From the NCBI GenBank assembly GCA_029953675.1, contig JAMWBK010000001.1, forward strand, positions 2,170,001 through 2,234,000: a stretch of DNA of 64,000 bases, in the 5' to 3' direction. This DNA is from Rhodosorus marinus CCMP1338. Its lineage: Eukaryota; Plantae; Rhodophyta. A program made the position numbers and the translations under genes. Each line of letters opens with the position of its first letter. Positions within the stretch are counted from its first letter, which is position 1. The notes beneath the pieces are model-generated. The model saw only the letters and a list, made by a program, of their open reading frames with translations, did no database searches and had not been told where the DNA came from. Positions 1 to 64,000 of this stretch are shown here, piece after piece.

Positions 1-490
1 GGCAACCGTCGCCGTGGCTGTGGTCGATGCACTAAGCAGCTCATGGCGACTGAAATTCATAGGATCAATGACGGACGGAGCTGCCAACGCTTCTAAGTCA
101 CTTCAGAGTCTACACTTGTGTTCCTCGATTCAACAGGTTAGTTTCCCTTCTAGGGCCTGCACGTTCATTGTCTCCGTCAACGCGTTTCAGGGCCATGTGT
201 TGGGATGGCAACTGCATCAGCAACTCTGACACAGTCTTCATGGTGGTAGGAGTCGCTTCGATTGTGCACGTTTGCTGACACCACTCCTCGAAGTGACGCC
301 CGTTGTTTTGGATTCTCGGCTGGGCTCGGTGTCTGTTGAACTTAGTCGTCTCTAGCGCCTTGGTGAGTATATCCGCAACTTGCTCCTGGGTCGGGATGAA
401 TAGGTACTAGTAGCTTCCCAGGTCGTGTTGTTGTCGCGCATATTGGTACTTCAGGTCGATGTGCTTCGGTAGTGGTTTTTCCGGGTCTCT
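1..490 (-). mobile_element. 3' end of a Ty1/Copia LTR retrotransposon: RNase H tail, PPT (281-289), start of 3' LTR (280 running off the window start)
   Basis: The minus strand at about 470-340 reads KHIDLKYQYARQQHDLG...PTQEQVADILTKAL (Copia RNase H end). It is followed by purine tract GAGGAGTGG and then TGTCAG. Confidence 0.75.
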
Positions 491-599
491 ATGGTTCAGA
501 ACAATCATGGAAAATATTGCACGAGAAGCTGAGGAAATCTACAACACCATGGTTAAAAGCAACAGCTGCAGACCCGTGTGTGTTCGTTAGAGGAACACG

Positions 600-945
600 T
601 CTACCTACTCGTATACGTCGACGACTTCTTAATCATCGGAAGACAGCGGGTGGCAGAATCCAAGGAGCAGCTACATACTATGCATCAAGCGGGGCAGAGT
701 ACATCGCGCTGACACACGGACTTCAGAAAGTACAGTGGGTGAAGAACCTACTAGCAGCGATTGTCGTACCGGCATTACCTACCAAGGCCTTCTCAGACAA
801 CACTGCCTGTCTCACTTGGTATAGACCCGGAAAAAAACTACCGAAACATATCGACTGCATTATCAATACGCGCGACAATACAACGACCTGGAAATCTACG
901 ATTTCCTATTCATCCCAACCAGAATTGATGCCAGAGCTGACCTAG
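600..945 (+). pseudogene. Degenerate Ty1/Copia RNase H fragment
   Basis: ORF 472..945 contains SSGAEYIALTHGLQKVQWVKNLL...SDNTACL...KHID, the Copia RNase H (STxEAEY..DN..KHID) motif series, and is frameshifted afterwards. Confidence 0.7.
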
Positions 946-2019
946 TTTCGCCCAATACACAGTTTATCGGGCCCAAGCGAAATTTGGAACTGGATGAGTT
1001 AATAGTTCGCGATACCATCTATTAAACCAGCCTGTTGATAGTACTGCTAACCTATCCGTCAATGTTTCATATACGCGGTACCTTTTATTAAACGAGCCCG
1101 CTGATCTGGTTACTAACTTATCCACTCCTCAGTAGAGAGTCAAAGATTATCTCTCGAAAAAGTCCCCAAGTGTAATACCCCAAACTTCCGATCAGTGTCA
1201 GCTACATCATTTAGCGGGAGTGAGAAGGGGGGGGGAGAAGACCCTCCAAACTCCACGACTGAGACAAGAACAAAGGCAGAACTTTGCTAGACAAAAGTGT
1301 TCTTCAAGCCTCAAAATTTGTCGATCAGAGGGATTATATATCAATGCCATGGTTGAAGGAAGAAGGTACCTAGTAGAACAGTTCAAACCCGAGTTCACCG
1401 GCTAGATGTTTTCTGCTGGAGAGATGTTTTAAGGATTTGCAAGGGGGGAGAAGAGGAGCAATCTCTGCGATCGATGCGATCAATACGACCCTGGTAGCTT
1501 TAGGGAGCTTCGAGAGGGGAGCGGGAAGGGGCTTTTTCAGACTTCGCTGAGGAGATCGATTCTTTCAAACAATCCGCAGATCAGTGCTCAAAAAACTTAT
1601 CGGAGAGAACGAAAAAGCAAACTTTACTAAACCCAACTTTCGTCGTCCTGGAGACCTTCTTCGTCCGCAGGAGACAAGATTTTGTGCTCTGACTAGGAGG
1701 AAGTTTCAGTAGGCACTAGGCTATTCTTTCACCAGCGATCTCCTTCGCTCTTTCGTCATCCCAATCTGAGGTCTCTTCTTCTCCTTCATCTTAGTAGTTC
1801 GCTTTCATCTCGATCGATCAGTTAGTGCTTGGCGAAGGGTGATAAGACGATCTGCGAGCTCTCCCCTTGGCTATCGGTAATAGACTCTTGCAGAAGCAGA
1901 CGAGGAAGAGGTGTGGCGTGAGCTGGCGTTAAGTCATCGGATCATCGAAGAGGAATAAGTGAAAGCCTACAGGGCTCTTCAAGGTAGACAGGGGACAAGT
2001 CTCGTGGTGAGAGGGTTAG

Positions 2020-3996
2020 ATGTGCGAGGGTGAGAGCTTCGTAATGATGGGCGATCGATGGAGAATTGAGGGAGGATCAGAGCTTGTTTGGGATGTTGAG
2101 GTTGGCGAGGCTCATGAGGACCATATGGAGATGAGTGGTGAGCGCGTTTCCGCGATCGTTAGGTATGGAGTGTCTGAGGAAGGGGAGCTGAGTCTGTCTA
2201 GGCACGTTGTTTGGCCTTCGCTGAGGACGATCCCAAACGATACTCACGGAAGTCTCTCGTTCGTGTTCACTGGACCGGGTCCTGGCCTGGCTACAGGGGA
2301 GAAGGATGTGGTTCAGCAGTTTCGACTGCGTGGGATCATCTACGTAGAGTCGATCTGCGGGTCCCTCAAGACCTCACGATGGCTCTTTCCGTCCATCGAC
2401 AAGCCGATCTACTTCGAGCTGGCGATCATAGAGAACACAGGGAACGTATCTCTGCCGATCAAGACGCTCGTTCCTTCAGAAGGCACCGTCACACCCGCGC
2501 TGAAGGGCCTCGACGGTAGCTACGTCATTGATGCCTTGCCCATAGCCACGAACAAGGTCGATCTGCCTCCAGGCGATCATGCTCTCCACGCCATAGCCTA
2601 TAGAGCAAGGCGCAGCAATGAAATGGAGGAGTACTTAGATTCAGACGAACTCATGGCTGAGCTAGACCGAAGAAGGGCGCTTGTCAGCAACAGCCTGGAA
2701 GGTTCGATGCAGTTTGATTGCCCTGTGGATGACGTCCTGCCTGTACTGTTTAGGTTTTCACAGTTGAGGGCGACAGAGAGCGTGTTCAGGACCAGAAACG
2801 GACTGATGCACTCTCCCGGAGGTGGTGCTTACTACGCAGCTGTGTGGGCCAACGATCAGGCTGAGTACGCGGCCCCGATGTTTGCCCTTCTGGAGGGTTC
2901 CAATGCGTACGAAGCTACGGTGAACATGTTCAGAATGTACAAAAAGTTTATGAACAACACCGACCAACATCTGCCGTCTTCTATCATCGCGGAGGGCACC
3001 GACCACTTCAGCGCGAACGGGGACCGCGGGGATGGCTCGATGGTGGCCTACGCTCTTGGCCGGTTTCTGCTTCTCTCAGGCGATGAAAAGCTCGCGGAGG
3101 AGCTCCTCCCACTGCTAGAATGGTGTCTGGAGTTCTGCAATCGACACCTCAACCCTCAGGGCGTTGTGACATCGAACAGCGACGAGCTGGAAGGAAGATT
3201 TCCGACTGGGACTGCCAATCTCTACACGTCAGCGCTCACCTACGACGCCCTCGTCTCCGCAAAGATGCTATGCGATGAGCTGGGAAAGGCTTCCTCGTCA
3301 ATCTACCAGAAGAGGTCGGAGATTCTGAAGAAGAATATCGAATCCTACTTCGGCGCTCAGGTGGAAGGTTTCGATACCTATCGCTACTTTGATGGGTGCA
3401 CGGTACTGCGTTCCTGGATCTGTATACCTCTCACCATGGGAATCTTCGAGCGAGCCAGTGGCACCATCGACGCCCTGTTCTCCAAGCAGCTGTGGACAGC
3501 TGATGGACTGAGGACAACCTCCGGCAATCCGACGTTTTGGGACAGGGCAACGCTCAAGTGCCTGCGCGGTGTCTACGCTTCAGGCGAAGTAGAGAGAGCA
3601 CATAAGCATTTTCTGGCGTACTCACGGCGGAGACTGCTAGGAAATCACGTCCCGTACCCCGTTGAAGCCTACCCGGAGGGCAACGAGAGGCACCTGTCAG
3701 CGGAAAGCGCACTGTACTGCAGGGTTGTGATCGAGGGCTTATTCGGACTCCGTCCAACTGGATTCCGAAAGCTCACATGCACGCCTCGGCTTCCCCCCCA
3801 CTGGAACAGTATGTCTTTGCGAGGTCTACACGCGTGCGCGACGACTTTCGACTTGACAGTCAACCGAGACGAATCATCCAGGGAGGTTACCGTGCAAGTA
3901 ACTCAAAGAACTGGAGACAAGGACGACGAACCATTATCTACAAAAGTCTACAAACTCGAGCCCATGGAGGAGTCTTTCTCCATTACCTTAACTTAA
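2020..3996 (+). CDS. Intronless 658-aa putative six-hairpin (alpha/alpha)6 glycoside hydrolase of uncharacterised bacterial-type family
   Basis: Long clean ORF with motifs EMSG..VSAIVRYGV, VWPSLRTIPNDTH, YYAAVWANDQAEY, DRGD, SDELEGRF, WICIPL, TFWDR, HVPYPVEAYPEG, AESALYCR, and a C-terminal beta tail (PRLPPHWNSMSLRGLH). From memory it resembles Bacteroidetes six-hairpin glycosidases; not searched. Confidence 0.65.
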   Translation: MCEGESFVMMGDRWRIEGGSELVWDVEVGEAHEDHMEMSGERVSAIVRYGVSEEGELSLSRHVVWPSLRTIPNDTHGSLSFVFTGPGPGLATGEKDVVQQFRLRGIIYVESICGSLKTSRWLFPSIDKPIYFELAIIENTGNVSLPIKTLVPSEGTVTPALKGLDGSYVIDALPIATNKVDLPPGDHALHAIAYRARRSNEMEEYLDSDELMAELDRRRALVSNSLEGSMQFDCPVDDVLPVLFRFSQLRATESVFRTRNGLMHSPGGGAYYAAVWANDQAEYAAPMFALLEGSNAYEATVNMFRMYKKFMNNTDQHLPSSIIAEGTDHFSANGDRGDGSMVAYALGRFLLLSGDEKLAEELLPLLEWCLEFCNRHLNPQGVVTSNSDELEGRFPTGTANLYTSALTYDALVSAKMLCDELGKASSSIYQKRSEILKKNIESYFGAQVEGFDTYRYFDGCTVLRSWICIPLTMGIFERASGTIDALFSKQLWTADGLRTTSGNPTFWDRATLKCLRGVYASGEVERAHKHFLAYSRRRLLGNHVPYPVEAYPEGNERHLSAESALYCRVVIEGLFGLRPTGFRKLTCTPRLPPHWNSMSLRGLHACATTFDLTVNRDESSREVTVQVTQRTGDKDDEPLSTKVYKLEPMEESFSITLT

Positions 3997-4307
3997 CCAA
4001 CAAACAATGAATAACGTTTTAATCCACTAAGCGAAAGACCCGAAAGTGAGAGTCAGCTGAGGCCGATTACGCGATTAGCAACTCATTCCGATCTGTAACA
4101 CAGCGCTCTAGAGTTCTCATGGGTGTCCTAGCTGGATTGATTCACCGACTAGAACCCCTTTGAAAGACTAGGCCCTCACCCTCGGCGAGCCGATGAGCAC
4201 GCTCATCGTGGAACTGAGCCAAACAGTTCTCTCGCTGGGCTACTCTGCAACTCAACCGCCGCAGCTCCACGCTGTTTGTGGGTTCCGTGCTTGTTAAAAC
4301 GGATGCC

Positions 4308-6141
<1,834 letters not shown>

Positions 6142-8462
6142 TTTATTTCTTTCTAGATGCCCTCTTAATATGCAAAGCGATCGCTTGTACTAGCAGCAGC
6201 ATCCAACCACCTCAGCGGTCGTTGCAACTTCTCCAGATCACTCACCTTCGCTGCTGAAGTATTGAGTACTGAGCTCCGATTGAGATGTCGGGCAATAAAA
6301 AACAGTTGAAAGGGGTGGAAATGAGGATCGCCAAGATCGACACGGAGAGCTGTAGAGTTGGAATTGCTTGAGGGCTGGGTGTCGACTGCAGCCAAGCAGT
6401 ATGATCTAGGAACGTTATGACTGCATTGATCATCAACTACCCTAGGGAGTGTTTGCACACTCTAACCTTATCGTTTGTTCTGCTGGTTGTCTTCTAAAGC
6501 ACATGCTTTTCGGAGACTGGAATCAGAAAGCTGAGCGAGATTGTTAAGGAATCGACCTCTTTTGAACCAGCAGTTCGCGTTAAGTTGATGCAACGAGAAG
6601 ATCTAGTCGCGTTGGGGGGAGAGGGTTGGGAGGGCTCAGATAGAGCTCAGATAGAGCCTCTCCATCCTCTTCATCTTCCAAAAAAGGGAGAAGGGACTCT
6701 GATACTAGTGCCTGTCAAAAATCAGTTCGCTCCAAGCTTAGACATCCCCCTCCCAATCCAGAAACCCTCCTCACAAACCCAGCTTTAGGTCCCAACCACA
6801 CCAGTTCGAACGCGAGATCTACAAACCTGTCTACATTTTACTAAAATACATCTTCCTCTAGACAAGATCACGGCCAATCCTGTCCAGCGTAGTTTTTACG
6901 TAAAATCATGTTTGATGACGACGACAGGTTTTCGTTGTTTTGATAAAAATTAGACCAAGGGGCCAATCTAGAATATTTAAAATATTCAGATGCCCTTTCC
7001 CAGGCCCTTTCTGCTCGTGTCCATAGCAATATTTAATATTATGTACGAAGCGTACTAGCCTTCTGAACCCGTCAAAATGACTGAGGGTGAGTATATTGAT
7101 AGCAACCCCATCTTACCCACTAGTATGAAGAAGGACCCCATCCGTCTAACTGCTCCTACCACAGCAATGGCCTTCCCTCCACTCCCTCCCCCTTCCCAAT
7201 GGGTAGTCATTAGATCTGTACTTGTTTCTTCCCCCCTCCCCTAAAATCTGACAGCACGTGAAATCCAGCAACGGAAGTATTTCGAAAGAAATAGTGGCTA
7301 ATATGGGTTTTCGAAATCAAAAACACCTACCCTATAAGTAAAGTCATGAGCCGCGGAAAAACAAGTTTTGACCAGGGGTAGCATATGGCGAATCTTTTCT
7401 TCTTTTTTTTTGCCTAGTACGATCCTTGCGAAAAAAAACCCAGCGATAGTTTCCTTTTATTGTAATGATTTTTAATATGTGGACCTTCATACCCTTTATC
7501 ATTGGTCTAATCCATTCTTCCGGAACCAATCATCACTAGTATCCAAGAGATACAGTGCTTATAGCGACCAAAAGTTTTAACAAAAACAGTTCATCGAAAC
7601 GTGGAACTCCAACAATATTTAACAAAAATAAATTAAAACAAAAACAATACTCATAAATATTTCACAAATACATTGCTCGAGCAAAAACGCTAATAATATA
7701 ATTTCCATTTAAATTATTTTCCCGTATACCAAACACCTGGACTTATATATTAGCGTTTTTCAAGAACACGAAATCGGATCCCTCGAATTATCTTTAACAA
7801 CAACGATTCTCCAAAGTGAACACACAGTTCCCTTTTCAATTCAACAAATCCTCCCCCCGGGTATTGCAAGTCACCAGGTATCCCTAATAATCATCTTATA
7901 GTAATTTATTTGAAGTATCAGCGAATGGTCCATTTACCAGTTAGCCCCTAGGTTAGAGTCATACAAACGAGAGACACCAGCACTTCAAAAATTCTTTAAG
8001 CGTCACTAACGGGTAGTGACGCTACATCTTCCCAGTATCTGTATATATAATTAATAAAAAAATAGTGTATATACAGTATAGATTGAATATACAATCAATA
8101 TTGTGATGAAGAGTATAGCGCGTTGCTACTAATTTTTCTTCTTTTCCATATGCAATCAGATATCGACTGTGGACTCTTCGGATTGTTAGGAGAAGATTTT
8201 TTTGGTTGAGAGGGATTTCTGGTGTTGGCCGTTATGGTTTGATGTAATACATAAGGGACTTTGGGAGGGTGTGAGGGGGGGGATGAGTGGGATAGGGAGG
8301 GATTTAGTGGAGGAGGTGTGTGTGTTTGTGTGTGTGTGTGTGTGTGAATGTGAAGGAGGATTGTTGGAATCTAGACCTGGGTGAAGGGGTTATAGATATC
8401 TATCTAGTCAAATTTTTTATAATCTTTTTCGGATAGTTTTTTTACTTTTTGTTTGCTCCACA

Positions 8463-9221
8463 ATGCACGGGTTGAAGGTCGTAGGGAGGCAGATGGAGGA
8501 GGGAATTGGGATGAAAGGTGGGAAGAATTCTGCGCTTTTCAATCAGGAGCTTTTGGAGAAGAAGAAGATGATTGAGACCAATTGGAAGAACTTGGGTGCG
8601 CTGGGAAAGCATTTCGATGAGGTGCTCAAGTCGTATGCCACGCTCGGCAAGAGAATCGATGCCGCCAGGCCGGTTATGGAGGAGGCCGCCAGTCCGTTCA
8701 GATCCGATGTCTACAGGGATACCTTGGGCGCGCTCAATGGAGTCGGTGCTACCTTGGAGAATATTGAACCCGCTGAGGTTACCAAGGCCCGTCAAACCCT
8801 GAAGATCTATGCAAAGGAGATGGAAACCAGCACAGTTGCGGAGTGGAAAATGTATGAAAAGGCGAGGATCGAGTACGACATGCGCATGGATCAAATGAAA
8901 AAGAACATCAAGGATCAGGATAAAATCGACACACGGGAACGCAAGATGGAAGACGCCGAGGAGATGTACAACATGAGGAAGGAGTCGATCACCAAGAAGT
9001 ATGATCTTCTCATCGCGACGCTACCGAAGATCTGGGAGATCGGCACTCTGGCTCTTGCCCAAACGCACATCGCAATGACGACTGCGTTCGGAGGCAAGGG
9101 TGCGGAGCTTGCTAAACTCGCGGCGGAGAACCGTGAGAAGCTGTTGACGGATCTGACGTCTCTGAATCTTGGAAACAAGTCAAAGATTGCTGCTGGTGAA
9201 GCGAAGCCCATCGAGGAATGA
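8463..9221 (+). CDS. Intronless 252-aa all-helical coiled-coil protein, BAR/arfaptin-like
   Basis: Clean ORF after a G-rich leader. Amphipathic helical composition with a YEKARIEYD..M.K.K motif typical of the third BAR helix. Confidence 0.5.
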   Translation: MHGLKVVGRQMEEGIGMKGGKNSALFNQELLEKKKMIETNWKNLGALGKHFDEVLKSYATLGKRIDAARPVMEEAASPFRSDVYRDTLGALNGVGATLENIEPAEVTKARQTLKIYAKEMETSTVAEWKMYEKARIEYDMRMDQMKKNIKDQDKIDTRERKMEDAEEMYNMRKESITKKYDLLIATLPKIWEIGTLALAQTHIAMTTAFGGKGAELAKLAAENREKLLTDLTSLNLGNKSKIAAGEAKPIEE

Positions 9222-9927
9222 GTTTTTGAGTTTTTTCGGAGAAACAAGATTGCCGAACTCTACGAATGCCCCGCACTGTTTCCTGCAGTTGTCCAGTTCA
9301 GTTGATTGCTATTTTCGAGCATAGCATGGAAACTTGGTTGAAGCAGCGCTAATAAAGACACAAAGTTTTGAACTCGTTTTACTCTCGACCGCCTAATCCG
9401 CGACAGAAAGATGGGAGAGCAGTCCCCGAATTGCTCCGCGGATGAAGGAATCCAGCTCCTCGCAAACTCTTCGATGACAATTATCGTGCGCTCCCTTCCG
9501 AGCTTCGAAAGCTGTGCACTACGCGAACTGCGGAAAGACCGCGCCCCAACGCGCAAGCGAGCGTCGGGTCAGAATACAGGGTAGGAGTTGTCTCCAGAAC
9601 GGATGACGGGTAGTCCTCGGCATCCTTTCTTTTCAGATCACAGGGTCAGCAGGTACGTTTATCGCTGAAAAGCAGAGCTCGGTCGCAGTCAGCGTGCGCG
9701 TATAACAAGGGTGGAAATCGAAGTTGGCCGCGTAACATTGAGCATTTACGACGAACCGACGCACATTTTGAGCGGGCGGGTGGGCCTATAGACGCCCCAA
9801 CGCTGTCCTGCCCCAGTCGAAGCCTCGGAAGAACTCATGGGCTTTCGCGTCTGACATGTCTCCATCGTATCCTAGCCTATCTTCCGGTTGCTGTGCCTGT
9901 CAACTTTCAGAGAAGCGAGAGCAAAAA

Positions 9928-10654
9928 CTAGGTTGGCAAAGATTCAAAAGCGCTGGAAGACGAGAACGGGCTATATAGGTGGCAGCAAGAAACAGACTGC
10001 TGACGTGCCTGAAAGTATTCAGATCCCTGTGGATCCTAGTAGCATGGTATTTTGGTGCACCAGACATACCGTGATCGCATCTGCTAGTGAAAGCGCCGCT
10101 TCGTCTATGGGATAGAGATCACGAAGCACGACGCCCAGGGCGAAGAGATCCTCAGCCGCGTGCGCTGGTCTGCCAGTGAACCCTTGCAGCTCCGGTGGGA
10201 GGTTTTCGAGCGGAGGGAAAGGGTCGGCTACTACTCCGGCGGGGCAAGCAAACCCGAAATCAATTAATACAGGGTTTCCGCTCGGCTCCACAAGAATGTT
10301 GCGGGCAGCTATGTCACGGTGGACAACCCCAGATTCCCGCAGGTGCTCCAGGCAGTGTATAAGACCAGCTGCAACTCCTCGGTCAGCCCCGGGCTCTGGA
10401 TGATAGCCTCTGACGGCGTTCATGCAAACGTATATGTTTGTCGAGTCTTCATATACGAGCTGAAGTCGCACTAGATTCGGGTGCGAACCTCCAATTCTCT
10501 TCAGCGATTCAATTTCAGACAAATAGTAGCCATCAGTATGAACCTTCGAGTTCCTCCGAATGCACTTGACCGCGACATTCAGGTTTCCTAGGCGGCCTTC
10601 CACAACATGAGCCGTTGAACCTTCTCCTAAATACCTTCCGAACTCGCACCACAT
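9928..10654 (-). CDS. Compact protein kinase; ORF 10654-10019, probable 61-nt intron 10069-10009 and last exon 10008-9928
   Basis: LGEGSTAHV G-loop, VAVK, helix-C Glu (LSEIE), HPNLVRL, HRDIAARN, DFG, PPE and EDLFALG. A gtatgt...tttcag intron keeps the frame. Confidence 0.85.
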
Positions 10655-12011
10655 CGCGCTAGGAGCCTAAACCGAAGCTCAGTCAAGTACGCTCTTGAGG
10701 ACATGATTCCGGGTGCAGTAGATAATCCCGGTGACTGTGACGCCTGCGTAGACAGGCCCGCAAACAAAAGAGTCAGACTGCAGCTCTAAAAGTCAGTCTA
10801 CAAGCCTACCGCCGTTTTCTGACACCACCACTCAATACGGGCGAATGCCGGGGGAAGATTTTGAGGTCGGATCTGCAGTCATCCCCATCAGGAGATCTGT
10901 GCTGAGCACAACAAGCCGTTTAAACATGTACGACAACGAGCGATCATCAAGAACAGACAATCTCTACCCAATCTCTCGGTTTGCTATCACATGGTAAGAA
11001 CACGAGCTTGCAAAAAGCCATGAGGGCAGCGGCAAGAAAAAAACAAAAACAAAACCGAGACGGTTTCGGGATCCCAGTGAGAAATCTAGACCACTTCACA
11101 GGAATCCAAACGCTGCGGAAAAAAAAAGAGAAAAATCCAACAAACGTCCGATCGGGCGTATGGGAAACGCAACTACCCCATCCACTTCCAACGCCGACCA
11201 AATCTCCCAAAACCTGTTCCCAAACGAAACCCCGTTTTTCGGACTATCCAAAAATAAATTCCATACAAATCTACTTACCAAATTAAACACATACACGCGT
11301 CTTTTATCACATTATAATTGGTCTAATATTTCAAGAAATTTTATCATTGGCTATTTCACTATCGATTTTTCAATTCTTGTATGCCATTAAGTAACAAAGG
11401 GTGGGTAAGATCCACTCATCCTTTCCTCAAAAACTTCGAAACGATTTCATAATATAATAGATCTGAAACTACATCCCCCCCCCCCTCCTTACGATTTCTG
11501 GGTTAAAGGTTATCCCGCCCGGTGGAGGGGTTTGCTGGGAGATGGAAGTTTTTTCCTTATCGTTTAATTTTATTTTTTGATACTTGTTTAATCGCTAGGA
11601 GGCTGAAAAATGAGCTGAGAAAATTTTAATTTGTTTTAACATTTTGAAGGGAAACGGGGGTTGGATTGATTTTTTTGGGGGGTGATTTTTGTAGGTGAGA
11701 GGAAAAAAGGACGAATCGATCCCTTTCTTCTTTTTCTTGTTTTACTTTGTTTTTTATGGGTCACGGGGCGGGTGCGGAGGTGATTGATATGGTGGGGGGG
11801 GGAGATAAGGATGGAGGTGGGCGGGGGAGAGTGAAGGTGGTGAGATTGCGAAAGCGAGGAAGGCGACGTAATTTTATCTTCGGGTTGGTTTTTGTTTTTT
11901 TTGGTTTTTTGCCTGTATTCTGGTTTTTGGCATATCCTGCTCTGGTTTGAACGTTTTTGGCCAGGGGGTGGGGGGAGGGGGGGAATAGGGTATTGTTTAT
12001 TGTTATTAGAG

Positions 12012-12539
12012 ATGAGGGATTGTGGGTTTGTTTTCGTGGCTGGTGGGAGTCAGCTCGGGGGTGGGAGCTCGCGGGCAGTTTGTGAGGGGAGGAGGGATGC
12101 TCAGGTGGTGAAGCGAGCGAGAAGTAAGCTGGTTTTCTTTGCGAATGTTTTTTTGGTCGGTGCGATTGACTAAGGCCTGTTTCGTTTGGTTTCCAATATG
12201 ATAGCGATCGTGGTAAGATGTGCAGAAAAGGAGGAGACGTTCGATGAAGTTGCTGCTCGAGCTGCCGAGATTAAGGAGGTCATTGATGGATTGAAGAAGT
12301 TTAGGCAGAGAATAATTGATGATACAACGGCGTTGGCGAAGAAGATCAAAGCGCCGCAGAAGAAGCTGAAGGTACGTGAATTGTATCCTCTCCGTGTTTG
12401 GGATTTGTACTGTTCGTCAACTGACATGCACGGTATCAAATCGCAGGAGGCGTTGGCGAAGCATCCGGATATTCTGAAGATCGACTCCAGTTTAATTGAG
12501 CTAGAGAAGGAGTTGAATGAACTTGGGTATGGCCAGTAG
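12012..12539 (+). CDS. Small spliced, probably plastid-targeted helical protein of unknown function
   Basis: Transit-like MRDCGFVFVAGG..AVC..R. Introns start gtaagc (about 12124) and gtacgt (about 12372). Mature part reads EIKEVIDGLKKFRQRIIDDTTALAKKIKAPQKKLKEALAKHPDILKIDSSLIELEKEL. Confidence 0.65.
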
Positions 12540-13229
12540 GTGAGTCTGAGTTATGTACATGACGGGATAAGTAGCGTGGAATCGCAGCGTTGATCATGCT
12601 CAACTCGGAGCTATCAAGTAACGTAGATATTGAAAGGTAGAGTCGCGCCGAAAGAATGAGATCACCCATAAGCTGCTGTCTGAGCGACTGAGACTTCCGC
12701 ATAAAGTTTTGAGATCGTTGAGGACTCACAAAAGAAAAGACTACTGGCTTTCCCTGGCTGGACTTGGAGCTTGCTGCTCTGTACAATAGTTTGTTGTATT
12801 GTCATATCAAAGGCAAGAAGCAAAGGAGAACACCTAGTCTATCCCAAACCTACGGCCTTTCCAGAGGTTCACCAGATACCTTCGAACTAAGGGTGACTCA
12901 GATTTCAGAATCGCCGATAACCGGTCTGACCAAGACAAATGCCAATGGCTCAGCAAAGAGGATGAAATCCGATCCACAGGTCTGCAAAGCATCCCGTTAA
13001 CCCCCAGAAAAACCTTTCGTCGACATCGCTTCCAGGAATTTTTTTCCATCTGAGAAGAGCTTCTAGGTGTTCAGGATCTGGTCCCGTTTTCTCGCTGCCG
13101 CACACACTACTGGAAGCGAGAAAACGCGAAACTCGTACGCGTTATGCTCCCGTAGCAGCCAATACACCATCCCCAGAGCGATTCCGATCCCCGTCAAAAC
13201 TCTTCGAATGTAAATGATAATCTTGTGAA

Positions 13230-15511
13230 TGTCACGTCCTGACAAGACAGATTGGTTCAGAAGCACAGCCTGAGGGCTAAAGTGGAGAACCGCGATGGGA
13301 ATTGTCACCCTATCCTTAGCCTATGAATACCGCAACTATGACATCTCTGTCGGGGTTAGCTCGAACGGAAGGACAAGGAAAAACCAGAGTTAGAAAAAAA
13401 AAAAAGTTAGATCGGAGACAAAGTAAAGAGAATGTTTTTACGAACAACTTGAATACCAGGACAAGCGTCATCTGAGGACGTTTCAGCTGGTCTCATCGCA
13501 TGCTTGCGATCGAGGGACGACGAACCTGAACCTGAATGAGCCTAAGAACCTGATAACCTAACCCTCATAACCAGAACCCGATAACCAGAACCTGCACACT
13601 ACGACCGTGGCCAGTCTACGTATGAAGCTCCAGGCACCCCAACCGAAAGCCCACGACGGGAGGCGTGACGACCTCGAAATCAATACATGGCTCAACAGCC
13701 TGAAGAATTTCTTCAAGTTGGCGGGCCTTGGCGAAGAAGCCGACAACAAAATTCTGTTAGCGGCAGGATACCTTACGGGCGACGCCTCGTACTGGTATTC
13801 CTTGCTGCCAGAGGATAAATGGACGTCCACATTCGACGAGTTTGAGACAGCGCTGCAACCCCAATTTTATCCTGCAGACGCGAAGATCCGGCTAAACAAC
13901 AGTTTGCGAGAGCGCAACGGCGCACATCGGTCGGGTGCTTACCCCGCATACTTCAACTTCTGAGAAATTGTTCGCTTCGTCGGTGGCCTAAAACCAGAGA
14001 TCCGGAAATACGTATACATCCAGGAGATCAAAGAATTTGAGGAAGCTCAAGCTTTGGCCTTGAAGATTGAAGGTGCCGAGATGGCGAGTGAATCTCTTAG
14101 ACGAGACGTCAAACCCGTGCGAGCATGGGGACACGCTCGGGTCTACCCTACCAGGCGGAACCCAGGTCTTGCAGAGGCGCAGCTACGCTAGCATCGTCTG
14201 CGACTTCTGTGGGAGACGCGGCCATACGAAACGGATATGTTGGGATAAGCCCGACAGGTACTCGACCGTTTCGACCTCGACCGGCCCTCTGGCGCAACGG
14301 TAAACGACTGGCAGCAGCCATTCCGTCCTAAGAGGGATTCCATACGCCATCCCGCTAATGCAACGAAGGGAGCTTGAACACAGCCTCACTAGGCACGTCC
14401 ATTGAAACCTTGGGCAAGGTGGATGTGAACCTGGAAGTAGGGAAGCGCCAACTCAATTGCCTGCAAAGATTGCCGGCAAAAAAAGCTTGGAGGACCCCAT
14501 CAGCGTCACTGTCTGGCTGTCTGACTTTACTCCGAGACCAACATCCCGGCGAAATGAGCCTCAACTGATGAAGGTCGTTCTTGGGGATTTGCGGGCTACG
14601 GAGTTATATTCCACGCATCAGCATCATTGCCGCACCTACGACAGCGTTGACGTTCCTGGGCATAACACAGGTTGGCCCGGGCTAGAGATCTGTTAATCTT
14701 GTTGGCGACATAGGAGCCCCATTGCAGGAAAAGGGGTCCGCCGTTTTGATGTAGTCCTGAAATACCAGGTCGTGCGGCAGTGACGGGTTGTGTCCGTAGA
14801 GCAATTCGAACGGCGACGAATTGGGCGCCAGAGCTTCCGATTGTCGAGCTCTCGCATAGCAGCCAAGTTACCGGGTAATACCTGCGTTCCTCCCGCTCAC
14901 GCAACCCCTCGAGGTTAAATCGGTATTGGGGCATCGGCTGAACGATGTGAATTTGAACGAAAACTTTGTCTATATGGAGCGTGAGACAACAGATGAGCTA
15001 CGATGGTTACCATATCATCAGTTGCCGCAGAATCGGAATACCAAGCAGCAGATCCCGTATTACACAAGCCTTCACAAGGCTGCTTCATCTTCAACCCGGA
15101 AGTCCTTTCCGTCGTTCGGAGATGTCACGTCCTGACAAGATAGGTTCAGAAGCGCAGCCAGAGGGCTAAGCCTAGCACGGCCAGCGTGCTAAACGCGCAG
15201 GTCGGTCCATGAGAAGTCTAGGCACCACCAGTAACGCGTCTGCGACTCAGAGTACTTCCAGAGCTAAACCTAGCACGGGCAGAGTGCTAAACCCCGCTCT
15301 GTCGGACGGGTAAGGTGGAGAATCGTGATGGGATTTGTCACCCCATCCTTAGCCCGTAAATACCGTAACTATGACATCGCTTTCGGGGCTAGCTCGAACG
15401 GAAGTACAAGAAAAAACCAGACAAAAGAAGTTAAATCCGAGACAAAGTACAAAGCTGCTCTTACGAAGCACTTGAATACCAGGACAAGCCAGCCAATAGA
15501 CGGACGTTCCA
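13230..15511 (+). mobile_element. Old, internally deleted and rearranged Ty3/Gypsy chromovirus (element 1)
   Basis: 5' LTR 13230-13485 and 3' LTR 15123-15511 (both TGTCACGTCCTGAC...CA, diverged). PBS 13488-13499, gag remnant 13607-13963, CCHC knuckle CDFCGRRGHTKRIC near 14195-14240, an apparently inverted internal segment at about 14600-14930, and a chromodomain remnant at 14926-15110. No TSD found. Confidence 0.88.
13607..13963 (+). pseudogene. Ty3/Gypsy gag fragment
   Basis: PKAHDGRRDD..INTWL..L..FF...KILLAAGYLTGDASYWY...FDEFETALQPQF matches the retrotransposon gag pattern; truncated. Confidence 0.85.
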
Positions 15512-15915
15512 ATGGAGGTTTTCTTAGGGACAATCTGTCCCATTTTCATTGACAGTCTGTCTTCAAAAATGCTAAACAGCCTGTCCTTTATGTTTTTCGG
15601 GTGTGACGTCTCCACCTTCCAGCAATGTCCGGCTATGCAAAATTATGCTCGGGCTGTGCCAAAATCTCTGGAGGTGCAACACCCTTTTGAGCTTAATCGT
15701 TATTGGCACATCCCGATGGAGCAAGAGTATAAGTACGATGGGCAAACTCGATATTTCCCAGGTTAGCTGGAGAGAAGGGAGACAAGATAGAGAAGAACAA
15801 GATAGAATTGGGATATATTGCCTAATTTGGGAGTAATTAGGGGGAAATAAAACTCGAAATATGGAATAATTTGAGTAATACCCAGCTGGCAGTTTGAGAC
15901 GTAAAATCTGGTCTC

Positions 15916-16806
15916 ATCGCGCCTCGACTGAGAGGGTCTGCGATATTTTCTGCTCCTCTCTTGTATTCGATATCAAAGGTAAACGGCAATAAGCGATTTA
16001 CATATCTCGCCTGTCTTTTGGTTAGCTCCTTTTGCGAGTGTAGAAAACGCAAAGGGTTATGGTCGGTGCGAAGCACGAAGAGCACTTCGAAGAGCACGAA
16101 GCACGAAGAGCACTTCGAAGAGCACGAAGCACGAAGAGCACTTCGAAGAGCACGAAGCATGAAGAGCACTTCGAAGAGCACGAAGCACGAAGAGCACTTC
16201 GAAGAGCACGAAGCATGAAGAGCACTTCGAAGAGCACGAAGCACGAAGAGCACGAAGCACGAAGAGCACGAAGCATGAAGAGCACTTCGAAGAGCACGAA
16301 GCATGAAGAGCACGAAGCACGAAGAGCACGAAGCACGAAGAGCACGAAGCACGAAGAGCACGAAGCACGAAGAGCACGAAGCACGAAGAGCACGAAGCAC
16401 GAAGAGCACGAAGCACGAAGAGCACGAAGCATGAAGAGCACGAAGCACGAAGAGCACGAAGCACGAAGAGCACGAAGCACGAAGAGCACGAAGCACGAAG
16501 AGCACGAAGCACGAAGAGCACGAAGCACGAAGAGCACGAAGCACGAAGAGCACGAAGCACGAAGAGCACGAAGCACGAAGAGCACGAAGCACGAAGAGCA
16601 CGAAGCACGAAGAGCACGAAGCACGAAGAGCACTTCGTGCTCTTCGTGCTTCGCACCGACCATAACCCTTTGCGTTTTCTACACTCGCAAAAGGAGCTAA
16701 CCAAAAGACAGGCGAGATATGTAAATCGCTTATTGCCGTTTACCTTTGATATCGAATACAAGAGAGGAGCAGAAAATATCGCAGACCCTCTCAGTCGAGG
16801 CGCGAT
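15916..16806. repeat. 170-bp inverted repeat (15916-16085 / 16637-16806) enclosing the tandem array
   Basis: The left arm is the reverse complement of the RNase H tail with no mismatch by eye. The ORF track shows mirrored peptides RTDHNPLRFLHSQKELTKRQ on both strands. Confidence 0.95.
16070..16633. repeat. 564-bp tandem array of GAAGCAC / GAAGAGCAC / TTC modules (dominant 16-bp period; 28-bp higher-order unit in the left part)
   Basis: Directly visible; the only recurring variant is GAAGCAT. Confidence 0.98.
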
Positions 16807-17330
16807 CAACCAGATGGCGGTTTCCGGTATACTACCCCAAGAAGATTGGACCGGAGCATATCTACAAGATCCTGATTTCGCAGCAGTCTACCCAGAAGCA
16901 GTGAAGTACGAGGAGCAGGGATTTCGTAGAAAGCGGGACATCTTGTACAAACATCATCGCGTTTGTGTGCCGCGAAAATTCGTACCGGACTTGCTGCGGA
17001 AACACCACGAAGAGCCAACGGGGGGACATTTTGGCCTTCATAAAACGGTGAACCTGTTAAAGAGGCGTTATTACTGGCTGACCTTAAGAGACGATGTTCA
17101 GTCCCCGATCCGAACCTGTGAAATCTGCCAACGGCAAAAACCACTGAGAGCTTCTCAGGGATTTCTACAACCACTTCCTGTACCTGAGTCAAAGTTGGAG
17201 GACATCACCATGGATTTCATTGTTAGTCTTCCCATGACTAAGTCCGGAGCTGACGCAATTCTAGTGATTGTTGACCGTTTCTCAAAATACGCGAAATATA
17301 TCGCTACAAGGACGGATGCAGACGCTCGTA

Positions 17331-17899
17331 TGACGGCAGAGCTGTTTTTCGAACACTGGGTGCGTTTTGCAGGCTTACCGCGGACGATAGTCTCCGATCG
17401 AGATTCCAAGTTTACCGGGCTCTTTTGGCAGCAACTAATGAGGATGCTTAAGGTCAAGACTCACCTAAGTACGGCCTATCACCCGCAGACGGACGGACAA
17501 ACAGAGCGGGTCAACCAAACCTTGGAGACTTACCTCCGGTGTAACAGTAGCCAACTCCGCCATGGGAAGATCAGAGTCCCATGACGCTTGGCTACTGTTA
17601 CACCGGAGGTAAGTCTCCAAGGTTTGGTTGACCCGCTCTGTTTGTCCGTCCGTCTGCGGGTGATAGGCCGTACTTAGGTGAGTCTTGACCTTAAGCATCC
17701 TCATTAGTTGCTGCCAAAAGAGCCCGGTAAACTTGGAATCTCGATCGGAGACTATCGTCCGCGGTAAGCCTGCAAAACGCACCCAGTGTTCGAAAAACAG
17801 CTCTGCCGTCAGAGCGGGTCAACCAAACCTTGGAGACTTACCTCCGGTGTAACAGTAGCCAAGCGTCATGGGACTCTGATCTTCCCATGGCGGAGTTGG
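17331..17899. repeat. Duplication-inversion inside the integrase core (inverted segment 17551-17811)
   Basis: 17551-17811 is the reverse complement of 17331-17554 plus 17863-17899, and 17502-17554 is repeated directly at 17810-17862. Confidence 0.92.
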
Positions 17900-20123
17900 T
17901 CTACAACACGCAGATTTCGGAGTCTACTAAGTATTCGCCCTTCGAACTTCTATACGGACGAAACCCTGAGCTACCGGGATCCTTAATAGTACCACGTGCA
18001 GAAGAAGCTACCCCTACGCCTTTACCTGATGCAGCGGAAGTTCTTCTACAACATCAACACGACCAATACCTGGAGGCGCGGAACAACATGCTTTACGCTA
18101 AGCAAATCCAGAAGATGCGGATGATGCGAGGCGGCGAAACCCTGACTTTACCCCCGACGAGCTGGTATTATTATCGACCAGAAACCTGCCGTTGCAAGAC
18201 TCTAAACCGTTTCGACCGCGGTACATCGGCCCTTTTCGCATCAAACGGAAGATAAATGATGCCGCCTATACGTTAACGTTGCCAGCAGGGATGAAGATAC
18301 ATCCAACGTTCCACGTTTCCCTGCTGAAGAAATTTAGGGGAAACCCCAACAACGTTCAACTCAACATACCCGATTTTGCAGCTGAAGTAGCGGGAGGCGA
18401 AATCAAATCCGTACTTGGTCATCAGATGAAACCAGAGGGAACCAGCGAATATATGGTATATTTCGAGGGGGAAACAGTAGCTGATGCTCGATGGATTGCA
18501 GCTCACCAGTTGCCACAAACCTCTGCTACAAAAAGGCAAATTCGCTACTACATGAACTTTCATCGTGCTGCTGAATCTGCCCGACCCCGCGCTTCTTCTT
18601 CGGTGGGAGGGATGTGACGTCTCCACCTTCCAGCAATGTCCGGCTATGCAAAATTATGCTCGGGCTGTGCCAAAATCTCTGGAGGTGCAACACCCTTTTG
18701 AGCTTAATCGTTATTGCCCATCCCGATGGAGCAAGAGTATAAGTACGATGGGCAAACTCGATATTTCCCAGTTTAGCTGGAGAGAAGGGAGACAAGATAG
18801 ATAAGAACAAGATAGAATTGGGATATATTACCTAGTTTGGGAGTAATTAGGGGGAAATAAAACTCGAAATATGGAATAATTTGAGTAATACCCAGCTGGC
18901 AGTTTGAGACGTAAAATCGGGGCACAGGTCGAACGGTTGTCACGTTTCGTCCGATCAAAAGATTAGTACAGAAATTTGTACGATCAATATGTAATAAACG
19001 AAAAAACAACATGTATTCGCCGAACAGCTTTAAAAAATCTGTCCGATAAACAATTCAGAATCAGACAGTTATTTTCAAATATTTTCGTCCAATTTTCCGC
19101 CTCATATTTGTTTATTATATATTATTCGTAACCCGATACTTTATCCGACGTTTTCTGACACCCCTAGCTGGTCGGCATAAGATCATGCCTTCAATGCCAC
19201 TATTATATCGTTATTCTTCATAAGAGCGGGCTGCCTTTCTCCCAGTTTTTTATCCGAGAATACTACATATTGAGCTCCTTGACCGTATCTGTTTCCAGTA
19301 AACAAATTTTTAGTACAGTATACTTGACCTCCCCGCCCTCCCACCCTTCGCTATTAATTTCCTCGCGTTCAAGTGAAGGCCCTCTGTTTGCGGAGGGTCA
19401 GCTGTCAACACGTGGAAATGCTATTTGAGATACCAATCTGGAGTCCAGGGATTGATTGATATAAAAGTTTCCGGAGATTTTCTATATATTTGGGGGACAA
19501 CCGCTTTCAAGGCACAGGAGAGCAGCCTAAATAGAATCCATGTGGAAGGGGTGGGGGAAAAGTGAAGGAGCTAGCCCATGTATTGAGAAATCTCATGCGG
19601 ATTAATATACACCAAAGGATATTTTGGGGTTGCGGGAAGTGATTATTTTGGAAGATGGAAGGGGGGATAGTAGCTGCAGATTCTTGTAAGAGTGAAGTAA
19701 GACGCCGAGACGAATGTAAGAACACGCGAGGGGTCGGAGAAGCCGTTATTTTTCTCTAAAGATAATTGGTTAATGATCAATGAAATTATCCAATAGAGAA
19801 CGAATAGATTTTTCTTTTCAAGTAATTAACCAATCATATTCTACATACACGATTTGAGAAATATTGATTGGAAAGCTATCGGTAGAATCGAAACGAAGAA
19901 AAGAAGAACATTTGACGAACAAAGATTCGATTTTTTAATTAAAAACTATCCACGAGGCCAAGCCTTGGGGCTTTTGGTGGCGAATGATACCTTCGTTTCG
20001 AAGATTCGAGTAGAAAATTATTGGATTTCAATTATCGAAAAGCGAAGGGTTTTGGGGTTTTCGTGTCCTTTAAAGACTACTTGACTCGTTTCAACGTTGT
20101 TGGGTCTGAAAGTGGGTGGAGAG

Positions 20124-20164
20124 GAGAGAGAGAGAGAGAGAGAGAGTGTGTGTGTGTGTGTGTG
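20124..20164 (+). repeat. Compound (GA)n(GT)n microsatellite in the cysH leader
   Basis: Directly visible; similar tracts at about 8316-8346 (GT) and 33169-33200 (CT). Confidence 0.9.
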
Positions 20165-20402
20165 TATGAAATGTGAATGTGAGTGGTGGTTGGGTAAGGG
20201 ATTTGAAAAAGACTGTTGAAGTATTCATAAGAGGATCTACCTTTGTTTGGCAAGTTGTTTCTACCAGGAGATTGGGCTTTTTTTGTTTGTGTTTATCCCC
20301 GTTGTTGGTCGTTGTTTTCGGCGTGCATTTTTGCGTGGTTTAGTGTCGTATGGACTACCGAATATAAAAGGAAAACAGTGGTTTGGTAGGGCGAGCGGGA
20401 GT

Positions 20403-21475
20403 ATGGAATCTAGCTGTCAGATGGCAGAGGAGATAGTAACTCCGGAAGAGGATGAGTATGACCTTTGTGGAGCGACGGACGTTTCGGTGGTTGCTGCGGG
20501 TTCTGAGGTATCTGATAGCGGAGATGAGAATGTGAGGTCTGCGCTGGAGGACGTGCCGGTCTCGGATGTTTCCGACGTAAAGGTGACATCCGGCTTTCAA
20601 CCAAGTTTGAGTTCAGAGTCGTCCCTTGTTGAGATCGGGCTTAGTGCAGTTAAAGCAACTCAAGGAGCAGAAGAGAGTGACCTTGCAAGCAGTCCGGAAG
20701 AGCTCAGTTCCTTGCTGGAAGGCTTGACAGCCAAGGAGAGGATTTCATGGGCTCTCGAAAGGTATGGAGAGGGTCTCGTCTTAACGACGAGCTTTGGAAT
20801 TCAGTCTGCGGTTATCTTGCATATGGTAACGGAGCTGAAGCCGGACATCAAGGTTGTCTGGGTTGATACAGGCTACTTTCCGGCGGAGACCTACGAGTAT
20901 ATGGAAGAGCTCCGGACGAGGCTAAATTTGAACCTGTCCATATATCAGTCGGATATGCCACCCGCTCATATGGAAGCCTTGCACGGCGAACTTTGGAACA
21001 GCGACGATGTCGAAGACATTAAACTGTACAACCGGATTCGCAAAGTAGAACCGCTGGAGCGAGCATTCAAAGAACTCTGCGCAAAGGCATGGATAACAGG
21101 CATCCGTCGTACGCAGACGGAATTCAGGAAGTCTCTCAAGCACTATGAGCCGAGTAAAGGACGTGCCAAGGTAGGCTTTCAACCGGGAGAATAATGAGAC
21201 ATATGTGTTCAACTGGAAAACAACTGGAAAACTAAACCTATTTCTTGCCGTGCATGCTCTTACCTATGCAGTTGATGCCCCTGCTTGAATGGTCCAGCAG
21301 AGACGTTGCAAAGTATCTAAAAGAGCACAACCTTCCCAAGCATCCGCTCGAAGCTGAAGGATATACCACAGTGGGCGACTGGCACTCGAGCCGCGCTCTG
21401 ACTTTGAATGATCTATGCGAGAGAGACACTCGATTCAATGGACTCATCCAAGAATGTGGGATCCATACGGAGTAG
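20403..21475 (+). CDS. cysH: PAPS/APS reductase, CysH type without Fe-S cysteines; true start may lie upstream
   Basis: [39 protein letters not shown]; intron from about 21171; last exon PLLEW...[17 protein letters not shown]...ECGIH. Confidence 0.93.
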
Positions 21476-21799
21476 TGAACAATGTCCGAGGGACCAGACC
21501 GCGTGATTTAGAATACAAATGTGAACAGTACCTTCAATAAGGAGGAAGGATTGGTTGTAGTTGAGCGTTGTGAACATATAAGTCCAATGTACATAGCCCA
21601 ATGTCAATGGATTGTGAAGAAGAGTCTAAATTAAAAAATGCGAAGTTTGCGAAATCGTGTTACATCTCATCGTTGTGCCGCACCATGACTCCTAGGGGTC
21701 GAACTGCGCAGTTTGGCAATATCTTCGTCCTCAAGGTTTGGTTTCGCAGAGCGGAGGCAACTTGAAAGAACATCCCCGGCGCGGAAATTGATAAGAACC

Positions 21800-22221
21800 T
21801 CATGAATCTTCGATTACGCACATGAAACACTTCCCCCCGCAAGTTGAACATCTAAGCTTCCCGCGCCCGACACTAGTCAGGCCACATGGAGACACAAGGA
21901 GCAAATCAACCAATCCATCAGATGGCTGAGTGATGGATCCAGCATTTGGGCACGATGGTTTTCATCCATAGTCCGCACGACTCACCATTCCGAACAGAAG
22001 ACCGTGTAATTACCAGTGACTGTCGTGCCTTTTCCCCCACAAGCTACGCAAGGAACGAAACCCGTGTTCTCGCACGTCTTGCAGTCCTTGACCTGCTCTT
22101 CCGACTTCTCCAACGTGCTCGCGCTCGAGTCAGCAGCTCGAACCACAAACCGTGGTCTCCTTTGACGCTCAACCAAGGCCCGACCGGACGGGAACCCGAT
22201 TGGGAATGAGAAGCAGAGCAT
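21800..22221 (-). CDS. Small plastid-targeted DnaJ-type zinc-finger protein (BSD2/PSA2-like architecture), 2 exons
   Basis: Transit peptide ending RFVVRA. The spliced product has CKTCENTG, CVACGGKG, CSECVGRG and CSTCGGK (four CxxCxGxG-type units). A gtgagt...actag intron keeps the frame. Confidence 0.8.
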
Positions 22222-25200
22222 ATATGATTTTTTCTACTCAAAACGTTTCTCTAGCTCAAAACAGCGAACAGCGATAGCACGCTCGCCCTCTCTCCCTGGC
22301 CCTTCCCTTGACAACTCCCCACCCACCGATTACCCTGTTTATTGTAAGTCCGTAAGAGAATCACTGCTGGAGTTTCGTGCGAAGCTTGGTGTCGAAAAGA
22401 CTAGCGTAGGATGCAAGCTCGCAACCTTGCTTTTGCTAGATTCCTGTTCGAAATCGTAGGCTGCTGGAAAGTAAATCTCTGCTTTTGCTTGCGGAAGTGA
22501 TGCTTCTCGGAGGAAACATCTCAGAAAGACTCCTTGAGCTACTTCCAGTCTACTGTTAGTTGTTTAACTCGCAATATTGTGATGGATTCAAAGTCCATGT
22601 CATTTGGGTATGGTCGGGCTTTCGTTCTAGAGAGATGCGAGGAAAGTTCCAAAATGCATGAACCGACTGAAAGTGTCCCAGTGGGCAGCCGCCGACGAGC
22701 AGCAGTCCGTACTCAATATGTTGCCGCGGATCTGGACAACCTGGTCTCCGATGTCCAACCAACAAGGTTACAATTCAGATGCTTCTCGAATTTCTATTCA
22801 ATGGAAGTAGATTTCGATGAGTTCTGAGTTACGCAAGCAAATGTGGTGATGAGCATTCTGATCTTCGTTTCTACAGCATCAATCCTAGCGAAGAGTTCAC
22901 CCTCGAGATACTATAAGAATGTTGGATCCCGTACTGTCAGATCTGTTGACGTTGTTCAATGCTTCGCTCGAGAGGCGCTAGAAACAGGATTGATTAAAAA
23001 CTGGGCACTATTTCTCTCAGTAATCCGTGTCCGTCGAGACCTTGTTCAGGATTCATTCTCTCGTTGTCCGCCGTGTGCAGCCCACGGCTGATAGGGAAGG
23101 GAAAGCAACCAGGGCTTCGTCGGGCCTGCTGCATGCAGTGATTTGTTGAGATCATTGAGCTAGATGGATGCGTGAAACCACAGGCACCCACAGATAGGCT
23201 TCTTGCCATGTCGGGTGCCATCATCTCTCCGAACGAGTTCTGCAAGGTCATCTTGTAACTGTTCATGCCATTCTGAGAAGCTCACTCCCTCCCCCAGCTC
23301 AGGCCGAAGTTCAGTATAGCCGGTGTCAATATTCCGGACGAGGTAGGGTCCTTACGTGGTCTTGAAACCAACTATAGCGAGGCTACTGAATATCAACGCC
23401 GGAAATCTGAGCGCAAGGCCCCTGACCAAGCTACAGCGCGAGGAAATTGGTTCTGCTTTGGTTGCGGATGTCAAAATTGAGTCAAGACTGCGCAACCTCA
23501 ACGCCGGAAATTGGAGCGTAAAAGCCCTGGCCAAACGACAGCGCGAGCAAGTTGTTCTGCGCAGTTTCGGATGAATTGTGTCAGGATTGTGTTATCTAAA
23601 CCGTCCCGCGATTTAAGTTTATGACATTTACCTTCTAGCACTGATGGACATCATGCCTCTACTGAGCTCGCGAGCCTAGAGCATTCCGGGTTCATGAATT
23701 TGATCTCCGCGAGTATTCAAAAATACTCCTCCAGCGCTGGTTTCTTCAGCAGCAGTAGCGAGTAAACAACGTTTCAGGGGGTACAGTCTACCTACTGTAT
23801 TCTGACATTCGAAAGCTGAAGAACAAGTATGTTGAACGTTAAAAAAGGCAAACGCAAGACTGGTCGGTCAGTCACGTAGAAAAGCCGGCGAGGGAAAAAA
23901 AAATTACCTCTCGCATTTCAACACGCTCGGCATTCTCCAGATCAAGTGGACTTTGCCGCGTGGACGTCAAGCCGCCACTTGGAGGGGAGGGAGGATGGCG
24001 GGGCGGAATTCCGAGCCTGACGGTACGGCCAAGAAGCTCCTCATCGACTATTGCGGGAATTCCAAAACAGGAAACGCGAAAACAAGACGACACCGTCCAC
24101 TGCCTAGGGTCGAGAGCGAAAAACACAGAATTGAAAGCCGCGACAGAGAACCAGCAAGTTTTACTCAAGACGATCGCGAAAGTCCAGACAACCATCTCAA
24201 CCATCGTAGTACCGTAGTTCAGTGATTTCGTTTTCTGAGGTGCTTAACACGCCCTCAACGTCCACGAAACTGGAAACTCATACCCCAGCTGGAACCTACT
24301 GGACATCGACCGACTCTAAGCATTCAGCAAGGTGACTAAAATATGGCAGAAACATTATTATTTTAACAATCCAATCCTCCACTTATTTTCCTGAGCTAAT
24401 CACCTCTGACCAATAATAATTTAAACACGTGTCCTATTTATTACAAAAATAGGATCAAATCAAATATATTAACTTTTGTCTTGTTTAAGAAATATACTGG
24501 CCAAATCGGGTTTGGTTGGTTGGTTCGTTCAGTCCCCACCCCCAACCCCTCCCCGAATTTTGTTTTTAAAAACAATCCCTTGGGAGAGCAAATCTGGTCG
24601 TTAGACCAATGTTCCAATGGCCAGAGTTTCTTGATTTTTTGTTTGTTAGGCTTTTCCGGCGCGATTTTACGAATTCAGAAATAAATAAACAAAACAGAAA
24701 CTGACCAAAAAAACAACAAAAAAACACCACCACCCCCCAAAAAACAAAAAATATTTCGTTTTACCAAACAACACCAATCTCTTTTAGATTTATTTCAAAA
24801 ATGGGAAGCTATCTGGGAGGACACGAATATTGAAAAATATAAATTTTATAGAAGAATTTCCGATGACGTGGGTGGAATGTTAAAAAATTTAGATACGTTG
24901 ATATTTGAATTAAAGTAATTTTAACCTATAATTGGGTGGTAGATGTAATTTTTTCATTTATTAAATATAGAGTATGAATTCTTATTCGCGATGAGAGTTT
25001 TTATCGTCTTTTCTTTTGGTGGATGAGGTTGAAGATGATGAAGATGGAGAGAACGGTTCGACATTTGGTTAGTTGTTTGGTTTGGCTTTGGCTTGCTTTC
25101 CTCCTCCCCCCCCCCCTTCTTTCCCTTCCCTTCTGGTCCTCGGGGCATCATAGAGATTTTGGATCTTCGCTAGTGCTTGTGAAGGGGTTGGAAGAGGATG

Positions 25201-25758
25201 GTGAAGTAAAGCTTTGTGGTTCGGTCTGCTTCCTACGCTTTTACCCTCTCTCTCTACCACACCCCCCCTCCGCCCCCCACCGCCAAAGGATGTCATCAGA
25301 TGGATTTTGATGAATGGGGGAAGGTGGGAAGTGCTTAGGGTTTGGAAACAGATGGTTAAGCAAAAACTTTGCTGAGTGTGACGTTTTGGCGGTGTTGTTG
25401 CTTATCCAAAGTCCTTTCACCGCGTGGTGCTCCCCGATCAAGATAGAGATGTGCGTTTGTTTTTGTTTTTTTGTGCTTTTTCCATCACCTGCGATGAAGG
25501 GCTTACCAGGGACAGGCCCTGGATCGCACTGGATAGTGCGCCTGTGCGTGGATAGATTTCACTTTTCGGTGCTGAGAGGGAAACGCAAGTGAACACCCCA
25601 AAACGCAGTATTTAATCGGTTCATGAATTGCATGCGTGAACGGTGTTGGGAGAGCACTTTACTAATGCGCCTTTATCTTAGGTAGGCAGGGAGGGAGTGA
25701 GATGGTAGACTGGAGTAAGGGGCGTGAAGTTAATAGGTGGATCACTCTGTTCAAGAAA

Positions 25759-26361
25759 ATGGCAGAGCCTCTTTGTTTCGTTATGCCCGCGCTGCCGAAT
25801 CTGCGTGGTGGAAATACGGGGACGGAAGAGCTGCTGAAGAGGGGTTCTTCGGTGGTCATTGCCGTGTCAGGCAGGTCCACCCAGTAAGTGCTAGAATTCC
25901 GACCTGTTCGTTCGAAGTTGAAAACCATGGACCGTCCGCCTGACATGTAAATGTGTCTCTACTCCCACAGGAAGTTTGCTGAGAGCTGGCTGTCTCAACT
26001 GAAAGAACAAGTGCCGGAGGCGACCTACGTTGCGGTTGCTGATCTTTCAACAGTTCCCGGGCTTCTCAAGCCTGCTGTTGTCAAAGTCTTGAGGTCGACC
26101 ATTCCAGAGGATCCTTCTTGTCCACTGCTGTTAGACACACGCGGACACTTCAAAAAAGTGTACAGCAACACTCAAAACACAGCTTCCTTGTTTGTTGTCG
26201 ACAAACGCGGCAATCTACTGTTGCACAAGGAGGCAAAAGATCCTAGTCCTTCCGACTTCGACGAGGTTGTTGCGGCCATACAGAAGTCGAACGGGTTTCT
26301 CGGCCCGCTACTAGAAAATCTGTCTAGCTCACTGTCTTCTTCCTCAAGTCTTAAGCTCTAG
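25759..26361 (+). CDS. Thioredoxin-like-fold protein without CxxC (redoxin/ATP10/YtfJ-like), 2 exons
   Basis: MAEPLCFVMPALPNLRG..ELLKRGSSVVIAVSGRSTQ|KFAESWL..YVAVADLS..PLLLDTRG..SLFVVDKRGNLL. The gtaagt...cacag intron (about 25885-25970) is in frame. Confidence 0.6.
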
Positions 26362-26830
26362 CCAGATCGCACGCTGCCTCCCGGTTTGCGTATAAATGTA
26401 CATATGGGCTGCTTGCTTCCCGTGAGTGCTTGTACTACTGGACTACTAGCCCGCTGCACAAGAAAGCTAATAAATGAAAGACGTGGATTAGAAGCTCAGC
26501 AAGTGTAGCCACTCGGAAGGCTTTCACGGTTAGTTCGGTCAGCCTTGGCAAAAGGCATCTACTGCGTCCCTGCGCGCGAAGCATGAATCCCACGGGCTGT
26601 ACTCAAGCGCGGAAGCTCCTCGTTGAGTGTCGGAACTGGCGTCGCCGATGGTGTCTGGGTATCCAGGTTCTAGAACGGATGTGGTGGGTGGCGAACTGTC
26701 TAACCTTGTGGACAAAGACTCATTCCAGTTGCGACTATGACAGTCCAGTACTGTAACCTTAGTTCAAAAGTTGTTCTCTTCTTTAAATATTTCACACGTT
26801 CTGCTTAGTGAGCTGAAAAAGTCGTTGCCG

Positions 26831-27496
26831 CTATACATGGCACGGAGTTTTCGAGTAGTGGGCTCCTCCGCATTTCGAGCACCGTACGGTGCGTGGCTTT
26901 CTGTACGGTTCAAAGTCTTCAACTTGCTCGACACGTTCTTTCCGTTTTTTACGGATGTTTTTACTAGGAAATTCGTGCTGTTGAACCTGAGCGGTTTGTG
27001 AGCTGCACGTCCGACTGTTATGTCCATGTTCATGACACCGCGAGCACGTTACGCGCCTACTGGAGTTCGGCTTGGCCGCTATTTGCCTCTCCTTCCTCAG
27101 CTTTGTAAGAATATGCCAAGCAGTTCTGTACGGAACAGTCATCCCATGACTGTACCTAATAGAGCTGATAACATCATTAGGCGTCGCATCTTCGACATTT
27201 TCAAGAACGTAAATTGCCTCCTGCACCAGCCCCTCATGCCCGACCTTCGCCTTGGCAGAGCAGAACGGGTGATGCGGTTTGTACTTGATCAATCGAGCCC
27301 CACCACCATACATCGAAGTTAAATTCATATGAAATTGACACCTCCCATCCTTATCCTCTTTCCTCGAAGGACACTGAATCGCAAACCTTTTCTTATCGCT
27401 CGAGACAACGTAGTAGGCCACTTCGTACTCAAAGCAGTATCGCTTAATGGCCTTTTTGCCTTCACCTACGTCCTTAAACGTCTCTCCAATTCTCAT
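26831..27496 (-). mobile_element. MuDR/Mutator transposase-derived ORF (221 aa): N-terminal MuDR domain plus two zinc knuckles, no DDE core
   Basis: IGETFKDVGEGKKAIKRY...SDKKRF.IQC...CQFH...KYKPHHPFC (MuDR DNA-binding domain pattern); VTCSRCHEHGHNSRTC and VRCSKCGGAHYSKTPC. Confidence 0.7.
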
Positions 27497-30275
27497 CTTG
27501 TACCAATGAACAGTCCATTCATAGTCATAGGAATTAAAACCTCGAAAACTGTTAAAAACAACTTACTCCATCAGAGGCAAAGTCCAATCCCTGGTTTCCC
27601 ACCCCCCTTTTCCTCCCCAAAAGTGCCCTTTCACCTCCTTCCCCAGAAAACTGATCGGCCAAACCCGTCTTTCTCCTTCAGTATTTAAGAATAGGCAAAT
27701 TATTAAAAACTTTACATACAAACGTTGAAAGCATGGTATAAAACGCCTTATTATTATCGTAAATTTACATAAAATAAAAAGCTAAGAGCCCCACCGGCGC
27801 GCGCTTTTTTTGAAATTAAATAGGTATGTTTTGATATAAATTAAGGTCATTCTATTGATTATAGAAGTAAGAGTCTATTCTTAGGGTGAGCTGGGGACAA
27901 AAGAAGCGTGCGCTCTTGAGCCTTTCCCGGTTTTTTTGGCTCGGGTCGCGCGAGGACATTCGGGATCCTTTCACTATTGGTTCCTGTCCAGGTGTCCATT
28001 GTCGGCAATCACCTCAGTGTAACCATGGTAGTTTAGATATGTGAGCATCTTGGACTTCCATCACCCGAATGCTGACCTGTTCCCTTCTCTGCCCGAAGAA
28101 AGGTTCAGGCATCCCGCCACCCTCCTTTTGCTTCCCTCGCCAATGTAGGCACCCTCTCCACACTCAGGACATAAGGGCAAAAAAAAGCAATTGCCGTAGC
28201 GGCTGACACCACGTTCAGGAATACTCCCAGCCCTCACATATTTGGTGCCTTCTTCAGCTAGCAATTACAGTATCTTCGTCAACTCAACCGGGGGTAAGCC
28301 GGAAAAGTAGAGAGCCACAAGGAGCGGCTTGAAACAAGGATCGATAGCGGTATCCACATGCACGTGAACGAGATTCGTCCACATGCACGTGAACGAATCT
28401 CGCAGGCGTCTACAAACCTGCACGGATAGATTTCGTTTCGGTGTGCGAGTCTAGTGCATTTATCAGAGACTTCCGGTCTGTACACACGCTCTTAGCTTCG
28501 TGTCGTGGCCAACGGCGCGTTGTGGTGTGAAGCGCGTAGCATTCGACTTCAGCGTTTCCGAATCGGAATCAGAATCAGAATTGGTTTATTCGGAGGCCAA
28601 GGTACCTGCATGAAGTAAGTACTTTAGAAAGGGCGAGAAAGCTAACCTCCAAAATCAAGGCAGCATTATGGCACCGTAGCTCTGTTGTTCTCAGAATAGT
28701 TGGTCTGATAAACGCACTTGTCACGTTCTGAAGTTCGATACCCGGCCCAAGGGGTCGACCACAGGCTAAAGAACGACCAGTGGAGAGCAATGCAGCTGCT
28801 TTGCTTGATGCAGAAATAGTAAATCATTCGGAGGAGACAGTGCATCCACGCTACGCCGAAGACGGGAGGAGAACTGCTGCTGGAGGAGCTGTGTGTTCGT
28901 TTGAAATCGAACCTTTGGGAAGGATTTGACATAGAATAGGACATGGATTGGACAGATTTGGGATCGGGCTCGGTGTGTGTCGGGTGGAGGTAGTGGTGAC
29001 TGAACTGAGAGAAAGCAGTGCCTTAGGAGCGTAGTGCATCTTGGACATGAATACAGAGCAAAAACCGGGGGTATGGTGATCTGCTGGTGCTTGTGTTCCA
29101 TGGAGCTGGGTTTTTATACACTGCGTGGAGTGCAGCGCCTCGAGAGGACTGGCCTCCAGAGGTTCAATTGCTGCTGGGTAAACTGGTGGGATTGGAATGT
29201 TTCCTTGCCCAATGAAAGGTCCAAGACTCAGCAGGCGGGAAGAAAACAAGGCAAAATCTGCCATAATCAAAAAACATTAATCAAAGAGGGATTCTCGCGT
29301 ATACATCAAGAACACACTCTGCCAAGGTACTACTAGCCCTATGCGTCCTCTGAAATGCTGTCCAATGCTCTGGTGCGCTCTATCGGGTTTTGGCAGCATG
29401 ACGATACGGTAGGAAAAACTCCGTTTCGTTCCAATCTGTTCCGTCACAACACCAATCGCAATGAAAGCGGTCGACGCGATTCAGTCTGGACTTATCAACC
29501 CTTCCTCTCCCATCTACTCTAGCGCTAGTAGGCTAAAAAGCAATCCACAGCACCACGCCCCTCAAAAAACCCCATCGTTCCCACCACTGCTGAACAGCAC
29601 CGCCACCAAACACCCTCTCCCAGAGCTCTCCCTACTCTAGATCAAAACGCTCCCAAAAAAAGGCTTGTAAACGGGTCTAATAGTTCAAAAACTTTGCCAC
29701 AATCGTATTGTCAGTACATAATTTATGTTGAGAAGATATCTAATTTATGCACATTTTTCTACAACACAGATATTTTTTTTGTTCGTTAGGACAGTCTGTC
29801 CATTCAATGGTCTAATATAAAGAATAGTCATTCATAAAATAAAACCCTTAGCTTCTATTGGAAAGAAATAGTGCCTATATAAACCTAGAAATTGAATATT
29901 TAGATTATTGTGGTTTAGAATTAGGAGTGTTACACGAGCGTAGGTGGGCGTTGGTGTCCCTCTAAACGGGGAACCGTGAGGAGGACACGATTAACAGGAG
30001 AATGTAAGTTTTGATGGCGGTTTTTAAAGCTTTTTCGGGGACTAGTTGGATGTATTTGAGAGCGGCAGGTGAGAGCAATTTCTTGAGACTTGTTGGTGGT
30101 TTTTCTTTGGGGGAAGGGGGAGAGGCAGAAGACTTGGAGCTAGTGATAAGAATCCAAGGTTTTTTTTTTTTTTTGGTGCGTGGTTTTTGGAATGAGAGGG
30201 CTGTGACTGGATTTGCAGAAAAGTGAAACGAGGAAGGGTTAAGTTTTGCTGTTGTAAAAAGCAAAACAAATTAGG

Positions 30276-31375
30276 ATGACGGCGAATGGGAACTCATCGG
30301 CTGATCCATCTACGGTGCCGTCCTCAAGGAAAAAGTCTGAGATCAACTTCGACCTGCTTAAGGAGACGCTTCCTTCAGATGTGGATCCCAAACTCGTGGA
30401 TGAGATGAGGGGCCTGTTGAAGCAGCACACGGACCTGTCCTCTGTTGAGCAGAAGTGGTTGGATGACAACTGCCTGCGAAGATACTTGCGTGCGAGGAAG
30501 ATGGACGTGAAGAAGGCTTATAAAATGCTGGCGGAGACCATTAAGTGGAGAAGAAGTTTTGGCGTGGAGGGCCTGCTCTTGGGGGATTTGCAGACAGTCA
30601 AGAAGGAATCAGAGACCGGGAAGACATACGTTAGAGGTAACGACCAGACGGGCAGAGCTGTGCTCTACATGAAGCCAAGGAACCAGAATTCCAAGGAAAC
30701 CAAGGGACAGCTACAACAGCTGGTACGATATTTGACCGGCGCAGATCAATTGTAGTTTCAGCAAACTCTCCTGGAACCTGGCTGACTATCCCTTGTTGGC
30801 AGGTATACACTCTTGAGCGTGCCAGAGGTGAGTCTATCCCACCCCAGGAGAAGATCACCTTGCTCCTGGACTTCAAGGGATATTCTATGAAGAACGCTCC
30901 AAGCGTGAAGACAATGCGCGAGACTTTGAACATCCTCCAGGTATATCTCCTAGCGAGCGCGCGATTCTAGAGATTTTACCGTCACTGAGTGCTGACTTTC
31001 TTATCTCGGTTTCTCTACCGGTCCCTGATATAGAACCACTATCCCGAGACTTTGGGTATCGCCGTATGCATAGAAGCACCTGCGCTTTTCTCTACAATGT
31101 ACAAAATGATCAAACCCTTCATTGACCCGGACACGGCGAAGAAAATTCAGTTCGTCAGCAAAACGAAAGGCTTCAAGGAGGACTCCAAGGCTAAAAGGTT
31201 TATGGAAGGTCTCTTCAACAAGGAAACGGTACGCTTTGTATTCTACAAATAACATATTTCTTAAGATATACTCTGACCCTCCGTGGATTTTGGTATAAAC
31301 ATCTAGCTGGAGACCGAGTTTGGAGGCTCCGATCCAGAGCCTTACAGCAACGAAAAGTACTTTGCAGAAAGGTGA
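30276..31375 (+). CDS. CRAL-TRIO (Sec14-like) lipid-binding protein, about 4 exons
   Basis: DDNCLRRYLRARKMDVKKAYKML..WRR, GKTYVRGNDQTGRAVLYMKP, LLLDFKGYS, HYPETLG..EAPALF..YKMIKPFIDPDTAKKIQF, LETEFGG; stop at 31373-31375. Confidence 0.93.
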
Positions 31376-31651
31376 GGTGGACAACCGCTGTTGAACACTA
31401 CCCGTAACAGGCAACCGCGATGAGTGGCTCAAGAAAATGTCTAACCCTATTGCAACTCCTCGGAACAGGTTCGTACCGGAGTACATGAGGTAGATTGACA
31501 TGAGCGATTCGCAAGGCTGCAAAACTACGGTGAAACCCTCCGGCTGGCCTGATCCAGCCCAAGGTCATCTCTTGCCTGCAGGTCTTCCCACGATGGAACA
31601 CTATATCCCTCGTAAAATTACTTATTAAGATCATAGGAACGCCGCGTGCTG

Positions 31652-33058
31652 TCATCTTGACGAAGCTCTCCCTTTTCGGCTGGCTTGCTTTGACGAAGCA
31701 GTCTTCCGTTGGTGACTTTTTCCGGAGTTCGCGGAAGTGTCTGTTATCTTTGACTTAGGATCACCTTTCTGCTTGGACTCAGAACCAGCCCTTGACGAAG
31801 GCTTCTTTGATTCGATAGTATGCTTTGCCTTCGCAAGAGACTTAGCCTTTGGACCACCATTCGCCTTTGAGTCAACCTTCGCTCTTTTGGATTTCTTCGG
31901 CCGGGATATGGTCTCAGCCTCAGGCGCACCCTTCTTGAGTACTAATGGTTTGGTCGCACCAGTTGGGCTGAGCCGTTTCAAGGGCGCAGGTTGTATGTCC
32001 AGCGTACCCCCTTCCGGTTTTGTTGGAGCGATCGTCCCAGCGGGAGAGAGCTGGACGGGTTGTCGTTGACCGCCATAGACTAGCTTCGAATTTTCCACTG
32101 GGCTTGAGGGCACCGGCGACGCCCACGGGGCAGCGACCCACGTCATTCCAGGAACTTGAAGAACAGACTGATAGGCCAGCGGGATGAGTGGCACCGAAGG
32201 CGTGACGGGATTCGCCGAAGCGGTAGCCTTGTTTCCACTCTTGTCATCTTCCTTCCTCGCTGGAGCTGGTTGCACTGCCCTCGGTGTAAGGACTGTTCTC
32301 GGACTCGGTCCAGGCTGGATCGGGGTATCAGCACTCATGAGGCGCTGCTGTTTTGGAAAACAGAAAAAAATGGAGGAATGTTCTCTCATGTATTAGCTAG
32401 GGCTTCTAGCAGCTGTAGGGTTTTTCGCAACGGAAGAGGCGACTCTCCTGTCAAACTCACCAAAGGGGGAAATGCGTTTTCCGGCTGTTGGATGAAAATG
32501 GGCGTGTTGGCAGTTTGGACTCCGTTCCTCTGCTCAATGCTCCCCTGCTTACCGCTTTCCGGGGTCAACGAAGCTATTCGTACCAGTCCAGGCACGGGTA
32601 GTTTTGCCGTGATCGTTTGCCCGAGTGGTTTCGGCGCCATCGAAGTCGCTTTCGAGCCAGGTTTCGGACTCTTCTCAGTCTCCTTAACCCCAGTCGTTTT
32701 CCCATGAGATTTCATGTGCGAGGAGAGAGAGCTCTTCCATTTAAACGATTTAGCACAGTCTGGTACATCGCACTTGTACGGGGTTTCTCCAGTGTGCATC
32801 CTTCTATGCGCCTGCAAAGCATAAAAGCCGAAATCGTTCCTTAGTACTAGCCTGACGATTCGACGCTATGCTACAATTGCAAGATGCGATTCTGAATTCT
32901 GCGTCTCGTACCTTGAGATTCGACAACCTCTCAAACTTCTTCGGACATTTATCACAGTTGTGTACAGAAGCGCCATTATCCTTCTCAACTTCCTCACCCA
33001 CCAACGAAGATTCCCCCTCGGCCGGCAAACTCGGCTCAACCACTTGAACATTCACCAT
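31652..33058 (-). CDS. C2H2 zinc-finger protein (two fingers with HTGETPY linker) with a long Pro/Ser/Lys-rich tail, 3 exons
   Basis: [15 protein letters not shown]|[36 protein letters not shown]; the second intron gtgagt...aacag has a GCTAAT branch point. Confidence 0.88.
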
Positions 33059-33167
33059 AACGTCCGTACCCTCCTTAACTGCCTCCGGGGCCTCCTTCTT
33101 GCCCCCTACCTTTCCCCACCAAACCATAATATCAACCAGTAACGACTATCAGACATCACGCCCTCCC

Positions 33168-33200
<33 letters not shown>

Positions 33201-35990
33201 ACGACCCTCCTCTTACTCAGGCCTTCTCAGTGACAGAGGCACACTCACTCAAGACATTCCATCCAACCCCCACTGACTGTCAATCGTATAAACCTTTTCA
33301 TTAGCTACAAAAGGAGAACCCCCCACCCGCCCGCCAAAGAGGATACAAAAACCTTTAAAAACAAAATAACAGTGGCTGAACGATCTCTTCCTTCAAATCT
33401 TTACGATCACATCCTCCCGCTTGGCAACCATCTCCTCATCCTCCCCCTCCCCCACCCCAACCCACAAAATCTTTTTCCCGAACTGCCTCAGCTTTTATTT
33501 CATCATATCAAACCTTCCGGTCAGCGTTTCCCATCAAACCCTCTTTAGACAGGAGACTCTCAATTTTTTTTATGTACAGATTGAAATCTGTAGTTCCAAA
33601 TGAGAATTGTAATTTATTGCGGAAGAACAGGAGTTCTACGTCTAGATCGTAAACTCATATTTTAGTACAAGTAGACTATTGAATATTTGTTTTTATAAAA
33701 CCGATAAATTTTGTACTAAGACCATCGACGAAAGAAAAGTCGAAGAAATCCTGCGGGGGGAAGGGGGAGGGGGGAGTTGTTTTTAAAAGAAAAAAAACGA
33801 GCAGAGCCTGGCGTTGATCACCACCGGAACTAGAATCATAAATATTTAGTGTTTTTAGATATATATACGAGGATGTTCATAAGGTTGGTTTTGATTCGCT
33901 GACTGCGCTGTTTTGGAGCGGCACGATTGGGTATTTGAAGAATTAGATGGGGTCGAAGTGACTGCGTTTGAAAATGGTCCGGGACTAAAAATTGCGCATT
34001 TAAAGAATTTTTTCGACGTTTTGGTTTGCCGCCTGAATATCTTTGGACGATTTCTTTGGAGGGGTGGCGGACGCGTTGGATATTGCAACGATGATTGGAT
34101 AATAGTTTTCCAATTACATACCTTTTCAACTCGCTTATACCGTTTACCCATTTTTAGTTGCATTATTAAAGACAATAACAAAATAGATTAGGGGTATTGA
34201 CACTCCATTCGTTGAAAATAGTTTTCATATTAGGTTAATTTATATGTTCACATGAGAAACTCACTGGAAGTATATAGGGGGATTAATATACTAAATTGAT
34301 AATTGGATCACGGTTATCCAATGAAATACTCACTATTCCATTCGTATCTTAGGGCGGACATTATTCTTCAGTTTTTTTGGAAGGCTTACAGACTATGCTT
34401 ACATGAGAATGAACTTCGATAATGTGAAACTCCTGTGGTCTTGGAGGCGCGAAAGGGTGCTTGGTAGTCTGTATGGGCAGAGGGCGGTGAGATTGGTGTG
34501 TGCGTCGCGGCGGATGTACTTGAGATGCTGTGAGAGCTTTGGGCTGAAGCTGATTCCGTCGAGTGTCCTGGCTAGCGAGACATGGCCTTGTGCAACTCAC
34601 GAGGTTCACGTGGAGGCGGGAAAAGCAAGGGGATTGATCGGTCGTCTCTGTGAGCGCGAGCATGACTATCCATCGAACCGTTGAAAAAACTGCAAACTAG
34701 TAAGTCTATCGCAGCCTTCACTGGACAGGACTGAGCAGCATGAAATCATCTGGCCCTGAATCAATAGGTGATTGACAAGCTGGACTAGCGAACCCAGACC
34801 GCGCCGCGCGTTCTCGATCGACATCAAGGACAGCGTATTGGGTATTGCCAAGAATGCCTCCCATCCAATATGCGCACAGCCTGGAGGCTATGATCCCAGT
34901 ATCGCTAGCCTCCTCCTCCCTTCAAAGGGACAACACAAAGGAGACTTATCTACCTAGTCTCAGATGAACAGTCCAACGAGCACCAGCGCAGTCATCAGAG
35001 ATTGACTACTCTGACAGCAAAAAAAAGAAGACACATGTTACGCGCTTAAAACAACAAATGCGGAGGTGATTCGCCGTAACATGAAGCTCAGAGCCGTGTA
35101 CAGACCGGAAAGTGCAGTCTGGCCCTCACGGTAGCGGTCTTTGCAACCGCGTGCTCTATGCTACACCCACCCAAGACAAGTCCAAAAGCTCAACCCAAAC
35201 GCCCCAAAAAAACCAAACCACCCACCACCAAACCCGTTCATATTATCAATCAAAATTAGCATCAACGGACTACAAATTTTCTTCTATTTTCAATCATTCT
35301 CCCGCAGTTGACTGAATCTACAATTTTTACTCATTAATACGAGAAATATATTGACTAAAACCTAGACAATGTACGCCCAGCAGAGTCAGTCAATATCATC
35401 CGCAAAAACAAATGATTTGGGTTCAATATAGATTGATAATCTATTTTATTATAATAAATAGAATAGAATAGATTTATTTTCAGATGATTATGAAGAATAT
35501 GTAGTTTCTTTCTTTTTTAATCATTTGATGACTTGCTTTCATTGTTTATTTTTTGTGGTTGTAAAGAGCTCCGTTTGATTGCAGAAAAATTCACTAGCGC
35601 TGAAGATCTCCAGGGCGGTGAGACTAGTAAAGAAGGGCTGAGCCGGGGGGGGGCCTTTTGGAGGTATCATACAACGGCTTGATGAGAGGCGAAACCTTGA
35701 GAGTTTCTGGCCTGTGGTGTTAATCAAGCTGTGGAAAGCTCAGAAACTAAGAGACCAAGTAGTTTGACGAGGAGCGAGGGGGCGGGAGATCTGGTCCCGT
35801 AGCGCGAGGGGTGGGTTTTTTTCAGTTGAAAGGGGCGTAACTCGAGGGAGGTTAAGTGTTCGTGGAGAGAACGTCAGGCGTGGTTTCGGAGAGGGCTGAA
35901 GGGACTGGACGTCCGAACGCGAGGAGCGAAGAGCAGTTAAAAGGAGGAATTTAAGAGAAGGACGAGGAGAGGGTTGATCCACTGCGCAGG

Positions 35991-38527
35991 ATGGAAAGTC
36001 GGGAGAATTTGCTGTCGATACCGGTGAAGGATGCTGTCGCGGTACCTGGGGAGACTCTTCCAAGGATATGTCCCAAGGTCGGCGTTTACGATCAGCCTTA
36101 TGATGGAGCGAGTTTGGAGAACACATACGACATACTCATGTGAGTTTTGCCGTCCAGGGATTTAGCATTTCGCCCCTCGTTTCTTCCACAGAAAAGCGTT
36201 TTTCCGGAGTGATCTGGCTTGTTTGTCTGAAAGAGTTCTCCTAAAATGCCCATGCTTGATTAGTCATGGAATGCAACGAAGCAAAGGAGAATTCTTGGGC
36301 TGGCGAGGGGGGTCTGATTACAGCTGGTATACCTATGAGGAGGTAAACGAGCTCGCTGTAACCTTGGGAACAGCGTTGAAGTCCTCTGGTGTCAAGAAGG
36401 TGAGGTTGATATCCTTGACTCAAGGGATCACGTCGGCATCATTGTTCTGAAGTGAAGTTTTTGAGTTTTTCGACAGGGTTCAGTCGTTGGCATATTTTCA
36501 GCGAACTGTCCGAACTGGATGATCAGCGACGTCGCGCTGTCTACGCAAGGCATGATCTGTGCGCCGCTGTACGACTCGCTTTCTCCTGGAGCCGTCCAGT
36601 ACATCATCAATCATGCCAGTATTTCGGCAGCGTTTGTGCAGGACAAGCATGTTGGAGATGTCCTGGAAGTGCTAGACACCTGCCCAAGCCTGAAACTGAT
36701 CATTGCTATGGGAACAATGGACGTGAACTCTGTCGGGGAGTACCCCAAGCACGAGAAAGTTGTGTCACTTTGTATGCCTGCTCCCGAACGCGATGGAAAG
36801 GCAAAGTTTGAGAACTAACTGCGCAAAATCTGGTCGTCTCGTTTTTACATAACTCGTAGCGGAATTCATCAAGCGCGGGGAATTCGACACGTCAAAGGTT
36901 GACGTCAGCGGTCCGGATGATTTGGCCATGATCATGTACACGAGCGGAACCACTGGAGATCCAAAGGGAGTCATGCTCTCTAACAAGGCTTTTGTTGCCG
37001 GCGTTTCAGTTGGTATTCGTTTCCTGGGCACGTACGGTGGAGAAATCTCCCGGAGTGACACCATGCTTGGCTTCCTCCCTTTGGCTCATATCTTTGAGCA
37101 GACCGCTGAGAAATCGTTCATGATGAGCGGCGGCCGGGTGGGATACTGGAAGGGCGACGTAAAGCTCATTTTGGATGACCTGATGAGCTTAAAACCGACG
37201 ATTTTCTTCGCGGTCCCTCGGGTTTACGCGCGTTTCGAGCAAAAAATTCAGCAAGGGCTGGCGCAGAGTAGCTTTCTCAAGCGAACTTTGTTCGAGTGGG
37301 CGTACGCCTTGCAGCTCTCGTACGTTCAAAACTTTCAGGCGCGAAATGGCTTGCTCGACGCGCTGCTGTTCTCCAAGGTATAGTCTGCAGTCTTGTGCTA
37401 TCGTTATGCCGGCATCCAAGAGATGGCCGTGTCCACCTTGGGCTGAACAAAACACAATTAACATCCGACAGGTCAAGGAAAAGTTGCTCCCGAATGTTCG
37501 ATTTTGTGTTACAGGAGCAGCGCCAATGTCGAAGGCCACTCAAGATTTCCTCAAGGTATCTTGGGGTTCCCAGCCAGAAAACGGAAAACGGACGACACCG
37601 CAGTCGGCGATCAACACAACTGCATCAATTGAAACATTAATCTATGGTTTTCTGTAGGTCGTACTCGTCGCACCCGTATGCCAAGGCTATGGGCTGACCG
37701 AGACCTGTGCAGTGACATCTGCGACGCCACCATGCAGAGAAGGAGAGATTGACATTGGAGCTTCAGGCACTGTAGGAGGTCCGATGAACGGCTATGTCAA
37801 GCTCATCGACGTACCTGATATGGAATACTTGACCACTGATAAGCCGTATCCTCGCGGGGAGATATGCGCCAAGTGTCCGAATATGTTCAGCGGTTACTAC
37901 AAAAACGAGGAGGAAACGAGGAAAGTCTTGACCGATGACGGCTGGTTCCACACGGGTGACGTTGGGCAGCTCCTCCCAGATGGCAGTGTACAGATCATCG
38001 ACAGGAAAAAAAATCTTTTCAAGCTTTCCCAGGTAAACCCGACAGCGATTTATTTATCCTTTATATTGACCTCCTCCTTAAAAGGCGTTTTTATGGCATT
38101 TGGTTAGGGAGAGTATGTATCGCCGGAGCATATCGAGGGTGAACTCACAAAATGCAATCTGGTCGGTCAGCTCTGGGTATACGGAAACTCGTTCGAGAGG
38201 TACCTGGTTGGTATTGTCGTCCCAGATCCTGATCAATGGAAGGCGTGGGCTGAAGCTCACGCGAAAGATTTTGACCTGAAGAAGCTCAGCGAGGATCCTG
38301 AAATGAAGAGCGATGTTCTCTCGGAGCTGTCCCATAAAAGAAAAGCTTCTGGTTTCCGTAGCTTTGAAGAGATTGTGGACGTTCGCTTCGAAACAGACCT
38401 CAACGATCTTGGCCAGGGTTTCACTGTTGCAAACGACCTTCTCACACCGACCTTCAAGATGAAGCGGAACAAACTACAACAGCGCTTCCAGAAGGACATT
38501 GATGACATGTACGCTTTGATGCGGTAA
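35991..38527 (+). CDS. LACS: Long-chain acyl-CoA synthetase, multi-exon
   Basis: YTSGTTGDPKGVML, FLPLAHIFE, VTGAAP, QGYGLTET, RGEICAK, GWFHTGDVG, IDRKKNLFKLSQ|GEYVSPE, LTPTFKMKR. Confidence 0.96.
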
Positions 38528-39443
38528 GGAGGAACTTCGTATTTTACGTATTTGGCACAATTTTGATCGGCCCTCCAGCCCTGGCAACCGACCTGTGTGG
38601 ACTCTGGCGTCGCTATGAAACCATTAAAGAGAACAGCTACTCGAGCCGCTTACCAGAAAATAACTGATCGTCTTTTGTAGCAACTGCGACTGGCAGGCTC
38701 CTGCTCTGAGGCGCGCTGACCACACAACCGTTTGTTCGACGCAAAGGATCGTTCAGGAAGGAGAAACTGCCGGTTGGGATATGCGTCGCATAGGCTGCGG
38801 GAAAGATGTCTTTCGTTAAGCTTGCACGCAGTACAAGGAACGGATACGAAAGAGGGCTGACACAAAACTAGTGGGCACTTGGCACGTGGCGCTTTAGTAG
38901 GTTATGACGTTGACGACGTTGCCCATCCCAAACCGCGGAGAGTGCTTTGGCGTTGATCCTATGACCATGAATAGCAACGCACCGATCAACCACGCCACAT
39001 CTTTTCGGGGGAGCGGGTAACATTGAACACAGCGACCTACCCCAAGGTTTGTTGATCAGACATGTGTGTGACTGCATGACTCCCTCTACCCAAAGCGGAG
39101 ACTCTTCAACAACTACGACACCAAATGTGGTCTGGTTCAGGTATACCAGCTTCGTGGATCTATTTGTTACTACTCACATGCTTCAGGAATATGCGGGTTT
39201 GCGGGGTATATAGCGTTTCACATCTTGTTCGCGTGAGTGACTTCCAGGGCATGAGAGTAGTAAGAGGAAGATCGGCGAGGCTGATCTACCTGAACCACAC
39301 CACATGTGCGTGCGACGCAGTTTTGGCAATCCAATGGAACTGCTGAAATTTGTAAAGGTGAACTTGGGAGGAGTTTGAAATCTAGTTACTTCTCGTTAAC
39401 TAGGAAAGAGAAACTGTTCCAAATTGGCCAGTTTTTCAACCTC

Positions 39444-39950
39444 CTATGTTGAATTTTCAAAGGACATTCGAAGGACTGGCTGCTCCATTAATTTTGCCCG
39501 CAGTGTGTCAAACGCTTCCCGCTGCTCAGGTCCCAACCGAAATCTTACATCCTTAGTTAGGTCCGTCAGAGAATCTGCGACGACGCTGAACTGCAACACA
39601 TAACTGCGTAGACAGCCCGTTGAGCCCAGGAAGGACCTTGCGTCATGCACGTTCTCCGGGGTTCGCCAATTGTCTAAACGGCTACTTTACTGGGATCCGG
39701 TTGCCGCTTTCCGCTTCCAACGAGATACCCCAGATATTTGGTTTCTGGAACACCAAAAACAAACTTTGATCTTTCGGTATCCAACGTGTTGTCCCGCAGT
39801 TTTGAAAAGACGACGTCCAGGTGTGTCTTATGGTCGTCCGAATTCGCTGAGTATGTGATGATGTCGTCCAAAAAAATAGTGATGAAAACACCGAACTCGT
39901 TAAAGAAAATGTGGTTCAAAATAATCGGGTGAAGACAGCCGGCGCACTTG
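39444..39950 (-). pseudogene. Degenerate Ty3/Gypsy RT fragment
   Basis: LNHIFFNEFGVFITIFLDDI (YxDD-like), SKFVFGVPETKYLG and ARSFLGSTG; homologous to 43000-43450. Confidence 0.85.
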
Positions 39951-40079
39951 TCAGTCCAAAAGGTACCCGACGAGGCAATCCAGAAGCGTGAAATCGGAGA
40001 AGCTTGAGAAACCCGAGAAAGCGGAGAAAGCGCGCAACTCAGTATCACGTTACAACGATGCAGAAGAAGAAGAAGAAGA

Positions 40080-40500
40080 AAAAGGGTGGTAGGGGTGTCA
40101 TCTTCTACGGATGCCGTAAACCCGGACGCGTACTTGTGGATTGCCCTGAGGAGCAGGGCAAGACCGACGAGGAAACGCCCATCAGAAGGTTTCACGCGGG
40201 AATGGTCACCAAACATGAACAGGGAAAAGTTCATTCTTGACTCGAGTGCAACTGATCACGTATGTGAAGTGGATGGTGTGTTCCAGGGTCCTAAGCGAAG
40301 TATTGACACGGAAGTTACATTCGGGGACGGGAACACCAAGACCCTCAGCGAGAAGGGTACGGTGGAATTGGACACACGTGGAGGAGACACCCGTGCTTGG
40401 CTGATACAATTTTACTTCCCAGGAGGTGCGCTCAACGTCATCAGCCTTACCGGACTTATGGAAAAGGGCTTTAGAGTTAGACACAGGAAGTAGGGATTTT
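40080..40500 (+). pseudogene. Ty1/Copia gag-knuckle/protease fragment
   Basis: Degenerate knuckle FYGCRKPGRVLVDCPE, then FILDSSATDHVC...VTFGDG...GTVEL (Copia protease pattern). Confidence 0.7.
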
Positions 40501-40783
40501 GTAATATCCGTAAATTTTAATGGGCAGCTGCCTACTGCGGCGCATCACTATTTCTACTACGATCTAGGGAACATTTACGGGAACCCCGCTACCGGGGTCT
40601 CATGCTACGTTCTAAAGAAAAAGCAGGGACCGCAGGACTTCTTGCGGGACAGCTGCAAGCACTTACTACACAAGAGCGCGGAGCTGAGCGACGTACGGGC
40701 TCAGATGAACCGGAAACTATGGCAAGGTAACGCGGAGATTGCGATACTCTCAGAGCGCCTACTCTCTAGATTGCGATACTCAC

Positions 40784-41422
40784 CTACATGATGTTTTTCA
40801 TGTCTCGCTATTACGGAAGTTCAATGGACCGGAACCTGAAGGCTCGCTTGTAGTTCCTGCAATGCAACCAGACATACCACAGCGCTAGTTGAAGTCAGTT
40901 TTGGGACATCGTCGAGATGAAAAGAACCTGAATGAATACTTCGTTTACTTTGAAGGCGAGACAACGGACGATTTGAGATGGTTACCCCACCATCAACTAC
41001 CGCAGAACCAGAATACCAAGAAACAAATTCGGTATTATACATATCTCCACAAGGCAGCGTCTTCTTCCACGGGATAGTTCTTTCTTTCAGTGGGGAGGAG
41101 TTGTTACGTCCTGACCGAACAAGTCCTGACCGAACAAGTCAGGACGTAACAACTCCTCCCCACTGAAAGAAAGAATACCGAATTTGTTTCTTGGTATTCT
41201 GGTTCTGCGGTAGTTGATGGTGGGGTAACCATCTCAAATCCTCCGTTGTCTCGCCTTCAGACTAAACGAAGTATTCATTCAGGTTCTTTTCATCTCGACG
41301 ATATCCCAAAACTGACTTCAACGCTGTGGTATGTCTGGTTGTAATGCAGGAACTACATGTGAGCCTTCAGGTTCCGGTCCATTGAACTTCCGTAATAGCG
41401 AGACAAGAAAAACATCATGTAG
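40784..41422. repeat. Diverged palindrome of chromodomain + PPT + LTR start (arms 40784-41115 / 41138-41422)
   Basis: The centre reads GTGGGGAGGAGT-TGTTACGTCCTGAC...GTCAGGACGTAACA-ACTCCTCCCCAC. The arms are similar but carry substitutions and indels. Confidence 0.92.
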
Positions 41423-44100
41423 TTGAGAATCTCCCGGGAGCTCCAGCGTATATGCTAGATTACCAATTTTTTCGTAGAATTTTAAACGGTCCGACATATC
41501 TGGGCCGAAAAACTTTTGAATCTGGGAGTTGAAGAGTCCGTGTTGACAAGAGCACATATTCGCCTGGTTCAAAGTGGAGGTCTCTTTGTTGACAAGAGCA
41601 CATATTCGCCTGGTTCAAAGTGGAGGTCTCTTTTGCCTCGATCATAGTAGAAGCGTTGGCGTTCTTGGTTGGCGCGGGCTAGGTCTCGTTGGTCCTTTTG
41701 GGGTTGTAGCAGGACCGTGGCGGCTTCAGGTATTGGTAGTGAACGGTCTCGGTCATCTGGGACTTTAAGGTCGGGAGGTATTGTCGGGTTCTTTCCATAA
41801 GTCAACTCGAAAGGGGAAAACTGCGTCGCTTCCGAGATCTGACGATTGCACACCAGCTCTGCAATCGGTAGGTCTTCTGCCCAATTCGTTGCAGACGAAT
41901 TACACCTCAGGGACGTCTCCAGCGTCTGATTGATTCGCTCTGTCTGTCCGTCTGTCTGTGGATGATATGCTGTACTCAGGTTTTGCCTTACTTGCAGCAT
42001 CTTCAACAATTCCCTCCAGAAAAATCCCGTAAATTTTATGTCTCGGTCAGAAATGATGTCTCTAGGTATACCAGCGAACCTAACCCAATACCCAATGACG
42101 TAAGAACAGCTTCGCGGTTTGTTGCGCCGTCGCCGTTGTCGTTGTCGGTAGGAAACGGGCATAACTTTGTGAACCGATCGACGATCACGAAGATCGCGTC
42201 GAACCCGTCCTCGGTTAGAGGTAGGCTGACAATGAAATCCATCGATGCGGATTGAAATCTCCCGTCTGGAACAGGCAGTGGGTTCAACTTTTCCGCTGAG
42301 TGTCGGAGTGGTTTTTGCCTCTGGCAAACTTCGCAAGTTCTTAAGACTTTCTCTATATCCTGCTTCAGGGTTGACCAATAGTATTTCCTCTTAATCAGGT
42401 TCCGGGTTTTCGTTACGCCAGGGTGTCCTCCGGTTGGCTCTTCATGATAGCTTCGTAGGAGAGCGGGTCCGAGACGTTCCGAACCCAAATCCTGTTATGC
42501 AAGAACAGGGTATCGTTCCTTCGAGTGAACCCTTGGGCAGCATACTTCTGGTCTTCCCGGTACACCTCACTGAATTCTGGGTCCTGAAGGTAAGCCTGCT
42601 GCCAGTTGATGTCGTTGTTGATCGACGAGGTTGCCAAGTGTTGGATGGCATGCCGACTTAACGCATCGGCGATATCCTCCTTGACGTTTAGTAAGCTCCT
42701 TCTGCGAGTGCAGGAATCTCAAAGGGTTGTGATCTGTACGAACCGCAAACTCGACCCCCTCCAGATATGTACGCCAGTGTAGGGCTGCAGCGGCTAACGC
42801 GAACAACTCTTGTTCATAGGTTGAGTAGTTTTCCTCTGCTTCGGTAAACCTTTTCGAGTAGTACGCGATCGGGTGTTCACCGTCGTCAAAGGTCTGAAGA
42901 AGTACAGCTCCTACGCCCTTGTTGCTGGCGTCCGTACACACAATGAACCCTTTTCCGAAGTCAGGGTTGTGCAAAACTGGTTCGTTTGATAGTCAAACTA
43001 TAGAAAGCTTTTTGCTGCTGTGCTCCCCACTGAAACTTAACTCCCTTTTTCGTCAACTCTGTCAACGGTGCCGCAATTAGGCTGAATCGCGATACGTAAT
43101 TTCGTAGGTAGCCCGTAAAACCCAGAAAGGATCTGACGTCTTGAACATTCTTCGGGGTTCGCCAGTTTTTGAGAGCAGCTACTTTGCCGGGGTCCGGTCG
43201 CCGTTTCCCGCTTCCAACTAGGTGACCCAAATACTTCGTCTCGGGAACTCCAAAAGTACACTTTGATAGCTTGGCAAACAATTTATGTTTGCGTAGTTTG
43301 TTGAACACTATACCCAGGTGCCTTCGGTGTGTCTCCAGGTTCGGCGAATAAATGACGATGTCGTCGAAGAAAATCATGACAAAGTCATTAAGCTCGTTGA
43401 AAAAGATGTGGTTCAAAAGTCTGGTGAACACTGCCGGTGCATTTGTCAGACCGAATGGCATGACAAGCCATTCGTATAGTCCGAATGGTGTTGTGAATGC
43501 CGTCTTCTGGATATCCTCCTCTATCACTCTTAGTTGCCAGTATCCACTCCGTAGATCGACCACACTGAGGTAAGATGCGGTGCCCAACGCATCGAGGCAA
43601 TCATCAATCCGTGGCGGATTCGTTTGATTCGCAATTGTCTGCCGGTTCAATCTCCTGTAATCAATACACAGCCGCTTACCGCCATCCTTTTTGTCAACAA
43701 AAAGGCAGGGAGACGCGAAAGGAGATGAACTCGGCCGAATCAGCTTTCTCAGTAACAAGTTCTGTAGCTGTTCCTTTAGTTCGCGTTGGTCTGGGAGATT
43801 CATCCGGTATGGTCGTTGAGCCACTGTTTCTGCTCCCGGTCGTAGCTCGATTTCAAAGTTAACCTCGCGCCATGGAGGTAGCTCATGAACTTCGTCGGCG
43901 AATACCGTTTCGTATGTTGAGGTGATCCAAGCTTCCAACTCCATAGCTTCTTTCTTTCGTGTTGCTTCTTGGGTTTTCACACCCGGTTTTTCTTGTTCAA
44001 TTGTTTCTGGTGTAACTTGTTCTGGTTCATTTTCTGGTTTCTTTCCGGGTTGTATTATGGTTTCAGGTATCATTCCGCCTGAGTTCAACTTCCTCCGAAA
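41138..44100 (-). mobile_element. Degenerate Ty3/Gypsy chromovirus pol (RT, RNase H, integrase, chromodomain), frameshifted
   Basis: [88 protein letters not shown] 46-bp tandem duplication lies at 41541-41632. Confidence 0.95.
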
Positions 44101-44329
44101 AATCTTTTGTCTCTGGATCCAATCTCGAAAAACCTCCTAATGGCAAAAATTTTCCGTTGGTTCCAGCCAGGTATCTCAATATCCGTCGCGGTTTTTCGAA
44201 AGCTCCAAGTCGATAGTTAGCAATTTTTCGCGCGATCTGCCCTACTGCGAAGCATATATCAGGCCGCGTCCTGGTGCTCAGGTAGTACTCGCTCCGACTG
44301 TCGATTTATCCAGTGTCCGAATGCTGCTG

Positions 44330-44550
44330 CTATAGCAGCAAGGGAGGACCTCGAGGTAGAGCAAGCGGATGTCAAGACGGCGTGCCTGAACGCCGATCGA
44401 GATATACATGCTGCAACCAAGAGGGTTGGAGGAACCCGGCAAGGCAGACTAGGTCTTCCCGCTCAAGAAAGTCTGTACGGATTGAAACAGGCCGGTCGCG
44501 AGTGGCACCACAAGCTCCGAAAGGACCTAGAGGAGGAAGGGTTCAAAGCA
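44330..44550 (+). pseudogene. Ty1/Copia RT fragment nested in the Gypsy remnant
   Basis: An alternative frame reads IAAREDLEVEQADVKTACLN...IYMLQP...KSLYGLKQAGREWH. Confidence 0.8.
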
Positions 44551-45026
44551 CTACGTATGTGTCGTACGTGTGGCCTCGTCCGGGGTGTCAATCACCTCTC
44601 TCAGACCTTTCAAGTCAAGAAAGGTCTCGAGCTGGAAGCGCCAGTGTCTAAAGGACAGATACGACTCCTTCTCTCCTCGGAACACAGAGGGTAGTTTGAA
44701 GTCTTTGAGTCTGCGTCCGCGTCCGAGGAACACCCCCTCGTCCCGACAACCATATCGCCTCCCGTCCCTTATCCCGCACTCTGAGCTCTCCTTTTTCTAA
44801 ATCGCACCAAGCGATGAGACCATGTCAGAAATACTTGACCTCCGTTGTGCTCCAAACTTCGGTGACTTCTTACTGTTTCCCTGTCCCGGAAGCCCACAAC
44901 TTGGGCCTAAGTAATCAACGCCTGCCAATGCATGGCGGCCCATTGTGAGGCCCCCAATGATTCTACTTCAGGTCTGCAGTATACTATCCTAGCTACGCTA
45001 TCTGGCCTGAACTTCCAACTATGACA
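44551..45026 (-). mobile_element. 5' end of a Gypsy element: probable LTR (45026-44824), PBS (44823-44812), gag start
   Basis: TGTCA...TGACA termini directly followed by TGGTCTCATCGC; gag-like LPSVFRGEKESYLSFRHWRFQLETFL. The LTR outer boundary is tentative because no second copy is present. Confidence 0.7.
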
Positions 45027-47240
45027 ACGGCGCAAAAGCCATTAGTGTCCAACAGAAGAGAAGGCGCAGTTAACTAGAAATTCTTCGAGTAAATCCGACT
45101 CGTTCGGGGATGGTGGTGGTTCTTCGCGTAAATCGGACGTCTTCAGGCAAGAGTTAGAGGCGATTTGTACTCCTCATTCTATTTTGCCCCCCTTTTGCCT
45201 GACCTTCGGCAAGCCTGGGACTCGACGAGTACGTATCTCCTCACGCCCCAGCTGGAAATCTTGAACAGCCTGTCCACTTCGAGAGGTGCGCCTTTTTGCT
45301 TTCCTTCTAGTCTGCTTGGCTTTCTCACTGGCCCGGCAGTTTGGGGCAAGTCTGTCTGGTACAGGTCTCAAGGACGCTCTGCTGATCTTCAACGGGGTGG
45401 AGCTGTCCCCATTGTATCGTTCAGTTGATTGGCCTTTCCTTTGCTGCTCTACACCTCTCTATACAATGTTTCGCTTTGTACGCTCTTGGTTGCTGCAGTC
45501 CCAGCGCGATGATGTACATAAAAAGGTTACGAATGCCTCCGGACCAGGAGCCAGACCGTCACAAAGTACTACGGGATTTTCACGCCTGCTCAGGATATTA
45601 CTTCGTTGTCCTCCTGAACAAGATCCTCCCTTCCTCCCTGCTTCCAATGAACCCCCGGCAGCTTTTGATTCCAAAAAGATTTAACTTCACAACAACACGA
45701 AAGCGGAAGCGTCAATGGGTCGACATAGGACAGCTCAGGACAGCTTCAGGACATTCAGATCCCCAAATCACTCTTCCCCCCTTGAAAAATTTCTCTTGTC
45801 AAAGGCCAAGACATGAAAATAAAAATATTTTTGGTTTATCAAACCCATTTTCCATCGTAGTCAACACCCCACATATACTGCCAGGCCATTGACTTCCACA
45901 ATACAAATTCTACAAATCCAGACCAAAATATGTGGTCCCACCCGTCCGCTACAAAGATCCTCCTGACCATTATCGTCAGTAATACTCATAATTTAATTAT
46001 AAAATCTATAAATAGAATTAAAGGCATATGACGGAAGGGGGGGGGAAGAAGTATGCTCTGTCCCGTGTAACCCATCCAAAAGAGGGACGGGGCAGGGGGG
46101 GTTGAAAAGCAAAAGAATGAAACAAAAAATATCTGCAAATGGTACTCCTGAGCCTCCGCGAACCCTGGCCCCGAAAACCCAATCCTCAAAACCATGAAAT
46201 TCTATTGTTTGTTTGAGGAAGAGGAGGAGCGTGGTCTGTTGCAACCGCGCAGACCCCCCCTCCCCGGGGGGGGGGCTGGAGATGTAAATCGGTCGACGAC
46301 TTCCAGGAATCTTACAATTTTATTCTATTTCAAAGGGGAAAAAAAGATGCAGGAAAACCTACGCACCACCAGTAAAGAACCCTGAAAATCGCGTGAGAAA
46401 GCAGACACCGCCGGGGAGGGGTTAGGAAAAAATAGGCCCATGTAATATTGGAAGAAGCAACTTGGCCCATAAAATGGACCCAACTGGACAGCTTTCTAGA
46501 AGGCCCAAATCATGATTCCGAAAAAAGGCAAAAAAAGGGAATCATGGCTTTTTCTAGGGCCACGGAATGGCCGGAATGGCGTAAAAAGCTGGATTTCATT
46601 TTTCGCTTTGTTTTGGGAATGGGTCCTCGTACATAAACAATTCCATTTTTGGTGGTAAAATAGGGGGGTATTTTGGCTGCGGCGGTGAGGAGAGAAGAGG
46701 GGGTGTTGAGTTTCGGGGGTCAGGGAGGGGGGGGGGTTCTGGTTGGGGAGTTCTTGACTGGGTTGGAAGAGCGGGGTTTCCGGGGGGAAGGTCTGTATGT
46801 TTGTCTTGGGAAGTGGGAGAGACGGGACAGAGAGACACTCGCGGAGGGGAGAAGGCTTGAGGTTGCTTAATAGTGTGCCAAGGAGGAAGGAGGATTCGTT
46901 GGGCTTTCTTGGAGGGTTTGGGGGTGGGTGGGGGGGAGGGAGGTGGAGTTGGGAGGGGGTGGGAAGGGTTCTAGGAGGGGAGCGTTTAAGGCTCGAGTAC
47001 GTTTTCTCTTATTTAGTTTGGTGGTTTGGTTGTTGAGAGAAGGTTGTCGGTGGGAGGGAGGCTCTTTCGCGTGGCTTTTCGTTGGTTTGTGACTTGTTTG
47101 ACGCATGAGGGGTTCAGGATAGCGGTTTATCTGTTGGTGTTGGTGCCTACATGTGCGAGTTGGGGCGGGGCTTGTTTGAAGCGTCCGGTCTTGTTTGTTT
47201 TATACTTCAGTTGGTTTATTAGGATATTGACTTGAACAGC

Positions 47241-49049
47241 ATGGGATCTGTCGAGGATGGTACCGCAGATTTCGCGCCAGCGTTGGGTGGATCGAGGTCG
47301 GATCTGGGAGTAGGAGAACAGGATGTAGATGCGGCAGTGGTTCGCCAGGTGGAGTTTTACTTAAGTTGGAGAAATTTGCAAACGGACTACTATTTGAAAG
47401 ATAGAATGACGACGGACCATTGGGTTCAGCTTCAACTTATTGTCGACTTCCCGAAAATGCAGGCGTTTCGAATATCCAGCGTTGAAAATCTTGCACGAAT
47501 TCTACAAGAAAAGTCAGCGAAATTGGAGGTTAACCTTAGCACACTCCAGGTCCGGCCGATATTTCTGGTGCAGGATACAAAACGAAGCGTGTTGATTCTG
47601 CGAGATATAGAGAGCGGAACTTCTGAGCAGGAAATTCGCGACTTGTTCGACGGCGTCGAGAACTGCCCGCCAATATACTCCATAAAGCCGGAAGTCGCGA
47701 ATACTTGGTTCGTAACTTTTGATACAGAGGAAGGGGCGGTCCTGGCTTTTGAACTTACGAAGAAGTTGCACTTCAAGGATCAGCCTGTGAAGGCACGTGT
47801 TAAGAACACTTCGCGCGTCAACCCAAGGGCGGGCGCGAGCTATGTGGAGCCTGTTGCGTTGCCGGTTGGTGAGCTACCTCAGCCCGCAACCCCTACATAC
47901 TATGCTCCTCCTTATTATCAGAGAGGTGGGTTTTCAGGGCCTCTACCCCAGGATCCAGTGAGCGCACCAGCCGTGACCGGTGCAATCCCCATGGTTCAAC
48001 ACCAGAGAAGACCATCCCGTGGTGGACTTAGTCCACAGCCGAACCACAGGAGCTCACCTAGTTCGCAGACCCGAGGTCAAGGCCCTGCTGGTGGAGTCCC
48101 TGGGACAGTGGGCGGAGCGGAGAGGGGCACTTCAAGCCACAACATGAGGCAGAATCAGCGTTTGAGCAGACAAGCAAACGCATCGAAGGGAGGGCGCCCA
48201 AAAGGAAAAAGGAATCGCTTCCCTGATGGCGGAGAGAACAAGGGTTCCGATTCAGCAGCCGAGAAGCCGAAGCAGGACGTGAGCTTTACACCGATTAACT
48301 TTCCACCTCTCGGAAAAGAGGATACACCGCAGAACGAAGAGAAAGAGCCAACTGAGGCCAAGGATACCACGGAGGTTAAGGATACCACGAAGGTTAAGGA
48401 TACCACGGAGGTTAAGGATACCAGGGAGGTCAAGGAAGTCAAGGAAGTCAAGGAAGTCAAGGAGGTCAAGGATGTCAAGGATGTCAAAGAGGTCAAGGAG
48501 GTCAAGGAGGTCAAGGAGCCTGTGGTGAACGTCGTAAAGGAATCAGTAGATAAGTCTAGCACGTCTTCGGTGGATAAGGTTGCCAACGATGTCCCGGGAG
48601 CTGGGTCTGACGATGACAAAAGAGCAAGCAGGAGTAGTTCGGAATCGGGGGCGAATGGCAGTGCGAAGACCTATGCATCTATCCTCCTCGCTGCAAAAGC
48701 AGCGAAGCAACAAGTACCAGTGCAAGATAACCCATCAGGGACGCAAGCTCATGCGAGATCAAATGATGTGGCTAGTGCACAGAAAGAGAAAGAGAGTGTA
48801 ACCCCTACCCGAGATGCTCCTGATCCAATCAAGGAAAAGGAGGAACAGAAGCGCGAGACAGGCGGAACTAATAATCTTAATACTAATCGAGGCGTGCCCT
48901 CTGCAGGGGCATCTGGTGACTCTCCAGACGAGCATGGGGTTGCGGACGTGAAACTCGAGGTGACCGAAGAGGCCCGCCCTGTATCTGTTTGGAGCAACCT
49001 GCCCAGATCTGTACTTGAAGCCCCTTCATCCCAGGCGCAGACGCAGTAA
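47241..49049 (+). CDS. LARP4: La-related RNA-binding protein, LARP4-like (La motif + RRM, long disordered tail)
   Basis: RQVEFYLS..NLQTDYYL..M....V.L.LIVDFPKM (La motif); RSVLILRDI..GTSEQEIRDLF...NTWFVTFDTEEGA (LARP4-type RRM); NFPPL and TYASIL motifs. Confidence 0.85.
   Translation: MGSVEDGTADFAPALGGSRSDLGVGEQDVDAAVVRQVEFYLSWRNLQTDYYLKDRMTTDHWVQLQLIVDFPKMQAFRISSVENLARILQEKSAKLEVNLSTLQVRPIFLVQDTKRSVLILRDIESGTSEQEIRDLFDGVENCPPIYSIKPEVANTWFVTFDTEEGAVLAFELTKKLHFKDQPVKARVKNTSRVNPRAGASYVEPVALPVGELPQPATPTYYAPPYYQRGGFSGPLPQDPVSAPAVTGAIPMVQHQRRPSRGGLSPQPNHRSSPSSQTRGQGPAGGVPGTVGGAERGTSSHNMRQNQRLSRQANASKGGRPKGKRNRFPDGGENKGSDSAAEKPKQDVSFTPINFPPLGKEDTPQNEEKEPTEAKDTTEVKDTTKVKDTTEVKDTREVKEVKEVKEVKEVKDVKDVKEVKEVKEVKEPVVNVVKESVDKSSTSSVDKVANDVPGAGSDDDKRASRSSSESGANGSAKTYASILLAAKAAKQQVPVQDNPSGTQAHARSNDVASAQKEKESVTPTRDAPDPIKEKEEQKRETGGTNNLNTNRGVPSAGASGDSPDEHGVADVKLEVTEEARPVSVWSNLPRSVLEAPSSQAQTQ
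48354..48518 (+). repeat. Coding minisatellite: 18-bp (EVKDTT) units grading into 9-bp (EVK/DVK) units
   Basis: Directly visible within the LARP ORF. Confidence 0.95.
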
Positions 49050-50468
49050 CGCCGAAGCTACGATGACTTCCTGGCCGCAATCAAACTTGGAGTGGGTTGC
49101 TAATTGTTTCCTGCGCCGAGTGCACTCCTGTTGTATCAGCTGGCGAGCGAACTGTTCCCGTAGCTCCGTGTTTTCCTGGAAGCGAGCATTAAGGCTAAGC
49201 ACGAATTGTGTCATGGGTTTTGGGAAGGGGGGGAGGTGGTGTGGGGGGAGGGGGAGGGGGATGGGGTGGGGTGGGGTGGGGGGAAGGGGAGTTACCTATA
49301 GCCGACCTCGTTCAATTGAGCACTTTCGTATATATAGAGCAGTTTTGGTTTGTAATTTTTTGGTTGGCTGCGTTACCACGGTACGTGTGCTTTTTGAGAG
49401 CTTGCCGTGTGGAAAGGTCTACCGTAGAGCTGAATCGAGTGTAGTGACGTGAAATGCAGGCAGCCGTTCTGCGAACGGGACCGGAACGGTTGATCACTGC
49501 TGCTGTCTTGTGGATGAAAATCGGTTGGCGAAGCGATCTTGAGGTTCGCACGTGGATAACCGAGCAAGGAAGCATGAATTATGTGTCTTTAACAGTGACA
49601 ATGATTTGCTGTGGGTAGCATCTCTCGCAGGGTGGATAGATAAGCGAAAAAGCAAGGCTGAGAGGGGTGCAAACGAGAGGAGAAATGAAACATTTAGAGT
49701 GAGCCGCAAAACGGAAGGCCCCTGCCGCCGGGACAAGGTTAGCAGACAACTGTGCGGCTGGTGATGAAAAACCATTGGGGAGAACTGGAAATATTGTCAT
49801 GAGGTCTGAATCAATACCTCATATGGTTTTTGGGAACAGACAAGAGCACGTGTATAGAAGCCTGAGTGATGTGCTATCAACTAGCAGCGATGAACTTGAG
49901 GCTGGAGCACTTGTACAATGGGATGCGAGAATGGGTGGTTGTCGATTTGGTTGTCTTACATGGATATCAATGTTTTGTGTAGCTAGTTATCCTGTCTTTG
50001 GTCTTGATTTTTGAGCCTTGATTTTACAACCTACTTCACATGTCGCAGACCGGGTCGGAGAATCTAACTACCAGGAAAACAACAAGAATAAGATGATTGT
50101 TTTGAAAAGGTCAATTTAGCCAAGTCTACCAAGCTTGCCAAGCAAAATGTTAGGAGAACAGCACACAGGTCTGGACTTTTAAGAAACCAAGATATAGACA
50201 GTCCAGTACTTATCCAGAGAGATACAAACCCAAGTACAGAAGTTAGAACCTTAAGAGTTCCTTGTGACCAAACTGACCAGAACTTCCGTCACGAAAAACC
50301 CCCAAAACGAGCACTCCAGGATGTGGACACCGTCGGCGCCATAAAACCCTTTCCCGCACAGAACGCTGTGGAGAGTATTGGTGCAACGTTAAGGGGTTGT
50401 TGTCGTTCTTAAGCCTGTGCTTTTTCGGCTCGTTAGGAGCGGAAGAGATTGAAAGTATGGAATCCAAA

Positions 50469-51875
50469 ATGATCTCGGCGCGGAGGAGAGTGAAAGGTGA
50501 GTAGGGATTTATCGCTTGCTCGCAAGTCGGTGTCCAGATGGGTTGACCTGTTTGCTCCCGGGTTTTTCATGTTAAGGTACGGGGCATAAGGCGGTTCAGA
50601 ACATGAAGCCGGGGAGCGCGAAATCTAAGGCTCCAAACAGAGGTAAGCTATTTCACTCTCCGCTCAGTCGCTTGAGAGCTTGTCTTGTGTTGATACAGTG
50701 TTTGCTCGAATTCGAACAGGGCAGAAGCCCGATGCTGGCAGCGGGAAGATTGCGAAGAGAGTCCGAGGTGATTCGTTTTTCGATTCGCTTCTACGCAAAA
50801 TTTCTCATGCTTCAGCGCTTTATCTCAGTCTAAACTTTAGCCCTTGTTGTGTCTCGGTCAGAGGGGGAATCCGCGAAGAAAACGAAATCGAAGACGGCAG
50901 GCATAGTCACCGCAAAGAAGAAGGCGACTGGAGCGCCGGAAGGCGAGTGGTTTTCACTTGCTTTTCTGAGTTTGTAATATCTATCTCATCTTGTTGAGTT
51001 CCTTCATCTTATCAATTTAGGAAAGAAGAAGAGGGCTAAGAGATATACTGAAGTTGAGAAACTGGAATCGGGTGACCTCATTGACGATGGAGAGGACGTT
51101 GACTTCGTTCCAGATGATGTCCCTGTGAAGGAGGAACCAGAAAAGAAAAAGAAAAAGAAGAGTAAAAGATCGAAGCGAGAGCAGATAGAGCAAGAGGAAG
51201 ACACGGCGCAGGGGCCGGCAGTTATCTATGTTGGGCACATTCCACACGGATTCTATGAAGATCAGATGAAGGAGTACTTCTCGCAGTACGGCAAAGTACG
51301 TTTGGGACCTTTGGTTTTTTTTTTTTCGTTGCTTTTTGTTGCTTGAGGCTCGTCAGGCGGGTGCTGAGCACTTGCCGTGCTTTCGTGTGCTAGGTTGAGA
51401 GAGTCAAATTGTCACGCTCAAAAAGGACCGGCAGAAGTAAGGGCTATGGTTTCATCGAGTTCGAGTCCAATTCCGTGGCGAGCATTGCAGCTCAGAGTAT
51501 GAACGGGTACCTAATGTTCGGACAGGTGCTCGACGTTCATGTGGTTGAGCCTGAAAAGGTAGAGGCAAATTTTGGTCGCTCGTAATCCATTTAGGCGTAG
51601 TTGACCGAGCCGCTGTTGTTCCCGCTTCGCCTGTCCAGGTCCATGCGGAGCTTTTCAAGGGAACCTCAAGAGTCTTTCGCACCGTTCCCTGGCGAGTAAT
51701 CGATAGGAAAAGGAGAAACAAAGTTCGATCGGATGCAGACTTGCAGCGGATACAGAAGAAACTTACGACGAAGGAGCGCAAGCGGCGTGAGAAGTTGACA
51801 AGTTTGGGCATTGACTACGACTTTCCTGGCTATGAAGCAGAGGCTAAAAAAGCGGAGAAACAGACGAAAAAGTGA
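50469..51875 (+). CDS. NOP15: Nucleolar RRM protein NOP15/NIFK, multi-exon; 5' exons tentative
   Basis: VIYVGHIPHGFYEDQMKEYFSQYG|K...LSRSKRTGRSKGYGFIEFE..VA.IAAQSMNGYLMFG..L.V, VHAELFK, LGIDYDFP. Confidence 0.92.
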
Positions 51876-52204
51876 TTCTGCGGTCCCCAAATCATGCAAT
51901 TCTTTGTGCAGGGTGGACACTTGCCTCCGCAGAGAGTCTGTGAATGCCAGCCGCGTTTCTCTTGAGTTCTGATTGATACGGACTGACATAGAGGGACGAG
52001 ATGGATCCGAGGGGACGTTTGTACGCCAAAGAGATCCCTCGCTCGGAATTTAGTTCTGTTCGACACCTACAGGGCGTTTTTGGGCACATGTAACGAATCA
52101 TTTCTCCTATTCTACCAAGCATGTCTTGTTGTGTTTTTCTTTTTGGTTTGTTGTCGTTAACTTTAAAAAATTCTTCACTAGTCTTACAAACACAAGTTTT
52201 ATCT

Positions 52205-55026
52205 CTATGCACCAGCCTTGACCCATTCCTCAACGCCATTTTCAATCTCCTCGTCCCTGAAGAGAATCGTTCTGAGAAAAGCAGCCTTATCGCATGGTGG
52301 GAGGAGACACAAATCCCTAGCCGAGATCTCCGACTCTTCACAGCCGGTCATGTCCCTGGCGCAGCGCCAAAACGTTGGGAATCCTTGCCTCCCTTTCTCC
52401 CAGTAGAATGGGGCAAGGTCTCCCGTGCTAAGTGCCCCGTCGAAGTCCGAGTCCAGAGCCTTGAAGAAGTAGTTCATCGCGGACACAGTTGAGGGATCCT
52501 CGCAGGCGAGGAAGAGTCTCGCGTACTCGCCAATACTCATTCTGCCCTTGCCATGTCCACAATAAGTTTTGAAAACAGCATGCAACGCCGCACTTGTCAA
52601 GGGACATCCGGATTGACCACAGCGCACCATAATCTTCTCCGTAGTATACGGGGTCCCCTTGTCATCAATAAATATGGACGCCTTTCGAAAGCCGTTCATG
52701 ATCCTTTCCAGGTTCTCATTCTTCAGACTTTGCATGACTCCGCTATAGACATTTGCCTCAGCCGCGACTATCGACGAGCAGATCTGAACGGGTTAGTCGA
52801 TTACACAATGAGGGTCAGCGTTGATTCACGGGCTAGCAATCACCAGCCTCCACGATGTGAACCAAGGAACTTACCTGTGCCTTTTTCGCTTCGCTCAGGG
52901 TATAGCCTTCAAGCTTTCCGTTCACACTGTAGCTCAGAACCGCGGATAGTAGCTCTGTTTTGAAATTGGATCCGAATAGGTTTTTCTCCTGCAATTGTGC
53001 CAGAACCAAGTTTAAAGCTGATATTCGAACTCTGCTTTCACCCTTCCTCCTGAGTATATTGAAAAACCGCGCTTCGATCTGTGCGTTCTGAATATTAGAT
53101 CTCCAAAACTTGTCAAACTCCTCCACTCCAACTTCGGACTCGTTGACGTCATCTCTAGACTGCCATCCACGCACGCTCCTGAAAAACGCTTCAGATACGG
53201 ATGCCGGCAGCCCACATATGGACGCAATGGGTTGGAAATCGGCCAACTTCACGGAACCTCCATTCCGCTGGAAGATCATCTGAAGAGCGGGCTCTTCCAG
53301 ATGGCATCTACCCAATCGACTCAAGTTTTGATTCAGATATCTATTCCTTATCGTTTCAAAGTTAATCTCTCGTCCCCTCTTTGGGGCTGCCAATCGTGAG
53401 CCACGACGTTGGGCTGCCCCATTCTCTATCCACGAGACGGGCTCATCGCGAGATCGATATTTGGCTGCCAAGTTTCTCACGACCAACGGGCACACTCCGC
53501 TCAACGGCTCGCGCAGGAACAGGTTCGCCCCATGCCTCAGGCAGGATCCAGCAGATTCGGCGTCAGACGAAGATCCAACCACAACAATCGGGATGCTGCT
53601 ATTCAAAGCCCTCACTTCTCTGACAGTCTCAAGATCCGTCGCTTGGACAAGCACGACGTCCATTCCACAGGCTTGATTCAAGTCTACGCGAATATGATGA
53701 GAACGATTTCTTGCGCTTAGCGGATTTGAACAGTTATTTCTTTAAAACGATTGTTCGGTCTTACCAGTTTCGCTTTTCTGCAGAATACGAACTACACTCA
53801 GCTCTGCATCATAGTTCAGCAGCGCCTCAGCATTTATTCCGAAGCTCGTGCGAAGCCACAACAGAGCTACGCGGTAACGAATTTCCTCACTCTGAGACAA
53901 GGAAGGCCCGCCATCAGTCAGACAGACAAGAACCATGTACACTGCAAGTCAAAGGTAGTGCACAACCTACAGATCTTATTCTTCTCAATGACCGGTTCAC
54001 CCTGTCCTCAATCCAGTTTACATGAACACTTCTTCTTCGAAACGCAGGTGGTAGTAGGTCTGGCGCATGTAGGTGCGTTCTGTACTTCGCCACCAGCTTC
54101 GCAGTAGCTGGGTATGTAAACGTGCTCAAAGTATGGCACTCAAGAAGTGGCGTGACATCCAGAAAACCGTTCAGTTCGTTACCGTTCAGTTCGTTTCCGC
54201 TCAGTCTCAGGGACTTCAACAATTTGCACCTGATCGTGGAAGCAAGAATCCTTCAGCCGCGGACACCCCAATTCTGCTTTCTCAATTGGTGCGCTTACTT
54301 CCTCAGCGGCTCCAGCTCCAATGAGAACGTGTCAATCGCGTTGTTCTCCAGATACAACGAGCGAAAGGACGAACATTCTGACAGAGGCGAAAGGTCAATC
54401 TCACCAATGCGATTGTTGTGCAACCAAAGCTTTTCCAGCTTTGAACATCTCGCGAGTGGTTCCAAATGGATAGAAGCGAGTTGGTTCCCGTTCAGACAAA
54501 GCGTTTCCAACTCGGCGCAGAGCGACAGAGCGCTTAAGTCAATCTCCGTTAGCAGATTTGCGGCCAGCGATATACTCTTCAGGGACATAGGGCAGATCGT
54601 TGCCAGGCAATCCAGAGAGATATGCCGTATGGGGAGATTACTTATGCACAGAGATTCATCATGCCGGTGTACAGATACAGGGTCAATATCCTCATTATCA
54701 GTTTCAACATAAATGAAAACGTTGTCGAAATCTGCGCTTCTCAACGAGCACATAGACACAGACCCTGGCCAATAAAAACCAAACGGAGAAGCAAGAAAGC
54801 GAAACAAGAAAAACAAACAAAAACAAAAAAAAACCACCGCTCGTTAGTCCAATGTCAGACCCCCCTCCATTTCACATAAACTTGCCATTCAAATGATCTA
54901 GGGCGAACACAAAGCCAAACTCAGACACGCAATTATGAACAATATCTCACCCTTCAACCCAAAGTGCTCCTCAAACATATGCGGTGGGAGGCCCTCCCTC
55001 TCGAAAGACACTTCAAGCTCCACCAT
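52205..55026 (-). CDS. 771-aa LRR + pseudo-receiver + PP2A B''-like EF-hand fusion protein, 6 exons (55026-54951, 54764-54299, 54229-53971, 53891-53765, 53683-52875, 52783-52205)
   Basis: All five GT-AG introns splice in frame (2316 nt in total). LRRs LKSISLAANLLTEIDLSAL / LEKLWLHNNRIGEIDLSPL; REC-like MDVVLVQ..IPIVVVG..CLRHGANLFLREPL; B''-like GRMSIGEYARLFLACEDPSTVSAMNYFFKALDSDFDGALS. Confidence 0.8.
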
Positions 55027-57472
55027 GATCGAGCTCGCGCTTGACAATCTACAAACTACCACAGACCACAATTCCCATCCTCCAAAACTCCTTCGTCTTC
55101 TGTCTCTCTCAGGCCGTTCCTCATCACAAACAAACACGACATCAAAAAATCCAAATCCAAATCCAGATCCGTCCTCTCTACCCAATCCTTCTCACTCCAT
55201 CTTCCCCCTCTCTCCCTCTCCAAAAAATCTAACAACTACCTCATCTTGTTCCCTTCCACCCAGCCCAACTCAACTACATTGCTTAAGATTCCCGGCGCAC
55301 CCTTACTCTCCAGTTGCTCAATACGACCATTGCGTGTTTATATACATTACGCCTCTTTAGTGTCTTACGTCAACACATTGGAACACCCCCTTGAGAAATA
55401 CAACTCTGCACACGAAAACTAAATGTTTTATATTAAAAACGCAGAAAAAACCAAACCCCGAAAAAAAAAATCCCAAGATGATTGCAGGCCTATAAATCAA
55501 TATTGCGACCCTTCCAATACCATCCTAGTCCCCCCTTTCAACAGTAGTCTTAAATGACTATTATTTTAAAAAACGAAGTAAAAATGGATATTTGTCTGTG
55601 AACAAAAGAATTTGTAGTGGGGGGGAAAGGTGGGAAGTTGTGTCCTAAGAAACTACTCGTCCCCTTAAGAGGCGTACTGGAGAAAATGAAAATAAATGAG
55701 AAACTCGGAAAGCCTTCAGATATTTAGTGGAAAATCCTAGAATATTTAAATACTTATTGATTTATCCGATAGATCGTCGATGATTGGATAAATATCTGCC
55801 TTCTTTGGCCCGTTGCTTTGTTTAGTGATATTTGCATTCCGAGCAAAGAGAGAAAGGGTGAAATGTGGTTAACGGGTTTTCAGTTTTGCAGTATATAGAA
55901 AAGAAGAACTATTTGGTACTATTTCGAAACAAAAGATGTTGCTCCTTCCCCCCCCTTCCTCCAACCTTCGCGCTTGCTCTTAGTCCCATATTGGATTCCT
56001 TCAAATCTTCCCCTTTTTCGTATTATTTTGTGGCATTTTCAGAAAATATCTTTTAAAAGGAATCGCTACCGGTATCTGGGGACCGCCCCCTCGCACTCAA
56101 TGTTCCCTGCCAAAAAAAAATTTGGCCCGGAGAATAATTTCATGAAAGGAAATATTTTAGATTTGGGCCTCAACTCACGATTTCAATCGAAACAAGACGC
56201 GGTGATGATTGGATGATCAAGTTTAGAATCTTTTTCAGCTAAAACGTGTTCCGTAAAAGAAAAAACAACAAGTGAAAATCTTTATAATTTTGTAGCCAAC
56301 AATAACTTCCGTAAATAAATGGATAAATGGATAAATGAGTGGATAACCGGCTATTCGCTCGGTTTTCTGAGGAAGAGGAGTGCAGGTAACGATCGTTCTA
56401 ATTTATTTCTTATTTTTCCGGGGGATGTCCCGCAAAAGGTTACTTCATGACGGGACGCACGGTTTGGCGGTAATAACTATTGATCACGGGGCTGTGGTAG
56501 GACAATGAAATGAATGTGAGTCGATTGATGGGGTCTGTCTGCTATAGTAAGAGAGCAACCACGGTACATCTACTTTATTTTGTTGATTGAGCGTTGTGCA
56601 TGCGAGCAGCTATTGATGAATTTCTGTTTACTTCGGGAGTTGGTGGTTGCGTTGCTGACGTTAGGACAGCATGTCCCATGGTGCCGACGTACCGCCGTAA
56701 TAAACTGAGCGGAGAAGGCGGCCGGATGACTATCGCACACCTGTGCTTCTCGGCTGTTGATGAACGCGCTGCTGTGCTTCGCTGGTTTCTTGTCCATGAA
56801 CGCGGAGTTTCAATGTGTGTCTAGTAAAATTTTCGATGGAACGTTCCTGAACAAAAGACGTACACAAGTCCTTTTTGCTTACAGGCTGGCTTAGTGCCTG
56901 TGGGCAAGGACCGTCTCGTATGTATGTGGCAGTTCTTGAAGTGGTGCTCGATTTCTAGGCTGTGGTCGCTCTTCGCCGAAAGCTGCACAAGGTAGTCCAA
57001 GCGGCAGAGAAGACCACCCGGCGACCAGGCCGCGGTAGCGAAAAACCCAAATACATAGGAGCTCTGCTATCCACTTGTCATGAAGGGTGCAAACCCACTA
57101 GTCCTGTTAAGCGTGCTCAATTGAGGCAGATTTTGCGCATCGGATTCCCGATTGGTCTTTTCTGATGACATCCCAACAGAGCTCGTCGGTCTCCGTTGTT
57201 CAGCTGCTGAGCTTGTTTACTGTCGCGCAGTCAAGTAGGAAACAGGCGAAAGTCGTCCTCATTCTGTTGAAACGTGGGAGTCTGTGATCCCAAGCAGACC
57301 CACGGTCGTGAGCAGCCCGACTCTGGAGCGAGTGCTGCCATGTCGAGCAGAACAACGAAGAGTCCACAGCTCGTGAGGATCCACGGAAACCTCAAATACC
57401 TGCGTCTAGGAAACAAACCGTACACGTACGACTTGTTCCCCTCGTATTCTTCATTCTCACAAAAAATTCTCC

Positions 57473-58891
57473 TCAGGACGACACAGCTCGCGCAGCGATC
57501 AGCGTAATGTCATCCAATTTGCCGCCGAGTGTGGAATACCCGTACTTGCTAGCGTTCATCGCAAACGGAGACCAATACCTACCCGAGACAGAGAGAAGGG
57601 GGATGTCTTCGATTAGGGACGGATTCGAGCCCTCCAGTTGGGTTCCAGACACCGCGAAACGCGAGGCCCCCTCAGCAGCCAAGAGCATTGAGACAGGGTC
57701 CAGCTTCTCCCTAGACGAAGAAATGGTCTTGCAAATGCTTCCTAGAAGGCGCGCACAACCTACTTCTCCTCAACGGCCAAAGTCTGTGCTCTAATCGATA
57801 GTGTATCGGCAATTGCTTTCAACGCATCTCGTCCTTTAAACCATACGAGTTGCGTTTGTTAGAGAATAACGAAGCAGTTCCTTACCAGCCTCCGGGTTTG
57901 CTGAGGACAGTCTACGACTAAAGGCAGCTCACTTACCTGATTTCTCCTTATCAAGATCCTTCACAATCTGCTCCAACTCTATATCGTGTAGGTTATCCAG
58001 AAGCCCGTCCGTTGCCAAGATCAAATAGTCACCGCTCTGAACTGGAATCTCACCGGCTCTGTTGTGTAGCGAGCAAAGGGACAAGTCCAAACAATCAGAC
58101 AAGAACTGGAAAATCTCACGAGGACAATGAAGTGATCGCTGGCAGACATTCCGTCTTTGACCTTATCTTCATACGTCGAACCGAGTTGGAATGGGCAGTT
58201 GAAGTAGTGCTGTTGGTCGGGAGTTTTGAAGTAAATCCCTTGAGAAGGCCTGATTGCGATCAGACCTGCGAAAGAGCAGAATTTTCTCAAGCTTATCAGG
58301 AAGTGACGAGAGAAAACGCGACTTGATCTGGTCCAAAACAATGTACCTGAATCGCCCACGTTCAAAAGCGCTATTTTGCCACCGGGAAGAATGCTTGCAA
58401 TACACGCGGTTGTTGACCCCTGCAGGTCATTGTTTTTATGTGCATGGTCGAGGGCTTCCGCAAGATCCTTTCCTTCTTTGATCTGTTGCGAAACAAGAAC
58501 ACCAGTTACTCAGTCAGGACTCATTGGAAAACCGTCGAGGTGCAAACTTCTTAGTTACCTGTTCTTCCGTCAGCTTTGAAAGTTTTCGAGAGTAGAGACC
58601 CGGGTCGATTCCTTGCGACGCCCATCCACCGACTCCGTCGAACACCCCCATCGCCGTTTCCAGCACAAAGAACGCATCTTCACCTCCTTTCTCGAGCTTC
58701 TCAGGATGTGGCAGGTTGCTCACCGCTGTCTCAAGTTTCCAACTCTTCGCAGCCGGAGGCGTAGATTCATATTCAGCTGTAGACGCAGTCACCAGCAAGC
58801 GCCTCGGCTGAATCGCCGCCCGGTGCTTAGGGGCTCCCCCATAACCGGACAATCGGAGCAATCCACAACCAGCAAATCCCAACGCCCGCAT
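57473..58891 (-). CDS. PPTC7: PTC7-type PP2C phosphatase with probable organellar (plastid) transit peptide, multi-exon
   Basis: PHPEKLEKGGEDAFFV...GVFDGVGGWASQGIDPGLYSR, NVGDSG, QQHYFNCPFQL, LATDGLLDN, SPFA..A...GGKLDDIT. Confidence 0.93.
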
Positions 58892-59829
58892 ATTTCTTCC
58901 GTTTTATACAGGATAGTTATCTTATATAGCTGTTGTGAATCCTAAAATAGCTCTATAGCTCTCTTTCCAACTAGAAACCCTTCAACGACGACGAGACCTC
59001 CCCAGTCAAGCCGCTTGCATCAAATCTCGAAGAGCGAGATGGACCTACTAGCCTCAACTGAATTTTCAACAATCCCGCCGATCTAAAGCCAAGGCAAATT
59101 TTAGAACAAGAGCTTCCAAATATTGGAAGTTTTCGTTCTATATCAGGATCTGATGCTTAAATAATTTTTAGTAATCTTCACATTTGGATGCTTGATGGTT
59201 CAAATTTTGAATAAACATTCTTATTTGGGGATTGGGAGTTCGTGAAACCTATAGGCGCGAGGGGGAGCTGTTACCTAGGGAAGTCTTAGATGTTTACACA
59301 GCACCTCTAGTGTTGTACAAGGAAAAACCGCAGTCGACACTTTTTGACTGGATTTTGAAGTACCCACCCGCAACCTTCCCCCGCCGCTTGGCCGAGGCCG
59401 CGCAAAAGGCTTTTGGATGAGTATTGGGGCGTTGAAAGATCAGAGTCGCGATTTAAGAACTCGACCAAGAGAAATTCTAATGGAAATCTTACTAATTGTC
59501 CTATCGTAGCTATCGCAAGCTTTCCTGGTTTAACCCACAAGTTCTCGCCCTTTTCAGCTGCTGTGGACATCCTAAACGAGTTAACTTTTCACGCCACTTG
59601 GCGAAGAGAGAGCGCGGCGTCGGGTCCAGATTTGACGACGTCAGTTGGGCGCAAGGTGTAGGCAAAGTTTTGAGACTTTTGAAAGCCTTTCAAAATCCCA
59701 ACGTCTCAGCTGCACTTGGCAGCGGCGACCTGCCGCCAATCCTTTTGTCCAGGTAGGAGCATAGAAAAGCAGTCGCAGGCAGTTAGCGTCAATGGATTTT
59801 CTCAACTATGCCGGGTGTGCCCTTTCAGG

Positions 59830-61355
59830 ATGCTTGTTGGAGTCGTAGGCTGCTGTCATGGAGAGCTTGACGTGATATACGATACCTTAACTGAAGCCGA
59901 GAAGTAAGGAGAACTCTTTCACCTCCTGTGTGCTCTTCGTTCGTTTCTACGGATACCTATTTACGAGTTCCATCGTTTTTTAAGGCGCTTGGACCGGAAG
60001 ACAGACGTTCTACTGATCTGTGGTGACTTTCAGTCAGTTAGAAACGAAGATGATCTGGAATGCGTCGCATGCCCTCCAAAGTATCGACAGATAAACACCT
60101 TCTACAAGTACTACAGTGGCGAAAAAACAGCACCGGTACTCACAATCTTCGTTGGGGGCAACCATGAAGCATCCAACTACCTCCAAGAGCTTCCCTACGG
60201 AGGCTTTGTAGCCCCGAACATCTACTACATGGGATACGCAGGTCTGTTTCATTCCAAGACAAGTCTCTGGAAACCGGAGAGATACTAAGTTGGGAAGCTA
60301 TGATTATACCCCCGTTGTTCAGGAGCGATCTCAGTGGGAGGCCTTCGAATCGCTGGGATAAGCGGAATCTACAAAAACCATGATTACAATACGCCGCACT
60401 TCGAGCATCCTCCTTACACGGAGTCATCATTGCGATCTGTTTACCACACAAGAAAAGAGGACGTTGAACGATTATGTACGCGACCCGTCTTGAAGAAGCC
60501 CGCAGACTAATCCACATGTCTTCTAACACGAAGCCTCGGCCGTTTGTTCCTGAAGGTAGAATTACCGGTCAGGTCGATATTTTCCTAAGCCACGACTGGC
60601 CTTCACAGATCACACAATATGGTAACCTGCAGAAGCTTCTGCAGAGGAAGCGGTTTCTCAAAGAGGATATCGAAAGGAACGCGCTTGGATCTCCCCCGCT
60701 GGATGAGATCATCTTGAGGCTCCAGCCTTCATATTTCTTCGCCGCCCATCTGCACGCCAAGTTTCCTGCAATCGTCCCTCACGGTGAGGGAAAGGAAACG
60801 AAGTTCCTAGCTCTGTCTAAACCGCTTCCAGGGCAGGACTTTCTCCAAGTCGTTGAGATCGACAACGGGAAGGTTGCTCGACCCGAAGCCACTGACGCAG
60901 AGATGGAAGTTCTCCGAGATCTAGAGTGGCTCACAATCTTGAGAAATCCCAATGCCGTACGTTTCTTCTTGCACAGCTCATTGGTGTCTACACCTTGCGT
61001 GGCGAAAGCTAAGCACGAGATCTTCTTTCCTCAGGATTCGCTCGAGGAGTCGCTAGTCAAAGAAACTCTGGACGCCATCGGTGGTGAGGGCGGCCTCAAA
61101 GTAGAAAAGTCAGGCTTCGTTAGAACGGCAAGAACGTATGACGCAGCTAGTCCAATCCGCGGTAGGAGGCCGATGGCGCTGAACGAGAACCCCCAAACTT
61201 CGTGGCTTTCTGAGAAACTTGATCTTAAAGTGGATACTAGCTCTGTTCATCGTAGTTCTGGACGCGCAGCTGCTCCTGCAGCGGAAGGAACAGGCTTGGA
61301 CGTCCAAGACGAACCAAACCCTGAGGAGATCGACATAGATCTCGACGACGTGTAA
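59830..61355 (+). CDS. DBR1: RNA lariat debranching enzyme, multi-exon
   Basis: [92 protein letters not shown]. Confidence 0.97.
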
Positions 61356-62012
61356 GGACTTCAACACCCCAGCGGATGTGTTCTAGGCTGTGGTGACAAA
61401 CGAGGCCGCGGAGGTCTTGATATACCAGAGGGTGTAACACCTGACTGAGTCGTCGGAATCCAGAACCTTGTTCACTAGACTGCACAGGAATAATCCGCGG
61501 AACCATCCAAGTTCCGAACGATGCAAGTACTGGGTGAGGCATTGCTTGGATCAGTTGAGCCCATGTTCGCAGTACCTGCCTCTCTGCAAAACGCCAGCTT
61601 GTTTTGGCAGCTTTTTCATGGTTCAAAGCGTCTTGCCACTGCCTGAATACATTATCATGGCATGGTAATAGATCTGAAAACACGAAGCGAATCCAGGTGG
61701 ACTCTGAGCTACAGACCTTTGTGGGATCGATAGAAGTCGGTGGACTGTAGGCCTGGGAACGGTATCCTGAATTTTGGGTTCTTCGGAATTTTGTTCCCCG
61801 TGCGATGAGGGCAAATGGTTCTTTTTTTATTCTGTTAATTTAGTTGATTTTTGTGTGGGTAGGGATGGGTGTGATTCCTTATGTATTCACAACCAGTGAC
61901 CGAATGATCGACCGCGGATCGTACAGGTTTCCGTAGTCTTTGAAAGCCATTTGCGCGAGACTTTCGGTTATTGACTACAAGTAAAGGAGGAAAGGGTTTT
62001 TGGTTCAGCGTT

Positions 62013-63082
62013 CTATTTTTTCGCCGGTACGCCCGGACCTCTACCTGTCACGATTTGGAACGGTTGGAGTTTTGATCTTACCTTCCAGAATACTTGCTGT
62101 CTAGCGTGATCGTACTTTAGAATATCTACCAACATGGTTAGGTCGGTCGCTCGTAAAAGAAGAGTCTCATACATATGCGTTATCTTCGTGGGAAGGTCTA
62201 GATCTGTATCTCCGACAAAGTTTGCAAGCTGCTTGAGGTCCATTGTAGGTGCTTTCAGCACGACGGGTTCCACCTGGAAGCAGACAGGAAGAATTAGGAC
62301 CAGTCCATACCTTGGAAGGACTTGTGAAAAGCTTCCTTGTTGATAGAAACATACCTTTTCAATCTGCTTCCATTGTTCAAGCTCTTTGATGTGGCTGGTC
62401 TTGATAGAATCTACGCGCGTCAGTTCCCCTTGTAGAGCAGCGACTGTCCGCTCCTCGGCCACAGCATCAGCCAAGTTCTTGTCATCAGAGAAGGAGCGCA
62501 CTTCGGTTTGAAACTCAGTAGAAATTTCCTGTAGTTTGGAGGTTAGCTCCAGGTTCGACTCTCCGGAGAGCCCTCTGTTCGAATACAAAACAACATCATA
62601 TGATGTTATCTTCTTGCCGCTTTTCCGGTATGCTTCTGCTTTTTGCACTTATCTCACCTCAGCGATTCTTCCGCTGCTTCGCTTATGAGTCGAGCAAGAA
62701 TTCTCCCGAGCGGGGTGGCTTTCGGTGTTTCGCAAGGCTTCGGAGTTTCCCGCTTGAATTTACTTGTACCTACAGTCGGAGGTTTCAGCTTGCTGCTGGA
62801 CATGTCAGGCACACCGCTTGGTTGCTGAGGAGCGATCCTCCCGCAGGGAAGGCTTTCTTTCACCGCGGAGTTCTGAGCCACTAGCTCCTCAGCCTCGACA
62901 GCGGCTGGAGCAATCACTGGGGCGGTGCTTTCATCAGTTTTTTTCGCCTCGCCTTTCCTAGCCCTCTTCCGGAAACGAAACCCATCTACATCCTTCGTAA
63001 TCGGCTCTTCCTTTTGTACCTCAGTTTCTGATTCAGCGAACAGAGATCTCCTCCGACTCAGTCTACGACTTCGCCGGTCCAT
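62013..63082 (-). CDS. Spliced coiled-coil protein, possibly kinetochore DSN1/Mis13-like; 3' end unresolved
   Basis: RRxS-rich N-terminus, DVDGFRFRKR, helical C-half with ELEQW and several GT-AG introns. The family call is weak. Confidence 0.4.
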
Positions 63083-64000
63083 CTCACATCGAAATTCCTC
63101 CCCAACGCTAAAACGCCAAACACCCAAACAACATAACCCTTTCCGCCCTTACCATCTCCATCACCTCTCAGCCTAAACCTCCCATCACGTTTGCACATGC
63201 ATCGCTGCAAACAGTCTCCCTGACTTTTCCATCAAGCCAAACCATGCACCCAACCCAAACCCCAACCCCCTCCTCCATCCGGCACCCCATCCCTCTTCCA
63301 AAACTCTTCGCAAAATAGAAAAACAGTAGAAATTTATTCGATATTTAAAAAGAATTGAAAAGTAACGGCTAATTTTTTTCTCCGACAGCGAGGACAGCTG
63401 GCATCAATCATTTTGGTGAAACGATTGATTGCTGGTATTGGCGGTGAAGTTATGGACGACGGCCGCTGCGCCCTCCGGCCGAGCGACAATCTCCACCTGT
63501 GCAATGTTTCACTCCAAGCGGTTCATATTCTGTTCGTTGCTACGTTTGGAAGTCCCCCACCCTCCAGTGTTACAAACAAACACAACCAACAACCTGAGAC
63601 TGGAAGTGTGTTGGGGTTGTCTATATTCAGGACGTGGTCGATGCTCTAGTGGTGAAGTTTGCTTGCAACTGATCGTAGCTGCTGACTAGAACCGTGGATG
63701 GATCTCCCTAGATGTATCCTCAGATGATAAGTTCCGACTGAATTTTCTTGTGCAATGGAGAGCGGAGCACTGCGTCTTCTAGTAGGACCCGATGTCTGTT
63801 TTAGGTAGCGAGCGTGAGAATTCTTCGCAGCCCCAACGTCCCTGGGATACTAGGCCCTGAGAGGAATCGTGGAAGCTTGCTCATTGAAGGAATCTACACT
63901 GAATTCTCGGTTTTGGCCTGAGAGCTGTTTATTCTGAAGTACTCTCAAACGAAACGTACGAATGACCGAATAGTTGTTTTATTTTATCTATGAACACATG

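Follow-up and report, generated by a model that had tools for sequence, protein, structure and literature searches.

How did an array of 16-nt tandem units come to lie in the RNase H gene of a retrotransposon, and from which sequence was its repeat unit made? The locus that raises these questions belongs to a stretch of 64,000 nucleotides from Rhodosorus marinus CCMP1338, analysed as a whole, here called the 64-kb window; all positions are counted within it. To describe the interval 16070–16652, we use the module names A (GAAGAGCAC, 9 nt), B (GAAGCAC, 7 nt) and L (TTC), together with a (GTGCTCTTC) and b (GTGCTTC). A greedy parse accounted for the interval without residue, in agreement with the three-module composition proposed in the original prediction, and the junction at 16625–16652 also read as it had been described, namely A-TTC-GTGCTCTTC-GTGCTTC followed by CGC ACC GAC CAT. 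The interval holds 30 units that begin with B, comprising 23 of the form B-A (16 nt) and seven of the form B-A-L-A (28 nt), and the 28-nt units are units 1–6 and 9, at the left end of the array. Five B modules (units 4, 6, 9, 10, and 18) read GAAGCAT instead of GAAGCAC, a change of CACG to CATG that had escaped the earlier description. All five of these C>T variants fall on the CpG of the B-to-A junction, and none on the equivalent CpG of the A-to-B junction. Units 3–4 (BALA, then BALA with the variant B) recur as units 5–6, and both ends of the array read B-A-TTC. TRF reported a period of 16, 35.6 copies, and a score of 805.

With at most one mismatch allowed, the 16-mer was found 30 times on the plus strand and once on the minus strand of the 64-kb window, always at this locus, and shuffled sequences gave an expectation of 0. 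It did not occur elsewhere in the window, and a 32-mer was found in neither the JGI metagenome contigs nor the GTDB genome contigs, two collections that exclude the rest of the alga's genome; within this searched material, the claim that the 16-mer is absent elsewhere holds. Satellite DNA forms arrays of kilobases to megabases, usually at several loci and in high genomic copy number. For a single array of 551–583 nt with no further copies in the window or the searched collections, the term satellite is too strong, and minisatellite at one locus is the accurate one.

The array lies in a dead, internally deleted copy of a Ty3/gypsy-type LTR retrotransposon, of which a 3.3-kb remnant is present. 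The TSD TCGGG occurs at both ends (15597–15601 and 18917–18921), and the two LTRs are direct repeats on the plus strand, the 5′ LTR measuring 305 nt (15602–15906) and the 3′ LTR 304 nt (18613–18916). They differ by five substitutions and one indel, and their ends, TGTGACGTCTC...GAGACGTAAAA, are inverted repeats of each other in register. A polypurine tract, GGTGGGAGGGA, was read directly at 18602–18612 on the plus strand and is homologous to the AGTGGGGAGGAG+TGTTAC junction of a related element in the same window. Between the LTRs, the native pol remnant (16637–17554, plus strand) encodes the last third of RNase H and, from integrase, the H2C2 zinc finger with the larger part of the core, with Pfam matches to PF17917 (positions 73–103 of the 105-position RT_RNaseH profile), PF17921, and PF00665. 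Coding sequence resumes at 17810–18617 on the plus strand with the end of the integrase core and a Tf2-1-type SH3 domain, as identified from the ORF list, tblastn, and Pfam; this part contains a frameshift near 18.14–18.15 kb and a stop codon just within the 3′ LTR. Between the 5′ LTR and the array we found no gag, protease, RT, or RNase H positions 1–72. The domain order of a Ty3/gypsy element is thus represented by the RNase H C-terminus, H2C2, rve, and Tf2-1 SH3 only, which marks the copy as a defective derivative. FB-type transposons end in long terminal inverted repeats that both consist of tandem sub-repeats, and the Rhodosorus element is not of this type, since its array lies on one side of the fold only and is internal to an element with direct LTRs. 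The 64-kb window contains no tRNA gene from which the PBS could be inferred, comparing the DNA of an upstream relic with that of the second element was uninformative about the LTR or PBS, and no Rfam family was detected in 13.0–19.5 kb. We found no evidence for a function of the locus.

The array is flanked by a perfect inverted repeat. Its arms (15916–16085 and 16637–16806) are complementary at 170 of 170 positions, and BLAST reported an inverted repeat of 180 nt at 98.9% (15906–16085 and 16815–16637). Both 170-nt arms contain the 16-mer, so that the outermost B-A (16070–16085) and the a-b of the right-hand junction (16637–16652) are the tips of the arms. The original prediction had parsed the modules correctly and missed the flanking 170-nt inverted arms, the lack of an upstream continuation of the RNase H gene, the LTR-bounded context, and a second inverted duplication, described below. 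The right arm is the native gene and forms the first 170 nt of the native pol remnant; from 16637 it reads VLFVLRTDHNPLRFLHSQKELTKRQARY... and runs on into the H2C2 finger and the integrase core. The left arm (15916–16085) repeats the native RNase H C-terminus and integrase linker as a reverse complement, and its minus strand encodes VLFVLRTDHNPLRFLHSQKELTKRQARY...SRGA, matching positions 73–103 of the RT_RNaseH profile in Pfam. Past the arm tip B-A, the array between the arms (16086–16636, 551 nt, plus strand), as delimited by TRF, the parse, and the 16-mer count, consists of units that start with A and end with either TTC (12 nt) or GAAGCAC (16 nt). It has the same sense as the inverted arm, and the 551 nt contain only the 16-nt tip of that arm (GAAGCAC GAAGAGCAC), its 9-nt part, and the 3-nt loop.

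The arms meet at the fold point GAAGAGCAC-TTC-GTGCTCTTC (16625–16645), which was read directly and on the minus strand presents a GAA loop closed by C:G. The 45-nt core of the fold has a predicted free energy of −27.9 kcal/mol (z = −11.4) under ViennaRNA DNA parameters that include no special stability for the C-GAA-G closure, and for the mechanism this part rests on published work (PMC13037366). At the other end, only TC-TGGTCTC separates the 5′ LTR from the inverted arm. This junction, ATCTGGT-CTC (15906–15915, plus strand), lies at the expected PBS position, with a TC spacer followed by TGG. The reverse complement of the native gene at 16807–16815 reads ATCTGGT-TG, giving a 7-nt match followed by CTC in place of TG, and the microhomology ATCTGGT at the LTR-end/PBS position is the reverse complement of 16809–16815. 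The inverted arms, the short A-TTC-a loop, and the continuation of one arm into the native integrase identify a fold-back inverted duplication. Because the plus strand upstream lacks RNase H 1–72, RT, protease, and gag, the array is the turning point at which the gene doubles back, and it did not insert into an uninterrupted gene. We also considered two element copies inserted head to head and rejected this arrangement, as the inverted piece is just 180 nt long and is joined to an LTR in direct orientation.

Reverse-complemented, the repeat unit is identical to the 16 coding nucleotides next to it, which upholds the proposal that the array derives from the adjacent RNase H coding sequence. The parent that had been proposed, GAA GAG CAC TTC GTG CTT CGC (EEHFVLR), is not supported: both arms contain GTGCTCTTC+GTGCTTC or its complement, so GAAGAGCAC was not parental coding sequence. 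Because both arms carry a-b or B-A, the most parsimonious parent would be GTG CTC TTC GTG CTT CGC ACC GAC CAT (VLFVLR-TDH), with the array unit as its reverse complement, and in our reading the A-TTC to the left of the native 16-mer resulted from the fold rather than caused it. In the three closest relatives the sequence is YLEG-VEF-AVRTDH, YLEG-VKF-TVRTDH, and YLEG-AFF-SVRTDH. The minus strand of the related element in the window gives YLEGVEFAVRTDHNPLRFLHSQKELTKRQ; P0138, from JGI contig L002, reads YLEGVKFTVRTDH, encoded by GGA GTG AAG TTT ACT GTA AGG ACT GAT CAT, and P0139 reads YLEGAFFSVRTDH. Taken over 171 relatives, the pattern reads W-R-x-Y-L-x-G-x-x-F-x-[VIL]-x-T-D-H. If A-L (GAA GAG CAC TTC) were native and in register with a-b, it would place E, E, and F at the Y, L, and G conserved among these 171 relatives. 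At positions −5 and −6, protein conservation is indecisive: the closest relatives favour V at −6, whereas the broad family favours H, which is common at −5 (28/171), over L, which is rare there. The decisive argument for the parent would accordingly lie in the symmetry of the DNA, together with the closest relatives, and not in general conservation.

Two features of the native sequence bear on how it could fold. It contains an imperfect 9+7 direct repeat, GTGCT(CT)TC / GTGCTTC, and a small hairpin, GTGC-TTC-GCAC, different from the one originally proposed. On the minus strand, which includes GTGCGAAGCAC, this hairpin reads GTGC-GAA-GCAC and contains GCGAAGC; GAA mini-hairpins of the GCGAAGC type are extraordinarily stable (PMC13037366). 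Searches for an intact copy of the family used pieces as encoded in the window or a partial query from the RNase H tail and integrase. A 315-aa ORF found at best 62% identity in a word-indexed protein search (P0012, from the MMETSP transcripts and itself deleted right before VRTDH), an exhaustive search of 1.84 billion representatives brought up no closer match, and none of the searches yielded an intact copy of the same family. The junction-spanning ORF of the left arm had no match in the protein search, none of ten window ORFs was found by exact look-up in the protein collection, and none of 77 pattern matches to related loci in metagenome contigs was confirmed. The junctions unique to the locus are the LTR/arm junction, A-TTC-a, A-TTC-A, and GAAGCATGAAGAG.

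The same element carries a second inverted duplication, spanning 17331–17899, in which the integrase runs forward to 17554, inverted at 17555–17811, and forward again from 17810. The inverted segment (minus strand) corresponds to about codons 232–318 by tblastn and lies between two forward copies, with perfect arms of 224 nt and 90 nt and with microhomologies of CCAA (17551–17554) and CA (17810–17811) at its junctions. According to our analysis, snap-back in cis, whichever its direction, cannot produce this forward-inverted-forward pattern, for which a trans template is required. A related gypsy-like element at about 41 kb in the same window contains a miniature fold-back with the same architecture as the first one, namely a native arm, a loop, two copies of inverted tip plus loop, and an inverted arm. 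Its outer arms (40775–41036 and 41174–41431) are 94–97% identical, its inner arms (41078–41115 and 41138–41175) are perfect, and at its centre GTCCTGAC-CGAACAA, that is, the inverted tip plus loop, occurs twice. The fold comes 14 nt after a PPT/U3 border whose homologue is present in the first element. Every inverted duplication of the 64-kb window, three in all, is located in a gypsy-like element.

Given these observations, we favour, with a probability of about 0.5, a single snap-back template switch, made slightly more probably by the element's own RT than by host synthesis, followed by ordinary growth of a tandem repeat. Leftward synthesis of the minus-sense strand would have reached the native direct repeat GTGCT(CT)TC/GTGCTTC, leaving a strand that ends in ...GAAGCAC GAAGAGCAC. 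Slipping back by one GTGCT sub-repeat would append GAAG, and the 3′ end, ...CAC-GAA-G, could then snap back as a GAA triloop closed by C:G. Self-copying over about 180 nt would make the inverted arm; the extension would read GTGCTCTTC GTGCTTC GCACC..., in exact agreement with the turn A-(GAA/TTC)-a-b-arm seen at the locus. The freshly made 3′ end, ...ACCAGAT, would pair with ATCTGGT at the LTR-end/PBS position, and the element would be completed without its leader, gag, protease, RT, and the first two thirds of RNase H. If the polymerase was the element's RT, as we slightly favour, these steps would amount to hairpin self-priming of first-strand cDNA and a surrogate second strand transfer. Both array ends read B-A-TTC, in keeping with arm-B-A-TTC-a-b-arm as the primary product, to which later units would have been added on the side of the inverted arm. 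Growth would have proceeded mainly by slippage or unequal exchange of 16-, 28-, and 56-nt blocks, since variant blocks recur (units 3–4 as 5–6) and the C>T changes occupy one CpG position, although the recurrent C>T pattern may alternatively be a context-specific base-calling error. The hairpin-based strand switching first proposed for this array is supported, with the perfect arms meeting at the A-TTC-a fold, but the dozens of rounds on one hairpin envisaged with it are unneeded, and both the recurring variant blocks and the C>T changes at one CpG speak against them.

Several observations point to RT as the polymerase. The distal junction occupies the very position at which a surrogate second strand transfer must take place, at the LTR end and TC-TGG, and we estimate that a random genomic deletion would end there only by coincidence, within about 10 nt in about 3.5 kb. 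The sequence from the PBS to the fold is missing entirely, as if the minus strand had never passed the fold. The related element has the same design with its fold at another RT landmark, the PPT/U3 border, and gypsy-like elements house every one of the window's inverted duplications. RT is known to self-prime second-strand synthesis from a hairpin at the 3′ end of first-strand cDNA (PMC2095812), and abnormal strand transfers in virus-like particles have been proposed as a source of Ty3/gypsy tandem repeats (PMC7004042). On the other side, the arms show 0 differences in 431 independent nucleotides, compared with 6 in 305 for the LTRs, which has a probability of about 2e-4 if both are coeval and gene conversion is excluded, and the diverged arms of the related element (94–97%) indicate that gene conversion cannot be relied on in this genome. 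The need of the integrase event for a trans template, the unexplained CTC-for-TG patch at the LTR junction, and the 28-nt A-TTC-A units, which have no simple single-step derivation and need at least one extra switching step, also count against RT. A particle with two slightly different genomes could, as a speculation, reconcile the arm identity and the integrase event with an RT origin.

The strongest competitor, which we regard as possible though somewhat less probable, is host synthesis after integration, by snap-back SD-MMEJ at a break or stalled fork in an element that had once been complete, or by template switching of the FoSTeS/MMBIR type. About 3–4 kb would have been deleted with an inverted templated insertion left in its place, and the array would have arisen by repeated dissociation and re-priming plus slippage. 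Identical arms alongside LTRs that differ by about 2% imply rearrangements younger than the insertion, and the junction microhomologies of 2, 4, and 7 nt match the SD-MMEJ snap-back model (PMC5728401; PMC2943611). The forward-inverted-forward integrase is moreover a classic signature of template switching during replication, in which the fork supplies the complementary strand (PMC5453318); the trans template that the event needs is natural at a replication fork, while within a particle a second cDNA or RNA fragment would be required. Against this, host synthesis leaves both the left breakpoint at the LTR/PBS and the other fold at the PPT/U3 border to chance, and templated insertions in end joining usually measure tens of nucleotides, compared with 180 nt plus a 551-nt array here. 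That all three events lie in retroelements would also be unexpected, though selection against genic scars could give the same distribution.

An unlikely extension of the RT reading is that a single RT episode made both the fold-back and much of the array, the 3′ CTTC of the cDNA repeatedly re-pairing with GAAG and so recopying the 16-nt tip. On this view the alga would repeatedly yield hairpin cDNAs able to integrate, as at the two loci in 64 kb that are each anchored at an RT landmark, and the transcript hairpins (170 bp and 224 bp) could silence the family.

The reality of the locus itself depends on the assembly. A host ORF of the window (2020–3996) is encoded on contig JAMWBK010000001.1 of the R. 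marinus CCMP1338 assembly and clusters with a Rhodosorus protein. The genome is a NextDenovo 2.5.0 assembly of Nanopore GridION reads that was given three rounds of Pilon polishing with 100-bp Illumina reads (PMC10250338). The large-scale structure of this assembly (GCA_029953675.1) is probably reliable, and because it is a Nanopore assembly with Pilon polishing, the exact copy number and minor variants of the 16-mer array are uncertain and should not be depended on. C>T calls in CpG context and periodic repeats are known problem cases for Nanopore sequencing. It is improbable, in our judgement, that assembly or base calling created the whole fold-back as an artefact, or else just its array length, TTC units, and GAAGCAT variants. 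A 551-nt array of 16-mers does exceed the resolution of 100-bp Illumina reads, and no independent contig or ORF for the locus was found. The locus nevertheless lies inside a 3.8-Mb contig with unique flanks, and a consensus assembler outvotes single chimeric reads. A small forward-inverted-forward rearrangement with junction microhomology is unlike the fold-back chimeras that involve whole reads, and the nearby second fold-back, whose arms have diverged to 94–97%, cannot be an artefact.

We consider it very unlikely that, as originally proposed, a native imperfect hairpin, GAAGAGCAC-TTC-GTGCTTC (encoding EEHFVLR), served as the template for dozens of reiterative switches. The modules are exactly A, B, and L, the 28 relatives with H at −5 would suit the H of this parent, and recopying of the same 16 nt is conceivable if a 3′ CTTC re-paired with GAAG. 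The proposal nonetheless ignores the 170-nt arms tipped with a-b and B-A and would require GTGCTCTTC at 16637 to have been inserted ad hoc and copied afterwards into the far arm. Among the closest relatives, position −6 is V and not E and position −7 is G and not E, and the proposed parent is predicted to fold only weakly (−4.5 kcal/mol, z = −2.3), in a structure that does not contain the proposed stem. The shared variants argue for block duplication and not for a fixed template. Insertion of an independent genomic or telomeric 16-mer satellite into the element is scarcely credible, as the unit exactly mirrors the adjoining 16 coding nucleotides and is continuous with the inverted arm and the 16-mer is absent from the rest of the 64-kb window, its absence as a 32-mer from the JGI and GTDB contigs being a weak test since neither collection includes the alga's own genome.

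How, then, does the locus compare with known systems? Telomerase and DRT2-like enzymes are dedicated RTs that repeatedly copy a fixed internal RNA template. What they share with the Rhodosorus locus is the outcome only, many head-to-tail copies of a short unit, whereas here no dedicated template RNA or specialised RT is evident and the variants point to ordinary array dynamics; the parallel is an analogy and nothing more. The tandem sub-repeats of Ty3/gypsy elements (Macas et al. 2009; Vondrak et al. 2020, PMC7004042) are closer, being likewise short embedded arrays that are potential precursors of longer ones, and their origin has likewise been attributed to abnormal strand transfer during element replication (PMC7004042). 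These published arrays lie in the 3′ untranslated region, exist in many copies, and have expanded into long arrays at multiple loci (PMC7004042), whereas the Rhodosorus array is of RNase H coding origin, stands midway within an inverted duplication, and has been seen at a single 551-nt locus.

Among the mechanisms, hairpin self-priming by RT (PMC2095812) involves the same extension of a folded-back minus-sense 3′ end into a sense/antisense fold-back, although it is known as an artefact of in vitro reactions and libraries (PMC2095812) and the product in Rhodosorus would have been completed with LTRs and integrated. In SD-MMEJ or polymerase-theta-type insertions (Yu & McVey 2010, PMC2943611; Khodaverdian et al. 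2017, PMC5728401), a hairpin repeat primes synthesis in cis and the nascent end anneals by microhomology across the gap, leaving a deletion and an inverted templated insertion as seen here. Such insertions measure a few to tens of nucleotides, compared with 180 nt plus an array at the Rhodosorus locus, where the far junction is the LTR/PBS boundary. Four-point template switching to the complementary strand and back (Loytynoja & Goldman 2017, PMC5453318) fits the integrase event exactly, but four-point events are usually shorter than 100 nt and, unlike the Rhodosorus locus, are not accompanied by a tandem array (PMC5453318). The arrangement also resembles Mu killer (PMC3440606), in which a transposon gene is likewise partially duplicated in inverted orientation downstream of a promoter-bearing terminal repeat; the Rhodosorus locus would yield hairpin RNA if transcribed.

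Retrotransposon-borne tandem repeats, fold-back template switching, and instability at palindrome centres are all known categories. What is new is their combination, the base-for-base coding origin of the repeat, and the fact that 64 kb contain two such cases, each at an RT landmark. The case is at present one decayed element copy, in which every base of the repeat unit can be traced to its ancestor: 16 nt of RNase H, themselves an imperfect 9+7 repeat, were inverted at a GAA-triloop fold and amplified. The shared architecture of two independent loci, one at the PBS position and the other at the PPT/U3 border, suggests a reproducible failure of RT that leaves integrated fold-back cDNAs. If a single RT episode did produce much of the array, the RT of an LTR retrotransposon would have a telomerase-like reiterative mode. 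An LTR-driven transcript, if made, would fold into perfect hairpins of 170 bp and 224 bp, a possible Mu killer-like silencer of the family. Confirmation of the RT failure genome-wide and by reads would provide a concrete mechanism by which retrotransposons seed minisatellites and hairpin-RNA loci.

On the minus strand, a second and related gypsy-like element carried a fold-back of its own at 40775-41431, with its centre at 41078-41175. The outer arms of this structure were 94-97% identical, the inner arms matched perfectly over 38 nt, and the arms were separated by a 41-nt indel (41037-41077). At the centre we found two copies of the 15-mer GTCCTGACCGAACAA, which consists of the tip of the inverted arm plus the loop, and the fold lay 14 nt beyond the PPT/U3 border. 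Near the integrase region of the same element, a 46-nt tandem duplication was also observed at 41527-41618, and TRF called two copies with 100% identity at 41541-41633.

In the first element, the Ty3/gypsy copy that harbors the 16-mer array, the integrase was rearranged in a forward-inverted-forward order at 17331-17899: a forward copy extended to 17554, an inverted segment occupied 17555-17811, and the forward orientation resumed from 17810. All copies were 100% identical, and the junctions showed CCAA and CA as microhomologies. The geometry of these segments excluded a simple cis snap-back as their origin. The C-terminal region of pol was additionally frameshifted (18140-18255), leaving overlapping ORFs in different frames at 17830-18255 and 18192-18617, the second of which contained a Tf2-1 SH3 domain.

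Related RNase H-integrase sequences were expressed in a marine transcriptome collection (MMETSP), as represented by the transcripts P0012 and P0121. When compared against 42672-42965, both showed either a deletion or a stretch of divergent sequence in their interior, ending exactly before VRTDH and near the position that corresponds by homology to the first element's fold point.

Directly upstream of the first element we detected an older, internally deleted retroelement relic (13249-15489), including LTR-like repeats of approximately 81% identity (13249-13466 and 15138-15489), a CCHC zinc-knuckle ORF (14067-14303), and small fragments of RT, integrase, and the pol C-terminus. Together with its neighboring elements, this relic forms a transposon nest. 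Elsewhere in the window, a minus-strand ORF at 26831-27496 matched the DNA-binding domain of MuDR-family transposases (PF03108, E = 8e-7); it represents either the remains of a DNA transposon or a gene that has been domesticated. A 605-aa ORF (47232-49049) contained a KEVKDT-like in-frame coding repeat of 9/18/36 nt at 48354-48518, with a G-rich 23/35-nt repeat just downstream at 49222-49291.

In the array region (15837-16809), all six frames of the array were free of stop codons. The array therefore gives rise to four spurious ORFs, each 213-254 aa long, that might be annotated as repeat proteins by gene callers.

What the first reader, a model, noticed from the sequence alone, without database searches (positions are those of the whole stretch)
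52205..55026. LRR - pseudo-receiver - PP2A B'' fusion: a two-component fold attached to a eukaryotic phosphatase-targeting subunit
Seen: five separate ORF-track fragments join through five canonical GT-AG introns with matching phases into one 771-aa ORF, which is unlikely by chance. Established: B''/PR72 subunits have an EF-hand region with the signature (K/R)MSY.DFVWF...EED......YWF...D.DGDG.LS, and the C-terminal exon follows it. Receiver domains use an acidic pair after beta1, Asp at the end of beta3, Thr/Ser at beta4 and Lys-Pro after beta5. Here these positions read WL, Q (MDVVLVQ), G (IPIVVVG) and EP (NLFLREP), so the fold pattern is kept but phosphorylation chemistry is lost. The LRRs (IDLSPLSEC..L..L.L.NN.I) have a prokaryote-like consensus. 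Inference: a modular PP2A adaptor in which the LRR and pseudo-REC domains sense or scaffold and recruit PP2A. I know of no characterised protein with this architecture.
Basis: partly seen in the sequence, partly recalled or inferred. Interest (0 to 1): 0.85.

Follow-up and report, generated by a model that had tools for sequence, protein, structure and literature searches.

The report
Red-algal LRR–pseudo-receiver–PP2A B'' protein
This is a real six-exon red-algal gene whose protein joins leucine-rich repeats, a receiver-fold domain that cannot be phosphorylated, and a very divergent copy of the PP2A phosphatase B'' targeting subunit; the family is found across red algae, no paper I could find describes it, and whether it still binds PP2A is untested.

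Summary
On the minus strand, 55026..52205, six exons joined by five GT-AG introns give a 771-aa ORF. It is 93% identical, end to end and across every junction, to a transcriptome-derived Rhodosorus marinus protein.

All three domain calls hold:
- LRRs pass Pfam thresholds.
- The middle domain models as a (beta-alpha)5 receiver (pLDDT 94.8; TM 0.80 to solved receivers). It lacks the acidic pair, the acceptor Asp, the Thr/Ser and the Lys.
- The C-half is homologous to the whole PP2A B''/PR70 core (profile E 2e-16; Foldseek E 1e-12, and only PR70/PR72 match).

The protein is not unique. About 35 clusters share the architecture, and every named member (14) is a red alga. They are annotated as 'Internalin-A', 'EF-hand protein' or 'hypothetical'. 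Pfam sees only the LRRs, and I found no paper on the family.

PP2A binding is plausible but unproven. Kept: the EF2 loop, the Asp equivalent to PR70 D443, and the R288 position. Lost across the family: the IPxFYFP latch, R398, C439/Q440 and EF1. The 'prokaryote-like LRR' claim is not supported.

Verdict: a new variant of a known kind, of moderate interest.

The parts
52205..55026 (-). Whole coding region (ATG 55026 to TAG 52207-52205), six exons, 771 aa
   Evidence: Splice model; 93% identity end to end with transcript-derived P0001
54951..55026 (-). Exon 1 (aa 1-25)
   Evidence: junction GLKG|SVSM is identical in P0001
54765..54950 (-). Intron 1, 186 nt, GTGAGA..CAG; holds an A/C-rich low-complexity run
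54299..54764 (-). Exon 2 (aa 26-180), most of the LRRs
54230..54298 (-). Intron 2, 69 nt, GTAAGC..CAG
   Evidence: junction EPLR|KCKLL is identical in P0001
53971..54229 (-). Exon 3 (aa 181-267), last LRR, LRR cap and conserved LPPA(F/L)RRR..(V/I).W motif
53892..53970 (-). Intron 3, 79 nt, GTAGGT..CAG (donor corrected with the ortholog)
53765..53891 (-). Exon 4 (aa 268-309), beta1-alpha2 of the pseudo-receiver
53684..53764 (-). Intron 4, 81 nt, GTAAGA..TAG
52875..53683 (-). Exon 5 (aa 310-579), rest of the pseudo-receiver, linker, first lobe of the B'' core
52784..52874 (-). Intron 5, 91 nt, GTAAGT..CAG
   Evidence: junction KKAQ|ICSS is identical in P0001
52205..52783 (-). Exon 6 (aa 580-771 plus stop), second lobe of the B'' core with EF2
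54007..54657 (-). LRR domain, aa 62-255 (spans intron 2): about six 24-residue repeats LxxLxLxxNxLxxIDLxPLxxCxx plus a C-terminal cap
   Evidence: Pfam LRR_4 42 bits and LRR_8 36 bits, both above their cut-offs; LRR_8/LRR_4 in 34 of 34 family members
53442..53891 (-). Pseudo-receiver domain, aa 268-390 (spans intron 4); W279-L280, Q323, G346 and E368 stand at the four catalytic positions
   Evidence: Family profile against PDB receivers, E 4.8e-7; model pLDDT 94.8 with (beta-alpha)5 topology; Foldseek TM 0.80 and rmsd 1.9 A to 3jte; Pfam Response_reg only 18-22 bits against a cut-off of 30.2
53301..53441 (-). Linker, aa 391-437, with the motif REINFETIRNR (aa 414-424, 53372..53340) about where canonical B'' carries the IPxFYFP latch
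   Evidence: low-confidence helix in the model
52208..53300 (-). Divergent PP2A B''/PR72-type core, aa 438-771 (spans intron 5)
   Evidence: Family profile against PR70 4mew, E 2.1e-16, over profile positions 12-329 and chain residues 21-336; canonical-B'' profile scores the window protein 74 bits; model pLDDT 88.7; Foldseek hits only PR70/PR72, E 1.3e-12, TM 0.64-0.67
52418..52453 (-). EF2 loop DSDFDGALSTGD, aa 690-701: positions 1, 3, 5 and 6 are canonical, Asp instead of Glu at position 12
   Evidence: D/D/D/G conserved in the family; position 12 is Asp in 35/35 family members against Glu in 32/36 canonical B''
52352..52354 (-). Asp723, equivalent to PR70 Asp443 of the helix that contacts the catalytic subunit
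   Evidence: Asp in 35/35 family and 36/36 canonical sequences; role of D443 taken from PMC3698643
54166..54205 (-). 15-nt tandem repeat (2.7 copies) that adds GNELN to the last LRR relative to the MMETSP ortholog

Best explanation
The locus is one six-exon nuclear gene of a Rhodosorus-type red alga. It encodes a 771-aa member of a family whose named members are all red algae. The parts run in this order: about six 24-residue leucine-rich repeats with a conserved cap; a receiver-fold domain that has lost all four phosphotransfer positions (a pseudo-receiver); a 45-residue linker; and a very divergent but full-length PP2A B''/PR72-type core whose second EF-hand is intact and whose first is degenerate. 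Shown here: the gene model, the three folds, the homology and the taxonomic spread. Inferred: the protein most likely works as a B''-type regulatory or targeting subunit. In this reading the C-half docks on the PP2A scaffold through the EF2 face in a metal-dependent way. It would touch the catalytic subunit through the helix that carries the invariant Asp723. The LRR and the pseudo-receiver would take the place of the variable N-terminal extensions that give animal B'' subunits their targeting: the LRR as the partner or substrate-binding surface, and the pseudo-receiver as a phosphorylation-independent adaptor or dimerisation module. My confidence in the architecture is about 0.95. My confidence that it really assembles with PP2A is about 0.55.
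For: Gene model: five GT-AG introns in phase and 714/771 identity, colinear, with a transcriptome protein. LRR: Pfam hits above threshold, found in 34/34 members. Pseudo-receiver: profile hits to solved receivers at E 4.8e-7; AF2 model pLDDT 94.8 with E-H-E-H-E-H-E-H-E-H order; Foldseek gives 359 hits at E<1e-3, and receiver domains make up nearly all of the 50 listed, best TM 0.80. The acidic pair is absent in all 35 members; the acceptor, Thr/Ser and Lys positions are not conserved and are lost in this protein. B'' core: phmmer to PR70 at E 1.4e-5; family profile to PR70 at E 2.1e-16 over about 320 residues; reciprocal canonical profile at 74 bits; model pLDDT 88.7; Foldseek gives PR70/PR72 only at E 1e-12 to 3e-8, and the next fold comes at E 2e-3. 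Retained PP2A-relevant positions (residue roles from PMC3698643): the EF2 ligands D401/D403/D405/G406 are conserved; the D443 equivalent is Asp in 35/35; the R288 equivalent is R/K in 28/35 (K577 here); the R398 equivalent is Lys (K687) in this protein. Variable N-terminal extensions as targeting modules are the norm in the B'' family (established knowledge on PR72/PR130/PR70).
Against: No physical evidence of PP2A binding exists. The canonical latch IPxFYFP (PR70 I125/F128; F128A weakens assembly) is absent here. The family has only a looser hydrophobic-xx-hydrophobic-R motif, or IPPL in the Porphyridium clade. R398 (R398D abolishes assembly) is S/D/L/H in most family members. C439 and Q440 of the helix that binds the catalytic subunit, and R362, are not conserved. 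The EF1 loop is degenerate. The family scores about 40-90 bits on a profile where true B'' subunits score 680-770. It forms its own clade apart from 37 canonical B'' sequences. Pfam's B'' model PF17958 reaches E 0.008 in only 1 of 34 members. I could not determine whether red algae also keep a canonical B'' subunit. The B'' model was built with 6 canonical sequences in its alignment, which may pull it towards the PR70 fold.
Confidence: 0.6

Rival explanations
1. The C-half descends from a B'' subunit but no longer binds PP2A. The protein would then be a stand-alone Ca2+/Mg2+-responsive LRR scaffold, and the B'' core would serve only as a metal-sensing helical module.
For: Family-wide loss of the IPxFYFP latch, R398, R362 and C439/Q440, and a degenerate EF1. 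Extreme divergence from canonical B'' (74 against about 700 bits). A separate clade. A family-specific Glu-to-Asp change at EF2 position 12 in 35/35 members; from general EF-hand knowledge this shifts metal selectivity.
Against: The whole B'' core is kept over about 330 residues across the red-algal classes sampled, not just the EF-hand. The Asp equivalent to D443, whose known role is contact with the catalytic subunit, is invariant. R288 and the EF2 face that meets the scaffold are retained.
Confidence: 0.3
2. The LRR plus receiver module came into the red-algal ancestor from bacteria. This is the stronger form of the reader's 'prokaryote-like' hint.
For: Nearly all of the best structural and profile matches of the middle domain are bacterial receivers. 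Internalins are among the LRR hits.
Against: Solved receiver structures are overwhelmingly bacterial, so the hit list is biased. Animal LGR4/5 score as well as internalins. No non-red-algal protein in the searches covers LRR plus receiver together. The module contains spliceosomal introns and occurs in every red-algal class with named members. No phylogeny of these two domains was made.
Confidence: 0.12
3. The middle domain is a working phospho-acceptor receiver in a eukaryotic two-component relay.
For: A receiver fold with high confidence. A few relatives do have Asp at the acceptor position: G. sulphuraria, P. purpureum, Cyanidium, P0063 and P0067.
Against: This protein has Gln at the acceptor position, Trp-Leu instead of the acidic pair, Gly for Thr/Ser and Glu for Lys. 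The Mg2+-binding acidic pair is missing in all 35 members.
Confidence: 0.03
4. The 771-aa ORF is an artefact that joins neighbouring genes.
For: None beyond the general risk of in-silico splicing. My own first intron-3 choice was wrong.
Against: A transcript-derived ortholog is colinear over all junctions. 34 full-length proteins from genomes and transcriptomes of other red algae have the same domain order.
Confidence: 0.02

Closest known systems
PP2A B''/PR72 family regulatory subunits (human PR70/PPP2R3B, PR72/PR130/PPP2R3A, G5PR; plant B'' alpha-epsilon and TON2/FASS; Ectocarpus BASELESS)
   Same: Homologous over the whole two-lobed EF-hand core. Intact EF2 loop. Invariant Asp at the PR70 D443 position. 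R/K at the R288 position. A variable N-terminal region ahead of the core.
   Different: Only 17-18% identity. About 74 bits on a canonical profile against about 700 for true members. No IPxFYFP latch. R398, R362, C439 and Q440 are not conserved in the family. EF1 is degenerate. Asp instead of Glu at EF2 position 12. The N-terminal region consists of folded LRR and receiver domains rather than the N-terminal extensions of the animal subunits. A separate clade whose named members are all red algae.
Pseudo-receiver / atypical receiver domains (plant PRR/TOC1, cyanobacterial KaiA and CikA PsR, CpaE/TadZ N-terminal domains)
   Same: A (beta-alpha)5 receiver fold that has lost its phosphotransfer residues. 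CpaE/TadZ-type domains (4dn6, 4dad, 4lda) are among the top structural matches. The beta4-alpha4-beta5 region (IPIVVVG...GA..FL.EPL) is the best conserved part.
   Different: Fused between an LRR and a phosphatase-subunit core. No CCT, kinase or ATPase partner domain. No sequence relationship closer than to generic receivers.
LRR proteins that target phosphatases (SDS22/PPP1R7 and SHOC2 for PP1; PHLPP with LRR fused to a PP2C domain)
   Same: By analogy only: an LRR solenoid used as the partner-binding surface of a Ser/Thr phosphatase complex.
   Different: Those act on PP1 or PP2C, not on PP2A, and none carries a B'' core or a receiver fold. No specific homology was shown here beyond generic LRR models. 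This comparison rests on my own knowledge, not on a test.

Membership tests
PP2A B''/PR72 regulatory subunit | Homology to the conserved B'' core spanning both EF-hand lobes | tested here: met
   Family profile against PR70, E 2.1e-16, about 320 aligned positions. Canonical profile against the window protein, 74 bits, two colinear stretches. Foldseek E 1.3e-12, TM 0.64-0.67, with PR70/PR72 as the only significant fold.
PP2A B''/PR72 regulatory subunit | Passes the curated family model (Pfam PF17958 EF-hand_13 with PF13499), as canonical members do | tested here: not met
   No PF17958 hit for the window protein. It appears in 1 of 34 family members, at E 0.008. All listed canonical B'' carry PF17958.
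PP2A B''/PR72 regulatory subunit | Functional EF2 Ca2+ loop that faces the scaffold subunit (PR70 D401-E412, D403) | tested here: met
   DSDFDGALSTGD. Positions 1, 3, 5 and 6 are conserved in the family. Position 12 is Asp in 35/35 members rather than Glu. Metal binding itself was not measured.
PP2A B''/PR72 regulatory subunit | EF1 loop | tested here: not met
   NGKLEGYTLSEA aligns to the PR70 EF1 loop, but its ligand positions are not conserved in the family.
PP2A B''/PR72 regulatory subunit | N-terminal hydrophobic latch IPxFYFP (PR70 I125/F128, AB-1 interface) | tested here: not met
   Found by my motif scan in 24 of 36 canonical sequences. The window protein has REINFETIRNR at the comparable place. 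Only the Porphyridium clade has IPPL.
PP2A B''/PR72 regulatory subunit | AB-2 contact residues R288, R398, R362 and W277 | tested here: inconclusive
   R288 is K577 here (R/K in 28/35 members). R398 is K687 here but S/D/L/H in most members. R362 and W277 are not conserved; W277 is also only 11/36 in canonical sequences.
PP2A B''/PR72 regulatory subunit | Helix that binds the catalytic subunit (PR70 439-446, D443) | tested here: inconclusive
   Asp723 is invariant (35/35) and a Trp five residues upstream (W718 here) is conserved in at least 90% of members, but C439, Q440 and K446 are not.
PP2A B''/PR72 regulatory subunit | Physical assembly with the PP2A A and C subunits | not testable with these tools
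Response-regulator receiver domain (REC, PF00072) | (beta-alpha)5 flavodoxin-like receiver fold | tested here: met
   pLDDT 94.8, E-H x5. TM 0.80 and rmsd 1.9 A to 3jte; receivers make up nearly all of the listed hits.
Response-regulator receiver domain (REC, PF00072) | Sequence-profile membership | tested here: inconclusive
   Pfam 18-22 bits against a cut-off of 30.2. The family profile reaches solved receivers at E 4.8e-7.
Response-regulator receiver domain (REC, PF00072) | Phosphotransfer residues: acidic pair after beta1, Asp at the end of beta3, Thr/Ser at beta4, Lys at beta5 | tested here: not met
   W279-L280, Q323, G346 and E368. The acidic pair is absent in all 35 members; Asp at the acceptor position occurs in only a few. 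The domain is therefore a pseudo-receiver.
Leucine-rich repeat proteins | Tandem LxxLxLxxN repeats that pass curated models | tested here: met
   LRR_4 42 bits and LRR_8 36.4 bits, cut-off 27 for each; 34/34 members.
   The repeats are 24 residues long. The best PDB matches mix animal LGR4/5, LRIG1 and bacterial internalins at similar scores. No subclass-specific test was available.

The most novel reading that the evidence does not exclude
All red algae carry a lineage-specific PP2A holoenzyme type. Its B'' subunit is hard-wired to an LRR recognition domain and a pseudo-receiver, and its assembly is gated by an EF-hand with an Asp at position 12 (altered Ca2+/Mg2+ selectivity). It may be the only B''-type subunit that red algae have. 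That would be a one-polypeptide link from LRR-based partner recognition to PP2A dephosphorylation, using a two-component fold that no longer needs phosphorylation.
Probability: 0.25. Interest if true: 0.7.

Novelty: new variant of a known kind. Interest (0 to 1): 0.55.

Why it matters
PP2A specificity comes almost entirely from its B subunits, and outside animals, plants and yeasts these are poorly charted. This is a conserved family whose named members are all red algae. In it a recognisable B'' core has been joined to two folded signalling modules, LRR and a receiver fold. Routine annotation misses this: Pfam reports only the LRRs, and databases call the members 'Internalin-A', 'receptor kinase' or 'hypothetical'.

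If the protein does assemble with PP2A, it gives red algae their own way of aiming a major phosphatase. Red algae have a reduced signalling and cytoskeletal toolkit (general knowledge). It would also be a clean example of a two-component fold re-used as a phosphorylation-independent adaptor in a eukaryote. The family-wide Glu-to-Asp change in the one intact EF-hand is a testable lead on metal control of assembly. If the protein does not bind PP2A, it is an example of a B'' core taken over for another job. Either result can be tested in Cyanidioschyzon merolae, if the unnamed cyanidiophyte-clade members prove to include a Cyanidioschyzon ortholog, or in Galdieria or Porphyridium.

Tried and rejected
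(1) My first intron-3 donor (agg|GTGAAC at 54000) gave 761 aa. I rejected it because the ortholog reads ...VN(Q/R)xLR(K/R)IRS|(R/S)EEIRY. The correct donor is at 53970.

(2) A frame-1 stretch inside intron 3 (VYMVLVCLTDGG) looked like a receiver beta1 with a partial acidic pair. It needs a 25-nt intron and is absent from the transcript-derived protein, so I rejected it.

(3) A word-indexed homolog search with the C-half alignment A2 returned nothing, probably because low-complexity words swamped it.

I therefore used the 93%-identical ortholog P0001 as first row for that search and for both structure predictions. The models are of the ortholog, not of the window protein itself.

(5) I tried to learn whether red algae also have a canonical B''. 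The last homolog search, with a canonical profile, listed only the 120 best hits, and every one that carries an organism name is a land plant or a green alga. The question stays open.

(6) Literature searches for the architecture, for red-algal PP2A B subunits and for six accession or locus names gave nothing relevant.

(7) The linker motif as an equivalent of the IPxFYFP latch is only loosely conserved and differs between clades. I do not count it as evidence.

(8) A loose RVxF-like reading of the conserved RRR..(V/I).W motif after the LRR cap does not fit the PP1-docking consensus spacing. I did not pursue it.
Full report
GENE MODEL. The feature lies on the minus strand. Six-frame translation shows the ORF pieces, and I placed the splice sites by eye and by script.
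- Exons: 55026-54951, 54764-54299, 54229-53971, 53891-53765, 53683-52875 and 52783-52205.
- Introns: 186, 69, 79, 81 and 91 nt, all GT..AG with matching phases.
- My first donor for intron 3 was wrong (761 aa). It was corrected once a homolog search returned P0001. This is the Rhodosorus marinus MMETSP transcriptome protein A0A7S3EDK9, 766 aa.
- BLASTP of the final model against P0001 gives 714/771 identities with one gap. All five exon junctions are read through without interruption.
- The gap is a GNELN duplication caused by a 15-nt tandem repeat at 54166-54205.
- P0001 comes from assembled transcripts of another Rhodosorus isolate. This is transcript-level support for every junction, although not from this strain.
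- Neighbouring genes are ordinary eukaryotic ones: a reverse-transcriptase ORF, a La-domain protein, an RRM exon and a DBR1 domain.

LRR DOMAIN. The window protein passes Pfam LRR_4 and LRR_8 (42 and 36 bits, cut-off 27). By eye there are about six 24-residue repeats, LxxLxLxxNxLxxIDLxPLxxCxx, from aa 62 to about 213. They are followed by a conserved cap that ends in LPPA(F/L)RRR..(V/I).W. PDB sequence hits mix animal LGR4/5 and LRIG1 with bacterial internalins at similar scores, so I see no basis for calling the repeats prokaryote-like.

MIDDLE DOMAIN. Pfam Response_reg is sub-threshold (18-22 bits against 30.2).
- A profile of eight family members reaches solved receiver domains: RpfC at E 4.8e-7, then NtrX, NtrC and others.
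- An AlphaFold2 model of the ortholog's aa 262-386, built on 35 family sequences, has pLDDT 94.8 and pTM 0.87. Its topology is strictly alternating E-H x5.
- Foldseek against the PDB gives 359 hits at E<1e-3, and receiver domains make up nearly all of the 50 listed. The best is 3jte, TM 0.80, rmsd 1.9 A over 123 columns. Known atypical receivers of CpaE/TadZ type are among the top hits.
- Across 35 family members the acidic pair is never present. The acceptor position is Q/R/E/H/Y/K/S, with Asp in only a few members. The Lys is not conserved.
- The domain is a pseudo-receiver. Its best conserved stretch is IPIVVVG...GA..FL.EPL, which falls in the beta4-alpha4-beta5 region of the model.

C-TERMINAL HALF. 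Four lines of evidence tie it to the B'' core.
- The single sequence already hits PR70 (4mew, 4i5l) at E 1.4e-5 through the EF2 region, with a second weak colinear stretch.
- A seven-sequence family profile hits PR70 at E 2.1e-16 over profile positions 12-329 and chain residues 21-336, that is, nearly the whole crystallised core. It hits PR72 at E 5e-14.
- In the reverse direction, a profile of 24 canonical B'' subunits scores the window protein at 74 bits. The two colinear stretches are aa 438-540 and 643-709. Canonical proteins score 680-770 bits on the same profile.
- A model of the ortholog's aa 400-766 has pLDDT 88.7 and pTM 0.84. Foldseek finds only PR70/PR72 chains at E 1.3e-12 to 2.7e-8 (TM 0.64-0.67 over about 340-356 columns, 17-18% identity). 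The next fold, calaxin, comes at E 2.4e-3. Caveat: its alignment of 14 family and 6 canonical sequences may bias it towards the PR70 fold.

DOES IT KEEP WHAT PR70 USES TO BIND PP2A? The PR70 holoenzyme paper (PMC3698643) defines three contact sets:
- the latch I125/F128;
- the scaffold contacts W277, R288, R362, R398 and D403;
- the catalytic-subunit helix C439, Q440, D443 and K446. F128A and R398D cripple assembly, and D443K abolishes substrate-specific activation.

I compared these positions in an alignment of 35 family members, 36 canonical B'' and PR70.
- Retained: EF2 ligands D401 35/35, D403 33/35, D405 31/35, G406 29/35.
- Retained: the D443 equivalent, 35/35 (Asp723 here).
- Retained: the R288 equivalent, R/K in 28/35 (K577 here).
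- Not retained family-wide: R398 is S/D/L/H in most members, although it is Lys687 in this protein.
- Not retained: R362, C439, Q440 and W277. W277 is also variable in canonical B''.
- Not retained: the EF1 ligand positions.
- The canonical latch IPxFYFP was found by my motif scan in 24 of 36 canonical sequences. It is replaced by REINFETIRNR here, by (I/V)(D/N)F..LR.R in several clades and by IPPL..LRR in the Porphyridium clade. I do not count this as conserved.
- One family signature stands out. EF2 position 12 is Asp in 35/35 members against Glu in 32/36 canonical sequences. From general EF-hand knowledge this should change Ca2+/Mg2+ selectivity.

DISTRIBUTION. An exhaustive HMMER search with a receiver-plus-B'' profile against 1.84 billion cluster representatives found 1030 hits.
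- Roughly 35-45 clusters match the whole profile and carry long N-terminal extensions.
- Canonical B'' subunits match only the C-half of the profile, at 60-110 bits.
- The 14 members with a source name are all red algae:
  - Galdieria partita, G. sulphuraria and G. phlegrea;
  - Cyanidium caldarium;
  - Porphyridium purpureum and P. aerugineum (the latter with two paralogs);
  - Erythrolobus madagascarensis (two paralogs);
  - Purpureofilum apyrenoidigerum, Compsopogon caeruleus, Porphyra umbilicalis and Rhodosorus marinus.
- Their database names are 'Internalin-A', 'Receptor kinase', 'EF-hand domain-containing', 'Response regulatory domain-containing' and 'hypothetical'.
- All 34 full-length members scanned have Pfam LRRs. 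Only one reaches Response_reg and only one reaches the B'' model PF17958. This explains why the architecture has gone unnoticed.
- In a neighbour-joining tree of the C-half the 35 family sequences are monophyletic against 37 canonical B''.
- Text searches for the architecture, for red-algal B subunits and for six accession or locus names found no paper. The brown-algal BASELESS paper deals with a canonical B'' and does not mention red algae.

INTERPRETATION. Shown: the gene model, the three folds, the homology of the C-half to the B'' core, the loss of receiver chemistry and the red-algal distribution.

Inferred: the protein acts as a B''-type PP2A subunit, with the LRR and the pseudo-receiver as targeting or adaptor modules.
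- For: the entire B'' core is retained across all the red-algal classes with named members, not just an EF-hand. The Asp that contacts the catalytic subunit is invariant. EF2 and the R288 position, which face the scaffold, are retained.
- Against: the latch, R398 and half of the catalytic-subunit helix contacts are lost, and overall divergence is extreme.
- I put PP2A association at about 0.55. I put a neofunctionalised, PP2A-independent metal-sensing scaffold at about 0.3.

OPEN QUESTION. I could not establish whether red algae also possess a canonical B'' subunit (one search was uninformative). This is the cheapest decisive computation left.

NOVELTY AND SCORE. The protein family already exists in databases as unnamed or misnamed entries, so the sequence is not new. 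The recognition of an LRR, pseudo-receiver and B'' architecture as a conserved family whose named members are all red algae appears to be undescribed. It is a new variant of a known kind (B''-family protein), not a new kind of system. Interest is 0.55: a clear, testable and lineage-defining find for PP2A and red-algal biology, but without functional evidence.

Noticed in passing
window 54166-54205 (minus-strand CDS, aa 193-203): A 15-nt tandem repeat (2.7 copies) inserts an extra GNELN into the last LRR relative to the MMETSP Rhodosorus marinus ortholog. It is an in-frame length polymorphism inside a repeat.
   Followed up: partly
window 53892-53970 (intron 3): The intron contains an in-frame-looking stretch (VYMVLVCLTDGG) that mimics a receiver beta1 strand with a partial acidic pair. 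It is not in the transcript-derived ortholog and would need a 25-nt intron.
   Followed up: yes
window 52418-52453 (EF2 loop) and family alignment: Position 12 of the one intact EF-hand is Asp in 35/35 family members but Glu in 32/36 canonical B'' subunits. This family signature may shift Ca2+/Mg2+ selectivity.
   Followed up: partly
family members P0005, P0032, P0057, P0063, P0067 (not in the window): A few orthologs or paralogs (G. sulphuraria, P. purpureum, Cyanidium and two unnamed ones) keep an Asp at the phospho-acceptor position of the pseudo-receiver, although all lack the acidic pair. This hints that the ancestor was a true receiver.
   Followed up: partly
family members other than Rhodosorus (e.g. 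P0004, P0021, P0042, P0057): Most members have a long N-terminal extension with a conserved (R/K)xDS(L/V)xxLVxLA motif ahead of the LRRs. The Rhodosorus proteins, including the window protein, lack it.
   Followed up: no
window 54007-54060 (aa ~238-255): A conserved LPPA(F/L)RRR..(V/I).W motif closes the LRR cap in nearly all members. Its function is unknown, and it does not fit the PP1 RVxF spacing.
   Followed up: no
window 42961-44088 (-): A 375-aa ORF with a strong reverse-transcriptase domain (RVT_1, E 2e-31): a retrotransposon remnant or copy upstream of the region.
   Followed up: partly
window 47232-49049 (+): A 605-aa ORF with a La domain (E 3e-13) and a long (K/D)(E/T)VKEVKEV low-complexity repeat. 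A 154-aa antisense ORF of SLT repeats is its mirror image.
   Followed up: partly
window 51409-51585 (+) and 60474-61355 (+): An RRM-domain exon lies just downstream of the gene's 3' end, on the other strand. Further along the window, beyond the gene's 5' end, there is a lariat-debranching-enzyme (DBR1) C-terminal domain ORF. Both are ordinary housekeeping neighbours.
   Followed up: partly
window 54802-54834 (intron 1): An A/C-rich low-complexity tract (AAACAAAAA-type repeats) inside the longest intron.
   Followed up: no
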